Below the pieces are notes generated by a model. The model did no database searches, was not told the origin of the DNA, and saw only the letters and a list, made by a program, of their open reading frames with translations. 64,000 nt of DNA from Bacteroidota bacterium. GTDB lineage: Bacteria; Bacteroidota; Bacteroidia; Flavobacteriales; BACL11. The stretch spans positions 14,609 through 78,608 of the forward strand of contig JAYZEM010000003.1 in NCBI GenBank assembly GCA_036337275.1, written 5' to 3'. This document shows positions 1 to 64,000 of the stretch, one piece after another. The first letter of the stretch is position 1, and each line of letters starts with the position of its first letter. The position numbers and the translations under genes are program-made.

Positions 1-480
1 TAATGCCTTGTCGTTTTCTTGCAATTCTAGATAAGCATCTCCAATGCAACCCAATGCCAAAGTAGACAAGATGATATCATCAGCTGAAAAGTCACTTAAA
101 TATTCAATGGCATCTTCATATTGAGCAGTGTGCAAAAAACACAATCCAGCATAATAGTTAGCTAAATTTCCAGCATTTGTCAATCCATACCCGTCTGCAA
201 TATCCAAAAACCCTAAATATTGACCGTCTCCATTGAGGGCTAAGTTGAAAGAATCTTTCTCAAAATACATTTCTGCCATATACATATCTGTATGCGCTTC
301 TTGTTCTAGTGGCTCCAAATAAAGTTTATTAAAAGACAGGTAAATTGCAATGATTCCAATAATCACTCCAATAATTAGTATTAAACTTTTCTGATTATCT
401 TCTATATATTGTTCTGTTTTAGATAAAGTTTGCTCTATTTGAGCAAATTGCTTATCTGTTTTATCTGTCTGTTTGGCCAT
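1..480 (-). CDS. Membrane-anchored TPR protein (YfgM-like), runs off the window start
   Basis: Not in the ORF track. ATG at 480 reads MAKQTDKTDKQFAQIEQTLSKTEQYIEDNQKSLILIIGVIIGIIAIYLSF...ALNGDGQYLGFLDIADGYGLTNAGNLANYYAGLC: one TM helix then TPR; usual divergent neighbour of recF in Bacteroidota. Confidence 0.85.
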   Translation of the reverse strand, partial: MAKQTDKTDKQFAQIEQTLSKTEQYIEDNQKSLILIIGVIIGIIAIYLSFNKLYLEPLEQEAHTDMYMAEMYFEKDSFNLALNGDGQYLGFLDIADGYGLTNAGNLANYYAGLCFLHTAQYEDAIEYLSDFSADDIILSTLALGCIGDAYLELQENDKAL

Positions 481-499
481 ATCTTCTATTTTTGAAGTG

Positions 500-507
500 C
501 AAAAATA
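500..507 (-). promoter_or_regulatory. Bacteroidota sigma-A -7 element (TATTTTTG) for the TPR gene
   Basis: Matches TAnnTTTG about 20 nt upstream of the ATG. Confidence 0.6.
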
Positions 508-583
508 AGTTTTTTTTAACTTAATTCGCATTAAAGTAAAAGCAAATACAAAAGATCCTAATTTTTAATAAAAACAAAAGAGA

Positions 584-1684
584 TTGTATCTTAAAAATTT
601 AGCATTAACAAATTTTAAAAACCACATTGAAAGTGATTTTCAATTTGTAAAAAACATCAATTGTTTTGTTGGTGATAATGGTGCTGGAAAAACTAATCTT
701 TTGGATGCCATTCATTATTTATCGCTTACTAAGAGTTATTTTAACAAAACAGATGCTCAAAACATCAATTTTGAAGAAAGTTTTTTCTTATTAAAAGGGA
801 AATTTGTAAAGGGTAATGAGCAATCTGAAATTCAGTGTAGTTTGCAAAAAGGAGAGCAAAAAGTGATGAAAAATAACGGAGAAAAATACAAGCGTTTTTC
901 TGATCATATAGGAAACTTCCCTATAATTGTTATTTCACCTACCGATAGTAATATCATTTTGGATGGCTCAGAAGTAAGGAGAAGATATATAGATAGCAGT
1001 ATCGCGCAATACAATAAAAAATACCTTAAAAATCTCATTGAATACAATAAAGCACTCAAACAAAGAAATGCGCTATTGAAAAGATTTGCTGAGCAACAAT
1101 ATTTTGATAAACTATCTCTTGAAGTTTTTGACAATCAACTGATAAAATACGGAACACTTATTTTTAATGAGCGATCTGATTTTTTAGATGATCTAACGGT
1201 AGAATTCAGCAAGTATTATGCTAAAATATCAACTCAAAATGAGCAAGTTACAATCCGTTACCAATCACAACTATATGATAAAGAATTTAAAGAAAGTCTA
1301 GAAGAATATTTTAAAAAGGATCAATTAAGCCAATATACAAATGTAGGGATTCATAAAGATGATATTATTTTTGAAATGGATGGATATCCAATTAAAAAGA
1401 TTGGCTCGCAAGGACAGCAGAAATCTTTTTTAATAGCTTTGAAATTAGCTCAATTCGATTTTATGCAAGAACGAATAGGCTTTAAACCTATCTTGCTTCT
1501 AGATGATATTTTTGATAAATTAGATGATAAAAGAGTAGCAAAAATTATGGCATTCGCAGATGAGGGTTTGTTTGGGCAAGTTTTTATTACCGATACGCAC
1601 AAGCAAAGAACCAAGGATATTTTAAATAATTCAGAAATAACATACCAACTGTTTGAAGTTGTAAATGGAAAGCGTATAAAATGA
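584..1684 (+). CDS. recF: DNA replication/repair protein RecF
   Basis: Walker A GDNGAGKT, GSQGQQKS signature, LLLDD Walker B; TTG start. Confidence 0.97.
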   Translation: MYLKNLALTNFKNHIESDFQFVKNINCFVGDNGAGKTNLLDAIHYLSLTKSYFNKTDAQNINFEESFFLLKGKFVKGNEQSEIQCSLQKGEQKVMKNNGEKYKRFSDHIGNFPIIVISPTDSNIILDGSEVRRRYIDSSIAQYNKKYLKNLIEYNKALKQRNALLKRFAEQQYFDKLSLEVFDNQLIKYGTLIFNERSDFLDDLTVEFSKYYAKISTQNEQVTIRYQSQLYDKEFKESLEEYFKKDQLSQYTNVGIHKDDIIFEMDGYPIKKIGSQGQQKSFLIALKLAQFDFMQERIGFKPILLLDDIFDKLDDKRVAKIMAFADEGLFGQVFITDTHKQRTKDILNNSEITYQLFEVVNGKRIK

Positions 1685-1971
1685 GAAAATCAAACCAACA
1701 ATCTATAGGAACAGTAATTAAAAAGCTACTAAAAAATCAGCAATTAGATGGGCGGCTGCAAGAACTCGATTTATTAGATAAGTGTAAAGAAATATTAGGA
1801 GAGAACCTAATGAAGTTTGTAAATGAACTTTCCATAAAGAATGGAAAATTAACCATTAAGGTAAATTCAGCTGTTGTTAGAAGTGAACTATCTTATCAAA
1901 AAAGCAAAATCATAAAAAAAATGAATGATGTTGCTGGAAGCAAAATCATCAAAGAAATTACCCTAAAATAG
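1681..1971 (+). CDS. DUF721 / DciA-family protein
   Basis: 96 aa, coupled to rec[15 protein letters not shown] motif. Confidence 0.8.
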
Positions 1972-2379
1972 CTCTTCTGAACTAAAATGGAAATTGGCCT
2001 CTATTTGGGCATTATCATCAGAATCAGAGCCATGCACAGCATTCTTGGATTTACTTTCTGCAAATAATTTTCTAATTGTTCCTTCTTCTGCCTCATTTGG
2101 ATCGGTTGTACCAATTAAAGATCTAAAATCAGCAACAGCATTTTCTTTTTCCAAAATTGCAGCCACTATTGGTCCTGAACTCATGTACTCGACTAATTCT
2201 CCATAAAATGGTCGTTCTTTATGAACTTCATAAAATTTCCCTGCTCTTTCAGTATCTAATTGAACTTTTTTCATGGCAACAATTCTAAAACCATTATCTT
2301 CTATCATTTTAAGTATAGCACCAGTATTTCTTGTGTGAACTGCTTCTGGCTTTATCATTGTAAAAGTTGTATTGCTCAT
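1963..2379 (-). CDS. ndk: Nucleoside diphosphate kinase
   Basis: [10 protein letters not shown] and NAVHGSDS catalytic His motif. Confidence 0.98.
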
Positions 2380-2411
2380 TTTGATTTTATTTAGAAATTA
2401 TTAGACGGCTG

Positions 2412-2419
2412 CAAAACTA
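2412..2419 (-). promoter_or_regulatory. -7 promoter element (TAGTTTTG) for ndk
   Basis: TAnnTTTG match in the divergent intergenic region. Confidence 0.55.
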
Positions 2420-2453
2420 TGAAAATATACAATCCTAAGATGATTTTTATTCT

Positions 2454-2461
2454 TATTTTTG
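2454..2461 (+). promoter_or_regulatory. -7 promoter element (TATTTTTG) for nrnA
   Basis: TAnnTTTG ending 7 nt before the ATG at 2469. Confidence 0.55.
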
Positions 2462-2468
2462 CCGCTCT

Positions 2469-3485
2469 ATGCAAGAAAAAGTAAAAGCATTAAAAAATCT
2501 TCTTAATGAGAAGAAAAATATTGTGATCACAGTACACAGAGGTCCTGATGGAGACGCTATGGGTGCTGCCTTAGGATTGTATAATATGCTGAGTCAGTTA
2601 AATCATAGTGTAACTGTAATTACGCCAAACGATTATGCCTCTTTTTTGCATTGGCTACCAGGAAATGAAGATGTGATTATTTTTAAAGAACAAGAGAGAA
2701 GGGCTACTGAAATTACCAAAAAAGCAGATGTTATTTTCTTGCTTGATTTTGGTCAGATCTCTAGATTAGATTCTTATGCTGAAGTTGTAAATAATGCTAC
2801 TGCAAAGAAGGTTATGATTGATCATCATCAAGATCCAGACGAAAATATTGCTGATATTTTATTTTCAGATGTAACAGCTTGTGCTACTGCACAACTTTTA
2901 TTTGAAATTATTGAGAATTTGAGCTATAGTCATCTAATCAATAAAAATGTTGCGGAATGCTTATACACTGGCATTATGACTGATACAGGTTCTTTTAAAT
3001 ATGCTTCAACTACTGAAAAAACTCATCATATTATTGCTAATCTGATTGATAAAGGAGCAGATAATTCTAAAATTCATGATTTAGTTTATGATAAATTTTC
3101 AGAAAATAGGATGAAACTTTTAGGATATTGTTTGAATCAAAAATTACAAATACTAAAGGAAAATAAAGCAGCAATCATAGCGTTAAATGCTGAAGAATTA
3201 GAAAGATTTAACTTTCAAAAAGGAGATACAGAAGGGATTGTAAATTATGCCCTTATGATTGAAGATATTATTTGTGCTGCTTTTATTGCTGAGAAGGAAG
3301 GTGTGGTAAAACTTTCTTTACGATCAAAGGGAAATTTTAAAGTAAATGAAATTGCTAAAAAATACTTCAATGGGGGAGGGCATATGAATGCAGCAGGAGG
3401 AATATCGGATATGTCGGTAGGGGAAACAATTGATAAACTAAAAACAATTTTTAAAAACAATAAAGCAGAAATAACAAAACTTTAA
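2469..3485 (+). CDS. nrnA: DHH-family oligoribonuclease/PAP phosphatase
   Basis: HRGPDGDA, IDHH, TDTG and GGGH motifs (DHH/DHHA1). Confidence 0.9.
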   Translation: MQEKVKALKNLLNEKKNIVITVHRGPDGDAMGAALGLYNMLSQLNHSVTVITPNDYASFLHWLPGNEDVIIFKEQERRATEITKKADVIFLLDFGQISRLDSYAEVVNNATAKKVMIDHHQDPDENIADILFSDVTACATAQLLFEIIENLSYSHLINKNVAECLYTGIMTDTGSFKYASTTEKTHHIIANLIDKGADNSKIHDLVYDKFSENRMKLLGYCLNQKLQILKENKAAIIALNAEELERFNFQKGDTEGIVNYALMIEDIICAAFIAEKEGVVKLSLRSKGNFKVNEIAKKYFNGGGHMNAAGGISDMSVGETIDKLKTIFKNNKAEITKL

Positions 3486-3488
3486 CTC

Positions 3489-4484
3489 ATGAAAAAGACA
3501 CTATTAACACTTGCAATTTTTGCAGGATTAACATTAACAACAAAATCACAAACAACTAACGGTATGTACGCACAAATTAAAACAACAAAAGGAGAGATTT
3601 TAATTCAATTGGAACATGAAAAAACTCCACTAACTGTAGCTAATTTTATTGGTTTGGCAGAAGGAAAAATTAACAACAATGCAAAAAAAGAAGGGGCTCC
3701 ATACTATGATGGTTTGAAATTTCATAGAGTTATTGCTGATTTTATGATTCAAGGTGGCTGCCCAAACGGGAATGGAATGGGTGATCCTGGTTATAAATTT
3801 CCAGATGAATTTCATCCAGACCTGAAACATTCTGGTCCTGGAATTTTATCAATGGCAAACTCTGGTCCTGCTACTAATGGAAGTCAGTTTTTTATTACAC
3901 ATAAAGAAACGCCATGGCTAGATGGAAAACATACCGTATTTGGGCATGTAATAGAAGGTCAGGAAGTAGTGAATTCAATTGCACAAGATGACATAATGGA
4001 GTCTGTAACAATTATCAGGAAAGGGAATACTGCTAAGCAGTTTGATGCTTCTAAAATTTTTAATTCTAAACTAGAAGAAGTTAAAAAAGAAGAAGCAGAA
4101 AAAGTAGAAAAGCAAGCTGAAGAGTTAAAAAAATTAACATCTGGAGCAAAAGTAACTGAAAGCGGATTAGCTTATAAAGTTATTAATAAAGGAAAGGGGG
4201 AAACGCATCCAACATCTACAAGTACAGTTACTGTTCATTATACTGGAAAACTAACAGATGGAACTATATTTGATAGTTCAGTAAAAAGGGGAGAGCCTGC
4301 CACTTTTCCTTTAAATAAAGTAATCTCTGGATGGACAGAAGGAGTACAATTAATGGTAGTTGGTGATAAATGGACATTTATTATTCCTTCTAATTTAGCT
4401 TATGGTGAAAGAGGAATTCCTCAAGCTGGAATAGGGCCAAATGCTACTTTAATTTTTGAGGTAGAACTTTTAGAGATTAAGTAA
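3489..4484 (+). CDS. Peptidyl-prolyl isomerase, cyclophilin + FKBP fusion, with signal peptide
   Basis: [13 protein letters not shown] and GSQFFITH (cyclophilin); VHYTGKL..FDSS and LIFEVELL (FKBP). Confidence 0.95.
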
Positions 4485-4510
4485 TCTGATTTCCTATTAT
4501 TAAAAAGAGA

Positions 4511-4533
4511 AGCCACTAAATAGTGGATTTTTT
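4511..4533. terminator. Possible bidirectional terminator between convergent genes
   Basis: CCACT-AAAT-AGTGG stem followed by a T run; weak stem. Confidence 0.4.
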
Positions 4534-5242
4534 ATTTTTCTAAAAGCAGAAAAATTGTTGGTTTCTTATGAATGTTAAAGTGCATTTGTTTCCATTCTTC
4601 AATTGCCATTGTATTAATTTTTTCAGAAGGAAGTGTGATGTTAGTTGCAATGCAAAGCCTTGCGCTTTTACTACAATGTTTAAGTATGGAGTCTAAAAGT
4701 TGATGATTTCTATAAGGTGTCTCCATAAATATCTGAGTCTGATTCAGCTTTCTTGATTGATTCTCCATTTGTTTAATCTTTCGTTCTCTCTCTTTTTTAT
4801 CAATAGGTAAATAACCATGAAACACAAAATTTTGCCCATTAAGCCCTGATGCCATAAGTGCAAGGAAAATGGAAGAAGGGCCAACAAGGGGCACTACATC
4901 AATATTAAAATCATGCGCGTATTCTACAATTGCTGAGCCAGGATCTGCAATGCATGGCAATCCGGCTTCTGAAATAATTCCTACATCTTCTCCTTTCAGA
5001 ATATGAGGTAGAAAATCTGCTTCTAAATTTATTTCATCATGCTTTCCATAAGTGTAAAATGTGCAATCATCTATCTCTTTTTGTTTATCAACTTTTTTAA
5101 TGAATCTCCTTGCAGAACGCACATTTTCAACAATAAAAATATTAATATCTTTAATGTGATTTACTATTAAAATAGGGAAAAAATTAGTGCTTTCGATATC
5201 ACCAAGCAAGGAAGGGATAAGGTATAATTTTCCTTTAGCCAA
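4532..5242 (-). CDS. SAM-dependent methyltransferase, RsmI-like (tetrapyrrole methylase fold)
   Basis: ISEAGLPCIADPG, VGPSS and ETPYRN motifs. Confidence 0.85.
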   Translation of the reverse strand: MAKGKLYLIPSLLGDIESTNFFPILIVNHIKDINIFIVENVRSARRFIKKVDKQKEIDDCTFYTYGKHDEINLEADFLPHILKGEDVGIISEAGLPCIADPGSAIVEYAHDFNIDVVPLVGPSSIFLALMASGLNGQNFVFHGYLPIDKKERERKIKQMENQSRKLNQTQIFMETPYRNHQLLDSILKHCSKSARLCIATNITLPSEKINTMAIEEWKQMHFNIHKKPTIFLLLEK

Positions 5243-5687
5243 GTTGTTCTACTATTTTAACACATGCTTTATCAAGCATGTCATAAACATCCTGGAAACC
5301 ATTATCTCCACCATAATAAGGGTCTGGTACAGATTGAAATGATCTTGGATTAATCTCATTTAGGATAAGGTCAACCTTTTCTTTGTCCGATTCGCTCCTT
5401 GCTAAACTAATGATATTGGTATAATTGCTAGTATCCATTGCATAGATTTTGTCAAACTTATCAAAATCATTTATGCAGAATTGCCTGGCCCTTTGACAAC
5501 TTAAATCAATACCATGCTTTTTAGCAATTGCAATAGAACGGATATCTGGCTGTTCGCTAATGTGATATGCAGAAGTTCCAGCAGAATCAACTAATACATC
5601 CAAATGATTTGTCTTGGCTTTAAGAATGCCTTCCGCTAATGGAGAGCGACAAATATTTCCTAAGCAAACCATTAGAATTTTGCTCAT
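5235..5687 (-). CDS. Low-molecular-weight protein tyrosine phosphatase
   Basis: VCLGNICRSP P-loop and DPYY. Confidence 0.96.
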   Translation of the reverse strand: MSKILMVCLGNICRSPLAEGILKAKTNHLDVLVDSAGTSAYHISEQPDIRSIAIAKKHGIDLSCQRARQFCINDFDKFDKIYAMDTSNYTNIISLARSESDKEKVDLILNEINPRSFQSVPDPYYGGDNGFQDVYDMLDKACVKIVEQLG

Positions 5688-5700
5688 GATAAATAATTTA

Positions 5701-7131
5701 TTAAGCTAAGGATAGTTTCTTTTCAATATCAGCAATATAGCCCTTGAATTGCTTGTCGGTATCAGCTAAGTTGTTGACGGTTTTGCAAGCGTGCAACACA
5801 GTTGCATGATCTTTATTTCCACAATGTTTTCCAATCATAGCCAGTGAACTCTTTGTCATTTGCTTTGAGAAATACATAGCTAACTGTCTGCATTGTACGA
5901 TTTCTCTTTTTCTAGTTTTAGATTTCATGATATCAATTGGAATATCAAAATAATCGCATACTACTTTTTGAATGTAGTCTATTGAAACCTCACGAACAGT
6001 ATTTTTCACAAATTTATCTAACATGTTTTTTGCTAAATCAATTGTGATTTCTTTTTTATTTAAAGATGATTGGGCTAAAAGCGAAATAAGTGCACCCTCC
6101 AATTCACGGACATTTGTAGTAATTGAATAAGCAATATATTCAATAACTTCATATGGCATTTCAATACCATCATTATGAATTTTCTTTTTCAGAATTGCCA
6201 GTCGCGTTTCTAAATCAGGCGCTTGCAGATCAGCAGAAAGCCCCCACTTAAATCTTGAAAGCAACCTTTGCTCCATGTCCACCATATCAACTGGTGCTTT
6301 ATCGGAAGTAAGTATCAGTTGCTTGCCGTTTTGATGTAAATGATTGAATATATGGAAAAAAACATCCTGTGTTTTTTCTTTACCACAGAAAAACTGAACA
6401 TCATCTATAATAAGCACATCAATTGATTGATAAAAATGCACAAAATCATTTTTCTTATTATCCATTATAGAATCAACAAATTGCGTTTGAAATTTGTCAG
6501 CAGAAACATACAGAACTGTTTTTTCTGGAAATTGTTTCTTGATTTCAATACCACTTGCGTTGGCCAAATGCGTTTTTCCTAATCCGCCTTTTCCATAAAT
6601 AAGCAAAGGGTTGAATGAAGTGCCAGATGGCTTTTGCGCAACCGCATAAGCTGCTGAACGCGCCAACCTATTACATTCTCCTTCAACAAAAGAATCTAAT
6701 GTGTAAGATGGATTTAGTTGAGGATCAATATCAATTTTTTGCAAACCGGGAATAATAAAAGGATTTCTTATAGAAGTCTCATTCAGATTAATTGGCATAC
6801 TTACTGGATTATTTTTAAGCGGCTTACTATTATTACTTGGTACTTTTGTAATATAAGGTTTAGCACTAGTGGAGTTGTCAATAATAATATGATACTCCAA
6901 CTTTCCTTCTTTTCCCAACTCTTTCTTAATCGTTTTTTTGATAAGCGTAATATAATGCTGCTCTAACCACTCATAAAAAAACTTTGAAGGAACCTGAATG
7001 GTAAGCACGTTTCCTTTAATCCCAACTGGTACAATTGGCTTGAACCACATTTTAAAATTTTGATAGCTAACATTGTCTTGTATAACCGCTAAGCACTTTT
7101 CCCAAATTTCTTCACAAGACCTTTTTGTCAT
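5701..7131 (-). CDS. dnaA: Chromosomal replication initiator DnaA
   Basis: FNPLLIYGKGGLGKTHL, IDDVQF, RELEGA and KDHATVLHAC. Confidence 0.99.
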   Translation of the reverse strand: MTKRSCEEIWEKCLAVIQDNVSYQNFKMWFKPIVPVGIKGNVLTIQVPSKFFYEWLEQHYITLIKKTIKKELGKEGKLEYHIIIDNSTSAKPYITKVPSNNSKPLKNNPVSMPINLNETSIRNPFIIPGLQKIDIDPQLNPSYTLDSFVEGECNRLARSAAYAVAQKPSGTSFNPLLIYGKGGLGKTHLANASGIEIKKQFPEKTVLYVSADKFQTQFVDSIMDNKKNDFVHFYQSIDVLIIDDVQFFCGKEKTQDVFFHIFNHLHQNGKQLILTSDKAPVDMVDMEQRLLSRFKWGLSADLQAPDLETRLAILKKKIHNDGIEMPYEVIEYIAYSITTNVRELEGALISLLAQSSLNKKEITIDLAKNMLDKFVKNTVREVSIDYIQKVVCDYFDIPIDIMKSKTRKREIVQCRQLAMYFSKQMTKSSLAMIGKHCGNKDHATVLHACKTVNNLADTDKQFKGYIADIEKKLSLA

Positions 7132-7321
7132 TTTCTTTTGTGGTTTTAGTTTCCTTTGTTTTGAGTTTTTTTGTTAAGTCGTAAAATCTACCTTGCGGCA
7201 AACTGTTGAGCAAATATTAAAACATTTTTGTTATTAAAAAAGTTTTTCCGCACTTGACTTCTAATTATTTTTTACTTGTCAAAAAATATCAGTTTAACGT
7301 CCAAGAAAAAATATTATAAAA

Positions 7322-8233
7322 TCACCCATTTTTGACACTAAATGAGCCTCCAAAAATGTTTTCTATAACATTTTTTCGACTAAATAAATAGTCGATTTTG
7401 CCGATTTTGATTCCCGCCCAACCAACTTGTGCAATAAGTACTTGTTTTTCCTGTAAATTATTTTTTACAATTGGTTTGTTCAAAAAAGTATGCGTATGCC
7501 CTCCTATAATTAAATCAATATTTTTTGTTTTTTCTGCTAGGTTAATATCATCTATTTTTGAACTTTTATATTTAAACCCTAAATGCGAAATACAAATCAC
7601 TAAATTACATCCAAGTTCATTTTTCAAATGATTAGCATAATGATTACTTTTTGTAATTGGATCGTGATATATCGTGCTGCCATACAATGATCTAGGAACC
7701 AATCCTTCAAGTTCAATTCCGATACCAAAAACTCCAATCTTTAATCCTCCTTTTTTAAACAATTTGAATGGTTTAAATTGCCCGCCTAAAACACTATCAG
7801 AGAAGTCATAATTAGCGCACAGAAATGGGAAATTAGCATTTGGTAATTGAGCCTTTAATCCATTCAGCCCATTATCAAAATCATGATTCCCGATGGTAGC
7901 TGCATCATACTTCATTTCACTCATTAGTTTGAATTCCAACTCCCCGCCATACATGTTAAAATATGGCGTCCCTTGAAAAATATCGCCTGCATCTAAAAGC
8001 AAAACATGCTCATTCTCTTCCCTAATTTTTTTAATAAGTGTTGTTCTTTCTGCCATTCCACCAAGCCCTTTATTACTTCCGCTTGTAAATGGCTGAATAT
8101 GACTATGCATATCATTAGTATGCAAAATAGTAAGTTTTATTAAATCATTTTCGGCAAAAATCTCATTAGGTATGAAACCTAAACTCAATGCACCTAACCC
8201 AGCCTTCTTAATAAAATCTCTTCTGCTTCTCAT
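7322..8233 (-). CDS. 5'-nucleotidase metallophosphatase (catalytic) subunit, Tat-exported
   Basis: Start reassigned to ATG 8233 (ATGA overlap; MRSRRDFIKK Tat motif); HTNDMHSH, DAGD, GNHDFD and GGHTH. Confidence 0.9.
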   Translation of the reverse strand: MRSRRDFIKKAGLGALSLGFIPNEIFAENDLIKLTILHTNDMHSHIQPFTSGSNKGLGGMAERTTLIKKIREENEHVLLLDAGDIFQGTPYFNMYGGELEFKLMSEMKYDAATIGNHDFDNGLNGLKAQLPNANFPFLCANYDFSDSVLGGQFKPFKLFKKGGLKIGVFGIGIELEGLVPRSLYGSTIYHDPITKSNHYANHLKNELGCNLVICISHLGFKYKSSKIDDINLAEKTKNIDLIIGGHTHTFLNKPIVKNNLQEKQVLIAQVGWAGIKIGKIDYLFSRKNVIENIFGGSFSVKNG

Positions 8234-8946
8234 TCTGCTGTACTTAAACGATTGTCCAATTTTGAAGAGATAGTATCTTTTGAAAGGCAATAATTTATAA
8301 TGGCATCTCTTAACTTAATACCCACCTTCTTTTGTTTTTTACCCTTAAAGAAATACATCTTATCACCTGCATTTGCTAAATAATCTGAAGTAAGTACCCT
8401 TATTCTTTCTCCTTTTTCAAAATTAGTTTGATTATAGATGATGTATGAAGAATGCTTTCCTTCCGCATTCATTTTAATAGACAATCCCGAAAAAGGCTCT
8501 CCACCTCTTGAGACAAGATAATCTAATAATCTTAAAAAATCATATTTACTTAGTTTTAAAACAACTAACTCATTTTCAAATGGCATTAATTCATATATTT
8601 TACCTCGTGTAATTTTTCCTTTTGGTAAACTGGCACGCAATCCACCATTATTCATAATACAAATATCCGCCACATCAGCATACTGTTGCAAACATAAATC
8701 AGTAACAAAATTTCCTAGCAGACTTTCAGGTTTTCCTTTTTTCATCTCCATGTCAGAAACACACAAAACCTCATTCATCACAGAATCAATAGCTAATTTA
8801 TAAGGCGCAATTATAGTAGCAGCTAGACTATCCTTTTCTGATTTTACATCCATACTTGATTCTGAATGAGAAACTAAATTATACTGAACACTGCAAGCGG
8901 TGAGTAACAAAATAGTTATGTAAAAGATCGGGGATTTCAACTTCAT
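8230..8946 (-). CDS. 5'-nucleotidase C-terminal-domain lipoprotein
   Basis: LTAC lipobox; ESLLGNFVTD, NNGGLRA and MPFEN. Confidence 0.9.
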   Translation of the reverse strand: MKLKSPIFYITILLLTACSVQYNLVSHSESSMDVKSEKDSLAATIIAPYKLAIDSVMNEVLCVSDMEMKKGKPESLLGNFVTDLCLQQYADVADICIMNNGGLRASLPKGKITRGKIYELMPFENELVVLKLSKYDFLRLLDYLVSRGGEPFSGLSIKMNAEGKHSSYIIYNQTNFEKGERIRVLTSDYLANAGDKMYFFKGKKQKKVGIKLRDAIINYCLSKDTISSKLDNRLSTAE

Positions 8947-8993
8947 GAGGCTACAATATTAAGAAATAAAATTATTGTGTGTATAATTGCAGT

Positions 8994-9398
8994 ATGTATT
9001 CTTTCGAAACAAAGATAAGAGTAAGATATGGAGAAACCGATCAAATGGGGTATGTGTATTATGGTGTATACGCACAATACTTTGAGGTTGGTAGAGTTGA
9101 ACTTTTACGCTCACTTGGAATAAGTTATAAAAAGTTAGAACAAGCAGGATGCATGCTGCCTGTTATAAATTTTGAAATCAGTTATAAAAAGCCTGCTCTT
9201 TATGATGATGAACTAAATATACGAACAACAATCAAACTACTTCCTACCACAAAAATTACATTTGAATACGAGACTTATAATGCTGAAAATATTTTGCTAA
9301 ATAGTGGGAAAGTGGTATTGGTATTTGTAGATAAATCAACTATGAAGCCAACATTACCTCCTAAAATAATTTTGGAAAAACTAGAAGAAAGATTCTAA
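8994..9398 (+). CDS. Acyl-CoA thioesterase (YbgC/FadM hotdog fold)
   Basis: RVRYGETDQMGYVYY; start set to ATG 8994. Confidence 0.92.
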   Translation: MYSFETKIRVRYGETDQMGYVYYGVYAQYFEVGRVELLRSLGISYKKLEQAGCMLPVINFEISYKKPALYDDELNIRTTIKLLPTTKITFEYETYNAENILLNSGKVVLVFVDKSTMKPTLPPKIILEKLEERF

Positions 9399-9410
9399 TT
9401 TTTCATTGAT

Positions 9411-10004
9411 CTAAGAATTACCTACTTGCACTTTTCTAAAAGCTTTTAACAAATAATAGATGATAAAAAATTCTATAACTAAAATAAAATGATGAATGAG
9501 ATATACTAATTTCTGATTTTCAGTAATGCTAAAGTATTCCTCTACAACATAATAAAAAATAACAGCAAACAACATACCAATTATGGTTCCGATTTGTCTA
9601 TTAATATCGATAAATGAAAAAATCTTTTTCTTTTTTAATAAGTGTGTTTCTGACCTTTGCAGATAATCACCAAACAGAAAAGTGAGGCTTCTTGACACAT
9701 ATATCAAAAGTGCAATTTTGTAGGAAAATGGAAATATTAGAAAACACAACATCCAAAAAACCATTACCAATTCTACAAATAAGGAAATTCGAAAGAAATA
9801 TCTCTTGTATATTATTTTATGATAAAGTTTAGCAATGATAATAGATAATAGAGCAAATATGATTCCTAATATTGCAATCTCAGCAATCTTAATGGGTTGA
9901 TATTGGCTAATGTAAGAACCGATTCCTGCACCTAAAAATAGAGAATTAAAAAACTTATATTTTAAATAGTTTCTGTGATGTATTTCAATGCTGTGTTCAG
10001 CCAA
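9411..10004 (-). CDS. Hypothetical multi-pass membrane protein
   Basis: About 6 hydrophobic segments; TTG start just after gapA. Confidence 0.7.
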   Translation of the reverse strand: MAEHSIEIHHRNYLKYKFFNSLFLGAGIGSYISQYQPIKIAEIAILGIIFALLSIIIAKLYHKIIYKRYFFRISLFVELVMVFWMLCFLIFPFSYKIALLIYVSRSLTFLFGDYLQRSETHLLKKKKIFSFIDINRQIGTIIGMLFAVIFYYVVEEYFSITENQKLVYLIHHFILVIEFFIIYYLLKAFRKVQVGNS

Positions 10005-10014
10005 AACTATAGAA

Positions 10015-11451
10015 TTAATAATAAGTAAGTCTTCTCACTTTAGCAATCTGCTTTGCTAAACGGATTACTTGCTTTGTATAGCCAAACTCATTATCGTACC
10101 AAGTATAAAGTACAACATCTTTACCTTCATCAGTGCAAAGGGTTGCATTGCTATCAAAAACCGAACAACATGAATCTCCAATAATATCGGTAGAGACCAA
10201 ATCAGGATCGACTTGATAATTGATTTGATTTACAAGACTCCCACTTAAGGAAGCCTCACGCATTGTATCATTTATATCCTCTGTTGATGTGGATTTGTCC
10301 AAAGTTAATTTTAAAATAGCTAAAGAAACATTTGGAGTAGGTACACGTACTGCATTGGCAGATAATTTTCCTTCTAATGATGGAATTACTTTTGTAACTG
10401 CTTTTCCAGCACCAGTTGATGTAATCACCATATTGATAGCGGCAGAACGACCTCTTCTTGGTTTCTTATGCATATTATCCAAGAGGTTCTGATCATTAGT
10501 GTAAGAGTGTACAGTTTCTAAATGCCCTTTTACAACTCCATACTTTTTTTCTACCACATCTAATATAGGAGCAATACAATTTGTAGTGCAAGAAGCTGCT
10601 GAAAAAATATTATTATTTTCAATATCTAATTCTTTCGAGTTGATTCCATAAACTATATTAGGTATACCTCCACCTGGAGCAGTTAGTAATACTTTACTTA
10701 CACCCTTTGCGTGTAAATGACGAGAAAGCGCCTGCTTTTCCTTGAAAGCACCTGTATTGTCAATTAATAATGCCTCATTAATTCCATAAGCAGTATAATC
10801 GACGTCTTCAGGATTTTTAGCATCAATAAAACGGATAACTTGTCCATTTACAATAACACTCTGATTTCCTAAATCAACCTCCACAACTCCTTTAAAAGAG
10901 CCATGAACAGAATCAGTTCTTAAAAGGTCGGCTCTTTTTATTATTTGAGCATCTGTTAATCTTCTTACAACTATGGCTTTTAACCTTAACTGTTGTCCTT
11001 TACCCGCTTGTTTAATCAATTCTCTAGCTGCTAGTCTTCCGATTCTTCCAAAACCAAACAAAATGACATCTTTTGGCTGGAGGCCTGTACTTTCGCTTAA
11101 CATTTTGCTTAATTTATCACTTAAAAAGGCGCTTGCATCTGTAGACCCACTTTCTAAATATTCTGCTGAGAGCAAACCAATATCCAATTTTGAAGGTGCT
11201 AAATCCATTTTTAGCATTTCACTAGCAAGTTTGGCGGCAGTCTGAACATCTGTTTTTCTTTTTACAACATTATTAGCATAGGCAAAAAAGTTCATCAATT
11301 CCGATACCCCAATTTCTAAAAGTTGATTTCTGAAGAGCACCAATTCTATTCCTTTATCGTACATTAAGGTGCCTACTGAGTTAAGTAAGTTTACACCTGA
11401 TTTCTCTTTGCCTATCCAATCATTTAATTGGTTTTCATAAGATGCTGCCAT
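10015..11451 (-). CDS. gapA: Glyceraldehyde-3-phosphate dehydrogenase, long form with N-terminal extension
   Basis: GFGRIGR, ASCTTNC and WYDNEFGY; about 125 extra N-terminal residues. Confidence 0.93.
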   Translation of the reverse strand: MAASYENQLNDWIGKEKSGVNLLNSVGTLMYDKGIELVLFRNQLLEIGVSELMNFFAYANNVVKRKTDVQTAAKLASEMLKMDLAPSKLDIGLLSAEYLESGSTDASAFLSDKLSKMLSESTGLQPKDVILFGFGRIGRLAARELIKQAGKGQQLRLKAIVVRRLTDAQIIKRADLLRTDSVHGSFKGVVEVDLGNQSVIVNGQVIRFIDAKNPEDVDYTAYGINEALLIDNTGAFKEKQALSRHLHAKGVSKVLLTAPGGGIPNIVYGINSKELDIENNNIFSAASCTTNCIAPILDVVEKKYGVVKGHLETVHSYTNDQNLLDNMHKKPRRGRSAAINMVITSTGAGKAVTKVIPSLEGKLSANAVRVPTPNVSLAILKLTLDKSTSTEDINDTMREASLSGSLVNQINYQVDPDLVSTDIIGDSCCSVFDSNATLCTDEGKDVVLYTWYDNEFGYTKQVIRLAKQIAKVRRLTYY

Positions 11452-11484
11452 TTTTTGTTTTATTAGTAGTTTTTAAAATTGCTG

Positions 11485-11492
11485 CAAAAATA
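11485..11492 (-). promoter_or_regulatory. -7 promoter element (TATTTTTG) for gapA
   Basis: TAnnTTTG match. Confidence 0.55.
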
Positions 11493-11587
11493 GTTTTTAT
11501 TGGTAAATAAAACATAGGATTTAATAGGATTTAGAAACCGACAAGTAATAACTAAAATGAAGTAACTATTTTTCCTACTTTTACAAC

Positions 11588-12361
11588 ATGATTATTGAAT
11601 TTCACAAATACCAAGGAACCGGCAATGATTTCATTATTATAGATGATAGAGAAGAAGTGTTTGACACAGAAGATTGCAGTCTTATATCTACACTTTGCGA
11701 AAGAAGAATGGGTATAGGGGCTGACGGTCTAATATTATTAAGAAACCATGCTGCAACTGATTTTGAAATGATTTATTTTAATGCGGACGGGAAGGAATCC
11801 TCTATGTGCGGAAATGGGGGTAGGTGTATAGTTTCTTTTGCTCAACTACTCGGAATCATTAACACCAACTGCAATTTTATGGCAATTGATGGCATTCACA
11901 AAGCTAAAATAATTGATAATGAAGTGGCTTTGCAGATGCAAGATGTAGATGAGATAAATAGAGAAGCAGATGCTTTTGTGCTAGATACAGGCTCTCCTCA
12001 TTATATTTCTATTGTGGAGAATGTTGATACTATAAATGTGCAGGAGAAAGGTGCTAAAATATCCCATGCTGCTACTTATAAAAAAGAAAGTATAAATGTA
12101 AATTTTGTGCAGTTAGGAAACCCTCCAAAGATGCGCACCTACGAAAGGGGGGTAGAGGCTGAAACCTTATCTTGCGGAACGGGAACAGTAGCTGCTGCTA
12201 TTGCCTTAGATCAAATTGATAAAGTAGAGGATAATTTAATTGAAATAACTACTGGTGGTGGCAGTTTATCTGTAAGCTTTGAGCCTTTTAAAAATACCTA
12301 TAGAAACATTTGGTTGAGCGGTGAAGCAAAGTTGGTGTATATGGGAGAATTTGCATGTTAA
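11588..12361 (+). CDS. dapF: Diaminopimelate epimerase
   Basis: GTGNDF, MCGNG and ERGV..ETLSCGTG. Confidence 0.97.
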   Translation: MIIEFHKYQGTGNDFIIIDDREEVFDTEDCSLISTLCERRMGIGADGLILLRNHAATDFEMIYFNADGKESSMCGNGGRCIVSFAQLLGIINTNCNFMAIDGIHKAKIIDNEVALQMQDVDEINREADAFVLDTGSPHYISIVENVDTINVQEKGAKISHAATYKKESINVNFVQLGNPPKMRTYERGVEAETLSCGTGTVAAAIALDQIDKVEDNLIEITTGGGSLSVSFEPFKNTYRNIWLSGEAKLVYMGEFAC

Positions 12362-12822
12362 AAACAGTAGAAATATCGCTCAGATCCTTAGAAAACAAAG
12401 ATTTAGATTTTTTGTTAGCGCTAGAAAACGATACGTCTATTTGGGGAGTTAGCGGAACTACTACTCCATTTACGGAGGTGCAAATTGAAAATTACATACA
12501 GCATGCAAAACAAGATATTGGTATTGCCGAGCAGTATAGGTATGTGATAGATTTACAAGGCAGTCCTATTGGCTGTGTAGATTTGTACAACTACAATTGG
12601 CAAAAAAAAAGGGCAGGAGTAGGTATAGTCATTACAGAAACTTACAGAAGAAAAGGCTATGCAAAACAAGCTTTACTTCAACTAATAAATTACGCTTGGA
12701 ATCATTTGCATTTGGAACAATTACATAGCAAGATTTCTCCCGAAAATAAAGGAAGTATTGCTTTGTTTTCAAAAGTTGGTTTTTTGCAAAAAGGAAACAC
12801 TCTATTTGTGTTAAATAGATGA
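12355..12822 (+). CDS. GNAT N-acetyltransferase (RimJ/RimL-like)
   Basis: YRRKGYA acetyl-CoA motif and N..SIALF.KVGF. Confidence 0.88.
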   Translation: MLKTVEISLRSLENKDLDFLLALENDTSIWGVSGTTTPFTEVQIENYIQHAKQDIGIAEQYRYVIDLQGSPIGCVDLYNYNWQKKRAGVGIVITETYRRKGYAKQALLQLINYAWNHLHLEQLHSKISPENKGSIALFSKVGFLQKGNTLFVLNR

Positions 12823-14660
12823 GAATCTTACTTATTCTATCTGTTTGTTGTTTTTTTGCTTGCCAAAGAGTTGAGGTAAAAGAGTACAAAAGCTACTTAA
12901 ACCATCATGACACTATAAGGTACATTGGAAAAGAAACATGTAAACAATGCCATTTAGAGATTTACAAGTCCTTTATGCAAACGGGTATGGGACAATCCTT
13001 ACGCCCAGCTATTAAAGCATATTCTGCTCTAGCAAATACAGTAACTGTTATTCATGATGAGGATAAAAATCTATTTTATGAACCTTTCTGGAAAAAAGAT
13101 TCTTTATGGTTGCACGAATTTCAGCTAAAAGGAAAGGATACTACCCATTCTTTAAAGCGAAAAATAAATTACATTATTGGTTCTGGACATCACACCAATT
13201 CGCATTTGTTTGAGGAAAATGGATATCTGCATCAAATACCCTACACCTATTATACGCAGGAAAAAGTTGCAGATTTACCTCCTGGTTTTGAAAAAGGAAA
13301 CAACAGTCGTTTTAGTCGAAAAATTTGCCTGGAATGTGTAACTTGCCATAATGCTAACCCTACTAATGTAGAGGGTTCTACTCATAAATATACCGTCATT
13401 CCTAATGGTATTGATTGTGAAAGATGCCATGGGCCAGGTGAGGCGCATTTGAAACAAATCCAATCTGGCAATTGGGTGGATACTTCCAAATACATTGATT
13501 ATTCCATTGTGAATCCTGGAAAACTGCCATTGGATTTACAATTTGATGTTTGTCAAAGGTGCCATTTACAAGGCACTGCTATACTTTCTGAGGGTAAATC
13601 TTTTACCGATTTCAAACCAGGGCAGCACCTAAAAGAAGTCATGGATGTGTATATACCAAAATATGAAGGAGATGAATCTTTTATTATGGCCTCGCATGTG
13701 GAAAGACTGAAAGAAAGTGCATGCTTCAAAGCAGGGGAGATGAGTTGTATTTCTTGCCACGACCCCCACAAAAGCGTGCGTACTACCACTGTAACATATT
13801 TTGACAATAAATGCATGCAATGCCATGAGATGTGCAAAGAGGAAGAATACCAAAATGATTGTGCTTCTTGCCATATGCCAGCATCTTCTTCTACTGACAT
13901 ACCACATGTAAGCATTACCGATCATAAAATTGGAATTCACCATAAAAAGGTAAAAACTGGAAAAGGAGCCTTCTTAGGGCTTTTTGCCATCAACAATGAC
14001 AACCCTAATAATTTGTCAAAAGCAAAAGCTTATTTAAAGCGTTTTGAAAGTTTTGAGCCAAACCCTATCTATTTAGATTCTGCTTTTAAGTTTTTACAAC
14101 TTTCATCTAACAATTACACTTCTTTTATAGCATATTATTATTTGAGAAATAAAAATAAAGAACTTATCAATTTTGTAATGAGTAATAAGCTAAATGATAA
14201 CAAATATTCCTGTAATGATATGGCGATGGCATATATTAGAATTGGAGAAACTTATGTTAAGGAAGGTCTGAATATTGATGCGGAAAAATTTTATAAACTA
14301 GCAATACAACTTATGCCGTATGAAATTGATTACAAAATAAAATATGGTTCATATTTGCTAAATACAGATAAAAAAGATGATGCATTTATTGTATTTACTA
14401 ATGCTTTAGAACTAAACCCTACAATAAAAGAAACCCACTTGAATTTAGGATATATTGCCTTGTTAAATGCAGAATTTGAGAAAGCAAATAATAGCTTAAA
14501 TAAAGCAATTGCATTAGACCCAAATTATGTGTTAGCATATGAAAACCTAGTTTTATCAGCCCAAATGCAAAATAATATAGTTGATGTCAAGCGTTATTTA
14601 AAGAAAATTTTGGAAATTGCTCCCAATCATAAAGCTAAGGAAATCTTACAAAACTTTTAG
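12819..14660 (+). CDS. Multiheme (7x CxxCH) c-type cytochrome lipoprotein with C-terminal TPRs
   Basis: CKQCH, CVTCH, CERCH, CQRCH, CISCH, CMQCH, CASCH; FFAC lipobox; TPR pattern (A..LNP, AI.LDP) at the C-terminus. Confidence 0.85.
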   Translation: MRILLILSVCCFFACQRVEVKEYKSYLNHHDTIRYIGKETCKQCHLEIYKSFMQTGMGQSLRPAIKAYSALANTVTVIHDEDKNLFYEPFWKKDSLWLHEFQLKGKDTTHSLKRKINYIIGSGHHTNSHLFEENGYLHQIPYTYYTQEKVADLPPGFEKGNNSRFSRKICLECVTCHNANPTNVEGSTHKYTVIPNGIDCERCHGPGEAHLKQIQSGNWVDTSKYIDYSIVNPGKLPLDLQFDVCQRCHLQGTAILSEGKSFTDFKPGQHLKEVMDVYIPKYEGDESFIMASHVERLKESACFKAGEMSCISCHDPHKSVRTTTVTYFDNKCMQCHEMCKEEEYQNDCASCHMPASSSTDIPHVSITDHKIGIHHKKVKTGKGAFLGLFAINNDNPNNLSKAKAYLKRFESFEPNPIYLDSAFKFLQLSSNNYTSFIAYYYLRNKNKELINFVMSNKLNDNKYSCNDMAMAYIRIGETYVKEGLNIDAEKFYKLAIQLMPYEIDYKIKYGSYLLNTDKKDDAFIVFTNALELNPTIKETHLNLGYIALLNAEFEKANNSLNKAIALDPNYVLAYENLVLSAQMQNNIVDVKRYLKKILEIAPNHKAKEILQNF

Positions 14661-14661
14661 T

Positions 14662-15735
14662 TTGAAAAGAAGAAGAAAATTTAAGCGTAAAAACCTGCCT
14701 TTTGTAAAAAAAGTAATCATCTCTTTTATTGGAATTATGTTTTTGTTTGCTATACTTTTAGGACACAGATTGTATAGTTATGTATATCAGCCGAATATTA
14801 AGCTAAACGACAAAGCTGAACAATTTGTTTTGATACCTACAAATTCCAAATTTTCTGATGTTGTAAGAATCCTTTCAGATAAAGGTTTACTTTTGGATAA
14901 AAACTCTTTTGAATGGGTAGCGGAAAGAAAGAATTACAAGTTTAATGTTAAAGCAGGAAGGTATTTGATAGCTAGAGAAATGAACAATAATGAATTGGTA
15001 AATATGTTGCGCTCTGGCAATCAAGTTCCTTTAAATATTAGGTTTCATAATTTAAAAACAAAGGAACAGTTAGCAGGAAAAATAGCAAGCCAATTGGAAA
15101 CTGATTCTTTATCGTTTATTCACTTAATCAATAACTCCGTTTTTCTAGATACAAATGGATTTACATTAAAGAATATAGCATCTGTTTTTATTCCAAATAC
15201 TTATGAGTTCTATTGGAACACTTCAGCCAAACAATTTGCAGCAAGAATGTTAAGAGAGTATGATGTATTTTGGAATATAGAAAGAAGAAGAAAAGCAGAA
15301 GAAAAAGGACTTACAAAAGCTGAAACCACAACATTAGCTTCTATTGTTGAATGTGAATCCTATAAAAAAGAGGAGCGGCCAATAATTGCACGCTTGTATT
15401 TGAATAGATTAGAAAAAGGGATGAAACTACAATCGGACCCTACTATAATTTTTGCGATTGGAGATTTTTCCATCAGGCGAGTTTTAACAAAAGATTTGAA
15501 AATTGATTCTCCTTACAACACCTACATTAATAAAGGGTTACCACCAGGGCCTATTTGCTTACCTTCTATCAATGCAATTGATGCAGTTTTAAACGCTACC
15601 GACAACGACTATCTTTTTATGTGTGCAAAAGAAGATTTCTCTGGCTACCATAATTTTGCAAAAACTTCCAGAGAACATAATAGAAATGCAAAAAAGTACA
15701 GAAGAGCATTAAATAAGAGAAAAATAATGCGTTAA
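14662..15735 (+). CDS. mltG: Endolytic transglycosylase MltG
   Basis: TLASIVECE, LQSDPT, SPYNTY..GLPPGPI; start probably TTG 14662 (track gives 14617). Confidence 0.95.
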   Translation: MKRRRKFKRKNLPFVKKVIISFIGIMFLFAILLGHRLYSYVYQPNIKLNDKAEQFVLIPTNSKFSDVVRILSDKGLLLDKNSFEWVAERKNYKFNVKAGRYLIAREMNNNELVNMLRSGNQVPLNIRFHNLKTKEQLAGKIASQLETDSLSFIHLINNSVFLDTNGFTLKNIASVFIPNTYEFYWNTSAKQFAARMLREYDVFWNIERRRKAEEKGLTKAETTTLASIVECESYKKEERPIIARLYLNRLEKGMKLQSDPTIIFAIGDFSIRRVLTKDLKIDSPYNTYINKGLPPGPICLPSINAIDAVLNATDNDYLFMCAKEDFSGYHNFAKTSREHNRNAKKYRRALNKRKIMR

Positions 15736-15771
15736 ATGATTAAATTCGCGAGCTCAAAAACTTAAGAAAAA

Positions 15772-17172
15772 ATGACAAAAATAAAATTTGGAACCGATGG
15801 ATGGAGGGCTATTATTGGAAAAGAATATACTACCGAGAATGTAGCAAGAGTAAGTGTTGCGGTGGGGGATTGGTTGCAAGATAAATATAAAAACCCCTCA
15901 GTAGTAATTGGGCACGATTGCCGTTTTGCTGGAGAACTCTTTACAGAAACAGCTGCAAAAGTTTTAGCTTCAAAAGGTGTAATCGTAAAAATTGCAGAAG
16001 GATTTGTGTCAACTCCAATGGTTTCTCTTGGAGTGGTTAATAAAAAAGCAAACTTAGGAGTGGTGATTACTGCTTCTCATAATCCCCCAAGCTATAACGG
16101 CTATAAACTAAAAGGTGATTTTGGAGGTCCGCTATTACCTAATGATATTGCAACTATAGAAAATAGAATCCCGGATAAAAATTCAGTTGATTTAGATGCT
16201 ATTTCTATGAAAAGTTTGGTGTTGGAAGGTAAAGTGATTTATGTGGATCTGGAAGATATGTACTGTAAACATGCTGCAACTCATTTTGATTTGAAGGAAA
16301 TTCGAAATTCAGAAATGAAATTTGCTTATGATGCTATGTATGGCGCAGGGATGAATGTTGTGAAGCGTTTACTTCCAGAAACTACTTTGCTGCATTGTGA
16401 CGATAATCCGGGGTTTTTAGGTACTGCTCCAGAGCCAATCCATAGAAATTTGCAAGAATTTTCTGATTTGATGAGAAATAATGATTTAAGTTGTGGTTTA
16501 GCAACAGATGGAGATGCAGATAGAATTGGTCTGTATGATGATAAAGGGAATTTTATTGATTCACACCATATTATTTTGCTACTCATTCATTATATGGTGA
16601 AATATAAAGGTATGACAGGGAAAGTGGTAACTGCATTTTCGTGTTCAGTAAAAGTAGAGCAAATATGCAAGCACTATGGATTAGAACAAGAAATAGTTCA
16701 AATTGGTTTTAAACATATTGCTGGGAAGATGATAACAGAAGATGTGCTTCTAGGAGGGGAGGAATCTGGAGGAATTGCTACTAAAGGTCATATTCCTGAA
16801 AGAGATGGTATTTGGATGGGACTTATCTTATTTGAATTTATGGTTAAATCAGGTAAATCATTAACTGATCTTATTCAAGAGGTATATAATATTGTAGGTA
16901 CATTTGCTTTTGAGCGTATTGATTTACATATTGAAAATGATACGAAACAGGCTATTATTGAAAATTGTAAGGCTGGCAAGTATAATCATTTTGGAGAGTA
17001 TAAGGTAGAAAGAGTAGAAACTATTGATGGATTCAAATTCTTCTTTGATGCTAATAGTTGGTTAATGATTCGTCCATCTGGCACCGAGCCTTTACTAAGA
17101 ACTTATGCAGAAGCTCCTAATCAAGAGAAAGCATTTGATATACTAGCAAAAGCCAAGGCAACTATCTTGTAA
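15772..17172 (+). CDS. Phosphoglucomutase/phosphomannomutase
   Basis: FGTDGWR, TASHNP, DGDADR, GEESGG and RPSGTEP. Confidence 0.95.
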   Translation: MTKIKFGTDGWRAIIGKEYTTENVARVSVAVGDWLQDKYKNPSVVIGHDCRFAGELFTETAAKVLASKGVIVKIAEGFVSTPMVSLGVVNKKANLGVVITASHNPPSYNGYKLKGDFGGPLLPNDIATIENRIPDKNSVDLDAISMKSLVLEGKVIYVDLEDMYCKHAATHFDLKEIRNSEMKFAYDAMYGAGMNVVKRLLPETTLLHCDDNPGFLGTAPEPIHRNLQEFSDLMRNNDLSCGLATDGDADRIGLYDDKGNFIDSHHIILLLIHYMVKYKGMTGKVVTAFSCSVKVEQICKHYGLEQEIVQIGFKHIAGKMITEDVLLGGEESGGIATKGHIPERDGIWMGLILFEFMVKSGKSLTDLIQEVYNIVGTFAFERIDLHIENDTKQAIIENCKAGKYNHFGEYKVERVETIDGFKFFFDANSWLMIRPSGTEPLLRTYAEAPNQEKAFDILAKAKATIL

Positions 17173-18044
17173 TGAGAGGGTTGTTTTTGATATTATTTCT
17201 TTCTTTTAGCACTCAATTTTATGCACAAGAAATAGAAACAAAAACTCTTAATAAAAAGCGAAAAAACATACTATTGATTTCAGAAGGAGTTGCTTATTCC
17301 GCCACATTAGTAGGACTCAATTCACTTTGGTATAAAGACTATCCTAGAAGTAATTTTCATTTTATCAATGATGATGGTGAGTGGCTACAAATGGATAAAA
17401 TGGGACATATGACATCTTCCTATTATATGGGAGTTGCTGGGATTAAAGCTTATAGGTGGGCGGGGATGAATGAGAAACAGGCAATTTGGTACGGAGGGCT
17501 TTCCGGAAGTTTTTTTCTCACTGCAGTAGAAGTACTTGATGGTTTTTCAGATCAATGGGGGGCTTCATCAGGAGATTTATTAGCCAACACTTTAGGGTCA
17601 GCACTTTGTATTTCGCAAGCCCTATATTGGAATGAGCAGAAAATAAAATTAAAATATAGTTATACTAAATCCTTTTGGGTTGATAAAAACCCTGCACAAT
17701 TAGGAGAAAATCTTCTACAGAATATGTTAAAAGATTATAATGGGCAAAAATATTGGGTGTCATTTAATATTAAGGCAATATTGAAATTAGAAAATGATTT
17801 TCCTTCATGGCTTTCCTTTTCATTTGGATATAGCGGATATGGAATGATAAATCCGTATCATGAAAAAGATGACCCTGAAAGAATAAGAGAATATTTTTTA
17901 GCATTAGATGTTGACTTAAACAAAATACAAACGAAATCGAAAATTGTAAATTCAGTTTTACATACTTTTGGATTTGTAAAATTCCCAATGCCTACTCTAG
18001 GTTACAGAAAAGGAGAAGTTTTTCTACATCCATTATTTTTCTGA
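17172..18044 (+). CDS. DUF2279 (YfiM-like) exported protein
   Basis: WLQMDKMGH, EVLDGFS..WG.S.GD..AN and KDYNGQ. Confidence 0.8.
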   Translation: MRGLFLILFLSFSTQFYAQEIETKTLNKKRKNILLISEGVAYSATLVGLNSLWYKDYPRSNFHFINDDGEWLQMDKMGHMTSSYYMGVAGIKAYRWAGMNEKQAIWYGGLSGSFFLTAVEVLDGFSDQWGASSGDLLANTLGSALCISQALYWNEQKIKLKYSYTKSFWVDKNPAQLGENLLQNMLKDYNGQKYWVSFNIKAILKLENDFPSWLSFSFGYSGYGMINPYHEKDDPERIREYFLALDVDLNKIQTKSKIVNSVLHTFGFVKFPMPTLGYRKGEVFLHPLFF

Positions 18045-18586
18045 TGAAACACAATTACAAAACAGGGGATAGGGTATTATTTATCAATGAAAATGATAAA
18101 GGAACTATTCTGATGTTTATTGGTGCTGCGAAAGCCAAAGTGTTAAACAGTAATGGTTTTGAACAAATGGTATCACTTCATGAAGTTATGGCGTTTCCAT
18201 CAGACACACATAAAGAGAATGCTTATGGTAGTTTCACAACATCAAAAGACGAGGTAGTGAAGAAGGTGAAAGACTCAAAGGGTAAGTTCAAACAATATGG
18301 AAACGATAAGATTAGTCATTTAGTTTTTAAGGCCGATTTACATATTGAAAACCTGATAGAACACTTTGAACACTTGGATAATTTTGAAATTATACAAATC
18401 CAATTAAACAGATGTAACGATTGTATTACTTTTGCTAAAAATGAAGGAATCCCAAGATTAAAATTGGTACATGGAGTAGGAAAAGGCACTTTAAAAAAAG
18501 AAATCCATTCTTTATTAAAAACTTATGGTTTACAATTTTCAGATGAGTATGGTTTTACTGAAGTGATAATTGCTTATTTTTGTTAA
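18044..18586 (+). CDS. Smr-domain protein
   Basis: DLHIE and VHGVGKGTLK Smr motif. Confidence 0.85.
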   Translation: MKHNYKTGDRVLFINENDKGTILMFIGAAKAKVLNSNGFEQMVSLHEVMAFPSDTHKENAYGSFTTSKDEVVKKVKDSKGKFKQYGNDKISHLVFKADLHIENLIEHFEHLDNFEIIQIQLNRCNDCITFAKNEGIPRLKLVHGVGKGTLKKEIHSLLKTYGLQFSDEYGFTEVIIAYFC

Positions 18587-18588
18587 TT

Positions 18589-19464
18589 ATGAAAAGATGT
18601 ATTCTTATTGGATTTTTATTTTTAAACTATTCTGCTTTTGCTCAATCTACTGCATTTATCTATGGGGGTGGAAATCTGTGCGATAATGCCGGAACAATAG
18701 ATGTGGAAATCAGCCTAACAGGAACTGCTCCTTGGAATATAGTTTATGCTATTAATGGAGTAAGCCAGCCTTCAATATCTACCTCTAGTAATCCACATAT
18801 ACTGTCCGCAAAAACAGCTGGCGTTTATACGATTGTTTCTGTATCAGATGCTGTAGGAGTTGGCACTACAAGTGGTAGTGCAATTGTAAATATTTTACAA
18901 GCACTAACTGCACAATTTACTATTACACCAGATACGCTTTCTATTATGTACCCTACAGCTAAGTTTAAAGAAAAAACTGTAAATGCTACTAGTTGGAGTT
19001 GGAATTTTGGTGATAATACTGCAATTGATAACTCACAAAACCCCATTCATACATATGATTCTGCTGTAGCTGTGTATCAGGTTACTTTAGTTGCTGCGGA
19101 TGCAAACGGATGTACAGACACTACCTTTCGTCAAATTTGGGTAAATGACGAATATTACATTTACATTCCTTCTAGTTTCACACCCGATTGGGATGGTATA
19201 AATGATAAACTTTGTTTATACTATCATGCAATTCGCGAACATACCTTTGATTTTAAAGTGTATAACATGAGGGGTGAAGTGGTGTTTTTTACTAAAAGTA
19301 TTAAAAATATGGTTTGTGACAATTTTGCAAAAAACGGCTGGGAAGGAATACATAATAAGTCAGGTAAAGAGTTGCCAACTGGTAATTATGTTTATGAAGT
19401 TTATTTCCAAGACTTTGAAGGCTGGAAGCATCATGATTTTGGATTTTTACACCTTATCCGTTAG
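18589..19464 (+). CDS. PKD-domain protein with T9SS type B C-terminal domain
   Basis: Signal peptide; WSWNFGD..NPIHTY (PKD); YIPSSFTPDWDGIND...GNYVY...LIR. Confidence 0.85.
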   Translation: MKRCILIGFLFLNYSAFAQSTAFIYGGGNLCDNAGTIDVEISLTGTAPWNIVYAINGVSQPSISTSSNPHILSAKTAGVYTIVSVSDAVGVGTTSGSAIVNILQALTAQFTITPDTLSIMYPTAKFKEKTVNATSWSWNFGDNTAIDNSQNPIHTYDSAVAVYQVTLVAADANGCTDTTFRQIWVNDEYYIYIPSSFTPDWDGINDKLCLYYHAIREHTFDFKVYNMRGEVVFFTKSIKNMVCDNFAKNGWEGIHNKSGKELPTGNYVYEVYFQDFEGWKHHDFGFLHLIR

Positions 19465-19571
19465 AAAAATCAGTCGAGAACTCCTTGGCACTAAAAGCAT
19501 ATTAATTTCTATTTGATTGTTTTATCATCTGGTTCTAATATTATCCTTCCTAAATGAGTTGGCAATCCATC

Positions 19572-21029
19572 TTAATTATTACTTTCTTCTTCTTCCCTCT
19601 CTATAATTTTTACAATTTGCTTGTCACTTATTCTTTTAGCAATAATTTTTTTCTTCCTATCTAAAAGATAAATAACTGGAGTAGAATGAATATCATATTG
19701 CTCGCGCCAATTGGATGTAGCAACAGGATTACCCTCTTCATCAAACTGAATATCTCCCACATTTATCCAATTACCTGTATTGTGTTTACCTATGAATTCT
19801 TTCCATTTTTCTACATCAAACTCAGTAGTTACTGCAAACACTTTCACATCTATTCCACAACTGGATAAAGAGTCGCAAACCGCTTTTACTTTTGGAGCCT
19901 CTTTATTACAATGACCACAATCAGGGTCATAAAAGAAAAGCAAGGTGTAGTCTGCTTGCAAATGATAAAGAGAATGAAAGCGGCCTGAAGTGTCTTTAAA
20001 CACCAAGTTTGGCGGCTTCTTACCTATCATATTTGGGCTAATTCTATTAGCCCTTTCAATTATTTTTTCCAGTTGTTTCTCCCTTACCCAATCACACTCT
20101 CCATTCATATAGTATTTTTCCACCATATGCACAAAAACAGCATCCATCCCCATAATTTTGGATCGTTCATAGGTAGAAGTGATGTAAGAAACCACATATT
20201 GAAATACTTCTTTATCTCGTCTTGAGTTTTCAACTAAAATGTCTGCAGAAACAATAATAGAGTCAGGATTTTTGGGTGTCATTTTTTCTAAATACTGATC
20301 CATTTTATTAAAGAACACTGGCGTTCTCAACATCCTAGCATCTGAAAAGTCCATATTATCCCAAAAATGCTTTCTATAATAGTAAAATTGAAAATTCGCT
20401 TTTGGTTTTCCAGTGGAATCTAATGGAGTTTCTGGAATTTCAATATCGGTTGTAGCTCGAATAATTTTACTGAAAAATACATCAGGATATTTTTTATAAA
20501 AATTGTTTCTATACTCTCTTACATCATCATCAACTTTACTTATTTCAGCTTGTATTTTCGCTTTTTCGGCATCCGAACTTGCGTTGTCTTGCTTTTCCTT
20601 TAAGGGTCCTACTTCTTTTTGTTTCTCAGTAATGTAATTCAGATAAGTATAAAAAGCCGTATTTTCCTTTGAGTTTTGGAAACGCATAGCAGCAACTAGA
20701 TTATTTTTATCTGTTGTAAAGGAAAAATGTTGTTCTGAAATGATTAACTCAAAATATTTACCATCAGGAAGAACAAGTAAATAAATACCTCCCTCAAGTA
20801 CCTTTTCTCCACTAAAAGTGAGCTTCCCATCTTCTATATCAGTAGTATCACTTGCATATTGCTTTCCTCCAAAATAATAGGCTAAAATTGCTGTGGTATC
20901 TTGTATGTTTTTTATCTCTCCGCTTATTTTATAACCATCTTTTGATTTGGCTAATAGTTGAGATAAGTTTTGTGGAATTGAATTAGTAGAAAAGCAAAAA
21001 AACAGAAGTAATAATATTATATTTTTCAT
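19572..21029 (-). CDS. Exported thioredoxin/TlpA-like redoxin with DUF5106-type N-terminal region
   Basis: YDPDCGHC (CxxC) and HFWDN; start reassigned to MKNIILL at 21029. Confidence 0.85.
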   Translation of the reverse strand: MKNIILLLLFFCFSTNSIPQNLSQLLAKSKDGYKISGEIKNIQDTTAILAYYFGGKQYASDTTDIEDGKLTFSGEKVLEGGIYLLVLPDGKYFELIISEQHFSFTTDKNNLVAAMRFQNSKENTAFYTYLNYITEKQKEVGPLKEKQDNASSDAEKAKIQAEISKVDDDVREYRNNFYKKYPDVFFSKIIRATTDIEIPETPLDSTGKPKANFQFYYYRKHFWDNMDFSDARMLRTPVFFNKMDQYLEKMTPKNPDSIIVSADILVENSRRDKEVFQYVVSYITSTYERSKIMGMDAVFVHMVEKYYMNGECDWVREKQLEKIIERANRISPNMIGKKPPNLVFKDTSGRFHSLYHLQADYTLLFFYDPDCGHCNKEAPKVKAVCDSLSSCGIDVKVFAVTTEFDVEKWKEFIGKHNTGNWINVGDIQFDEEGNPVATSNWREQYDIHSTPVIYLLDRKKKIIAKRISDKQIVKIIEREEEESNN

Positions 21030-21059
21030 TTTAAATATTTTGAATTTGAAAAAGAAAGG

Positions 21060-21067
21060 CAAAATTA
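21060..21067 (-). promoter_or_regulatory. -7 promoter element (TAATTTTG) for the redoxin gene
   Basis: TAnnTTTG match; supports the start at 21029. Confidence 0.5.
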
Positions 21068-21093
21068 AGAATCAAAATGATTCTAGCAAGATT

Positions 21094-21972
21094 CTATTGT
21101 TTGTTTTTTAGCACCCCCTCTAAAGAAACAACTGCTATAATTACACTGCCACCAATATAAAAAGAAGGACTCATCTTCTCAGCATCTCCAAAGATTAAAA
21201 GAGCTAGTAAAATACTGTAAATAGGCTCGAGATTTATAGCCATTATAAGAGAATATGGCGTAATATGTTTCATTATTTCTGTCATCCAAACAAATACTCC
21301 TGCTGTGCAGACAGTTCCTAAAATAAGTAAATAACAAAAATCTGACATCGAGATAAAAGAGGTAAACAAAGAATAATCTTGATTACATAAAAACAAGCAA
21401 CTAATTATGAAGATGCCTGTTAACATTTCAATCATAGTAATCTTTGCCGCATCAATTTTTCCGATATACTTTGCATTAAAGATTGTAAATAGCGTACCTA
21501 GGAACGCAGCTATTAACCCAAAAACATAACCAGTAACATATTTTGATTCAGCACCTAATATATATATTAACGCAGCAATAACAACAAGGCTCATAATAAC
21601 CTCATATCTTAACAACTTCCTTTTAAAAAGAATAGGTTCTAAAATTGCTGCAAACAAGGAAGAAGTTGCTAAACATACAACTGCAACTGACACATTTGAT
21701 ACTTTTATTGAATGAAAAAAACACAACCAATGAAGAGTAACTAAAACACCAACACCAACAATACCTAAAAAATCTTTTCTTTTAATAGAGAATAGTTGAT
21801 TCTTAAATACTAAAAATATAGCTAGCGTAATGAAGGCTATTAGCATTCGATACCATACTAAGTGAATAGCTTCTAAGGTAATTAATTTTCCAAAAATACC
21901 AGTAAAACCCAATACTAAAACCATAATATGGAGTGAGCTCATTTTATATTTCTTGATAAGATGATATAACAT
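21094..21972 (-). CDS. EamA/DMT family transporter
   Basis: About 10 TM segments; GFTGIFGKLI and NLEPIY; start uncertain (21972 or 21942). Confidence 0.88.
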   Translation of the reverse strand: MLYHLIKKYKMSSLHIMVLVLGFTGIFGKLITLEAIHLVWYRMLIAFITLAIFLVFKNQLFSIKRKDFLGIVGVGVLVTLHWLCFFHSIKVSNVSVAVVCLATSSLFAAILEPILFKRKLLRYEVIMSLVVIAALIYILGAESKYVTGYVFGLIAAFLGTLFTIFNAKYIGKIDAAKITMIEMLTGIFIISCLFLCNQDYSLFTSFISMSDFCYLLILGTVCTAGVFVWMTEIMKHITPYSLIMAINLEPIYSILLALLIFGDAEKMSPSFYIGGSVIIAVVSLEGVLKNKQ

Positions 21973-21984
21973 AAATGAATTTGA

Positions 21985-21992
21985 TAAATTTG
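21985..21992 (+). promoter_or_regulatory. -7 promoter element (TAAATTTG) for yaaA
   Basis: TAnnTTTG ending 13 nt before the ATG. Confidence 0.5.
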
Positions 21993-22005
21993 TGCAATAA
22001 TACAA

Positions 22006-22776
22006 ATGAACATGAAAATAATTATCTCACCTGCAAAAAAGATTGATAACAGTGACAATAAAGAAGATATTAGATTCTCACACTGTTCTTTTCTAAATGA
22101 ATCGAAAGAATTAATAGAAATCTTAAAAGGTTTTACGCCAACTGAGTTGTCAAAAATAATGGGTATAAGTCATAATTTAGGCTTATTAAATGCTGATAGG
22201 TATGTAAATTGGTCATTACCATTTAATACAGAAAACTCAAAACAAGCTATACTTTCATTTAGTGGTAGTGTCTACCAAGGGATGAATGTTAATGATTTTG
22301 ATAATAATGATTTTGATTTTGCACAGAAACACCTAAGAATATTATCTGGTCTATATGGAATACTAAAACCTCTTGATTTAATCCAGCCATACCGATTAGA
22401 AATGAGTGCAAAATTAAAAACTGAGAAAGGGAAAAACCTATACTACTTCTGGGGAAACCTCTTGACAAAATATATGAAAAAAGAAATACAAGAACATAAA
22501 GATGATTATCTTGTTAATCTAGCTTCAAATGAATACAGTAAAGCTATAAATATCAATGAGTTAGGAGTCCCTTTTATAACTCCTGTTTTTAAAGATTTAA
22601 AAAATAATAAATTGAAAGTAATCTCTTTCTTTGCTAAAAAGGCAAGGGGTAAAATGTGTAGATTTATAATCAAGAATAAGCTGACCGCAATAAAAGAATT
22701 GCAAGAATTTAATGATGATGGATATATTTTTGATAAAGATCTTTCAACAGATTCTGAATTGATATACACAAGATAG
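22006..22776 (+). CDS. yaaA: Peroxide stress protein YaaA (DUF328)
   Basis: ISPAKK, ILSGLYGILKPLD..YRLEM, NLASNEY and AKKARG. Confidence 0.95.
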   Translation: MNMKIIISPAKKIDNSDNKEDIRFSHCSFLNESKELIEILKGFTPTELSKIMGISHNLGLLNADRYVNWSLPFNTENSKQAILSFSGSVYQGMNVNDFDNNDFDFAQKHLRILSGLYGILKPLDLIQPYRLEMSAKLKTEKGKNLYYFWGNLLTKYMKKEIQEHKDDYLVNLASNEYSKAININELGVPFITPVFKDLKNNKLKVISFFAKKARGKMCRFIIKNKLTAIKELQEFNDDGYIFDKDLSTDSELIYTR

Positions 22777-22844
22777 TATCAGTTAATCTGAAGATTAATT
22801 AATTGTGTCTGTTTTTTTAACTAAATTTACACCAAACTTCAATC

Positions 22845-24047
22845 ATGAAAAAGCAAATACTTCTATTACTATTACTCCTTTTACATGTACAAGCAATTAG
22901 CCAGATAAGTCCTTGTACTTTAACAGGAGGTAATGTTTACATCGACCATAATAGTCCGCCTTGGATGATGAACGCAACTGTTAACGGAATGTCTACATAC
23001 TCATATGCTTGGATCGATACAAATGGCGTAGTAGTGAGCACAGGTAATCAAACTCCGTTCTATACTCGATGGTGTGTGACAATTACAGATAATATAACAG
23101 CCTGCGACACCACAATCTGCCAAGACTGCATTGCAGATTCTAATTCTTTATGTGCGTGTCCTATGATTTATATGCCTGTATGTGGCTGTGATGGTCTAAT
23201 GTACTCAAATTATTGTATTGCAGATTGTGCAGATGTACCGTGGGTTCCTGCGACTTCAAATGGTATGCCAGGAGGGTTTCTTGCATGCTCAACATGGACA
23301 CCAACGTTTGGACAAAACTCTTGTGGTGTGGAAATATCTGGGGATAGTATTTTATGTAATTGGTTAAACCCGCAAGTTCTAACAGCTTCTCCAAATGCCG
23401 TAACTACATTGCCAGTAACTTATCAATGGTACGGAAACGGAATGTCATCGAATAGTAATGTCTTGACAATTAATAGTCCTGGAACATATTGCGTAACACA
23501 AATAGATGCAAATGGATGTATTGATTCAACTTGTATTAATGTTATGGTTCAGGATATTCCAATTTATACAGTTCCTTCACCACCAATTATTTGTCTTGGA
23601 GACTCCATTGTTTTAGAGATTGATACTTTTGGTTTATCTAATATAGGTTGGGTTCCTAATAGCTTACCTACTCCTCCTGTACATAGAATTGTAGATGTTC
23701 CTATATTCTCACATGCATACATAGTAGAAGCTATTGACACGGTTGGCTGTGAGAGAAGGGGTGAAATATTTGTAATAGTAGACTCATGCAGTACATCTAT
23801 GAATGAGTTATTCAATAAACAATTAAAAATATACCCAAACCCTACATCTGGAAAAGTAAACGTAGAACTTCCGAAAGGTGTGGTAGTTGATATTAGTTTA
23901 ACAGATTTACAAGGAAGGGTTATACATCAAAAGGAAGATGTTTTTGAAAAGTATATTTTTAATACTAAAGAAGTTGCAAAAGGAATGTACTTGATTAAAG
24001 TTGATAGTCAAAAAGGAAAGTATAGTAGAAAATTACTTGTTGAATAA
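22845..24047 (+). CDS. Cys-rich T9SS type A cargo protein with a Kazal-type inhibitor domain
   Basis: Signal peptide; CPMIYMPVCGCDGLMYSNYC (Kazal); IYPNPT...KGMYLIKV (type A CTD). Confidence 0.85.
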   Translation: MKKQILLLLLLLLHVQAISQISPCTLTGGNVYIDHNSPPWMMNATVNGMSTYSYAWIDTNGVVVSTGNQTPFYTRWCVTITDNITACDTTICQDCIADSNSLCACPMIYMPVCGCDGLMYSNYCIADCADVPWVPATSNGMPGGFLACSTWTPTFGQNSCGVEISGDSILCNWLNPQVLTASPNAVTTLPVTYQWYGNGMSSNSNVLTINSPGTYCVTQIDANGCIDSTCINVMVQDIPIYTVPSPPIICLGDSIVLEIDTFGLSNIGWVPNSLPTPPVHRIVDVPIFSHAYIVEAIDTVGCERRGEIFVIVDSCSTSMNELFNKQLKIYPNPTSGKVNVELPKGVVVDISLTDLQGRVIHQKEDVFEKYIFNTKEVAKGMYLIKVDSQKGKYSRKLLVE

Positions 24048-24973
24048 TGATTTTAAGAAATATCATAAAAGCTACTTTTACGATAAGCATATTGCTTTTA
24101 TTGTTTTCTGCTTGTAAAAAAGAAAAACAGGTAGTTGGCAATAATAATGCTCCTTACTATGCAGAAGTCCCAACCGTCTTAGTTGAGTTTTATGTCAATC
24201 GGATTTTTATAGATTTGATTGGACGAGAACCTTTTGATGAGGAAATGACAAATGAAGTGGCTTTTCTAAGAACTTATGATTTATCAAAGGAAGGGAGGGA
24301 TTCTTTAATTCTAAAGTTGCAAACAGATACTAATTATATTCCTGGAGATTCTTCATATAAAATAGCTTATTACCATAGAATGTATGAAATTCTTAAAGTG
24401 AGGATGATTGAAGGGGCTTCTAATGCAGAAATTAACCAATTTAGCTACAATGCTTACAATCAATATGTAGTAGATTCTATTGCTGGAAAAATGCTTGATG
24501 CATACAACAAACTGCTCAAGTATCATAACCTGAATGATGTTATCAAATCTGAAATACAGTATTATAATGGGGAAATAAATATAATGAATGTACATAGAAG
24601 AATGATTTATAATGCGGTATATGATGAGATTAATATGAATGTTTTCAATTACATCAACGCCGTGTTTGATAATCTTTTATTCAGATACCCTACAACATTT
24701 GAATTTGATGAATCGTATAAAATGATATCGGATAATACACCACAAATTCTGCTGGGACAATCTGGGCAAAGCAAATATGATTTTGCCAACATTATTTGCA
24801 ACTCTAGGGAATTTTATGAAGGTGTAATCCAGTGGGCTTATCTTACCCTGCTTGCAAGGGCTCCCACATCAGAGGAGGCTGACATACTGATGAATACTTT
24901 TTATTATGATTATGACTTTCAATATGTGCAAAGACAAATAATGATCTCAGATGAATACGCGCATTTTAAATAA
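24047..24973 (+). CDS. Hypothetical lipoprotein with DUF1549/DUF1553-like helical repeats
   Basis: FSAC lipobox; YVNRIFIDLIGREP..EE, FDNLLFRYPT..E and YLTLLARAPTSEE. Confidence 0.65.
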   Translation: MILRNIIKATFTISILLLLFSACKKEKQVVGNNNAPYYAEVPTVLVEFYVNRIFIDLIGREPFDEEMTNEVAFLRTYDLSKEGRDSLILKLQTDTNYIPGDSSYKIAYYHRMYEILKVRMIEGASNAEINQFSYNAYNQYVVDSIAGKMLDAYNKLLKYHNLNDVIKSEIQYYNGEINIMNVHRRMIYNAVYDEINMNVFNYINAVFDNLLFRYPTTFEFDESYKMISDNTPQILLGQSGQSKYDFANIICNSREFYEGVIQWAYLTLLARAPTSEEADILMNTFYYDYDFQYVQRQIMISDEYAHFK

Positions 24974-24979
24974 AATATT

Positions 24980-25465
24980 ATGAAAAATTTAACTCTTCTA
25001 TTGCTTTGTTTTGCTCTTATTTTATCGGCTTGTAAAAAAGAGGAGGAGATTATTTATGATGTTAATCAAGTAAATGCCAATTCATATAATTCCGGAAAAG
25101 ATAAATTAAAGAGCATTTCCCAATACATTTCTATTCTTTATGCTAATTTGTTTCAAAAGGCACTATCGGCCAATGAATTAGTAGAAATTTCAAATTGTAT
25201 AATATCCATTGGCGACAAAGAGGTGGCAAACGAAGTTGTATTGAGTAATTTTATGAATAAAACAGGAGTTATTATGCCATCTGATTCATTGATGAGATCA
25301 GATTTGGATGCTTTTTTGGAAGAAACTTACAATCGTTTTTTTATTCGCAACATCACAGAAGCTGAAAGAGAGTTTTTCAAAAACTTTTTAGAATCGAATC
25401 CGGATGTTTCTGTTGAAATGGTTTATACTGCCTTTTCACTTTCCAATGAATATCAATTCTACTAA
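24980..25465 (+). CDS. Hypothetical lipoprotein (related helical repeats)
   Basis: LSAC lipobox; FLEETYNRFFIRNITEAE; C-terminal SNEYQFY resembles SDEYAHF of the upstream gene. Confidence 0.7.
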   Translation: MKNLTLLLLCFALILSACKKEEEIIYDVNQVNANSYNSGKDKLKSISQYISILYANLFQKALSANELVEISNCIISIGDKEVANEVVLSNFMNKTGVIMPSDSLMRSDLDAFLEETYNRFFIRNITEAEREFFKNFLESNPDVSVEMVYTAFSLSNEYQFY

Positions 25466-25477
25466 AATGCCAAAAAA

Positions 25478-26809
25478 ATGAAAAGAAGAAATTTTATTAA
25501 AAAAACAGTACTAGGCTCAGCAGCAGCCATTAGCATTCCATATATTTTACCAGCTGGAAGATTGTTCGCTCAAAGTGGAGCTAAACTGGCCGATCATGTG
25601 GTTTTTGTGGCATTCGCAGGAGGGTTGCGACAACAAGAGTCTGTTTTACAGAGGTATCTGGATGATAGCCAACAATATCCTTCTGCTGGAAACATCATGT
25701 ATAATATGTTTAATGGTGCTCCTCCAAATGATAAAATTGTATATGGAACAACACAAGTAGTCCAAGGTGATACGCCTATTCCTAAAATCCTAAACCAAAC
25801 CTTTGAAAGTCAAGGTACGCTATTTAGAGAAGTCAATTCCTCTTTTGTTGGGCATTATGGAGGATTGAATACTTTACTTACAGGAAACTATTTGTATTCC
25901 CAAGGACTTAGAAATAAACCCACAATGCCAACAATTTTTGAGTATTTGAGAAGATACACAGGGGAGAAGGCTACAAAATGTTGGTATGTAGGTAATGGTA
26001 TTGGTAATTCTATTCCGCTTTTAGACTATAGCACACATGCTGAATACGGCTCTCGGTTTGGTGCAAACTTTTTAGCACCCACCATCACTTTTGGATCGGA
26101 TGGGGAAAAGCATTTGAAAAATGCAAAAATATATCATCCAGAAGATGAACTTGCTCCCATGTATAAAATGAAATACTTTTTGGATAATGTGTGGTATTCT
26201 CAAGGGAAAACATTGCCATCAATTGGAAATACTGAAGAAGAAAAAGCAGAAATAAAACAGTTTATTGCTGATATGTTTGTAAAAAAAGAAGCTGGAGCCA
26301 TAGCTTTTCCGCCAGTTGGTGGAGGTGATAATGCAACCATTGGATACGCTTGTGAAGTAATTAAGCGTTTCAAACCTACCTTAACGGTTGTATATCTTTC
26401 TTCTGTTGACAGTTGTCATGCTAATTTCTCATCTTATCTAAGGAATATTCATGCGTCAGATCATGGAACGGCTCATCTTTGGGATTTTATACAAACACAA
26501 GTGCCAGAAATGGCTGGCAATACTGCAATGATTATTATGCCAGAACATGGGAGAAATGATGAGGCTAATGGTATTATTGATCAGAATGCTTTTTGGGCTT
26601 ATGATCATTCTGATGCAAATTCAAGAAGAATTTTTGGAATGATGGCAGGGCCAAGTATTGATGCTAATTTATCTGTTGGAAGTGAAAGCAACCAAATTGG
26701 TGATATTGTAAATGTAGCGCCCACCATTGCTGAAATTCTTGGATTTAAGAATGAGATGTTAAGCTCTGGTTTAACAACTTCTAATCAATCCTTATTTGAT
26801 TTGATCTAA
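25478..26809 (+). CDS. Tat-exported alkaline-phosphatase-superfamily protein (DUF1501-like)
   Basis: KRRNFIKK Tat motif; VVFVAFAGG, VDSCH, IIMPEHGR, YDH and VAPTIAEILG. Confidence 0.7.
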   Translation: MKRRNFIKKTVLGSAAAISIPYILPAGRLFAQSGAKLADHVVFVAFAGGLRQQESVLQRYLDDSQQYPSAGNIMYNMFNGAPPNDKIVYGTTQVVQGDTPIPKILNQTFESQGTLFREVNSSFVGHYGGLNTLLTGNYLYSQGLRNKPTMPTIFEYLRRYTGEKATKCWYVGNGIGNSIPLLDYSTHAEYGSRFGANFLAPTITFGSDGEKHLKNAKIYHPEDELAPMYKMKYFLDNVWYSQGKTLPSIGNTEEEKAEIKQFIADMFVKKEAGAIAFPPVGGGDNATIGYACEVIKRFKPTLTVVYLSSVDSCHANFSSYLRNIHASDHGTAHLWDFIQTQVPEMAGNTAMIIMPEHGRNDEANGIIDQNAFWAYDHSDANSRRIFGMMAGPSIDANLSVGSESNQIGDIVNVAPTIAEILGFKNEMLSSGLTTSNQSLFDLI

Positions 26810-26813
26810 TTAG

Positions 26814-27779
26814 ATGAAAAAGCTTCTGTTTATATCCTCCCTAATATTGCTTTTTAGTCATTGCGAGAAGGAGAAAGTAGTAAATCCTTATGATGACACT
26901 TCTTTGGATCCACCGCTAGAAGATACTGTAAATTATTTTTCCGATCCACAAGCATTTTCGGCACTTCATTCTAATGTGTTTATGCCTTATTGTGCTAATT
27001 CTGGATGTCATGACGGTAGTTTTGAGCCGGATTTTAGAACAATAGAGAGCGCCTATAATACGCTTATCTATCATCCTATTATAAAAAATGATCCGCAAAA
27101 CACTTATTCTTATAGAGTAATTCCTGGAAATTCAGATATGTCTGTTATGTATAAAAGGATGTTAATTGATATTGATAGTTTGTCAGGAATTATGCCATTA
27201 GATGCATCAATAGAGTATGATCCCACACAATCACACGCTTGGCATGGGGAAAAAGAAAAATACATACAAAACATTAAAGATTGGATAGAGGGAGGCGCAA
27301 AAGATATGTTTGGTAACTCTGCTGCACAAGCTAATTTATTGCCAAGAATGAAAGGGATGTTAGCTTACATCACAGGGCAAGTAACTGTTCTGCCTAGAGA
27401 TGGTTTTAGAGGATCGATACTTATCCCTACTAGTGTAAATTCGCTTGATTTATGGTTTTGCGTCACTGATGATCAGTTAACTGCTAATCAACTTACCTAC
27501 AATAAAATAAAGTATTCTGCTTCACTTTTTAATTTTGAAAATCAACCAGAGTATAGCCTGGATGTACAAGTATCTCCACTTTTAGAAACTGGATATTATG
27601 GCGCTACAAATATTGTAGAATACTACCATAAATACATCTTAGATGTAAGCAGTTATAGCTCTGGTGATATTGTGTTTGTAAAAATTTATGTGCAAGATAA
27701 TGTGAATAATGTAACTGAAATCCCAACCAATGGTAGTCAGTATCAAATTGTAAAATACTTTACACTAGAGTTTATATAA
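26814..27779 (+). CDS. Lipoprotein with a planctomycete-type cytochrome c domain (CX4CH)
   Basis: FSHC lipobox; CANSGCH, IPGNSDMS, GIMPL and IKDWIEGGA. Confidence 0.7.
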   Translation: MKKLLFISSLILLFSHCEKEKVVNPYDDTSLDPPLEDTVNYFSDPQAFSALHSNVFMPYCANSGCHDGSFEPDFRTIESAYNTLIYHPIIKNDPQNTYSYRVIPGNSDMSVMYKRMLIDIDSLSGIMPLDASIEYDPTQSHAWHGEKEKYIQNIKDWIEGGAKDMFGNSAAQANLLPRMKGMLAYITGQVTVLPRDGFRGSILIPTSVNSLDLWFCVTDDQLTANQLTYNKIKYSASLFNFENQPEYSLDVQVSPLLETGYYGATNIVEYYHKYILDVSSYSSGDIVFVKIYVQDNVNNVTEIPTNGSQYQIVKYFTLEFI

Positions 27780-28207
27780 TGAAAAAATACCTATTACTAG
27801 CACTTTTGCTGCTTACTTTCTCTTGTAAAAAAGATGAAGCAACACCAGAATTCAGGATATCTTTGATAAATACTACTCCAACTACTTTACAAGAATTTCA
27901 GGAGAATGTACTAGTAACTATTACCTACCAACATCCAGAAGGTTTTTTAGGTTTTACTGATCCTGATTATTTATCAATAGAAATCCATGATAGCCGCCTT
28001 ACAAATCCGGATTATTATCATTTACAACCACTCGCTCCTCCAAACGAGAATATTTCAATTCAAGGAGAGATTAATGTAGAAATTGACTCTCCCTTTCGTT
28101 TTGGAAATGGTAATTCTGAAACTTTAACTTACTCATTACGAATACAAGATAATAATAAGAATTGGAGCAACACTATTGTCACTCCAACTATAACGGTAAA
28201 TAAATAA
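27779..28207 (+). CDS. Hypothetical beta-rich lipoprotein
   Basis: TFSC-KKDE lipobox; TAATG overlap on both sides. Confidence 0.75.
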   Translation: MKKYLLLALLLLTFSCKKDEATPEFRISLINTTPTTLQEFQENVLVTITYQHPEGFLGFTDPDYLSIEIHDSRLTNPDYYHLQPLAPPNENISIQGEINVEIDSPFRFGNGNSETLTYSLRIQDNNKNWSNTIVTPTITVNK

Positions 28208-31200
28208 TGAGAAGATTAATTTACTTTATTATTATCAGCATGCTATGCGGATTCTCTACTTTTGCGCAATACACAATGAGTAATCAAACTGTTACAACTT
28301 GCGAAGGTACATTAACCGATAGTGAAGCAAATACGGTAAATGTTGGTTATTATATCCATAATGAAAATTACAGCTTTACTATTTGCCCACCCAATGCTGT
28401 TTCTATTACTATTACTTTCACTTTTTTTGAAACAGAACTCAATAACGATTATGTAAGAATATTTGATGGACCAGATACTAATTCACCTTTAATTGGAGGG
28501 CCTTTTTCTGGAGCTAATCTACCACCAGTAGTGGTGTCAAATGGTTGTGTTACTATCAATTTTATAAGTGATATAAATGTAGCTGCAGAAGGTTTTGAAT
28601 TGAATTGGGTTGCAAATGTATTACCACCAACCGCTCCCAATATTTCATTACCAAACAGCCCAACTTGCAGCACAAATGTGTTAAGTTTTATGCTAGATCA
28701 GAATATCCATTGCGATTCTGTATCTACTGCCATAATAAATGTAGGTGGGCAATTAAATCAAACTGTTGTAGCAACTCCTATTAATTGCATAAATGATTCA
28801 ACAAATACGATTCAATTAAATTTATCACCAGGACTAAACGAGTCTGGTCTCTACAGTATTTATTTTGAGACTTATTATAAAGATCCATGTGATAGTATTT
28901 GGGTGTTATCATCTACTATTAATTTCCTTATAAATGATTGTCCTTTACAAGTAAATTTAATGACAAATAACGATACTATTTGTATAGGAGAAAGTACAGA
29001 TCTTTTTGTACAAGTTGATGGGGGAGACTCTACTTCATACAATTATAATTGGACTCCTTTTTTACCATCTTCTCCTGGTCCGCATACTGTTTCTCCTTTA
29101 GTAACTACAACATATTATATTACCGTTAGTGATGCAGGTCCAGCACAAGCGCAAACAGACTCTATGACTATTTATGTATTACCGCTTCCTGTTCCGCAAA
29201 ACGATACTACCGTTTGTAGAACAGGTCCTGATTTTAACTTAAACGCTACACCAGTAGGGGGTTCGTGGTGGGGATTTGGTATAGTAAGCGGAGGACAAGG
29301 TACTTTTTCTCCTAATACAACAGGGGCTGGAACACATACAGTAAATTATGGCTATGCAGGCTGTTCAGAAAGTATGAATATTACTGTTTTGCCTGTTGAA
29401 GCAGGTCTTGATATTGCTATTTGCCCAAATGCACCCACTTTTAATTTAAATACCTCAGCAACAACTCCTGGTGGTGTTTGGAGTGGATGTAATTGCATAT
29501 TAGCAAATGGAGATATTACAGTAGGCGCTTTCCCTTCTACTTTTGGTGCAATTTATACGCTACCTAATGGGTGTGTAGATACTTTGGAAGTAATCGTCCA
29601 AGACATTGTTACGCAAGCAGACGACACTTTATGTCAAAAGGAAGCTAATTATATCTTAAGCTTTTCTCCTCCAAATGGTTATTGGGCTACACCTCCAACA
29701 TTACCATTACAAGCAAGCGTCTGTGCAAATGCAATTGCTACTTTCCCATTTTCTGATACTTTTGAGGCGGGTCTTTTGAATTGGACTAATGATCCATTAA
29801 ATGATTTTAATTGGACTGTAAATTCAGGTGGAACACCCTCATCTGGAACAGGCCCAGGTGGCGCTTATGAAGGTAGTAATTATGTGTACACAGAAGCATC
29901 AAACGGAAATTTTCCTTATAAAAGAGCAGGTATTATTAGCCAATGCTTGAACCTTTCGCAATATAGTAATCCTATTTTACATTTCTGGTATCATATGTAT
30001 GATAACCCAGGAACTGGCCCTCAACCAGGACAGGGAACATTCTCAGTTGATATTTCTACAGACAATGGTACAACTTGGATAAATGATATCTGGCTTAGAA
30101 GTGGTAATCAAGGAAATCAATGGATAGAAACTGCTATAGACTTAAGTAATTATAACACTTCTACTGAAGTTTATATTAGGCTTAGAGTAGTTACTGGGAT
30201 CCACTGGCAATCAGATGTAGCGGTGGACATGTTGTCATTTTTAGGGGGGGCAATTACCCCTAATGGAGTTTTCTTACCCATAATTGCAGATTCTGGCAGT
30301 CATACTCTAATCTACAATATTCAAGGCTGTTCTGATACTGTAAACCTTTATCTAAAACCTATTGATGCTGGAAATGATATGGATGTTTGCCCTACATCAA
30401 GTCCATTCAATTTGGCTGGGATACCATCTGGAGGTCTTTGGACGGGAACCCATATAACAAATCCTATTAACGGACTATTTAATCCTGCTTTAGGCTTGGG
30501 AGTAGATGATGTAACTTATACATTTGATGGGTGTACAGATACCGCATTTATATCTGTACAATCAACTGATGTCGTCTTGGATAGTATATTTGCTTGCAAT
30601 GATGGTGCAATCATTACACTTGATTCAATGCTTTTTTCTCGCTCTCCAACTTATGGTAGTTGGAGTGGAAATGGTATCATTTCATCTACTTATCCTGGAG
30701 AGTTCGATCCTACAATTGCAGGCGCAGGAAGCCACACTATTTATTATACAGCTAATTCGTGTACCGATAGTATTATTTTTGATATAGCACCGCCAAGCAT
30801 ACTAACAGATACAATTATTTGTTCAACTGCAGCCGACTTCTTTTTATCTGCTAATCCTTCTGGTGGTCAATGGGCAGGGCAGGGGATAGTCAATAACAAT
30901 ACTGGCATATTCTCACCAACTTTAGCTGGAGTAGGAGTGCATGATGTTTATTATCAGTCACCTATTGGTTGTATGGATACAACTACTATCACAGTTTATA
31001 ATAATCCGCTTTTATCAATGAGTGGGTTGTTAGGTAATTATTGTTTTGTAGATACCCTTATTCCAATTACTGTAAATCCTACTGGTGGGATTTTATCAGG
31101 AAATGGTATTAATAATTTGACTTTTAATCCCGCTCTTGCTGGGCCTGGATATCATATTATTACTTATACCTATGGCTCAGGTACATGTGTGATTGATATT

Positions 31201-32316
31201 GACACCCTTGTACTTGTTGGAGATTCATTAAACTTAAATACCTATGCTACTAAGGATAGCATCTGTTTTGGAGAAACGATATCTATTGGCGCAAACATAT
31301 CTGGAGGAATTGGAAGTAATTATAGTTTTTCTTGGGGTAATAGTTTAGGAAATAGTTTTGAGCATTTGGTAAGTCCTACAACAAGCACTAATTATAATGT
31401 AGTGGTTACTGATGGCTGCACTGAGCCAGCAATAGGCAGTATTGATATTTTTGTTTACCCCACCTTTAGCCTTAGCTTTAATACCAGTACAAAAGATTGT
31501 TATGGAGCACTCGGTTACGCAAAAGTGAATGTAACAGGAAACAGTAATTATGACTATCAGTGGAATACAAATCCGATACAAACATCTGATAGTATTAATG
31601 CATCTGTAGCTAGAAATTATAGTTTAACGGTTACTGATAATGCTTCTAATTGTAGTATTTCAGATACCATCAGTATTCCTGGATATGATGATGTTTATGC
31701 TAGTTTTTTTATAAATAAAGAAAAATGCATATCCATATTAGATGGTGGTTTTCAGTTTATTGACAACAGTAATGTAAATATCGGGGAAATATCCTCTTCA
31801 AGTTTTTGGAGTTTTGGAGACAGCACATCAGTGCCTTATGTTTTTGGTACAAACCCAGAACATATTTATAGCGATACTGGAAATTATTTGGTGAATCTAG
31901 TGCTAATTAATAATGGATATTGCACAGATACAGCGTCATTGATGGTTTGTCTTTTCCCAGATAACAAGATTTTCGTTCCTAATAGTTTCACACCTAATCT
32001 GGATCATTGTAACGATGAGTTTTTTGTGAAAGGCGTAGGAGGGTTCTTTGAGTTTAACATCAAAATATATAAAAGGTGGGGGGGGGACATTGTGTTTGAA
32101 TCAGATGAAATTATACTTACCGATAGTTATTCTGACGGGAATTTATGTAACATCCAGCAAGAATTATATGATTATTATAAAATGGGTGCATGGAACGGAT
32201 TACTTGAAAATGGACAACAGGCACCAATGGGTGTTTATGCTTTTGTGATTGAATATAAACAATTAGCCGACTCACCAAAGGAGAAAATTGTAGGCACTAT
32301 AACACTTATTAGATGA
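28207..32316 (+). CDS. Large T9SS type B cargo adhesin-like protein (CUB, tandem repeats, MAM, PKD)
   Basis: CUB (FETE..DYVRIFDG...F.SD...GF), MAM (WT..SGGTPSSGTGP...YVYTEAS...HFWYHMY), repeats GGxWxGxGI..GxFxP..AGxGxH, WSFGD (PKD), FVPNSFTPN..ND...TLIR (CTD). Confidence 0.88.
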   Translation: MRRLIYFIIISMLCGFSTFAQYTMSNQTVTTCEGTLTDSEANTVNVGYYIHNENYSFTICPPNAVSITITFTFFETELNNDYVRIFDGPDTNSPLIGGPFSGANLPPVVVSNGCVTINFISDINVAAEGFELNWVANVLPPTAPNISLPNSPTCSTNVLSFMLDQNIHCDSVSTAIINVGGQLNQTVVATPINCINDSTNTIQLNLSPGLNESGLYSIYFETYYKDPCDSIWVLSSTINFLINDCPLQVNLMTNNDTICIGESTDLFVQVDGGDSTSYNYNWTPFLPSSPGPHTVSPLVTTTYYITVSDAGPAQAQTDSMTIYVLPLPVPQNDTTVCRTGPDFNLNATPVGGSWWGFGIVSGGQGTFSPNTTGAGTHTVNYGYAGCSESMNITVLPVEAGLDIAICPNAPTFNLNTSATTPGGVWSGCNCILANGDITVGAFPSTFGAIYTLPNGCVDTLEVIVQDIVTQADDTLCQKEANYILSFSPPNGYWATPPTLPLQASVCANAIATFPFSDTFEAGLLNWTNDPLNDFNWTVNSGGTPSSGTGPGGAYEGSNYVYTEASNGNFPYKRAGIISQCLNLSQYSNPILHFWYHMYDNPGTGPQPGQGTFSVDISTDNGTTWINDIWLRSGNQGNQWIETAIDLSNYNTSTEVYIRLRVVTGIHWQSDVAVDMLSFLGGAITPNGVFLPIIADSGSHTLIYNIQGCSDTVNLYLKPIDAGNDMDVCPTSSPFNLAGIPSGGLWTGTHITNPINGLFNPALGLGVDDVTYTFDGCTDTAFISVQSTDVVLDSIFACNDGAIITLDSMLFSRSPTYGSWSGNGIISSTYPGEFDPTIAGAGSHTIYYTANSCTDSIIFDIAPPSILTDTIICSTAADFFLSANPSGGQWAGQGIVNNNTGIFSPTLAGVGVHDVYYQSPIGCMDTTTITVYNNPLLSMSGLLGNYCFVDTLIPITVNPTGGILSGNGINNLTFNPALAGPGYHIITYTYGSGTCVIDIDTLVLVGDSLNLNTYATKDSICFGETISIGANISGGIGSNYSFSWGNSLGNSFEHLVSPTTSTNYNVVVTDGCTEPAIGSIDIFVYPTFSLSFNTSTKDCYGALGYAKVNVTGNSNYDYQWNTNPIQTSDSINASVARNYSLTVTDNASNCSISDTISIPGYDDVYASFFINKEKCISILDGGFQFIDNSNVNIGEISSSSFWSFGDSTSVPYVFGTNPEHIYSDTGNYLVNLVLINNGYCTDTASLMVCLFPDNKIFVPNSFTPNLDHCNDEFFVKGVGGFFEFNIKIYKRWGGDIVFESDEIILTDSYSDGNLCNIQQELYDYYKMGAWNGLLENGQQAPMGVYAFVIEYKQLADSPKEKIVGTITLIR
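32078..32086 (+). repeat. G9 homopolymer tract inside the T9SS CTD coding region
   Basis: AGG TGG GGG GGG GAC; longest G run I saw in the window; a G7 lies at 30244-30250 in the same gene. Confidence 0.9.
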
Positions 32317-32547
32317 TTTCAGTTTTACTTGCTTTTGGTTTTGGTGAAGAGGGGTATTACAAATTGTTTTTTTACTTATTCTCATATTACTGCTAATGAT
32401 GCTTTCTAAAAAGAAGATATGGTTTCAATTATTAGCGAAATTGAACAGACTTTTTTTACCTTCATTGTGTAAAAAGGATATTAAAAAATTAAAGAAATGG
32501 GAGATGGTATTAGTTGCCTATAGGTACTGGGTAACTAAAAATGCTAT

Positions 32548-33021
32548 CTAGTTTTTTAGTTGGGATTTTGGAAATTCTCCATTATCATCTTTTAGCTGAT
32601 ATTCAGTAAAATAAGAGAATATGCTCCAATTATCGTTTTTATTTAGTCCTAAAAAAACAATTTCTTCTACATTCTCTGTATTAGCATAATCTGAATTGTA
32701 ACGAACTGTTACATACAACCCTCCTGGAAGTCCATCAATATCTTTTTCAATTTCAGCCAAATAATATTTTCTAGATATAAAATCACCTAATTCTGGCATT
32801 AGTTCTGTACTGAAATAAGCATTCCACTGCTTAAAAGTAGTTTGGGTTTGTGTTTGCTCTGACAGCATATTCCAACAATCTTGGTATTGCTTTTTGTTAA
32901 GTTTTGCTAGCCAACTAACAGCTGTTCTCTCTGCGTCACGCAATTGTTGTTTTTGTGTTTTTTGAGCAGAACATAAAAACACAGAAAAAGAGAGTATAAT
33001 GAGTAAAAAAAATCTTTTCAT
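32548..33021 (-). CDS. DUF4019-like exported protein
   Basis: Signal peptide MKRFFLL; A..WL..L....Y...W, LG...SR, GLPGGLYV.VRY and E.V; start set to 33021. Confidence 0.75.
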   Translation of the reverse strand: MKRFFLLIILSFSVFLCSAQKTQKQQLRDAERTAVSWLAKLNKKQYQDCWNMLSEQTQTQTTFKQWNAYFSTELMPELGDFISRKYYLAEIEKDIDGLPGGLYVTVRYNSDYANTENVEEIVFLGLNKNDNWSIFSYFTEYQLKDDNGEFPKSQLKN

Positions 33022-33039
33022 ATCATATAAATCGATTCG

Positions 33040-33047
33040 CAAAACTA
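33040..33047 (-). promoter_or_regulatory. -7 promoter element (TAGTTTTG) for the DUF4019-like gene
   Basis: TAnnTTTG match. Confidence 0.5.
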
Positions 33048-33245
33048 AGAATATAAAGAGAATTAAGACGAATTATTGTATTCAAAAATGAAGAAATTAA
33101 TAATTAAAGCAGAAGGAAATAAATTAAAATAGATTAGATGAACATCATATCATATTGATTTTCTGTATTTTATGTAAATTTAAAAAATGTCATTAAAATT
33201 TGGGATTTTCATTTATTTCTGATTAGTTTTATAATCACCAAAACA

Positions 33246-33260
33246 TAGTATTAACCAAAA
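33246..33260 (+). promoter_or_regulatory. Conserved leader motif TAGTATTAACCAAAA, copy 1
   Basis: Identical to 33938-33952; ends 10 nt before ATG 33271. Confidence 0.7.
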
Positions 33261-33270
33261 CTAATGTAAT

Positions 33271-33468
33271 ATGGCTTATGAGCACAAAAACAGTAAAGGG
33301 CAAACTTACTACTTACACACACAAGAAGTAAAATTAAAATCGTCAAACAAACAACAGACGATTTATTTCTTTGCTAAAGACAAAAGATCGAATGCTTGTG
33401 ATATTCCAGCAGGGAAGACGGTTGTTGAAAATAAAAGAACAGGACTTCCTTTTTTGAAAAAAGCTTAA
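33271..33468 (+). CDS. Small basic hypothetical protein, paralog 1 (65 aa)
   Basis: 39/65 identical to the protein at 33964; own terminator; 13 K/R vs 5 D/E. Confidence 0.9.
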   Translation: MAYEHKNSKGQTYYLHTQEVKLKSSNKQQTIYFFAKDKRSNACDIPAGKTVVENKRTGLPFLKKA

Positions 33469-33493
33469 TTCTAATCTTTTTACCCAAAAACAT

Positions 33494-33524
33494 GAAAAAC
33501 CCCAAAAAATTGGGGTTTTTCTTT
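33494..33524 (+). terminator. Intrinsic terminator
   Basis: GAAAAACCCCAA-AAAA-TTGGGGTTTTTC stem plus T tail. Confidence 0.85.
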
Positions 33525-33937
33525 ACACTTTAGCTTAATAATTTTCCACTATTTTTAAAGCAAAACAAACTATAATTAGAAAATTTTAACTGAGAAAAAG
33601 TACTAAATCAAGCTTTTTCTAGAACAAATTATTATTTTTTAATCTCTATTTATTAACCGTTTTAGAGGTGTAAATTGTCGTTTTTTATAAGCAACCCTAA
33701 TTTTGAATTTGCATTTTAAAACTACTAGGTTAGAGGCTGTGTATCTATTTGATAAACAGATAATTAAATTGCCATGCAAATCGTCGGTTTCTTAGTAACT
33801 ATTTCTTTTACTAGGTTAGTAAGTGCTTATTTTTCTTTTTGTTAATCTATAGTTATTAACAACTGTTTTTCAAATATTTTGAAGTAAATTAGTCAAGATA
33901 CAGTAATTTTTATAAATTAGTAGCAGAAAAATTAACC

Positions 33938-33952
33938 TAGTATTAACCAAAA
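33938..33952 (+). promoter_or_regulatory. Conserved leader motif TAGTATTAACCAAAA, copy 2
   Basis: Identical to 33246-33260; ends 11 nt before ATG 33964. Confidence 0.7.
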
Positions 33953-33963
33953 AATTATTAACT

Positions 33964-34161
33964 ATGGGCTATTCACACACAAACAAAAAAGGAACAACTT
34001 ATTACTTAAATTGTAAAGATGTTACTTTAAAGTCAACTGGAAGAGTACAGAGAATTTATTATTTCTCAAAAGATCAAAGATCTACAGCTTGCGATCTTCC
34101 TGATGGAAAAAGAGTTGTTGAAAATGACAAAACTGGATTACCATTCTTAAAAGGTAAATAA
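33964..34161 (+). CDS. Small basic hypothetical protein, paralog 2 (65 aa)
   Basis: Gap-free alignment to paralog 1; own terminator; 13 K/R vs 6 D/E. Confidence 0.9.
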   Translation: MGYSHTNKKGTTYYLNCKDVTLKSTGRVQRIYYFSKDQRSTACDLPDGKRVVENDKTGLPFLKGK

Positions 34162-34184
34162 GTCAAAAACACAGCTAAAAATTT

Positions 34185-34213
34185 AAAAGCCCTGATTCTA
34201 GGGCTTTTTTTTT
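34185..34213 (+). terminator. Intrinsic terminator
   Basis: AAAAGCCCT-GATTCT-AGGGCTTTT plus long T run. Confidence 0.88.
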
Positions 34214-34322
34214 ATTCCTAAACTTCTTCTTAACTAAAAAAAGAATGGGAAGTAATTTGTTTTTATAGTACATACTATATATAGAGTCAATGCTTTTATC
34301 TGGTAGTGATTAAATCACTTTT

Positions 34323-34350
34323 TTGTCCTATAATTAATATTATGTTAAAT
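34323..34350 (+). other. dif site (XerCD chromosome dimer resolution)
   Basis: TTGTCCTATAA-TTAATA-TTATGTTAAAT: 11-6-11 layout; XerD arm identical to E. coli dif; intergenic; genes converge on it. Confidence 0.9.
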
Positions 34351-34363
34351 AGAAAATTTAATA

Positions 34364-34388
34364 TAAAAGGGAGTCTCACTCCCTCTTT
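34364..34388 (-). terminator. Possible terminator for the gyrA-peptidase-TPR transcript
   Basis: AGGGAGT-GAG-ACTCCCT stem followed by TTTATA on the minus strand; about 140 nt after the stop. Confidence 0.45.
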
Positions 34389-34525
34389 AATTATTTACTA
34401 GTCACATATACCCTTGCTTATAGATATAAACTTACTGTCAATACAATTATATTCGAAGGTAATTACACTAGAACCTTTATTATTTTCATATGTTATAGTG
34501 TTATCTGGCTTACCGTAAGACGGTG

Positions 34526-35710
34526 CTACCCCCCAGCAGGATTGGCTTCCAAAAGCTTTTTCATTCGGTTGGAACTATCATAGTCTCCTTTTAACGCATA
34601 TAATTGTTTTAAAGAAATTATTGTATTCTTATCTTCAGCATCTAATTCAAAAGCTCTTTCCATATACGGTAATGCTTTTGTGAAATTATCATTTGCTTGT
34701 TTTGTAAGCGCTTTATACTTAGCGTCAGATTTAGCATCACTCGCCTTCCCTTTAAGTTTTACACCGTAATTGAAATACAATGCTCCAAGATTATAGTTTG
34801 TACCAAAAGAACTAGAATTAATATCTAGTGCTGATTTATAATCTTTTTCTGCTAATTCAAGACTCCCTTCTTGATCGTAAATGGTACCTCTATTAAAATA
34901 AAGCAAATCATTCTCAGGATCAATTGAAATAGCTTCAGATAATTTTTCAATTAATTCAGAAGTTCTACCTAGTTGAATAAAAAGATTAAGTTCTGTATTA
35001 ATCAAGCCTTGATCATCCTCAAACATATCTCGTCCTAATGCTAAATACTCAATCGCTTTTTCTGTATTTCCCTCCTCAATAAAGATATTACTCATATGGA
35101 TATAGATCGCAGGCTCGTTAAAATTAATATCAATCAATTGCTGAAGAATAAGCTTAGACTTTGAATTGTTCTTCATTTTATGAGATGCAAAAAAAGAATT
35201 ATACAAGATAGTTTCTTTTGTAATATTTCCTCTTTTTAATTGATCTCCCTCATCATAAGGAAGAATATCATAAATGGCTTCATAAAGTGTAATTGCTCGT
35301 TGGTATTGGTCTGCATTATATTCTTCAATTGCTTTATTAAATAACTTATAAGCACACTGCACCAATCCTGATAAGATATCTTCTTTGGATGTCCATTTCC
35401 GTACAACTACTCTTCCTTTCTGATCTGTTTGTAAACATTTAAGATGAGCTTCTGTTGCTTTTAGCACAGCATCGTTATCCAACTGCTCTTCTTTTAATGC
35501 AATTTCTAAGTAAATTGGTGCTCTATAATTCCACATCTTAGGATCATTCGCAGTACTTTCAGTTGCATAGGCCTCATCAATATACTGTTTAGCCTCAGCA
35601 AGTTTCTCTTGTCGTAGCGCAATTGATGCATTAACTACATTATGTTTTTGTGCAAATCCTACAAAAGACATTGTAGAAACCAACAATGTTACCAATATTC
35701 TCTGTGTCAT
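34526..35710 (-). CDS. Exported tetratricopeptide repeat protein
   Basis: Signal peptide; multiple TPRs (YFNRG, YNLGALY); usual downstream partner of gyrA. Confidence 0.88.
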   Translation of the reverse strand: MTQRILVTLLVSTMSFVGFAQKHNVVNASIALRQEKLAEAKQYIDEAYATESTANDPKMWNYRAPIYLEIALKEEQLDNDAVLKATEAHLKCLQTDQKGRVVVRKWTSKEDILSGLVQCAYKLFNKAIEEYNADQYQRAITLYEAIYDILPYDEGDQLKRGNITKETILYNSFFASHKMKNNSKSKLILQQLIDINFNEPAIYIHMSNIFIEEGNTEKAIEYLALGRDMFEDDQGLINTELNLFIQLGRTSELIEKLSEAISIDPENDLLYFNRGTIYDQEGSLELAEKDYKSALDINSSSFGTNYNLGALYFNYGVKLKGKASDAKSDAKYKALTKQANDNFTKALPYMERAFELDAEDKNTIISLKQLYALKGDYDSSNRMKKLLEANPAGG

Positions 35711-35713
35711 TTC

Positions 35714-38569
35714 TTAATATTTAATTTCATTAATTTTAAGATTATATGTCATACCATCCTTAGAAGACCTTAAATTCTCTAGCTTTTTCTTAATAAGATA
35801 TTTATTCCCAACAATAACAATTACCATCTTATCTGTCTTAATTTGTGATTTAGCTAAAGCATCTATTTCACTTTTTGTTATTGTATTTAATACATTAGAT
35901 TGCTTCTTAAGATAACTTTTATCTAAATCATATGTTAATACTCTATTTAAAAATCCTAATTTCTGATTTGGAGTTTCATATTTAAGTGATGCTGAATTTA
36001 GAAATGATTTCTTAGTAGATGATATCTCTTCATTGGTTAAGCCATCATTGGTATAACTATCTAGAATATTAAATATCTCACTCAAAGCACTATCAGTAAC
36101 TTCAGTCTTTACACTAGTCTGTAGAGCAAATATCCCCGTATTCTTGCCTGATCTAAAAGATGAATACGCTCCATAAGTATACCCCTTATCTTCTCTTAAG
36201 TTTAAAAAGAGTCTCCCACTAGCTCCTCCTCCTAGCGATTTATTCATTATCTTAGACTTAAAATTAACTCCATCAACATCATAAGTATCTGATTTATGAC
36301 CCATTAAAATAAAGGATTGAGTAGCCCCCTCTTTATCTAACAAATAAATCTGTGTTGTATTATCTTCTGGGAAATTAAAGTTGTTTGGTAGAGTTATATT
36401 TTTATTCTCCCACTTTCTTAAAAACTCTATTTTTGAATAAAAATCTTCTTTAGATATATTTCCAACCGCAATAAGTTCGCATAAATTTGGAGAATAGTTA
36501 CCATAATAAGTCTTCACGTCTTTTAATTTAATCTTTTTTAGACTCTTCTCAGTCATAGATCTTCCATATGGAGAATCCCCAAATAAAATATTTGCCATTG
36601 ACATCTGAGCAAGATAATTTGAATTTTTCTTCATTGATTCAAGACCTTCAAGGTTTCTTTTTTTAATTCTCTTAAAGTCTTCTTCATTAAAGTCGGGAGA
36701 AAAAAGCTTCTCTTCAGCAATCTTGAGTGTCTTGGTAAGATTATCTGTTAAAGACTCAATATACATAATTGTCATATCATCGTTAGATGAAAAAGTAATA
36801 GTACTCCCTAATTTTTGCAGTTCCGCAGACACTAACTCTGATGATTTATTTAGTGTGCTCTCATTCATCATTTGTGCAGTTAGATCAGCCACCCCTATAT
36901 TTTTACTATTTTCAAATAATGAACCTCCATTTATTTTCAGCCGCATATAAACTTTAGGAACTTCTCTTGTTTGAGAAAAAATAGTCTTTAAACCATTAGA
37001 GAATGTCTCTTTATGGTAATCAGGAATATTTGGAGTCTTAGGCTCTGTGGCCTCGGGCATTTTAGCTCTACAACAAATATCAAATTCACCACTCGCTCTA
37101 CTATAAACAAGATTGTCATATTGAGGGTCTTCTTCCAGAATTAAACTAGAATTTGGATTTATTGAGATTATAGAATCTAATTTATCAACAAAAGGGCTTT
37201 TTGGCTTAACTGAATTAATTACACATTTTCTATTCTTAATATACTTATTAAAGACTCTCATGACATCAGTTCGTGTTACATTTCTATATCGATCAATCTC
37301 TGATGAAATATTATATTTTCCACCTCCAAGCCATTCCCAGGATGAAATTGTACTAGCCTTACTAGAAATAGATGTCTTCATATCAACAAATTGGGTTATC
37401 ATCTCTGTTTTTACCATCTCTAAGTCTTCATCAGAGAAACCGCTTTCTTCCCATTCTGCAATTGTATTCCTTATATCAGCCTCTATGTTATTAAAATAAA
37501 CTCCTTGATCTTCTTGCCAATCAGGATAAGTAAGCACTCGAAAATGAAATTCACCTGCCAATTCTCTACATGGATGACTTACATTTGCTTGGATTGCCTT
37601 CTCTGATTTAACAAAATTCTTATAGAACATTGATTTTTTTCCGCCTCCCATTAATGCTGCAAGCATATCCAAAGGAGCCTCATCCTTATGATAATTCTGA
37701 ACTGTAGGAAAAACCATGTCTATCATTGGTAGATAAACATTATCTGTGTAACCTGTATATATATCTGATGATAACCTTGGAATCATTGGTCTTAACTTCC
37801 TAACTTCGACACCTCTAGGGATGGAGCTAAAATATTTTTGGACTAAAAGAAGAACCTTATCTTTTTTTACATCACCTGTAATTGTTAGGATAGCATTGTT
37901 TGGGCCATACCATCTCAAGAAAAAATTCTTTAAATCTTCTAAATCAGCTCTATCTAGATCATCTACATATCCTATAACAGGCCAATTGTAAGGATGAGAA
38001 GGAGGATAAAGCGTTTGTCCTAGTATCTCAAAACTCATTCCGTATTGTCTACTTATTTGATTCTGATATTTCTCATTTTTCACCGCATCTCGTTGATTCT
38101 CAAACTTCTCAGGTGTTACAGCATTTAACAAAAAACCCATTCTATCTGCTTCAAGCCATAATGCAGTTTCTAAATAATTAGATGGTATTGTTTGGAAATA
38201 AACTGTTCTATCAGATGTTGTATTTCCATTCATATTTCCTCCAGCATCATTTATTATTTTAAAATGTTTCTCATCCGGAACATTCTCAGAGCCCTGAAAC
38301 ATCATGTGTTCAAAAAAGTGGGCAAAACCTGATTTACCTGCAGTCTCTCTATTTGAACCAACATGATATGTGACATGCACATGGACTAATGGGTCAGAAT
38401 TATCTTCATGAATAAGTACTGTTAATCCGTTTGGAAGTTCCCATTTTTCATAAGGAATATCTATAGGATTTACACTTTTTTCTTTTACTAGTGTTGGATC
38501 GGTAATATCTTGAGCAAAAATCGAGGTAGAGCAAAGTAATATGGTTAGTATTATATTATATTTTTTCAT
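35714..38569 (-). CDS. M16 (pitrilysin/insulinase) zinc peptidase, exported
   Basis: AHFFEHMMF (HxxEH) and [11 protein letters not shown]; start reassigned to MKKYNIIL at 38569. Confidence 0.93.
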
Positions 38570-41126
38570 TATTATCTGTTTCATTTTTATTATCTGTTCG
38601 GTTTTCATCACTATCTTGAGGAATATTATCTTGGGGGTCAGATTTAGCCTGGCCTACCTGATCATTCATCGACTCTTCATCTTGGTCAAAGCGAGATACT
38701 TTTGCGACAGAAGCAATGGAATCCTCATCTTTTAATCGGATGATTTTTACTCCTTGTGTTGCTCTCCCCATCTCTCTTAAAGTATCAACTGCTATACGAA
38801 TAGTAACCCCTGATTTATTAATTACCATCAAATCATCATTATTACTAACATTCTTTAGTGCAATCAAATTTCCAGTTTTATCAGTAACATTAATGGTTTT
38901 TACGCCCTTTCCTCCTCTATTTGTAATACGGTATGCGTCAACAGCTGATCGTTTCCCATAGCCATTTTCAGCTACAACTAAAACGCTTGATTCTTGGTTA
39001 TTAACACAAATCATACCGATTACCTCATCCTTCTCATCAGCTAAACGAATCCCTCTTACTCCTGCTGCAGTTCTTCCCATTGAACGCACTTTTTCTTCTT
39101 CAAAACGAATGGCTTTACCTGATTTTACGGCCAACATGATTTGAGAACTACCATTCGTCATTTTTGCTTCTAAGAGTTGGTCTCCTTCTTTAATTGTGAT
39201 GGCATTAATACCATTTGTTCTTGGCCTTGAATAAGACTCTAAAGAAGTCTTTTTAACCACTCCTTTTTTGGTACACATTACAATATAATTTGAATTGATG
39301 TACTCTTCATCTTTCAAGTCTTTTGTATTGATAAATGCCATTACTTTATCATCAGATGGTATGTTAATCAAATTCTGAATGGCTCTCCCTTTTGAAGTTT
39401 TACTTCCCTCAGGAATTTCATAAACTTTCATCCAAAAACATTTTCCTTTTTCAGTAAAAAACAGCATATAATCATGATTATTAGCCATAAACATCTCTTC
39501 AACAAAATCTTCATCACGAGTTGTCGCACCTCTACTTCCTACCCCACCTCTACCTTGGGCGCGATATTCACTCAATGAAGTTCTCTTAATATAACCCAGA
39601 TGCGAGATAGTAATAAGGACCTCTTCATTAGGAATCATATCTTCAATACTAACTTCTGAAGAAGAGAATTCTATGTTTGTTCTTCTTTCATCGCCATATT
39701 TTTCTTTTACTTCCTCTAAATCCTCACAAAGCATTTGCAATCTTAAGTCTTCATCATTCAAAATGGTGTTTAACTGCTGAATTTTTTCCATTATATCTTT
39801 GTGCTCTTTCTTTATTTTATCCGTTTCTAATCCTGTGAGTTTTTGCAAACGCATATCCAAAATTGCTTTTGCCTGCAATTCAGATAAAGTAAAGTTACTC
39901 ATCAGACCATCTTTCGCGTCTTCTGGTGTTTTAGAGGCTCTAATCATCTTGATTACAGCATCTAGATTGTCAAGCGCAATAAGCAATCCTTCTAAAATAT
40001 GCGCTCTCTTTTCAGCTTGATCGAGCTCATACTTTGTTTTTCGAATAAGCACCTCATGCCTATGGGCTACAAAAAGTTGAATAACTTGTTTTAAATTCAA
40101 TAACTGAGGCCTTCCTTTTACAAGCGCAATATTGTTGACGCTAAATGAAGATTGAAGTTGAGTGAATTTAAATAATTTGTTTAGCACAATATTTGGTATA
40201 GCATCTCTTTTAAGTTCATAAACAATTCGCATACCATTTCTATCTGATTCATCTCTAATGTCAGATATCCCATCAATTCTTTTGCTATTTACCAAATCAG
40301 CCGTTTTCTTTATCAGGTCAGATTTGTTAACCATAAATGGAATTTCCTCAACAATTATTCTTTCTCTGTTTCCTTTTTCTTCAAAACGAACTTTACCTCT
40401 TACTACGATTCTGCCTCTTCCTGTTTCAAATGCGGAACGAACACCTTCATACCCATAAATAGTTCCTCCTGTAGGAAAATCAGGCGCTTTTACATGTTCC
40501 ATCAACTCAGTTATTTCAATTTTACCCCTACTTTTTATGTAAGCAATTGTTCCGTTTACCACCTCCGTTAGATTATGAGGAGGCATATTTGTGGCCATTC
40601 CTACAGCAATTCCTGTAGCGCCATTCAGAAGTAAGTTAGGTAATCTAGAAGGAAGAACTGTTGGTTCTTTTAAAGAATCGTCAAAGTTTAAGGTAAAGTC
40701 AATAGTGTCTTTATCAATATCCAAAAGCATGTCCTCAGAAAGCTTACGCATTCTAGCTTCAGTATAACGCATAGCAGCAGGGTTGTCTCCATCAATAGAG
40801 CCAAAATTTCCTTGACCATCTACAAGCATATATCGCATACTCCATTCTTGAGCCATTCTTACCATTGCATCATAAACAGCAGTATCACCATGAGGATGAA
40901 ATTTACCCAAAACCTCCCCTACGATTCTTGCTGATTTTTTATATGATGAAGTTGCTTTTACACCCAACTCATGCATGCCAAATAATATTCTTCTGTGTAC
41001 CGGTTTAAGTCCATCTCTCACATCAGGAAGAGCTCTAGATACAATAACTGACATTGAATAATCAATGTACTTTGACTTCATTTCTTCCTCAATATTTATC
41101 GGAATTATCTTTTCTCCAAGCGGCAT
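38556..41126 (-). CDS. gyrA: DNA gyrase subunit A
   Basis: [28 protein letters not shown] and GyrA-box QGRGGVG. Confidence 0.98.
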
Positions 41127-41328
41127 ATTTTTTATTGTTTTAAATTAGAAGAAACAAAGAAAAGAAAATTGCGTATTTTATGATAAGAAACGACACTTTT
41201 TTTCGTTTGTAAGTTATGAACATTTTTTGTTGAAAAAAATAGCTGAGAAGCGGAAGAAATAAGTTGTATTTTCTCTAATTATTGCAGTATGAAATTGAAC
41301 GAAAATGAAAAAATAAAAAAACAAGCCT

Positions 41329-43875
41329 ATGAACACTGAATTTTCAACTAGAATGAAGGATGTTTTTACCTATGTAAAAGAAGAAGCTTTACGTTTAGGT
41401 CAGGACACAATTGGGACAGAACATTTACTTTTAGGGATAATAAGAGAAGGTGATGGCACTGCAATTACTGTACTGAAAAGTTTAGGCATAGATGTTGCTG
41501 ATTTACGCAAAGTAGTTGAAAACACAATCACTAGTTCTAAAAAGACCAACTTAAAAATAGTAGATGAAGAGAAAATTCAATTTAAGCGCCAAACCGAACG
41601 AGCACTTAAAAAATCTATTTTGGAAAGAAAGAAGTTGCAATCAAATGAAATAAAAACCATACATGTGCTTCTTGCTATTTTATTGGATAAAAACAATGTA
41701 GTAAGCACTACCCTAAAACACTTTCAAATTTCTTATGATGTAGTGCTTGATGAATATTTAGAGCTATTTAATGATGTCTTAGCTGAATTGGATAGTCCAT
41801 TAGAAGAAGATGATGATGACATTTTTGAGCAAAAAGAAGAAACAAAAAAACCTGCAGGCAGCAGTAAATCTACAACTCCAGTGCTAGATAATTTTGGAAG
41901 AGATTTAACAAAGTCAGCAGCACAAGGAACTTTGGATCCAATTGTAGGTAGACAAAAAGAAATTGAAAGGGTTTCACAAATTTTAAGCAGAAGAAAAAAG
42001 AATAACCCAATACTGATTGGCGAACCAGGAGTCGGAAAATCGGCAATTGCGGAAGGTTTAGCACTTAGAATTGTAAATAAAAAGATTTCTAGAGTACTGT
42101 TTAACAAAAGGATAATTATGCTTGACTTGGCAGCATTAGTTGCAGGAACAAAATACAGGGGTCAATTTGAAGAAAGAATGAAAGCAGTTATTACTGAACT
42201 GGAAAAAAATCCTAATATAATATTGTTTATTGATGAAATTCATACACTTGTTGGAGCTGGTGGGGCTTCTGGCTCTTTGGATGCTTCAAATATGTTTAAG
42301 CCGGCTTTGGCTAGAGGAGAGTTGCAATGTATAGGTGCCACTACTTTAGATGAATATCGTCAGCATATCGAAAAGGATGGCGCATTGGAAAGAAGGTTTC
42401 AAAAAGTAATGATAGACCCTACAACTGCTGAGGAAACAATCGAAATTCTACAAAATATTAAAGAAAGGTATGAAGAGCATCATAATGTAAGGTATACTGA
42501 TGATGCTATTCATGCATGTGTTTTGCTTAGCGACAGGTATATGAATGATAGATTTTTACCAGATAAAGCAATTGATGCACTAGATGAAGCGGGTTCTAGA
42601 ATTCATATTACAAATATCACAGTACCTGAAAACATTTTACATTTAGAAGAAAAATTAGGCCATATAAAAAAGAAAAAAGAACAGCAGATTAAAAAACAAG
42701 CATTTGAAGAAGCTGGCAGGTTAAGGGATAAGGAAAAAAGATTGATTGCACAACTTGATCATGCAAAAGATATCTGGGAAAAAGGCTTAAAATCGAATAA
42801 AGAAACAGTCACTGAAGAACATATTGCAGATGTAATTGCTATGATGACTGGGATACCTGTCCAAAGAATTGCTGAACAAGAAAGTAATAAATTGGTATGT
42901 ATGAGTACGCAATTAGAGCAAAAAGTTATTGGTCAAATTGAGGCTATAGAGAAAATTGTAAAAGCAATTAGAAGAAACAGGGTTGGCTTAAAAGATCCAA
43001 ACAAACCAATCGGTTCTTTTATCTTTTTAGGAGCAACAGGCGTTGGAAAAACGCATCTAGCGAAAGAACTTTCTAAAGAATTATTTGACACTACTGAAGC
43101 TTTAATCAGAATAGATATGAGTGAGTATATGGAGAAATTTGCAGTCTCCAGATTAGTTGGCGCACCTCCTGGTTATGTAGGATATGAGGAAGGAGGACAA
43201 CTAACAGAAAAAGTAAGAAGGAAACCCTATTCAGTAGTACTTCTTGATGAAATAGAAAAGGCACATCCAGATGTTTTTAATCTTTTATTGCAAGTATTAG
43301 ATGATGGGCAAATGACAGATAGTTTAGGAAGAAAAATTGATTTCAAAAACACTGTTATTATTATGACTTCTAATATTGGCTCTCGTCAATTGAAAGATTT
43401 TGGTCAGGGAGTTGGTTTTAATACTGCGGCCAAGAAGAAGGGGGCTGACAAACATAGCAGAGGGATAATTGAAAATGCACTGAAAAAAAGCTTTGCACCA
43501 GAATTTTTGAATCGTATTGATGATGTAATCATCTTCAATAATTTATCAAAAAGACATATTAAGCAAATTATTGATATTGAATTAGATAGTTTACTTAATC
43601 GTATCAATACTTTAGGTTATAAGATATCAATTTCTGAGAAAGCAAAAGATTTTGTTGCTGAAAAAGGCTTTGATATCCAATTTGGTGCTCGTCCACTCAA
43701 AAGAGCTATTCAAAAATATATTGAAGATCCTTTAGCGGAAGACATTATAAATGCAAACCTGAAAGAAGGAGATATTATACGGCTAGGGGTAAATAAAGAT
43801 GAAGACGCTTTAAAGGTAAGTATTGTAAAGCCAAAAAAAGTAAAAAAGAAAGCAAAAGATAAATTAAAAGGGTAG
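41329..43875 (+). CDS. clpC: ATP-dependent Clp protease ATPase subunit ClpC
   Basis: ClpN domain, two AAA+ modules ([16 protein letters not shown]), UVR linker, VGF loop. Confidence 0.95.
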
Positions 43876-44760
43876 TTTTTCTCCTTGTTCTGCTGTAAGT
43901 TTATTGAATAGACTTTTTAGTTCAGAAAGTAAATCTCCACTGTTTTTTATTTGCCTTTTATCAATCTCTACTACTCTAGCTAATTCACCCATTGTGCCAG
44001 TAGTGAATACCTCATCTGCATTGTATAACTCGGTTACAGAAATATCTTTCTCAAAAATTTGGATATTATTTTCATTGCACAATTGAATGATCAACCCCCT
44101 TGTTATTCCAGGCAAACATGCCTTTGCAAAAGGAGTACAAACCACCCCATCCTTTATCATGAAAATATTTGTTGCATTTGTTTCTGCTACAAAACCATCC
44201 AAATCTAGCATAATAGCATCATCTACCCCGGCATGATTGGCTTCAATTTTAGCCAAAATATTATTGATTAGATTATTATGATGAATTTTTGAATCCAGGC
44301 AAAGTGGAGAATTCCTGCGAATATTAGCTGTTAATAATTTTAATTGCTTTCCAGTATAAATGGAAGGCTTCCATTCCGCCACAACTATTAGCGTACAGCC
44401 AAACTGATTAAGTGCAGGATTCATTCCAGAAGTAATTTTTACTCCTCTACTAAGAGTTAGTCGTATATGCGTATCATCTCGCATACCATTTGCTTTTAAG
44501 GTGGAAAATATTGCGGATTTGATGTCATCTAGAGATGGTATATTTAGAAAATCCATACTCTTTGCCGATTCCATCAAACGATTCAAATGTTTTTCTAAAC
44601 AAAAAACACGACCACCATATACCCTAATCCCTTCCCAAACGCCATCACCACCTTGTACAATACTGTCAAAAACGGAAACTTTTGCCTCATCTCTGTGTAA
44701 AAGATCTCCATTTATCCACACTTTAATATCCTTATTTCTATCATCAAATTGTTGTGTCAT
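43864..44760 (-). CDS. Aminotransferase class IV (BCAT-like) protein
   Basis: GDGVWEGIR, H..RL..SA, E...TNIF, LPGITR and ADEVFTTGT. Confidence 0.9.
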   Translation of the reverse strand: MTQQFDDRNKDIKVWINGDLLHRDEAKVSVFDSIVQGGDGVWEGIRVYGGRVFCLEKHLNRLMESAKSMDFLNIPSLDDIKSAIFSTLKANGMRDDTHIRLTLSRGVKITSGMNPALNQFGCTLIVVAEWKPSIYTGKQLKLLTANIRRNSPLCLDSKIHHNNLINNILAKIEANHAGVDDAIMLDLDGFVAETNATNIFMIKDGVVCTPFAKACLPGITRGLIIQLCNENNIQIFEKDISVTELYNADEVFTTGTMGELARVVEIDKRQIKNSGDLLSELKSLFNKLTAEQGEKLPF

Positions 44761-45473
44761 ATCTTTATTGATTTATCTGTTAAAAATTCATAAAAAGGCA
44801 AGCATTCTTTCGCTAGGCTTGCATTACTACCTCTGAGTGATATTTCTATTTTCTTATCTGAAAAAAAACCTGTAGAATTATGAACATTTGCATACCAATA
44901 CTTTGCCCAAATTCCATCTTCTTCTCTAGCTCCCTGTTCCCATTGCAACATTTCCTCATCAAATTCTATCTCTAACTCCAAACAAAGCTGTTGTAAAATT
45001 AATTTTGGATCTTTTAATAAATATTTTGAATCCAAGACTATAGGATTTTCACCTATTTCAATTAAATGATGATACAATTCATATTGCTTTTCAATACCTA
45101 TATCTTCCATTTTAGGGTCTAGAATTACTTTTGAATAAGATGCTATGATTTCTTCTGGATTTCTAATAAAAATAATATTACTCACTTTTGATAAAAAATC
45201 CAAGTTAATAGCTGTCAAAAAGTGTGTCATCAATTTATGGAATGTGATTTTATCTCTCTGTTTCAAGATAATTTGATCTACAACCTTCTCACCATCGTAT
45301 TCTTGAGTATTTAACACCTCTTCTTTTCCTGGATGATCAGCACATGATACCTTTAAATAATGAGCGTAAAGGGGTTCGTCAAAAACTAATGTATCTGATC
45401 TTTGCGCAAAACTATACATCAATGCAGTAGAAACATTTCTAGGGCAAGACCATAAACAAATTATCTTTTTCAT
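44757..45473 (-). CDS. P-loop sulfotransferase-like protein
   Basis: WSCPRNVSTALMYSF, DEPLY, IRNP..IIASY and WA.YWY. Confidence 0.85.
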   Translation of the reverse strand: MKKIICLWSCPRNVSTALMYSFAQRSDTLVFDEPLYAHYLKVSCADHPGKEEVLNTQEYDGEKVVDQIILKQRDKITFHKLMTHFLTAINLDFLSKVSNIIFIRNPEEIIASYSKVILDPKMEDIGIEKQYELYHHLIEIGENPIVLDSKYLLKDPKLILQQLCLELEIEFDEEMLQWEQGAREEDGIWAKYWYANVHNSTGFFSDKKIEISLRGSNASLAKECLPFYEFLTDKSIKI

Positions 45474-45509
45474 AAATCAAAAATAGAAAAAGAACTCTTC
45501 TGACTTTAT

Positions 45510-46319
45510 TTATGGTTTATAATTTTGGCAATGAGCACTGATATACTTTGAATCTCCTGATGTAAAAGATTTATACATCTTACTTCCTTCAACTGCAGCA
45601 AAGGATTCTAAAATCTTTCTTAGCCAAGCGTATTTGAATTTACTAATTGCATTTAAGCGTTCAGTTGTCATTATTTTACTTGCTTTAATCACATTAGAAG
45701 TGATGTCTTTTTTTGTAATTAATTTCAGCCCATCAGTATCTAATTTTTTAAGTAAATCATCCATTCTTTTGGCTTTTCTTAAATCACAAAACAAAAATGC
45801 TCCATTGGGCTTTAGTACTCTTTTCACTTCATTTAAGAATTTCTCCATTGAAGCATAGCAGTGTGAGGACTCTACATTAATTACAACATCAAAAAAATTA
45901 TCATCAAAAGGTAGTCTTTCAGCATCACCTTGCTGAAAGGTTAAATTTTCTTGTTTATAATTTTTATTGCACAGAGCAATTGCAGAGGGTGAAATATCTA
46001 CACCTTCCATCCTTTCAGGACTCAGATATTTTGCAATATAAGCAGCACCGCCTCCTCTTCCTGAACCTACTTCTAACACTTTTAGCCCTTTTAAATTTAC
46101 TTGTGAAGCAACATGATGATAAAGTTGTATTGTAAACCTGTTATTCTCATCTTCAGCATCTAGAGTTAAGCTTCTTTCCAAACCAAAATAACCGTAATTC
46201 ATAAACTTCAAATTAGGGTTCTCTACCTTTTGAGTAAACAAAGTATACCACTTTTTCCAGAACCATCTTTTTAATCTTGGAAAAAGATCAAATAGGTAAA
46301 ATACTATTTTATATAGCAT
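45510..46319 (-). CDS. Class I SAM methyltransferase (lipid/fatty-acid O-methyltransferase-like)
   Basis: FMNYGY, LEVGSGRGGG, GDAERLPF and NVESSHCY. Confidence 0.85.
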   Translation of the reverse strand: MLYKIVFYLFDLFPRLKRWFWKKWYTLFTQKVENPNLKFMNYGYFGLERSLTLDAEDENNRFTIQLYHHVASQVNLKGLKVLEVGSGRGGGAAYIAKYLSPERMEGVDISPSAIALCNKNYKQENLTFQQGDAERLPFDDNFFDVVINVESSHCYASMEKFLNEVKRVLKPNGAFLFCDLRKAKRMDDLLKKLDTDGLKLITKKDITSNVIKASKIMTTERLNAISKFKYAWLRKILESFAAVEGSKMYKSFTSGDSKYISAHCQNYKP

Positions 46320-46320
46320 C

Positions 46321-47145
46321 CTACTTTTTAAAATCTTTCATGTAAATCGCCATAGCTTCTTCACTCATTCCCATAAAAGAAAATCCTCCGTCATGGAATA
46401 AGTTTTGCATAGTGACTTTCCTGGTGTAATCTGAAAATAATGAGATGCAGTATTCAGCACAATCGTCTGCAGAAGCATTGCCTAGTGGCGCTAAGTCATC
46501 TGAGAATTTATAAAAACCATCAAACCCTGCGACTCCACTCCCAGCAGTAGTTTCTGTAGGAGATTGAGAGATGGTGTTTACCCTAACCTTTCGCCTTATT
46601 CCGTAATGATAGCCAAAACTCCTAGCAATAGATTCTAAAACCGCTTTATTATCAGCCATATCATTATAAGTGTGGAATACCCTTTGTGCAGCAATATACG
46701 ACAAGCCAACTACAGAACCCCACTCATTTAAAGCATCAAGTTCCCAAGCTGCCTGCATGGTTTTATGAAAAGATAATGCAGAAACATCATAGCCTTTCAT
46801 AGTCCAATCATAATTTTGCTCGTAGTAGGCTCTACCCTTTCTTACATTTACTGACATACCAATGGAATGCAATATAAAATCAATCTTTCCACCCAGTTCT
46901 TCCATAGCGCCTTCATATAAGGCTTTCAAGTCGTCCATTGACGTAGCATCAGCAGATATAACTTTTGATCCAGTTTCCTCAGCCAATTCATTTATTGTTC
47001 CCATTCTAAGTGCAATTGGTGCATTTGTTAATACAAACTCTGCTCCTTCTGCATGAGCATGTTCAGCAACTTTCCAAGCTATTGATTTACTGTCTAAAGC
47101 GCCAAATATAATTCCTCTCTTCCCTTTTAAAATATTGTGTGCCAT
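46321..47145 (-). CDS. fabI: Enoyl-ACP reductase
   Basis: GIIFGALD..SIAW, LHSIGMS and YNDMADNK (Bacteroidota type). Confidence 0.93.
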   Translation of the reverse strand: MAHNILKGKRGIIFGALDSKSIAWKVAEHAHAEGAEFVLTNAPIALRMGTINELAEETGSKVISADATSMDDLKALYEGAMEELGGKIDFILHSIGMSVNVRKGRAYYEQNYDWTMKGYDVSALSFHKTMQAAWELDALNEWGSVVGLSYIAAQRVFHTYNDMADNKAVLESIARSFGYHYGIRRKVRVNTISQSPTETTAGSGVAGFDGFYKFSDDLAPLGNASADDCAEYCISLFSDYTRKVTMQNLFHDGGFSFMGMSEEAMAIYMKDFKK

Positions 47146-47158
47146 TCTATTTTTTATG

Positions 47159-47166
47159 CAAATATA
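47159..47166 (-). promoter_or_regulatory. Internal -7 promoter element (TATATTTG) for fabI
   Basis: TAnnTTTG in the short recN-fabI gap. Confidence 0.5.
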
Positions 47167-47169
47167 AAC

Positions 47170-48822
47170 TTATTGATTTAATAACTCCCTAGCATTTTTC
47201 TTAGCTGTATTGGTTACTGATTTCCCGCTCAAAAGCTTTGCAATTTCATCTACCCTATCTTTACCTTCTAATTGTTTTATCAGAGTATTTGTAACGCCAT
47301 CTTTTACTTTTTTATAAACCATGAAATGATGTTCTCCTTTTGCAGCGACTTGTGGAAGATGGCTAATAGCAATCAGTTGATTGCACTTACCAATTTCATG
47401 CATTATCTCCCCCATCATATTGGCAATTTCTCCAGAAACACCACTATCTATTTCATCAAAAATTAAAGTCTCTGTTTCTAAATGTTGAGCAGATTTGTAT
47501 TTAATTGCTAACATCAACCTGGACAGTTCTCCTCCAGAAATGATGCTACTTAATTGTTCAGCTTTAATACCCTTATTTGCAGAAAACAAAAAGATTACAT
47601 CATCTATTCCATTTTCGGAAAGGGAGGGCAGTTCCTTGATTTCAATGATGAAATTTGCAAAAGGTATTCCTAGTTTTTGTAAAACTGATTCTATATTTTT
47701 CTGGAGATTTATAGTAGATTTCTTTCTGTTTTTAGAGATTCTTTTGGCTAATACATTTGCTTTTTGTGCTTGATTTATTATTTGCAGTTTTAACCGCTCT
47801 GTTTCTGTATCATAATTTTCAAACTTATTTAGTTTTACCTGCAACCTTTCTTTTAATTCAATTAAGTCAGAAAGTCGGTTTTTTCTATGCTTAAGTAGTA
47901 AAGAATTAAGGGTGTCGAATCTAGAATTTAGTTGGTCTAATTGTTCTGGGTTATTTAATCTATTATCATTTAAATTATAAATATCAGTACTAATATCTTT
48001 TAATTCAATTATCGATTGATTCAATCTATTTCTAATCTCCTCTATTTTAGAATTATAATCTGAGATTTCAGAAAAATCCCTATAAAGTTCTGCAAGCAAA
48101 TCAATTACACCATTTTCTTTGTCTAAAAACTCAGTTCCTTTTTCCAAAAATACTGAAATCTTTTCAGTATTATTCAAAAGAGCTAACTGCTCTTCAATTT
48201 GCTGTAATTCCCCTTCTTTTAATTGTGCATTCTCCAGTTCCTCTAATTGAAAACTTAAAAATTCGATTTCTGAAATTGAAATACCTCTATTTTCTTCTAA
48301 TTCTTTTAATGATTTTTTAAGTTGATTTAATTGCTGAAACTCAATCTTAAACTGCTTCAACTTATCTTGATGATTGCAAAAATTATCTAACAAATTAAGT
48401 TGATGATTTGCTTGTTTTAGTGCTAAAGATTGGTGCTGAGAATGCAACTCAATCAAGCCTTCAGAGAATAATTTTAGTACTGATAAGTTTACAGGAGTAT
48501 CATTGATAAAAGCCCTGCTTTTTCCATTTGGTGTAACCTCTCTCCTTAAAATTGTTTCTTTCTCAAAATCTAGATTGTTTTCTTGAAAAAAAGAATGGTG
48601 TTTTAGTTTTTCAATCTTGAATTTTCCCTCTACAATGCACTTTTTTCTAGGATTATTCAATACAGATATATCTGCCCTTTTACCTAAAATTAATGAAAGA
48701 CCTCCAAGCATTATAGATTTTCCTGCACCTGTTTCTCCAGAAATTACATTAAAGCCTTTTTTGAAATCAACAGAAAACTCATCTATTAATGCATAATTTT
48801 TTATGTGCAGATTAACTATCAC
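47170..48822 (-). CDS. recN: DNA repair protein RecN
   Basis: GETGAGKS, SGGELSR, FDEIDSG and SHLPQVAA. Confidence 0.97.
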   Translation of the reverse strand: MIVNLHIKNYALIDEFSVDFKKGFNVISGETGAGKSIMLGGLSLILGKRADISVLNNPRKKCIVEGKFKIEKLKHHSFFQENNLDFEKETILRREVTPNGKSRAFINDTPVNLSVLKLFSEGLIELHSQHQSLALKQANHQLNLLDNFCNHQDKLKQFKIEFQQLNQLKKSLKELEENRGISISEIEFLSFQLEELENAQLKEGELQQIEEQLALLNNTEKISVFLEKGTEFLDKENGVIDLLAELYRDFSEISDYNSKIEEIRNRLNQSIIELKDISTDIYNLNDNRLNNPEQLDQLNSRFDTLNSLLLKHRKNRLSDLIELKERLQVKLNKFENYDTETERLKLQIINQAQKANVLAKRISKNRKKSTINLQKNIESVLQKLGIPFANFIIEIKELPSLSENGIDDVIFLFSANKGIKAEQLSSIISGGELSRLMLAIKYKSAQHLETETLIFDEIDSGVSGEIANMMGEIMHEIGKCNQLIAISHLPQVAAKGEHHFMVYKKVKDGVTNTLIKQLEGKDRVDEIAKLLSGKSVTNTAKKNARELLNQ

Positions 48823-49731
48823 CTATTTTCCCCCACTTTTTGCAGTAATCGCCTGGTACTTAGTAGAATTTACTGGGTCGATTTCAGTTAGCAACTTAAT
48901 AATTCTTGCCTGCTCATTAGGAAATGCCTCTGAATAAATCTTTATAATTTCATCTGATTTTGCGTCAAAGAATATCTTTAGAATAAAAGCAGAAGGGCTC
49001 TCACGATATATCCCTCTCAGTTCTTCCAATGCTTCTGTAATTTCATATCTCCCGTCTTCATTTTTTTCGGACATAATATCCATACCACCTCTATAATATC
49101 TGTAAAAACAACTGTGGATTTCTTCATACCTAGTATCTAACAAATCATGAACAAGCCAATATCGGTTCTTGTCGCTTTCAAAAGCTTTCCAGCCAACCTC
49201 TCTTGTGTTTTGTGCATTGTTTACAATGTTTTGTGCTTTAATGTAATAGGGTGCACCTCCATATTCTGAGAAAGTATCAAAATCAAGCCCTAAAACAATA
49301 TAGACGTAATATGCCAAAACAGAAGTTAAATTTGAAAGGTGTGTGTTTTCATTAAATTCTAAAGCTTGGTATTCTAAGTAACGGAAACGGAAATTATTAT
49401 CCAAATAATTCAGCATTGTGGATTTATAGGATGTACCATAAATAGGTCTTGTACTTTGCACTTGAATAGAAGCCTTGAATTCATCATTTGACACCCTTTC
49501 CTTAATATTAATCAGAAAAGTACATTCTATTCTTTCCTCATTTTTAATATTTGCATTGGTCCACTTAGTATTGTTTACAAACTCATAGATAGCGGTTTGC
49601 AAAGTTTGAAAGACCTTTCTGTCTGAAGTTTGAATTTGAGAAGCATTCACTTGCACATTACAGAAGATCTCTTGAGCATTTAGTTTGCAGGCAAATACAG
49701 AAACAATCAGTAATATCAGTCCTTTCTTCAT
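48823..49731 (-). CDS. porD: DUF4835 family / T9SS-associated protein PorD
   Basis: AQE..CNV.VN, EFVN..KWT, RPIYG and G.DFDTF; conserved position between coaBC and recN. Confidence 0.8.
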   Translation of the reverse strand: MKKGLILLIVSVFACKLNAQEIFCNVQVNASQIQTSDRKVFQTLQTAIYEFVNNTKWTNANIKNEERIECTFLINIKERVSNDEFKASIQVQSTRPIYGTSYKSTMLNYLDNNFRFRYLEYQALEFNENTHLSNLTSVLAYYVYIVLGLDFDTFSEYGGAPYYIKAQNIVNNAQNTREVGWKAFESDKNRYWLVHDLLDTRYEEIHSCFYRYYRGGMDIMSEKNEDGRYEITEALEELRGIYRESPSAFILKIFFDAKSDEIIKIYSEAFPNEQARIIKLLTEIDPVNSTKYQAITAKSGGK

Positions 49732-50927
49732 TTTATCTTTTCTATAATTTTTGAGAAAATATCTTTTGCAACCTCCGATTTATCTTTCAACCCATACGCC
49801 TCTATTTTATTTTCTTTTTCAATAATAGTAATTTTATTAGTATCGTGTCCAAATCCTGCACCTTTATCATTCAAAGAATTAAGCACAATCATATCTAGAT
49901 TTTTATTTTGGAGTTTTACTCTTGCATTTTCTACCTCATTTTCAGTTTCTAGTGCAAAGCCAACTAAAAATTGATTACTACTTTTTATTTTTCCTACTTC
50001 AAGCAAGATATCCTTTGTTTTTGTAAGAGATATATTCCAAATTCCATTTGATTTTTTTACTTTTTCGCTTTCAACTAATACTGATTTGAAATCTGAAACT
50101 GCTGCTGAGAATATACCAATATCAGTATTTTGAAAATGTTGCTGCACCTTATCAAACATCTCGCCTGCTGTTTTCACATCTATTTGCGAAATGAGAGTGT
50201 TTTCAGTTTTTAAATTGGACGGTCCTATAATAAGTGTAACATTAGCCCCTAACTTTGCTGTCTGCTCAGCTAAATGATAACCCATTTTTCCAGAGGAATG
50301 ATTACCAATAAAACGAACAGGATCAATAGGCTCATAAGTTGGGCCTGCTGTAATCAGCACTTTCTTTTTTGTAAGCGGTAAATCAGTTGCTAAATCCTTT
50401 TGAATAAAATCAATAATATTTTCTGGTTCAGCCATACGCCCCTTTCCTATCAATCCACTAGCCAATTCACCAAATTCAGCAGGGATTAATTTGTTTCCAA
50501 AACTTTTTAATTGTGCAATATTTTGCTTTGTACTTGGATGTTTGTACATATCCAGATCCATTGCTGGCGCAAAATAAATGGGACATTTGGCTGAGAGATA
50601 AGTAGCTAACAAAAGACTGTCACATTCTCCTGATGCCATTTTAGCTATGGTTTTAGCTGTAGTAGGTGCAATAAGCATTAAATCACCCCATTGGCCTAAA
50701 TTCACATGATTATTCCAATCTTTTGTTTCGTCCTCCACCATTTTTGTAAGCACAGTGTTTTCAGAGAGAGTGGAAAGCGTAAGTGGCGTTACAAATCCTA
50801 AAGAAGCCTCTGTTTGAATTACTTTTACTTCAGCCCCTGCTTTCTTTAATTCACGAACAATAAAAGCTGATTTGTAAGCAGCAATACTGGCAGTAACACC
50901 TAATATTACTTTTTTGTCTTTAAGCAT
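49728..50927 (-). CDS. coaBC: Phosphopantothenoylcysteine decarboxylase/synthetase
   Basis: SIAAYK, PAMD, TAGPT.E.IDPVRFIGN.SSGKMG and GFALET; start set to 50927. Confidence 0.96.
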   Translation of the reverse strand: MLKDKKVILGVTASIAAYKSAFIVRELKKAGAEVKVIQTEASLGFVTPLTLSTLSENTVLTKMVEDETKDWNNHVNLGQWGDLMLIAPTTAKTIAKMASGECDSLLLATYLSAKCPIYFAPAMDLDMYKHPSTKQNIAQLKSFGNKLIPAEFGELASGLIGKGRMAEPENIIDFIQKDLATDLPLTKKKVLITAGPTYEPIDPVRFIGNHSSGKMGYHLAEQTAKLGANVTLIIGPSNLKTENTLISQIDVKTAGEMFDKVQQHFQNTDIGIFSAAVSDFKSVLVESEKVKKSNGIWNISLTKTKDILLEVGKIKSSNQFLVGFALETENEVENARVKLQNKNLDMIVLNSLNDKGAGFGHDTNKITIIEKENKIEAYGLKDKSEVAKDIFSKIIEKIK

Positions 50928-51279
50928 CTTTTTCTGCTGAAGAAGTACTTTTATCATCTTCCTCTTGTTCGACTTCTCTTACGTACACTTCATCTTCTAA
51001 TAGTTCTTTTACTGCAATTGCCCATGGTTTTGGTAATCTTTCGTAAAATTTTGACACCTCAATTTGTTCAGAGTTCTCAAATACTTCTTCCAATTCGTCA
51101 GTATGGGTTGCAAACTCATTGAGTTTTGCTAAAAGTTCGGTTTTCATCCTTTCATTTATCTGCTCACTTCTTTTCACCAATATAGCTAAGGATTGATAAA
51201 CATTTCCTGTTTTTTCAACAATTTCTTTTACATCTCTAGTAATTGTTGTTTGTTCTGCTCCTGTTTTTTTGAATTTCAT
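50920..51279 (-). CDS. rpoZ: RNA polymerase omega subunit (Bacteroidota type)
   Basis: TGNVY, EEVFEN.EQIEVSKFYE.LPKP; synteny bamD-rpoZ-coaBC. Confidence 0.88.
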   Translation of the reverse strand: MKFKKTGAEQTTITRDVKEIVEKTGNVYQSLAILVKRSEQINERMKTELLAKLNEFATHTDELEEVFENSEQIEVSKFYERLPKPWAIAVKELLEDEVYVREVEQEEDDKSTSSAEKDA

Positions 51280-51281
51280 AA

Positions 51282-52079
51282 TTAAGATTTTTTTAGTGAT
51301 TCTATTAATTTTAACGTTTTTTGTTGTGTGTTTTGCGCTGCTTTCAAAAGCTTACTTTCTGGATATCTATCTTCAAATTCATTATATGCATCAATTGTAT
51401 TTCCCAATCGTTCTGCTTTTTTGTTGCTAATGCTATTTTTAGCTAATTCGAAAGAAGATTCAATAATCAAAAAATAAATTTCTTCTTCATACTTGCTACC
51501 AGGAAAATCAACCAATACATCTTTAAGTGCGATAATTGCTGACTTATGATACTCAGTAACGTAATATTGTTTGGCATTGTGGAACGCCTTCTTAGCTAAC
51601 TTCTCTCTTAACTCATCTATTAATTGATTGCATCTTGCAACTCGGTCACTTTTTGGATACAAATTGATAAAAAGTTGAAGATGATTGATGGCTTTATAAG
51701 TATTTTTACTATCTAGTTTATAGATTGGCGACAATAAATAATAGCAATAAGCTGAAATATATTGACATTCTTCTGTGTGTTTACTATTTGGGTAAGTTTG
51801 CGCGTAAGTTTCAAACAAATATGTTGCCATCAAATACTCTCCTAAGGAGTAATGACAATAAGCATAGTAATAATTCACTTCTTCTGCCTTTGCGGATCCC
51901 CTGAAAATAGTAGAAAGTTCTTCTAATAGAGGGAGTGCTCTATTGTAATCATCGTTCTCATAATACATTACGGCTTTTTCAAATTTGAAATTAAGGTCAG
52001 GGCTTTTTAGTATTTTTTGATACTTACTGCAGGATGCAAAAAGCAACAAAAATAATATAGGTAAAAATATTTTTTTCAT
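51282..52079 (-). CDS. bamD: Outer membrane assembly lipoprotein BamD
   Basis: FASC lipobox; TPRs; YQKILKS.D. Confidence 0.9.
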   Translation of the reverse strand: MKKIFLPILFLLLFASCSKYQKILKSPDLNFKFEKAVMYYENDDYNRALPLLEELSTIFRGSAKAEEVNYYYAYCHYSLGEYLMATYLFETYAQTYPNSKHTEECQYISAYCYYLLSPIYKLDSKNTYKAINHLQLFINLYPKSDRVARCNQLIDELREKLAKKAFHNAKQYYVTEYHKSAIIALKDVLVDFPGSKYEEEIYFLIIESSFELAKNSISNKKAERLGNTIDAYNEFEDRYPESKLLKAAQNTQQKTLKLIESLKKS

Positions 52080-52201
52080 TATTTAATTAAAAGAGTCGGT
52101 AAAAATAAAACTAATAACTGGTCTTTGCAAAATTATTTTTCTATTCTTAATTTGCTATAGTATGCATAACAAAACAAAAAATATTTAATATTATTGCAGT
52201 C

Positions 52202-53452
52202 ATGGATATTTTTGAAAGAATAAGACAAAACAGAGGGCCTTTAGGTAAGTACGCAAAGAGAGCACACGGCTATTTTTCTTACCCTGTACTGGAAGGAGAA
52301 ATTGCTAATAGAATGACTTTTAGAGGAAAGAAAGTTCTGGTGTGGAGTATAAATAATTATATAGGATTAAGCAATCATCCTGAGGTGAGAAAAATAGATG
52401 AAGAAAGTACTAAAAATTGGGGTTTAGGTACGCCTATGGGCGCTCGAATGATGTCTGGAAACACTTCCACTCATGAAAAACTAGAAGCTCAGCTTTCTAA
52501 TTTTATGCAGAAGGAGGATACTATTTTGTTGAACTTTGGCTATCAAGGTATGCTTTCTGCTATTGACGCTTTGGTAGATCGGCAAGATGTAATTGTGTAT
52601 GATGCAGAATGTCATGCCTGTATATTAGATGGCGTACGATTGCATGCGGGAAAACGATTTGTATTTCAGCATAATGATATTAAAGGTTTTGAAAAACAAT
52701 TACAAAGAGCCCAATCACTGACAGCAAAAAGTGGTGGTGGAATTTTGGTAATTACTGAAGGTGTTTTTGGAATGTCTGGCGATTTAGGGAAATTGAAAGA
52801 AATCACTGATTTAAAGCAAAAATATGAATTCCGATTATTTGTAGATGATGCTCATGGGTTTGGTACAATGGGCGAAAAAGGTATTGGCGTAGGAGAACAT
52901 TTAAATTGCCAGAAGGAAATTGATGTACTATTCTGCACTTTTGCAAAATCAATGGCTAGTATAGGGGCTTTTATTAGTTCAACTCGTGATGTTGTAGAAT
53001 TCTTAAAGTACAATATGCGATCACAAGTTTTTGCTAAATCATTGCCTATGCCTCTTGTTGAAGGTGCAATTAAAAGATTGGAATTACTTATCAATCAGCC
53101 TCAACTCAAATCTAAACTTTGGGAAATTGCAAATGCACTGCAAAAGGGCTTGCAAGATGCTGGTTTTTCTCTTGGAAAAACCCAATCAGCAATTACGCCT
53201 GTTTATTTAAATGGTGATGTAACAGAGGCAACTAACTTAAGTTATGATTTAAGAGAGAATTATGACATCTTTTGTTCGGTTGTAACTTATCCAGTAGTTG
53301 CAAAAGGTACTATTTTATTGAGATTGATTCCTACTGCCACCCATACATTAGAAGATGTAAATCAAACGATCAATGCTTTTAAATCTATCAAGGGTAAATT
53401 AGAAAGTAGAGCATATGTTGCTGATGTTATGATTGACACTAAAGAACGGTAA
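52202..53452 (+). CDS. PLP-dependent alpha-oxoamine synthase, probably a cysteate-C-fatty acyltransferase (capnine/sulfonolipid pathway)
   Basis: NNYIGL, GARMMSG, DDAHG and TFAKS (PLP Lys). Confidence 0.75.
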   Translation: MDIFERIRQNRGPLGKYAKRAHGYFSYPVLEGEIANRMTFRGKKVLVWSINNYIGLSNHPEVRKIDEESTKNWGLGTPMGARMMSGNTSTHEKLEAQLSNFMQKEDTILLNFGYQGMLSAIDALVDRQDVIVYDAECHACILDGVRLHAGKRFVFQHNDIKGFEKQLQRAQSLTAKSGGGILVITEGVFGMSGDLGKLKEITDLKQKYEFRLFVDDAHGFGTMGEKGIGVGEHLNCQKEIDVLFCTFAKSMASIGAFISSTRDVVEFLKYNMRSQVFAKSLPMPLVEGAIKRLELLINQPQLKSKLWEIANALQKGLQDAGFSLGKTQSAITPVYLNGDVTEATNLSYDLRENYDIFCSVVTYPVVAKGTILLRLIPTATHTLEDVNQTINAFKSIKGKLESRAYVADVMIDTKER

Positions 53453-54311
53453 ACGCTTTAAGTTGATCATAAGTTTTTTTAGTCGCCTTTACAAGAGGTG
53501 GTCTTAAAATATTTTTACAAATTCCTAAAATGGAAAGAGTAGCTTTAATTCCAGCAGGATTTCCATCTGCATACAATGGACTGTAAATTGGATTAAGTTT
53601 TTCGTCTAACTGATTTGCGTCTTCAAACACTCCATTTAATCCCGCATTTACCATTGCAGTAAATTCTTTTGGGTGCGATTGCCCAATTACGGAAATCACC
53701 CCATCTCCTCCCATTTCTATCATTTTAGAAGTAAGCCCATCATCACCAGAAAGCACTAAAAAGTCATTAGGTCTTTTTTTGATTATTTTTTCAATTTGAT
53801 TCAAATCTCCTGAAGCCTCTTTTATTGCAACTATGTTTTCAAAATCATTTGCCAGACGTAAAGTCGTTTCTACTGTTATATTTGATGCAGTCCTTCCTGG
53901 AACATTGTACACTATCAATGGTAAAGGACTTGCCTGAGACAACATTTTGTAATGCATATAAATACCCTCTTGTGTGGGTTTATTGTAATAAGGAGAAACG
54001 GAAAGAATAGCGTCAATTCCTTCAAAATTAGCAGTTTCTAATTCTTCAACTAATGCAAGTGTATTGTTTCCGCCAACCCCCTGAACAATTGGCAATCTTC
54101 CATTATTGATTTTCTTACAAAAATCAACTACTTGCTTTTTCTCATTTTTTGAAAGCACTGCACTCTCACCTGTTGTTCCTAGAACAACCAAATAATCTAC
54201 CCCACCAACAATAGCATGGTTAATTAATTCTTTCAAACTTGTAAAGTCAATTGAAAAATCTTCATTAAATGGCGTAATGAGTGCTATTCCCGTTCCTTTT
54301 ATTTTGTTCAT
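53439..54311 (-). CDS. dapA: 4-hydroxy-tetrahydrodipicolinate synthase
   Basis: LGTTGE, YNVPGRT and IKEASG. Confidence 0.97.
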   Translation of the reverse strand: MNKIKGTGIALITPFNEDFSIDFTSLKELINHAIVGGVDYLVVLGTTGESAVLSKNEKKQVVDFCKKINNGRLPIVQGVGGNNTLALVEELETANFEGIDAILSVSPYYNKPTQEGIYMHYKMLSQASPLPLIVYNVPGRTASNITVETTLRLANDFENIVAIKEASGDLNQIEKIIKKRPNDFLVLSGDDGLTSKMIEMGGDGVISVIGQSHPKEFTAMVNAGLNGVFEDANQLDEKLNPIYSPLYADGNPAGIKATLSILGICKNILRPPLVKATKKTYDQLKAFTVL

Positions 54312-54313
54312 TT

Positions 54314-54855
54314 TTATTTATTTATCAAATTCAAATAGTGCTTTATTTCTTCCATTAAACGCTCTTCTCTTTTTTCTTTACCTAATTTAATCATCAAATC
54401 ATAAATTTCGTACCCTTCCTCAAATCGTCCTATTTTAAAATGCGCCAGGCTACTTGCAACCAAATACTTTATTGGAATACAATTGCTGTCAGATAAATTG
54501 ATAAGAATATCATACTCTTTTTTTACAAAATTATTTATGATATAGTTTTGAGGTTTGTAATACCAATTCAAATCTTTGAGATAGAAAAAGTCATAATTTA
54601 ACTTTGGAATATGACAATTATCTAATCTCTTTTTGTTGACATAACCTAATGCCTTCACATCTTTTTTAAGCTCAAAAAAATATTTTACAAAAGGTTCAAT
54701 CTTTTTGACTTGATTGGCATTAGTTGCCTCATACAAAATCCCAATTGATTTTGCATTTTCCAAATTGCTTACCGCCTTAGTTCTTTTATTGGATTTTAGT
54801 TCCTTTTGAAATACCCATCTCCCAAACTTATGTTTTATATCCTCAATGAATTGCA

Positions 54856-54856
<1 letters not shown>
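54314..54856 (-). CDS. Conserved hypothetical protein (DUF6913-like)
   Basis: KDLNW..KP, YDILIN and S.A.FKIG; usual position between ligA and dapA. Confidence 0.75.
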
Positions 54857-56847
<1,991 letters not shown>

Positions 56848-57306
56848 CTATTTTTGATACGGAAGATGAGAATCGTGTAAAATCATTTTAAGGATTCCAT
56901 CTATCTTCCTTAAAACTATGGTGTATTCTACTTTCAGATCTTCTTCACTTTCCATTCCAAAAAAATAATTTCCCATACAAATAGCACAATCCCCCATTAT
57001 TTTAATTCCTGCATTTTCCCATATTACGCTATTCCATCCTTTTATGGCAAAACCACCATCTTCTGAAAAATCTGAATTTCCACCAACAAAATAAGAAAGA
57101 GCCATCACCCTATCTAATCGGAACTGAGTGTCTGCAGCAAAAGTCGGCTTAAAAAGAACTTCTTCAAATTCGTAAGCATATAATCTAGCTATAAACTCTT
57201 TTGCCTCTTCCTTATAATCCCCACCATTTTTAAAGGTAGCACTCATACTAATTATACCATTTCCCCAATCTTCTTGAAACTGTAAAACTTCTTCATTTGT
57301 TATCAT
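56848..57306 (-). CDS. COG4337-type (iota-class carbonic anhydrase-like) NTF2-fold protein
   Basis: EV...Q..WG, VLFKPT, ALSYFVGG, EDGGFA..W, MGNYFF and LHDSHLPY. Confidence 0.8.
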   Translation of the reverse strand: MITNEEVLQFQEDWGNGIISMSATFKNGGDYKEEAKEFIARLYAYEFEEVLFKPTFAADTQFRLDRVMALSYFVGGNSDFSEDGGFAIKGWNSVIWENAGIKIMGDCAICMGNYFFGMESEEDLKVEYTIVLRKIDGILKMILHDSHLPYQK

Positions 57307-57335
57307 TCTATTCTAAATTTAAAATCCAAAAATAA

Positions 57336-58169
57336 CTAATTCCACATTGCTTTTATCATTCTATCTTTATCGTTTATATCTTTTTTTAACTCGATATCAA
57401 CAAATCCTATTTCCTCTAACAACCATATTATTTCTTTATCATATTTTTCATTTATTTCAAAGAATAATTTACCGTTACAATTTAAGGATTTTGCTGCTAA
57501 CTGCCCAATCTTTCTGTAAAAAAAAAGGGGGTCATTATCAGGTACAAAAAGGGCTAAATGGGGTTCAAAATCTACAACATTCTTTTTCATCTGATCTTGC
57601 TCAGATTCTAGTATATAAGGAGGATTGCTTACAATTACATCGACTTTTGGTAATTCAGTAGTTTTAAAAATATCTTGCTGAATAAACTCAATATCAACTC
57701 CATGTGCTTTCGCATTCTGTTTGGTAATATTTATAGCTTCTTCCGAAACATCCATTGCAGAAATCTTAGCGTTTGATTTCTTTGCAAGAACAACAGAAAT
57801 ACACCCACTACCAGTCCCGATATCGAGTAAAGAACTAAACTCTTCTTGCAAAATCCAGTCCACCAATTCTTCTGTTTCAGGTCTTGGAATTAAAGTATGT
57901 TCATTTACTTTAAACTTTAACCCATAAAACTCAGTCTCTCCTAAAATATATTGTAATGGCTTATTTGTTTTTAAACTATCAACAATACGTTTAAACCTAT
58001 CAGAAACTTCTTTAGAAAGGTTCCTGTTTGCATTTATAATACAATCTGAACGATTATAACCCAATAGGTATTCAATGCTAATATAAGCCCATGAAACAAT
58101 CTCTCCTTCTTGCGCTATACCTCTAAGTTCATTTTTAAAATACCCAAGAATATTACTGACTCTTTCCAC
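57336..58169 (-). CDS. prmC: Release factor glutamine methyltransferase
   Basis: PLQYILG, LIPRPETEE, DIGTGSG and NPPY. Confidence 0.96.
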   Translation of the reverse strand: MERVSNILGYFKNELRGIAQEGEIVSWAYISIEYLLGYNRSDCIINANRNLSKEVSDRFKRIVDSLKTNKPLQYILGETEFYGLKFKVNEHTLIPRPETEELVDWILQEEFSSLLDIGTGSGCISVVLAKKSNAKISAMDVSEEAINITKQNAKAHGVDIEFIQQDIFKTTELPKVDVIVSNPPYILESEQDQMKKNVVDFEPHLALFVPDNDPLFFYRKIGQLAAKSLNCNGKLFFEINEKYDKEIIWLLEEIGFVDIELKKDINDKDRMIKAMWN

Positions 58170-58203
58170 ACAACAAATGTATTCAATTTACTATTTTTGG
58201 GCT

Positions 58204-59229
58204 GTGCAAAATCAGGAGTTTTTTATGAAAAGATGTTTGGAGTTAGCAAGCAAAGGAATTGCTAATACATCCCCAAACCCAATGGTTGGCGCTGTCATTG
58301 TTTATAATGGTGGGATTATTGGAGAAGGATATCATGAAAAATATGGTTCTCCTCATGCTGAAGTAAATGCTATTAATAGCGTAAAAGACAGAAATTTACT
58401 TTCAAAATCTACATTGTATGTAAATCTAGAACCCTGTTCTCATTTCGGAAAAACTCCTCCTTGTTCGGACTTAATTATTAAACATAAAATCCCAAAAGTT
58501 GTAATTGGATGTGTAGATACCTTCTCTGAAGTTTCTAGGGAAGGAATTGAAAAAATAAAGTATGCAGGAATTGATGTAATGGTTGGAGTGAGGGAAAAAG
58601 AGTGTAGAGAATTAAATAAACGATTCTTTACTTTTCATGAAAAGAAAAGACCTTATATTATCTTAAAGTGGGCGGAAAGTAAAGATGGGTTTATAGCTCC
58701 AAAAAACCAAACTAAAGCCTTTTGGATGAGTTCTAATGAATCAAAGAAATTAGTACACAAATGGAGAGCGGAAGAAGACGCTATTTTAGTAGGTAGAATA
58801 ACAGCTGAAAAAGATAATCCTTCTCTAACTGTTCGTGAGGTTGATGGACAAAATCCTACCAGAATTGTAATAGATAAAAACCTACAACTTTCAAGAAATT
58901 TGAATTTGTTTAATAATGAAGCGAAAACCATAATTTTTAACCAAATAAAAGATGAAGAAAACAGTTCAGATACTTTTGTAAAAGTAAATTTTAAGTTTTT
59001 GGTAAAAAACATCTTACATTATTTACATAAACAAAATATTCAATCTCTAATTATTGAGGGAGGAAGCAAAACTTTACAATCTTTTATTAAGAAGAACATC
59101 TGGGATGAAGCTCGTGTTTTTACGACTAAAAGAGCGTTAAAAGATGGTGTAAAAGCAGTAGAAATAAAAGGAGAAATTGTCTCAGAAGAAGAAATAGGAT
59201 GTGATGTATTAGAAATAATATACAGATGA
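58204..59229 (+). CDS. ribD: Riboflavin biosynthesis deaminase/reductase
   Basis: PNPMVG, HAE, LEPC.H.GKTPPC and IEGG; start probably GTG 58204 (track gives 58177). Confidence 0.96.
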   Translation: MQNQEFFMKRCLELASKGIANTSPNPMVGAVIVYNGGIIGEGYHEKYGSPHAEVNAINSVKDRNLLSKSTLYVNLEPCSHFGKTPPCSDLIIKHKIPKVVIGCVDTFSEVSREGIEKIKYAGIDVMVGVREKECRELNKRFFTFHEKKRPYIILKWAESKDGFIAPKNQTKAFWMSSNESKKLVHKWRAEEDAILVGRITAEKDNPSLTVREVDGQNPTRIVIDKNLQLSRNLNLFNNEAKTIIFNQIKDEENSSDTFVKVNFKFLVKNILHYLHKQNIQSLIIEGGSKTLQSFIKKNIWDEARVFTTKRALKDGVKAVEIKGEIVSEEEIGCDVLEIIYR

Positions 59230-60068
59230 TCTCACTAGCTTTAACTATTCTACTTACTGTTGTATTGTTTCTTGGTTTTAAAGAGTTTACTAAAAGAAAT
59301 ATAAATACACATCAAGCAATTACTTTTAACTATCTTACCGCAAGTATTTTAGGGTTCCTTATTTACAACAACCCTATTCCTATTTCAGAAGTCCTTTCTT
59401 CAGAATGGCTTTATCCCACAATAACTTTGGGGATATTCTTTGTAATCATGTTTAATGTAATGGCAGACACTACACAAAAGCTAGGGATTTCTATTGCGTC
59501 TATGGCATCTAAAATCTCCTTAGTCATTCCTGTTTTTGCTGCTCTTTTACTTCAAGAAAATACTAATTTTTCTTGGATAAATGGATTTGGAATTTTATTT
59601 GCATTAATAGCAGTTTATTTTACTTTTAAGAAAGAAGAAAAACTTAAACACCCCATTACAATTGCAATTATTCTGTTTTTAGGGGCAGGAATACTAGATA
59701 TGAGTTTGAATTATATTCAAGAAGTCTATTTACAGACTCAAAGCGATTTTAGTAAGTTTATTATTGTAATCTTCTTTATAGCATTCTCAGTAGGACTTGT
59801 AAAAATTATATTTGATAGCAGAAAAATTGAACTAAAAAATGTAATTGCAGGAATTCTACTGGGGATCCCTAATTATTTCAGTATTTACTTTGTGTTAGGC
59901 GCCCTAGAAGAGTTAGGAGGAATAATCGTTTTTTCTGTTCTTAACATTGGAGTTGTTCTCCTTTCTTCTATCATAAGTTTTATTTTATACAAAGTGCATT
60001 TAATTAGATTGAATTGGATAGGAATCACTCTATCTTGTGTTTCCATAATTTTGATTCTTGTATTTTAA
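59226..60068 (+). CDS. EamA/DMT family transporter
   Basis: About 10 TM segments; AITFNY, KISLVIP and GIPNYFS. Confidence 0.85.
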   Translation: MISLALTILLTVVLFLGFKEFTKRNINTHQAITFNYLTASILGFLIYNNPIPISEVLSSEWLYPTITLGIFFVIMFNVMADTTQKLGISIASMASKISLVIPVFAALLLQENTNFSWINGFGILFALIAVYFTFKKEEKLKHPITIAIILFLGAGILDMSLNYIQEVYLQTQSDFSKFIIVIFFIAFSVGLVKIIFDSRKIELKNVIAGILLGIPNYFSIYFVLGALEELGGIIVFSVLNIGVVLLSSIISFILYKVHLIRLNWIGITLSCVSIILILVF

Positions 60069-60673
60069 TGTTAAAGGACACATACAAAGAAATAAAATCG
60101 TCTACTACAGGGATTTACAAAGAGAAAGGAAGTAAGTTTATTGCCTACTCCTATCCTGTAAATTCTGAAAATGATATTAAAGAGAAATTAGAGATGGTGA
60201 AAAAAAAGGAGCATTCTGCAAGACACCATTGCTATGCATATGTGTTACATCCTGACAAATCTGCACAAAGAGCAAATGATGACGGGGAGCCTTCTTCCAC
60301 TGCTGGAAAGCCAATTCTAGGACAAATACTCTCCAGTAGTCTAACAAATATTTTAATTGTTGTTGTCCGTTATTTTGGAGGGGTAAAACTAGGGGTTCCA
60401 GGATTAATTCGATCTTACAGAACTGCCGCCTCAGAAGCAATTTCAGCAGCTGAGATCGTAACAAAAACCATAAAAGAACAATATGAGGTAAGTTTTAAAT
60501 ATCCTCAAATGAATGATGTTATGAGATTAGTAAAAGAATTTGATTTAGAAGTAGTAAATACAGACTTTCAGATAGATTGCAAACTCATATTTCTAGTGCC
60601 TAAAAGTAAAACTGAAAATGTACTAGACTCTTTTAAGAATAACCATGAAATAAGTCTTAAGATAATTGAGTGA
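60068..60673 (+). CDS. yigZ: YigZ/IMPACT family protein
   Basis: KGSKF, DDGEPSSTAGKP and RYFGGVKLG; start at the TAATG overlap, 60068. Confidence 0.92.
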   Translation: MLKDTYKEIKSSTTGIYKEKGSKFIAYSYPVNSENDIKEKLEMVKKKEHSARHHCYAYVLHPDKSAQRANDDGEPSSTAGKPILGQILSSSLTNILIVVVRYFGGVKLGVPGLIRSYRTAASEAISAAEIVTKTIKEQYEVSFKYPQMNDVMRLVKEFDLEVVNTDFQIDCKLIFLVPKSKTENVLDSFKNNHEISLKIIE

Positions 60674-60678
60674 AGATT

Positions 60679-61746
60679 TTAGTAGAATGCTACTTCTAAT
60701 ACATTGCCCCCATTAACATCAATAGACTCAACAAACACACCAGTCCAGGCTTCATATTTTAATATTTTTCCGCTCTGGTTCGCATCATTAGTATACAAAT
60801 ATTCCACTTTTGTACTATCATTTATCTGTTCAGTATTAATAGTGATAAAACTAGCGTCAACAGAAGGGATATGTAATATAGGGAAAATTGTTAAATCAGT
60901 AATGTAGATTCCATCTGTTGATGTAAAAAACATTCTTGATTTTGATTTATTAATTGCTAAATTATCAGCATTATAAATTCCTGATAGATTTTTGTTTTCG
61001 TCAATATTATTGCTCCAAGGAGCAATCTTATGTATAGTTGATTCTGTATTACTGCCAGCGCTTTGTGTATTAAAGACTCCTTTACAAAGCACCCATAAAT
61101 GATTAGTGCTATAAACTGCGCTATTAGGATTGTAGCCAACATCTAACTTGCCAGAAAAATCATTTATAGGAACGCCTGATTGAAAATAATCAATAGCAAT
61201 TATTGAACTATCTCTGCTAGCAAAATCATTACCCCCTCCATTCAGAACAAAAGCCCTGTACCAACTACCTAGAATATAGGTTGGCATTGTAGTGTCTCCT
61301 GTTTCAATATGTCCAGAAAGCTCTAAATTTGATAGATTTACTATTTTAACCGAGGAAGTTCCTTTGTCAACCACATATAATCTATTATCATCTATCGCTT
61401 TGCAACTTGTAGGATTAGAAAAACCTCCAATAATACCTTCATTACCAAAAGTCTCGATATCTGCAATATAAAGTTGGTCTCCAATAATAAATGCTTTATT
61501 GCCGCTGATATGCAAGCTTTTTGGATGAGGAATACTTGTATTATTTACATTTTGAAAGATATTCTCAGACAATACCCTTAGAGAGTCAACTGATAAATGA
61601 TTGTAGAAAGATATCCCCTGATCAGTAAGAATATACATACCTCTTCCATAATCATTAGGAAGTTTAAAAACTGGCTCTCCCTCTTCTTCTTTTTTGCAAG
61701 CTAAAAGAATTAGTAAGACTATGATAATGTATTTAAGATATCGCAT
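60679..61746 (-). CDS. BtuG/YncE-like beta-propeller lipoprotein
   Basis: LLAC-KKEE lipobox; IFQNVN, LYV.D and VG.NP...LWVLC.G blades; under the B12 riboswitch. Confidence 0.7.
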   Translation of the reverse strand: MRYLKYIIIVLLILLACKKEEEGEPVFKLPNDYGRGMYILTDQGISFYNHLSVDSLRVLSENIFQNVNNTSIPHPKSLHISGNKAFIIGDQLYIADIETFGNEGIIGGFSNPTSCKAIDDNRLYVVDKGTSSVKIVNLSNLELSGHIETGDTTMPTYILGSWYRAFVLNGGGNDFASRDSSIIAIDYFQSGVPINDFSGKLDVGYNPNSAVYSTNHLWVLCKGVFNTQSAGSNTESTIHKIAPWSNNIDENKNLSGIYNADNLAINKSKSRMFFTSTDGIYITDLTIFPILHIPSVDASFITINTEQINDSTKVEYLYTNDANQSGKILKYEAWTGVFVESIDVNGGNVLEVAFY

Positions 61747-61766
61747 GAAATATTGATACGTAAAGA

Positions 61767-62966
61767 TTATTGCTTAATATAAAACGTTCTGCTATTACTA
61801 ATATATATCCCATTTAGAAGAGAGGGGCTATAATTGATTCTTCTTCCTAACATATCGTAAAATTTATTAGTGTATTCATTATCTTTACATAATATATCAA
61901 AAACTTCAGTGGTGATATTTCGTGTATCAAAAACAATTCTCCCTGGGGAAACTCCACACTGAAAAGAATAAACTAAATAGTTGTTGTTATTATAAATATT
62001 TATATTACCATATGTTGAAAAATCTGTTGAACTTGCATACAGTAAATCATTAACCTCATCATAAGACATATTATAAAACATCTTGTTTAAGTTTAACGAA
62101 GTGCCTGTACTTGGTAACAAAACTATATCCCACTCATAAAGCAACGAGTCTCCTGATAATTGATAATTTATTTTGCCAGATCTTAAACATGAAGAGCCGC
62201 AACCTGTAGAAACTGAAGCTAAATTAATAGTGGAAACAGAACTTGTTAATAAACTAAATCTTGATATTGATGAGCCAGACCAGTCTTTATTATTTACAGT
62301 ATAAATATTAGTTCCTTCTTGAAACATATTATCTGGATTCTTTCCGTCTATTCCGAGGTCTATCTCATTTAAGTACGAGAATGAATTAAGATCAAATATC
62401 CCAATAATACCCTTCTCATTACCCCAATCAAATGCATTATTAATTGCAATATAAGCTTTATCATTATCGATAATTATGTTTTGTGTTGACCATCTAGGAC
62501 CTATAGTAGTATCAATATCCATATACAAACTTAAATCTGATGTATTGTATATCTGTAAATATGAGTTAAAAGATATTGGTGAAAATGTGATATTATCGTA
62601 ATCACCTCTTGTTACGATAATTTTATCTTGCCAGATAGCTATCTTTCGTATACCATCAATTTGTTGGGAAGCAATTAAATTATAATTATTCTTATCATAT
62701 TTATGTAATATATTATCAGCAGCAACATAAAAGCAATTATCATCAAGAGCTAAATCAGATGCAAATCTAGCTCCATGTATAGTGTCTACAGTAGAATAAG
62801 TTTGTGAAGATGGATTATATGATCCAATTGTAACAGGTTCAATAGATTGATTTAGTGCGTAATCAAAATAACCTTCATTTAAAACAAAAACCTGATGTAC
62901 ATAATCTTGCGCAGACACTGTCTGAATTATCACAAATAACGACAGAAGAAGGATAAATTTTCTCAT
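61767..62966 (-). CDS. BtuG-like (DUF5074) beta-propeller with Sec signal and short T9SS-like tail
   Basis: VFVLNEGYF motif; VSA|Q cleavage site; C-terminal YDMLGRRI...GIYI. Confidence 0.72.
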   Translation of the reverse strand: MRKFILLLSLFVIIQTVSAQDYVHQVFVLNEGYFDYALNQSIEPVTIGSYNPSSQTYSTVDTIHGARFASDLALDDNCFYVAADNILHKYDKNNYNLIASQQIDGIRKIAIWQDKIIVTRGDYDNITFSPISFNSYLQIYNTSDLSLYMDIDTTIGPRWSTQNIIIDNDKAYIAINNAFDWGNEKGIIGIFDLNSFSYLNEIDLGIDGKNPDNMFQEGTNIYTVNNKDWSGSSISRFSLLTSSVSTINLASVSTGCGSSCLRSGKINYQLSGDSLLYEWDIVLLPSTGTSLNLNKMFYNMSYDEVNDLLYASSTDFSTYGNINIYNNNNYLVYSFQCGVSPGRIVFDTRNITTEVFDILCKDNEYTNKFYDMLGRRINYSPSLLNGIYISNSRTFYIKQ

Positions 62967-63034
62967 AGTACTTTTTTTAGATTAATCAATATGCTTATTT
63001 CTAGAACCTTATCCAGAGGTAAAAGAACTGTTAT

Positions 63035-63187
63035 GATTTAGCAGGTCTTCTGACTCAGTTCTTTTGGATTAGCCTTCCCATTAAAAATAGTGGCGATGTA
63101 GTTCCAAAAATTAGTGAACATTACAGCTTCTGGTAAAGTTGAGGACTCACACCTCATTCCCTTTCATATCTTTTGATACGCTAAAAC
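63035..63187 (-). ncRNA. Cobalamin riboswitch
   Basis: Minus strand AAAGGGAA-GGTGTGAGTCC...AAGCTGTAA...GCCACT..ATGGGAAGGC...GAGTCAGAAGACCTGC (B12 box); 5' GTTTTAGC pairs with 3' GCTAAATC. Confidence 0.93.
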
Positions 63188-63191
63188 AATG

Positions 63192-63199
63192 CAAATCTA
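63192..63199 (-). promoter_or_regulatory. -7 promoter element (TAGATTTG) for the riboswitch transcript
   Basis: TAnnTTTG immediately upstream of the aptamer 5' end. Confidence 0.65.
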
Positions 63200-64000
63200 T
63201 AATTTTTTAAATATCTGTTTAGTAAATTCTAAACTTTTCTCAAATTCAAGTAAATTTAGATTTAAATCTTCTCTAAAATATGAAACTAATTTCTCAGTTG
63301 GCATATTACCTACTAATTTCTCTTTTGCCATTGGACAGCCTCCATATCCTTTTAAAGCAGCATCAAATCTTCTACAACCATTCTGATAGGCTGAATCTAT
63401 TTTTTCTTTCCAACTGTTAATAGTAGTGTGAAAGTGAGCGCCAAACTCAATTGTTGGATACTCTGAAATTACTGTGCTGAAAAGTTGCTGGATATTTTCA
63501 CAAGCAGCAACACCAATAGTATCAGAAAGTGCCACTACCCCTACTTCCATTTTATATAACTTCTTAGTAAGTTGTGCTACAATATCAGGATGATAAATTT
63601 CCCTATAAGGATTACCAAATGCCATTGATAAATACACTACCAATGTTTTATTATGTTTTAGTGATAGGTTTTGGACATCCGAAATAACCGATAAAGCTTC
63701 ATCAATACTTTTGTTAGTGTTTCTTTGCTGAAACTGCTCAGAAACAGAAAGCGGAAAACCTAAATAATTAATCTCTTCAAAATTACAAGCATCAATTGCT
63801 CCTTTTTGGTTGGCTACAATAGCTAGTAATTTACTAGAAGAATTGGTAAAATCTAATTGAGTCAAAACTTCTGCAGTATCCTTTAATTGAGGTATCGCTT
63901 TTGGAGAGACAAAACTCCCAAAATCAATAGTATTAAAACCTACCTTTAACAATTGATTAATGTATGCAACTTTAATATCAGTAGGAATAAACTTGCTAAT
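63197..64000 (-). CDS. Hydroxymethylglutaryl-CoA lyase, 5' end outside the window
   Basis: Frame open to 64000 (ISKFIPTDIKVAYINQLLKVG); GSFVSPKAIPQ, LSDTIG, HFH and GGCP. Confidence 0.92.
   Translation of the reverse strand: MSKFIPTDIKVAYINQLLKVGFNTIDFGSFVSPKAIPQLKDTAEVLTQLDFTNSSSKLLAIVANQKGAIDACNFEEINYLGFPLSVSEQFQQRNTNKSIDEALSVISDVQNLSLKHNKTLVVYLSMAFGNPYREIYHPDIVAQLTKKLYKMEVGVVALSDTIGVAACENIQQLFSTVISEYPTIEFGAHFHTTINSWKEKIDSAYQNGCRRFDAALKGYGGCPMAKEKLVGNMPTEKLVSYFREDLNLNLLEFEKSLEFTKQIFKKL

Follow-up and report, generated by a model that had tools for sequence, protein, structure and literature searches.

The window analyzed here, i.e., the whole 64,000-nucleotide stretch of DNA from a small marine Bacteroidota genome, carries two small plus-strand genes in tandem, each encoding a basic protein of 65 amino acids that is predicted to be all-β: gene A (33271-33468; net charge +8), a divergent paralog specific to the genus, and gene B (33964-34161; net charge +7), the conserved ortholog of the lineage. 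BLASTP aligns the two products without gaps, with 39 of 63 positions identical (E 3e-31); the final two residues differ, giving 39/65 over the full length. The ORFs of at least 100 amino acids on either side of the pair are 1483 bp apart, the largest of the 55 such gaps in the window, versus 278 bp for the next largest and a median of 3 bp, at a coding fraction of 0.94. ORF calls, BLASTP, and charge counts are in agreement with the original prediction of gap-free, 65-residue paralogs with these identities and charges, and the comparison of gaps likewise upholds its description of unusually long non-coding flanks in a compact genome. Among the window ORFs, no defence gene adjoins A or B, and a search of the window for tRNAs found none.

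Each gene is followed by its own intrinsic terminator on the plus strand. Downstream of A, a hairpin at 33494-33521 has a 12-bp stem with 100% complementary arms (I8) and an A-tract and a T-tract on either side; the terminator of B (34185-34217) consists of a hairpin with a 10-bp stem (34185-34208) followed by a T-run. Four terminator-like sites occur in this 1.7 kb, compared with 0.7 expected from shuffled sequence. The A orthologs carry a hairpin at the same place as the A terminator, and a hairpin with a T-run lies 3' of every ortholog examined, such that the hairpins here and in the orthologs bear out the earlier proposal of two stand-alone units, each with its own terminator. A and B are real, separately transcribed genes encoding tandem paralogs; that they are not chance ORFs follows from the purifying selection and the relatives in many genomes described below.

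The DNA upstream of both genes is rich in repeats. A leader motif, (A)ACxTAGTATTAACCAAAA, precedes A at 33242-33260 (+), ~10 nt upstream of its start codon, and recurs before the B start codon at 33934-33952 (+; I24), with the two copies forming a direct repeat (D3) of 95% identity; TATTAACCAAAA is conserved upstream of orthologs in other genera. The A-B spacer contains an 11-mer, TACTAGGTTAG, of which the first direct copy (33723-33733, +; D6) is an invariant block in a 5-genome alignment and the second (33809-33819, +; D6, I24) lies 86 bp past the first and 114 nt before an inverted copy, there being an inverted copy of TACTAGGTTA at 33933-33942, in the B leader motif. A stretch at 33650-33860 (+) begins and ends with a copy of TTATTAAC (33650-33657 and 33853-33860), each within a 23-nt direct repeat (D2), and a third copy is found at 33955-33962; of the seven matches to TTATTAAC in the window, these three fall within the 313 bp before B, all on the plus strand. 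The TTATTAAC-bearing stretch is conserved across the genus and GTTATTAACA in other genera. Conservation of the upstream repeats across the genus is seen at a mean column identity of 77% for the spacer, with the synonymous sites of the flanking genes saturated. This long conserved upstream DNA, with its repeated TACTAGGTTA and TTATTAAC motifs, would constitute a regulatory region. A structured leader RNA was considered and rejected, given a fold z-score of -0.83 and Rfam rows that were only sub-threshold and terminator-like.

Purifying selection acts on both genes, with dN/dS values of 0.02-0.20 for A and 0.05-0.24 for B. The B protein is 91-97% identical within the genus and 70-78% identical in other genera; compared with the single-copy orthologs of other genera, A reaches 51-63% identity and B 69-75%. 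The tandem pair is present in eight of nine genomes of the genus, with A missing from one (G007) and interrupted by an internal TAG in another (G004), and a single copy is present in 12/16 genomes from other genera of the family. On these sequence comparisons, B is the conserved ortholog and A a faster-evolving duplicate made in the genus. Synonymous divergence of B is low (dS 0.14-0.76, versus pS 0.46-0.82 for two flanking genes in the same genomes), as would be expected if the gene were highly expressed or under some other constraint. In metatranscriptomic libraries of two studies, contigs match B with 0 differences (X2, 33973-34135; X3, 34021-34172), and a contig of a third run, from one of those two studies, covers B with 7 differences; coverage of this kind is no proof of transcription, and one of the runs (X1) probably represents DNA. 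Contigs of four metatranscriptome runs cover only parts of the A/B coding regions, and not the spacer, flanks, or neighbours, an absence that carries no weight as evidence; one RNA-library contig has TAGTATTAACCAAT as unaligned letters just before its first aligned base, 33951. Low synonymous divergence and RNA-library coverage of the coding regions are indirect hints that the A/B protein may be abundant.

A 28-bp dif site, TTGTCCTATAA-TTAATA-TTATGTTAAAT, with an 11-6-11 arrangement of XerC arm, spacer, and XerD arm, occupies 34323-34350 (+) and begins 161 nt past the B stop codon. Its XerD arm is identical to that of E. coli dif. The 28-mer has one exact match in the 914-kb assembly (G000), and its 21-mer core, allowing up to 2 mismatches, is found in 35 of the 41 genomes examined from the order (28 of them once), compared to 2/41 for a reversed control pattern; the left arm in G018 reads GGTACCCATAA. 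On the 220-kb contig (C3), cumulative GC skew peaks in the 45-50 kb bin, which holds dif, and the window shows the same turn; ORF orientation converges at the site, being mostly + before it and mostly - after. An xerD gene is present on the same contig (G000:C3:8944-9807), above the XerD model cut-off (349 bits), as is a second Xer-like gene on contig C6 (255 bits). A dif site would be expected about opposite the replication origin; in three closed relatives, dnaA lies only ~0.27-0.38 Mb from the dif motif, though dnaA need not mark oriC. The dif site is real, and its original placement ~160 bp past the second gene stands, as the site is unique, conserved, and located at the skew switch in a genome with Xer genes. 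No second dif-like site flanks the gene pair, the best other windows having at least 9 mismatches, and an element integrated at dif was rejected on this basis. In a 2011 paper, dimer resolution in Bacteroidota is described as not yet studied experimentally (PMC3091885). A well-conserved dif core is documented here for this order of the phylum.

Such closeness raised the possibility that the twin proteins have a role at the replication terminus, e.g., in assisting XerCD/FtsK recombination at dif. Besides the 161-nt spacing from the end of B, this would accord with gene-dif distances of 95-172 bp across three genera (G000, G004, G018, G019), a gene within 0.7-2.4 kb of dif in five other genomes of the genus, and a gene 7.6 kb from dif in a different family of the order (G032). 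However, the close cases share a single synteny block (large surface protein, lipoprotein, gene, dif, TPR protein) and are consequently counted as one inherited event. Elsewhere, the distance is 89 kb (G009) or, in a closed genome (G017), ~0.3 Mb; in G021, the gene and the exact dif motif are on different contigs; in G017, G009, and G013, the gene resides in another conserved context (surE, Zn-peptidase); and typA intervenes between B and dif in four genomes of the genus. A loose dif-like match was present at only four of 80 loci from other phyla, none of them convincing, with the caveat that the dif consensus there may differ. Linkage to dif is thus confined to one synteny block in three genera and is absent both from other genera of the same family and from the 80 loci of other phyla. 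The proposed role at the terminus is not supported by this comparison and is highly improbable; the closeness to dif looks like inherited synteny and not function.

A and B belong to a large family. The family profile recovers 3,524 clusters at 90% identity, a search with A yields 523 representatives at 50% identity (E≤1e-3), and a search with B yields 91 proteins at E≤1e-10; A and B match the relatives and the profile over their full length, through the motifs N.KG.TYYLH, Q.IY[YF]F[AS]K, LP.G..V.EN, and TGLP.LKK. Across 84 sequences, L15, F34, and P46 are invariant and G10, Y13, E53, and G58 nearly so, and identity between phyla is 70-83%. Carriers comprise 64 of 301 sampled Patescibacteria genomes, with one copy each (21%), but just 2 of 301 Bacteroidota; others are found in Chloroflexota, Planctomycetales, Verrucomicrobiota, and Thermoplasmata. 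A 5.3-Mb Bacteroidota genome (G166) is among the carriers. The distribution given in the original prediction (Patescibacteria, Chloroflexi, and archaea) was correct, the archaea being Thermoplasmata. An insect titin (P0098) matched A at E 3e-15 without matching the family profile, and was taken as a spurious summed repeat match.

No model in Pfam, NCBIfam, or PHROG covers the family, and no PDB sequence matches it. When A, B, and 84 members were scanned with Pfam, NCBIfam, PHROGs, and PADLOC, nothing significant was returned; the best Pfam rows for A (DUF4469, E 0.092; DUF7830, E 0.15) were both below cut-offs. A limited full-text search found no published description of the family, which does not prove that it is undescribed.

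The genes of the wider family have a setting akin to that of A and B. Among 80 loci from other phyla, less five at which the search pattern did not locate the gene, net charge is positive in 75 of 75 members (median +6, range +1 to +11), and terminator-like hairpins occur at 62/75; the median upstream gap of family loci is 216 bp, as opposed to 33 bp for the background. Clustering of the 637 flanking ORFs in the 80 loci revealed lineage-specific synteny only, with no cross-lineage partner gene. With respect to mobile elements, a P0097 relative was found in one of 50,697 phage records and in no plasmid record. The patchiness of the distribution is more in keeping with an accessory role than with a core component of chromatin. 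HU genes are present in 41/41 relatives and CSD genes in 32/41, from which it follows that the family replaces neither and that there is no obvious vacancy for it to fill.

The AF2 model is all-β, with five strands at a pLDDT of 91, in keeping with the β-rich protein that was originally predicted. The predicted fold is a confident one, without a supported structural match. A profile search of PDB chain sequences gave 23 rows at E≤10, the best at 0.11 and none significant, and the predicted fold of a natural tandem-domain protein (P0174) has a pTM of 0.46 and a linker pLDDT of <50, values too low to show how its two domains pack. The weak Foldseek rows are OB-fold proteins, namely ribosomal uS17-type chains, SSBs, and the Pf3 ssDNA-binding protein; propeller blades and trefoil units are the only weak structural likenesses otherwise, and single members give marginal matches to WW, choline-binding, and MORN-type hairpin repeats.

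The OB-fold rows would fit an RNA-directed protein, i.e., an RNA chaperone of the cold-shock type or a factor associated with the ribosome or with translation, in place of a DNA binder. A small basic protein with aromatic-rich β-strands would suit such a role, as would a monocistronic gene that has a conserved leader and ends in a strong terminator, an arrangement like that of cold-shock genes. DEAD-box-type helicase and typA/BipA genes are linked to cold adaptation; the gene in G032 adjoins a DEAD-box-type helicase ORF and typA/BipA, and the four genomes with typA 3' of B, mentioned above, point the same way. Among the domain fusions of the family, that to TRM13-type CCCH fingers is also consistent with an RNA target. 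We regard a role directed at RNA in place of DNA as unlikely.

These fusions, of which the family profile gave confirmation in 55 of the 56 long proteins, are varied. Several join the family domain to nucleic-acid-related partners: HHH_5/Cdd1/DUF4332 helix-hairpin-helix modules (P0380), two TRM13-type CCCH fingers (P0150), and a Lys/Ala/Pro-rich H1-like tail (P0368). In P0203, the domain is the N-terminal part of a Shedu SduA nuclease, and in P0182 it is the C-terminal part of a KAP/QatA-like NTPase; Thermoplasmata members have tandem double domains. Other fusions suggest a location outside the cytoplasm or a role unrelated to nucleic acid: a protein with a lipoprotein signal and Ig-like and CarboxypepD_reg domains that bears the family domain at its end (P0371), Cys-rich proteins with a signal peptide (P0096, P0363, P0365), a protein with MORN repeats (P0376), and membrane-anchored tandem forms (P0110, P0131, P0139).

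The secreted and membrane-anchored forms could indicate a protein- or ligand-binding adaptor without any nucleic-acid role, e.g., a β-hairpin unit that binds a conserved component of the cell or its envelope, with the charge being incidental. Propeller blades and trefoil units as the sole weak structural likenesses would agree with this, as would the marginal hairpin-repeat matches of single members and a patchy distribution typical for accessory functions. An incidental charge is nevertheless difficult to square with positive net charge in every one of the 75 members, 70-83% identity between phyla implies a universally conserved target, the 80 loci offer no conserved neighbour across lineages as a possible partner, and several of the fusions are to DNA-directed domains. 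An adaptor of this type is accordingly an unlikely explanation.

We instead favor, as a tentative reading that comes close to an even call, that the tandem paralogs of this large uncurated family represent a compact nucleic-acid-binding module, with the free-standing form acting as an accessory nucleoid or nucleic-acid-coating protein. Nucleic-acid binding itself is plausible, judged from the charge, the conserved aromatic strands, and the domain fusions. The five-strand sheet, with conserved Y13, Y14, L15, and I31-F34 and many Lys/Arg residues, would contact nucleic acid; the target would be DNA, less likely RNA, with little sequence specificity expected. The free-standing protein, expressed from a strong monocistronic unit, would serve in an accessory nucleoid or nucleic-acid-coating capacity, and in other organisms the module, attached to nucleases, NTPases, and DNA-binding modules, would function as a sensing or anchoring domain. 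A bolder version, which we consider rather doubtful, holds that this unrecognised small β-fold is a general DNA/RNA-recognition module that (i) acts in a fifth of Patescibacteria, and in scattered lineages besides, as an accessory chromatin protein of high abundance, (ii) has spread horizontally by virtue of a universal target, (iii) has repeatedly been recruited as the nucleic-acid sensor of immune proteins of the Shedu and KAP/QatA type, and (iv) in the case of A and B, which share a leader motif and have repeated upstream sites, forms a small autoregulated two-protein circuit.

Chromosome structure and gene expression are both influenced by small basic proteins that coat nucleic acids or read them, and those of Patescibacteria and streamlined marine bacteria are poorly characterised. 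For a very large family without a curated model or a solved relative, which also recurs as a terminal domain of anti-phage nucleases and NTPases, assignment of a function would annotate thousands of genes, and the function of the domain might explain what one class of Shedu/Qat sensor domains recognises.

Compared with known systems, the family resembles CspA proteins (CSD, PF00313) in its length (~65-70 amino acids), its five β-strands, and their aromatic richness, as well as in being encoded by a monocistronic gene with strong termination and a conserved leader, and in its high conservation between phyla. It differs in being strongly basic, CspA being acidic, and in coexisting with CSD genes in the 32 relatives noted above; the CSD profile matched neither A nor B at E≤10 nor any of 84 members at E≤0.1, and structure comparisons supported no OB-fold superposition. 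Cren7 and Sul7d, which are abundant general DNA binders with an SH3-like fold of ~60 amino acids, are similarly tiny, basic, all- or mostly β, and five-stranded. Unlike them, the family occurs in Patescibacteria, Chloroflexota, some Bacteroidota, and Thermoplasmata, and Cren7/Sul7 were absent from the PDB-sequence rows at E≤10 and from the fold matches. Pfam gave no match of A, B, or 84 members to DUF5679, which the original prediction had named for comparison; no similarity to Cren7/Sul7, CSD, or DUF5679 emerged from the Pfam, PDB-sequence, and fold searches. From HU, the family is set apart by its all-β fold, which is not that of an HU dimer; neither A, B, nor 84 members matched HU/IHF (PF00216, Bac_DNA_binding), and a separate HU gene is encoded in the same assembly (G000, C5:60768-61034). 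In kind, i.e., as a small basic accessory nucleoid protein, it would nevertheless resemble HU/HupB-type and Hc1-type proteins, a likeness extended by the H1-like tail of P0368. Relative to Shedu (SduA) and Qat systems, A and B are free-standing and without a PADLOC match, the enzymes being found only in distant relatives; the likeness to Shedu and KAP/QatA-type sensor domains lies in the domain itself, which is the same one and occupies a terminal position in both P0203 and P0182.

The original prediction had described twin basic proteins, and A and B are both 65-codon ORFs on the forward strand (33271-33468 and 33964-34161, respectively) whose products align without gaps at 39/63 identical residues (E 3e-31), or 39/65 over full length, the final two residues being unlike. 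With net charges of +8 and +7, the proposed paralogy and basic character are borne out. Each gene is also followed by its own terminator, as claimed, namely a hairpin at 33494-33521 after A and one at 34185-34208, plus a T-run, after B; the 1.7-kb region of the pair holds four terminator-like sites versus 0.7 expected. The long noncoding flanks likewise hold, as the pair sits within a 1483-bp gap (counted between ORFs of at least 100 aa) far larger than any other of the 55 in the window (next largest, 278 bp; median, 3 bp), where the coding fraction is 0.94.

The source assembly (G000; 914 kb, 58% complete, 33% G+C) has A and B as its only copies, and its relatives include a 0.3-Mb genome of the same order. 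In the set of 41 related genomes, G000 counted among them, 23 contain a match: all eight other genomes of the genus, 12/16 from other genera of the taxonomic family, and 2/16 from other families of the order. Two matches are present in 8/9 genomes of the genus, with one in genome G007. With the single-copy genes of four other genera in the taxonomic family, B shares 69-75% identity, versus only 51-63% for A; for the gene of G032, from another family, the values are 48-49% and 37-43%, respectively. By these identities A is a faster-evolving duplicate born in this genus, and B the ancestral copy. The younger paralog A seems dispensable, and in G004 it is interrupted by an internal TAG (G004:C18:2117-2305). 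Copy A is absent from G007, where ~830 bp are ORF-free (locus L099, 3959-4791). Both genes are under purifying selection (dN/dS 0.02-0.24). For B, dS is 0.14-0.76, compared with synonymous-difference proportions of 0.46-0.82 for the two flanking genes in the same genomes, so that its silent sites are unusually constrained too; such constraint is common in highly expressed genes, and for B is suggestive, not proof. A and B are true genes.

Across 75 loci of other phyla (80 minus five in which the gene pattern located nothing), the gene is typically solitary, with a median upstream gap of 216 bp (background, 33 bp) and a terminator-like hairpin in 62/75. Within this order, a hairpin and T-run end each ortholog examined, and TATTAACCAAAA or a close variant lies ~10-30 nt before the start codon of all of them. 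The 495-bp A-B spacer has a mean identity of 77% over five genomes of the genus. Conserved repeats here comprise TACTAGGTTAG, in direct orientation at 33723 and again at 33809 and inverted at 33933, and TTATTAAC at 33650, 33853, and 33955, i.e., three of its seven window matches inside 313 bp; GTTATTAACA is found ~115 nt upstream of orthologs from other genera, where the gene context is different. The long 5' flank thus accompanies the gene, and it looks like a putative regulatory region with several candidate binding sites. A structured leader RNA is unsupported (fold z -0.83), and an Rfam scan gave zero matches over threshold. In two studies, metatranscriptomic libraries gave contigs that match B at 0 differences (33973-34135 and 34021-34172), with a further run from one of these studies spanning 33951-34135 with 7 differences, while coverage of A (33268-33428) comes from a run flagged as probably DNA; these contigs are compatible with transcription, without proving it.

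The expected dif site close to the second gene was located as a 28-mer of dif architecture, TTGTCCTATAA-TTAATA-TTATGTTAAAT, at 34323-34350, 161 nt past B. Several lines support its identification as dif: (i) its 21-bp core is unique within the G000 assembly; (ii) at up to two mismatches, the core occurs in 35/41 genomes of the order, in most of them as a single copy, versus matches in two of the 41 for a reversed control pattern; (iii) the core, ATAATTAATATTATGTTAAAT, is letter-for-letter identical across many genera and several families of the order; (iv) the cumulative GC skew of the 220-kb contig peaks in the 5-kb bin that contains the site, and the window view shows the same turn; (v) gene orientation is convergent at dif; and (vi) G000 encodes XerD (above the model cut-off) plus a second Xer-like gene. 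The core could serve as a terminus marker in fragmented assemblies of this group. Among the predictions reported by Kono et al. (2011, PMC3025954), dif was assigned in 19/19 Bacteroidetes, 14 with the proteobacterial profile; dimer resolution is described as unstudied in the phylum in the 2011 account of Krupovic and Forterre (PMC3091885). One result fits less neatly: in all three closed relatives (G017, G028, and G037), dnaA is not opposite the motif but only about 0.27-0.38 Mb away from it. This would mean a large distance between oriC and dnaA in this order, or else very unequal replichores. Outside the window, at 150-165 kb of the same contig (C3), the cumulative GC-skew minimum falls only ~110 kb past the maximum at dif, unexpectedly near for an origin, which may reflect noise, rearrangement, or a mis-join. 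A 7-bp GC-rich hairpin (AGGGAGT CTC ACTCCCT; 34368-34384) lies 18 nt past dif, before a convergent 394-aa TPR-like gene of which it may be the terminator.

Proximity to dif (95 bp in G018, 120 bp in G004, 151 bp in G019, and 172 bp to the 21-mer in G000) favours the proposed role at the replication terminus. Separation reaches about 0.7 kb in G003, about 2.0 kb in G007 and G008, about 2.4 kb in G001 and G006, 7.6 kb in G032, 89 kb in G009, and about 0.3 Mb in the closed genome G017, with the exact motif on a different contig in G021 and motif and gene on separate contigs in the remaining genomes. The interval between B and dif is devoid of genes in G000 (34162-34322) and G004, holds a 178-aa ORF in G003 (L104), and is occupied by a gene for a typA/BipA-like GTPase (587-589 aa) in G001, G006, G007, and G008 (L097-L100), two of which add a 124-aa ORF; the set of genes at the terminus itself is being reshuffled within the genus. 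The close cases all fall within a single syntenic block (large surface protein, lipoprotein, gene, dif, TPR protein), whereas in G017, G009, and G013 the gene has a different conserved setting (surE, Zn-peptidase), and only 4/80 loci in other phyla show even a loose dif-like match. Linkage to dif is real, yet it amounts to one inherited arrangement, and a terminus role is unsupported and highly improbable. With no second dif-like site flanking the pair, nothing indicates an element that integrated at dif.

In keeping with the anticipated beta-rich character, a confident AlphaFold2 model from an 84-sequence alignment (pLDDT 91, pTM 0.67) predicts five strands (residues 4-6, 12-21, 28-35, 49-53, and 60-64) and no helix. 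Structural searches of the model, Foldseek among them (best E-value 0.14, rmsd about 10 Å), returned no convincing relative; as a missing match is not proof of a new fold, our conclusion is limited to the failure to recognise a known fold.

The proposed nucleic-acid binding is a reasonable, if unproven, reading, which we tentatively favour with a lean toward DNA. In its favour count the net positive charge (75/75 members from the loci of other phyla; median, +6), conserved aromatic residues on the long hairpin, tandem double domains in Thermoplasmata-type proteins, and natural fusions. The family profile confirms the domain in 55/56 long proteins, and fusion partners include helix-hairpin-helix modules (P0380), CCCH fingers (P0150), an H1-like Lys/Ala/Pro tail (P0368), a Shedu nuclease (P0203), and a KAP/QatA-like NTPase (P0182). 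Counted against it are fusions to signal peptides, Ig-like domains, MORN repeats, and membrane anchors, a patchy distribution, the lack of any recognised nucleic-acid-binding fold matching the model, and the presence of HU genes in 41/41 and cold-shock-domain genes in 32/41 relatives alongside the family; that the domain is instead a binding module for a non-nucleic-acid target appears rather doubtful. An RNA-directed role is likewise unlikely, though in G032 the single family gene adjoins an ORF for a DEAD-box-type helicase (438 aa) followed by typA (L103, 6163-9922). In model bacteria both have ties to cold adaptation and to the assembly of ribosomes, which offers a lead toward an RNA or cold-shock interpretation. 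Of the other architectures, P0384-P0392 (e.g., P0389) form a sub-family of 163-164 aa with the domain at residues 1-60 and ~100 conserved C-terminal residues without a Pfam or PADLOC match, and a membrane-anchored arrangement of two tandem domains and then DUF2188 (PF09954) recurs in four cluster representatives (P0131, P0359, P0362, and P0366).

At E<=1e-3 the family comprises 523 representatives (50% identity clustering), and its profile matches 3,524 clusters at 90% identity. Named records confirm the spread through Patescibacteria, Chloroflexi, and archaea that the original prediction had named, including Saccharibacteria, Peregrinibacteria, Peribacteria, Gracilibacteria, Berkelbacteria, Nealsonbacteria, candidate division Kazan, Dehalococcoidia/Chloroflexi, Planctomycetales, Chitinophagales, Verrucomicrobiota, and Thermoplasmata archaea. 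In even samples, the family occurs in 64/301 genomes from the phylum to which a Saccharibacteria genome belongs, one copy each, versus 2/301 for Bacteroidota, G000 being one of the two. Cross-phylum members share 65-83% identity with a single sequence of the Patescibacteria type; a relative occurs in 1/50,697 phage records and in none of the plasmid records searched. Scans of Pfam, NCBIfam, PHROGs, and PADLOC gave no model match, and sequence search of PDB chains found none related. This is a large, uncharacterised family of strikingly conserved small proteins that, with its apparent fold, is absent from all libraries searched here; its kind, the small basic nucleic-acid-associated protein, is already known.
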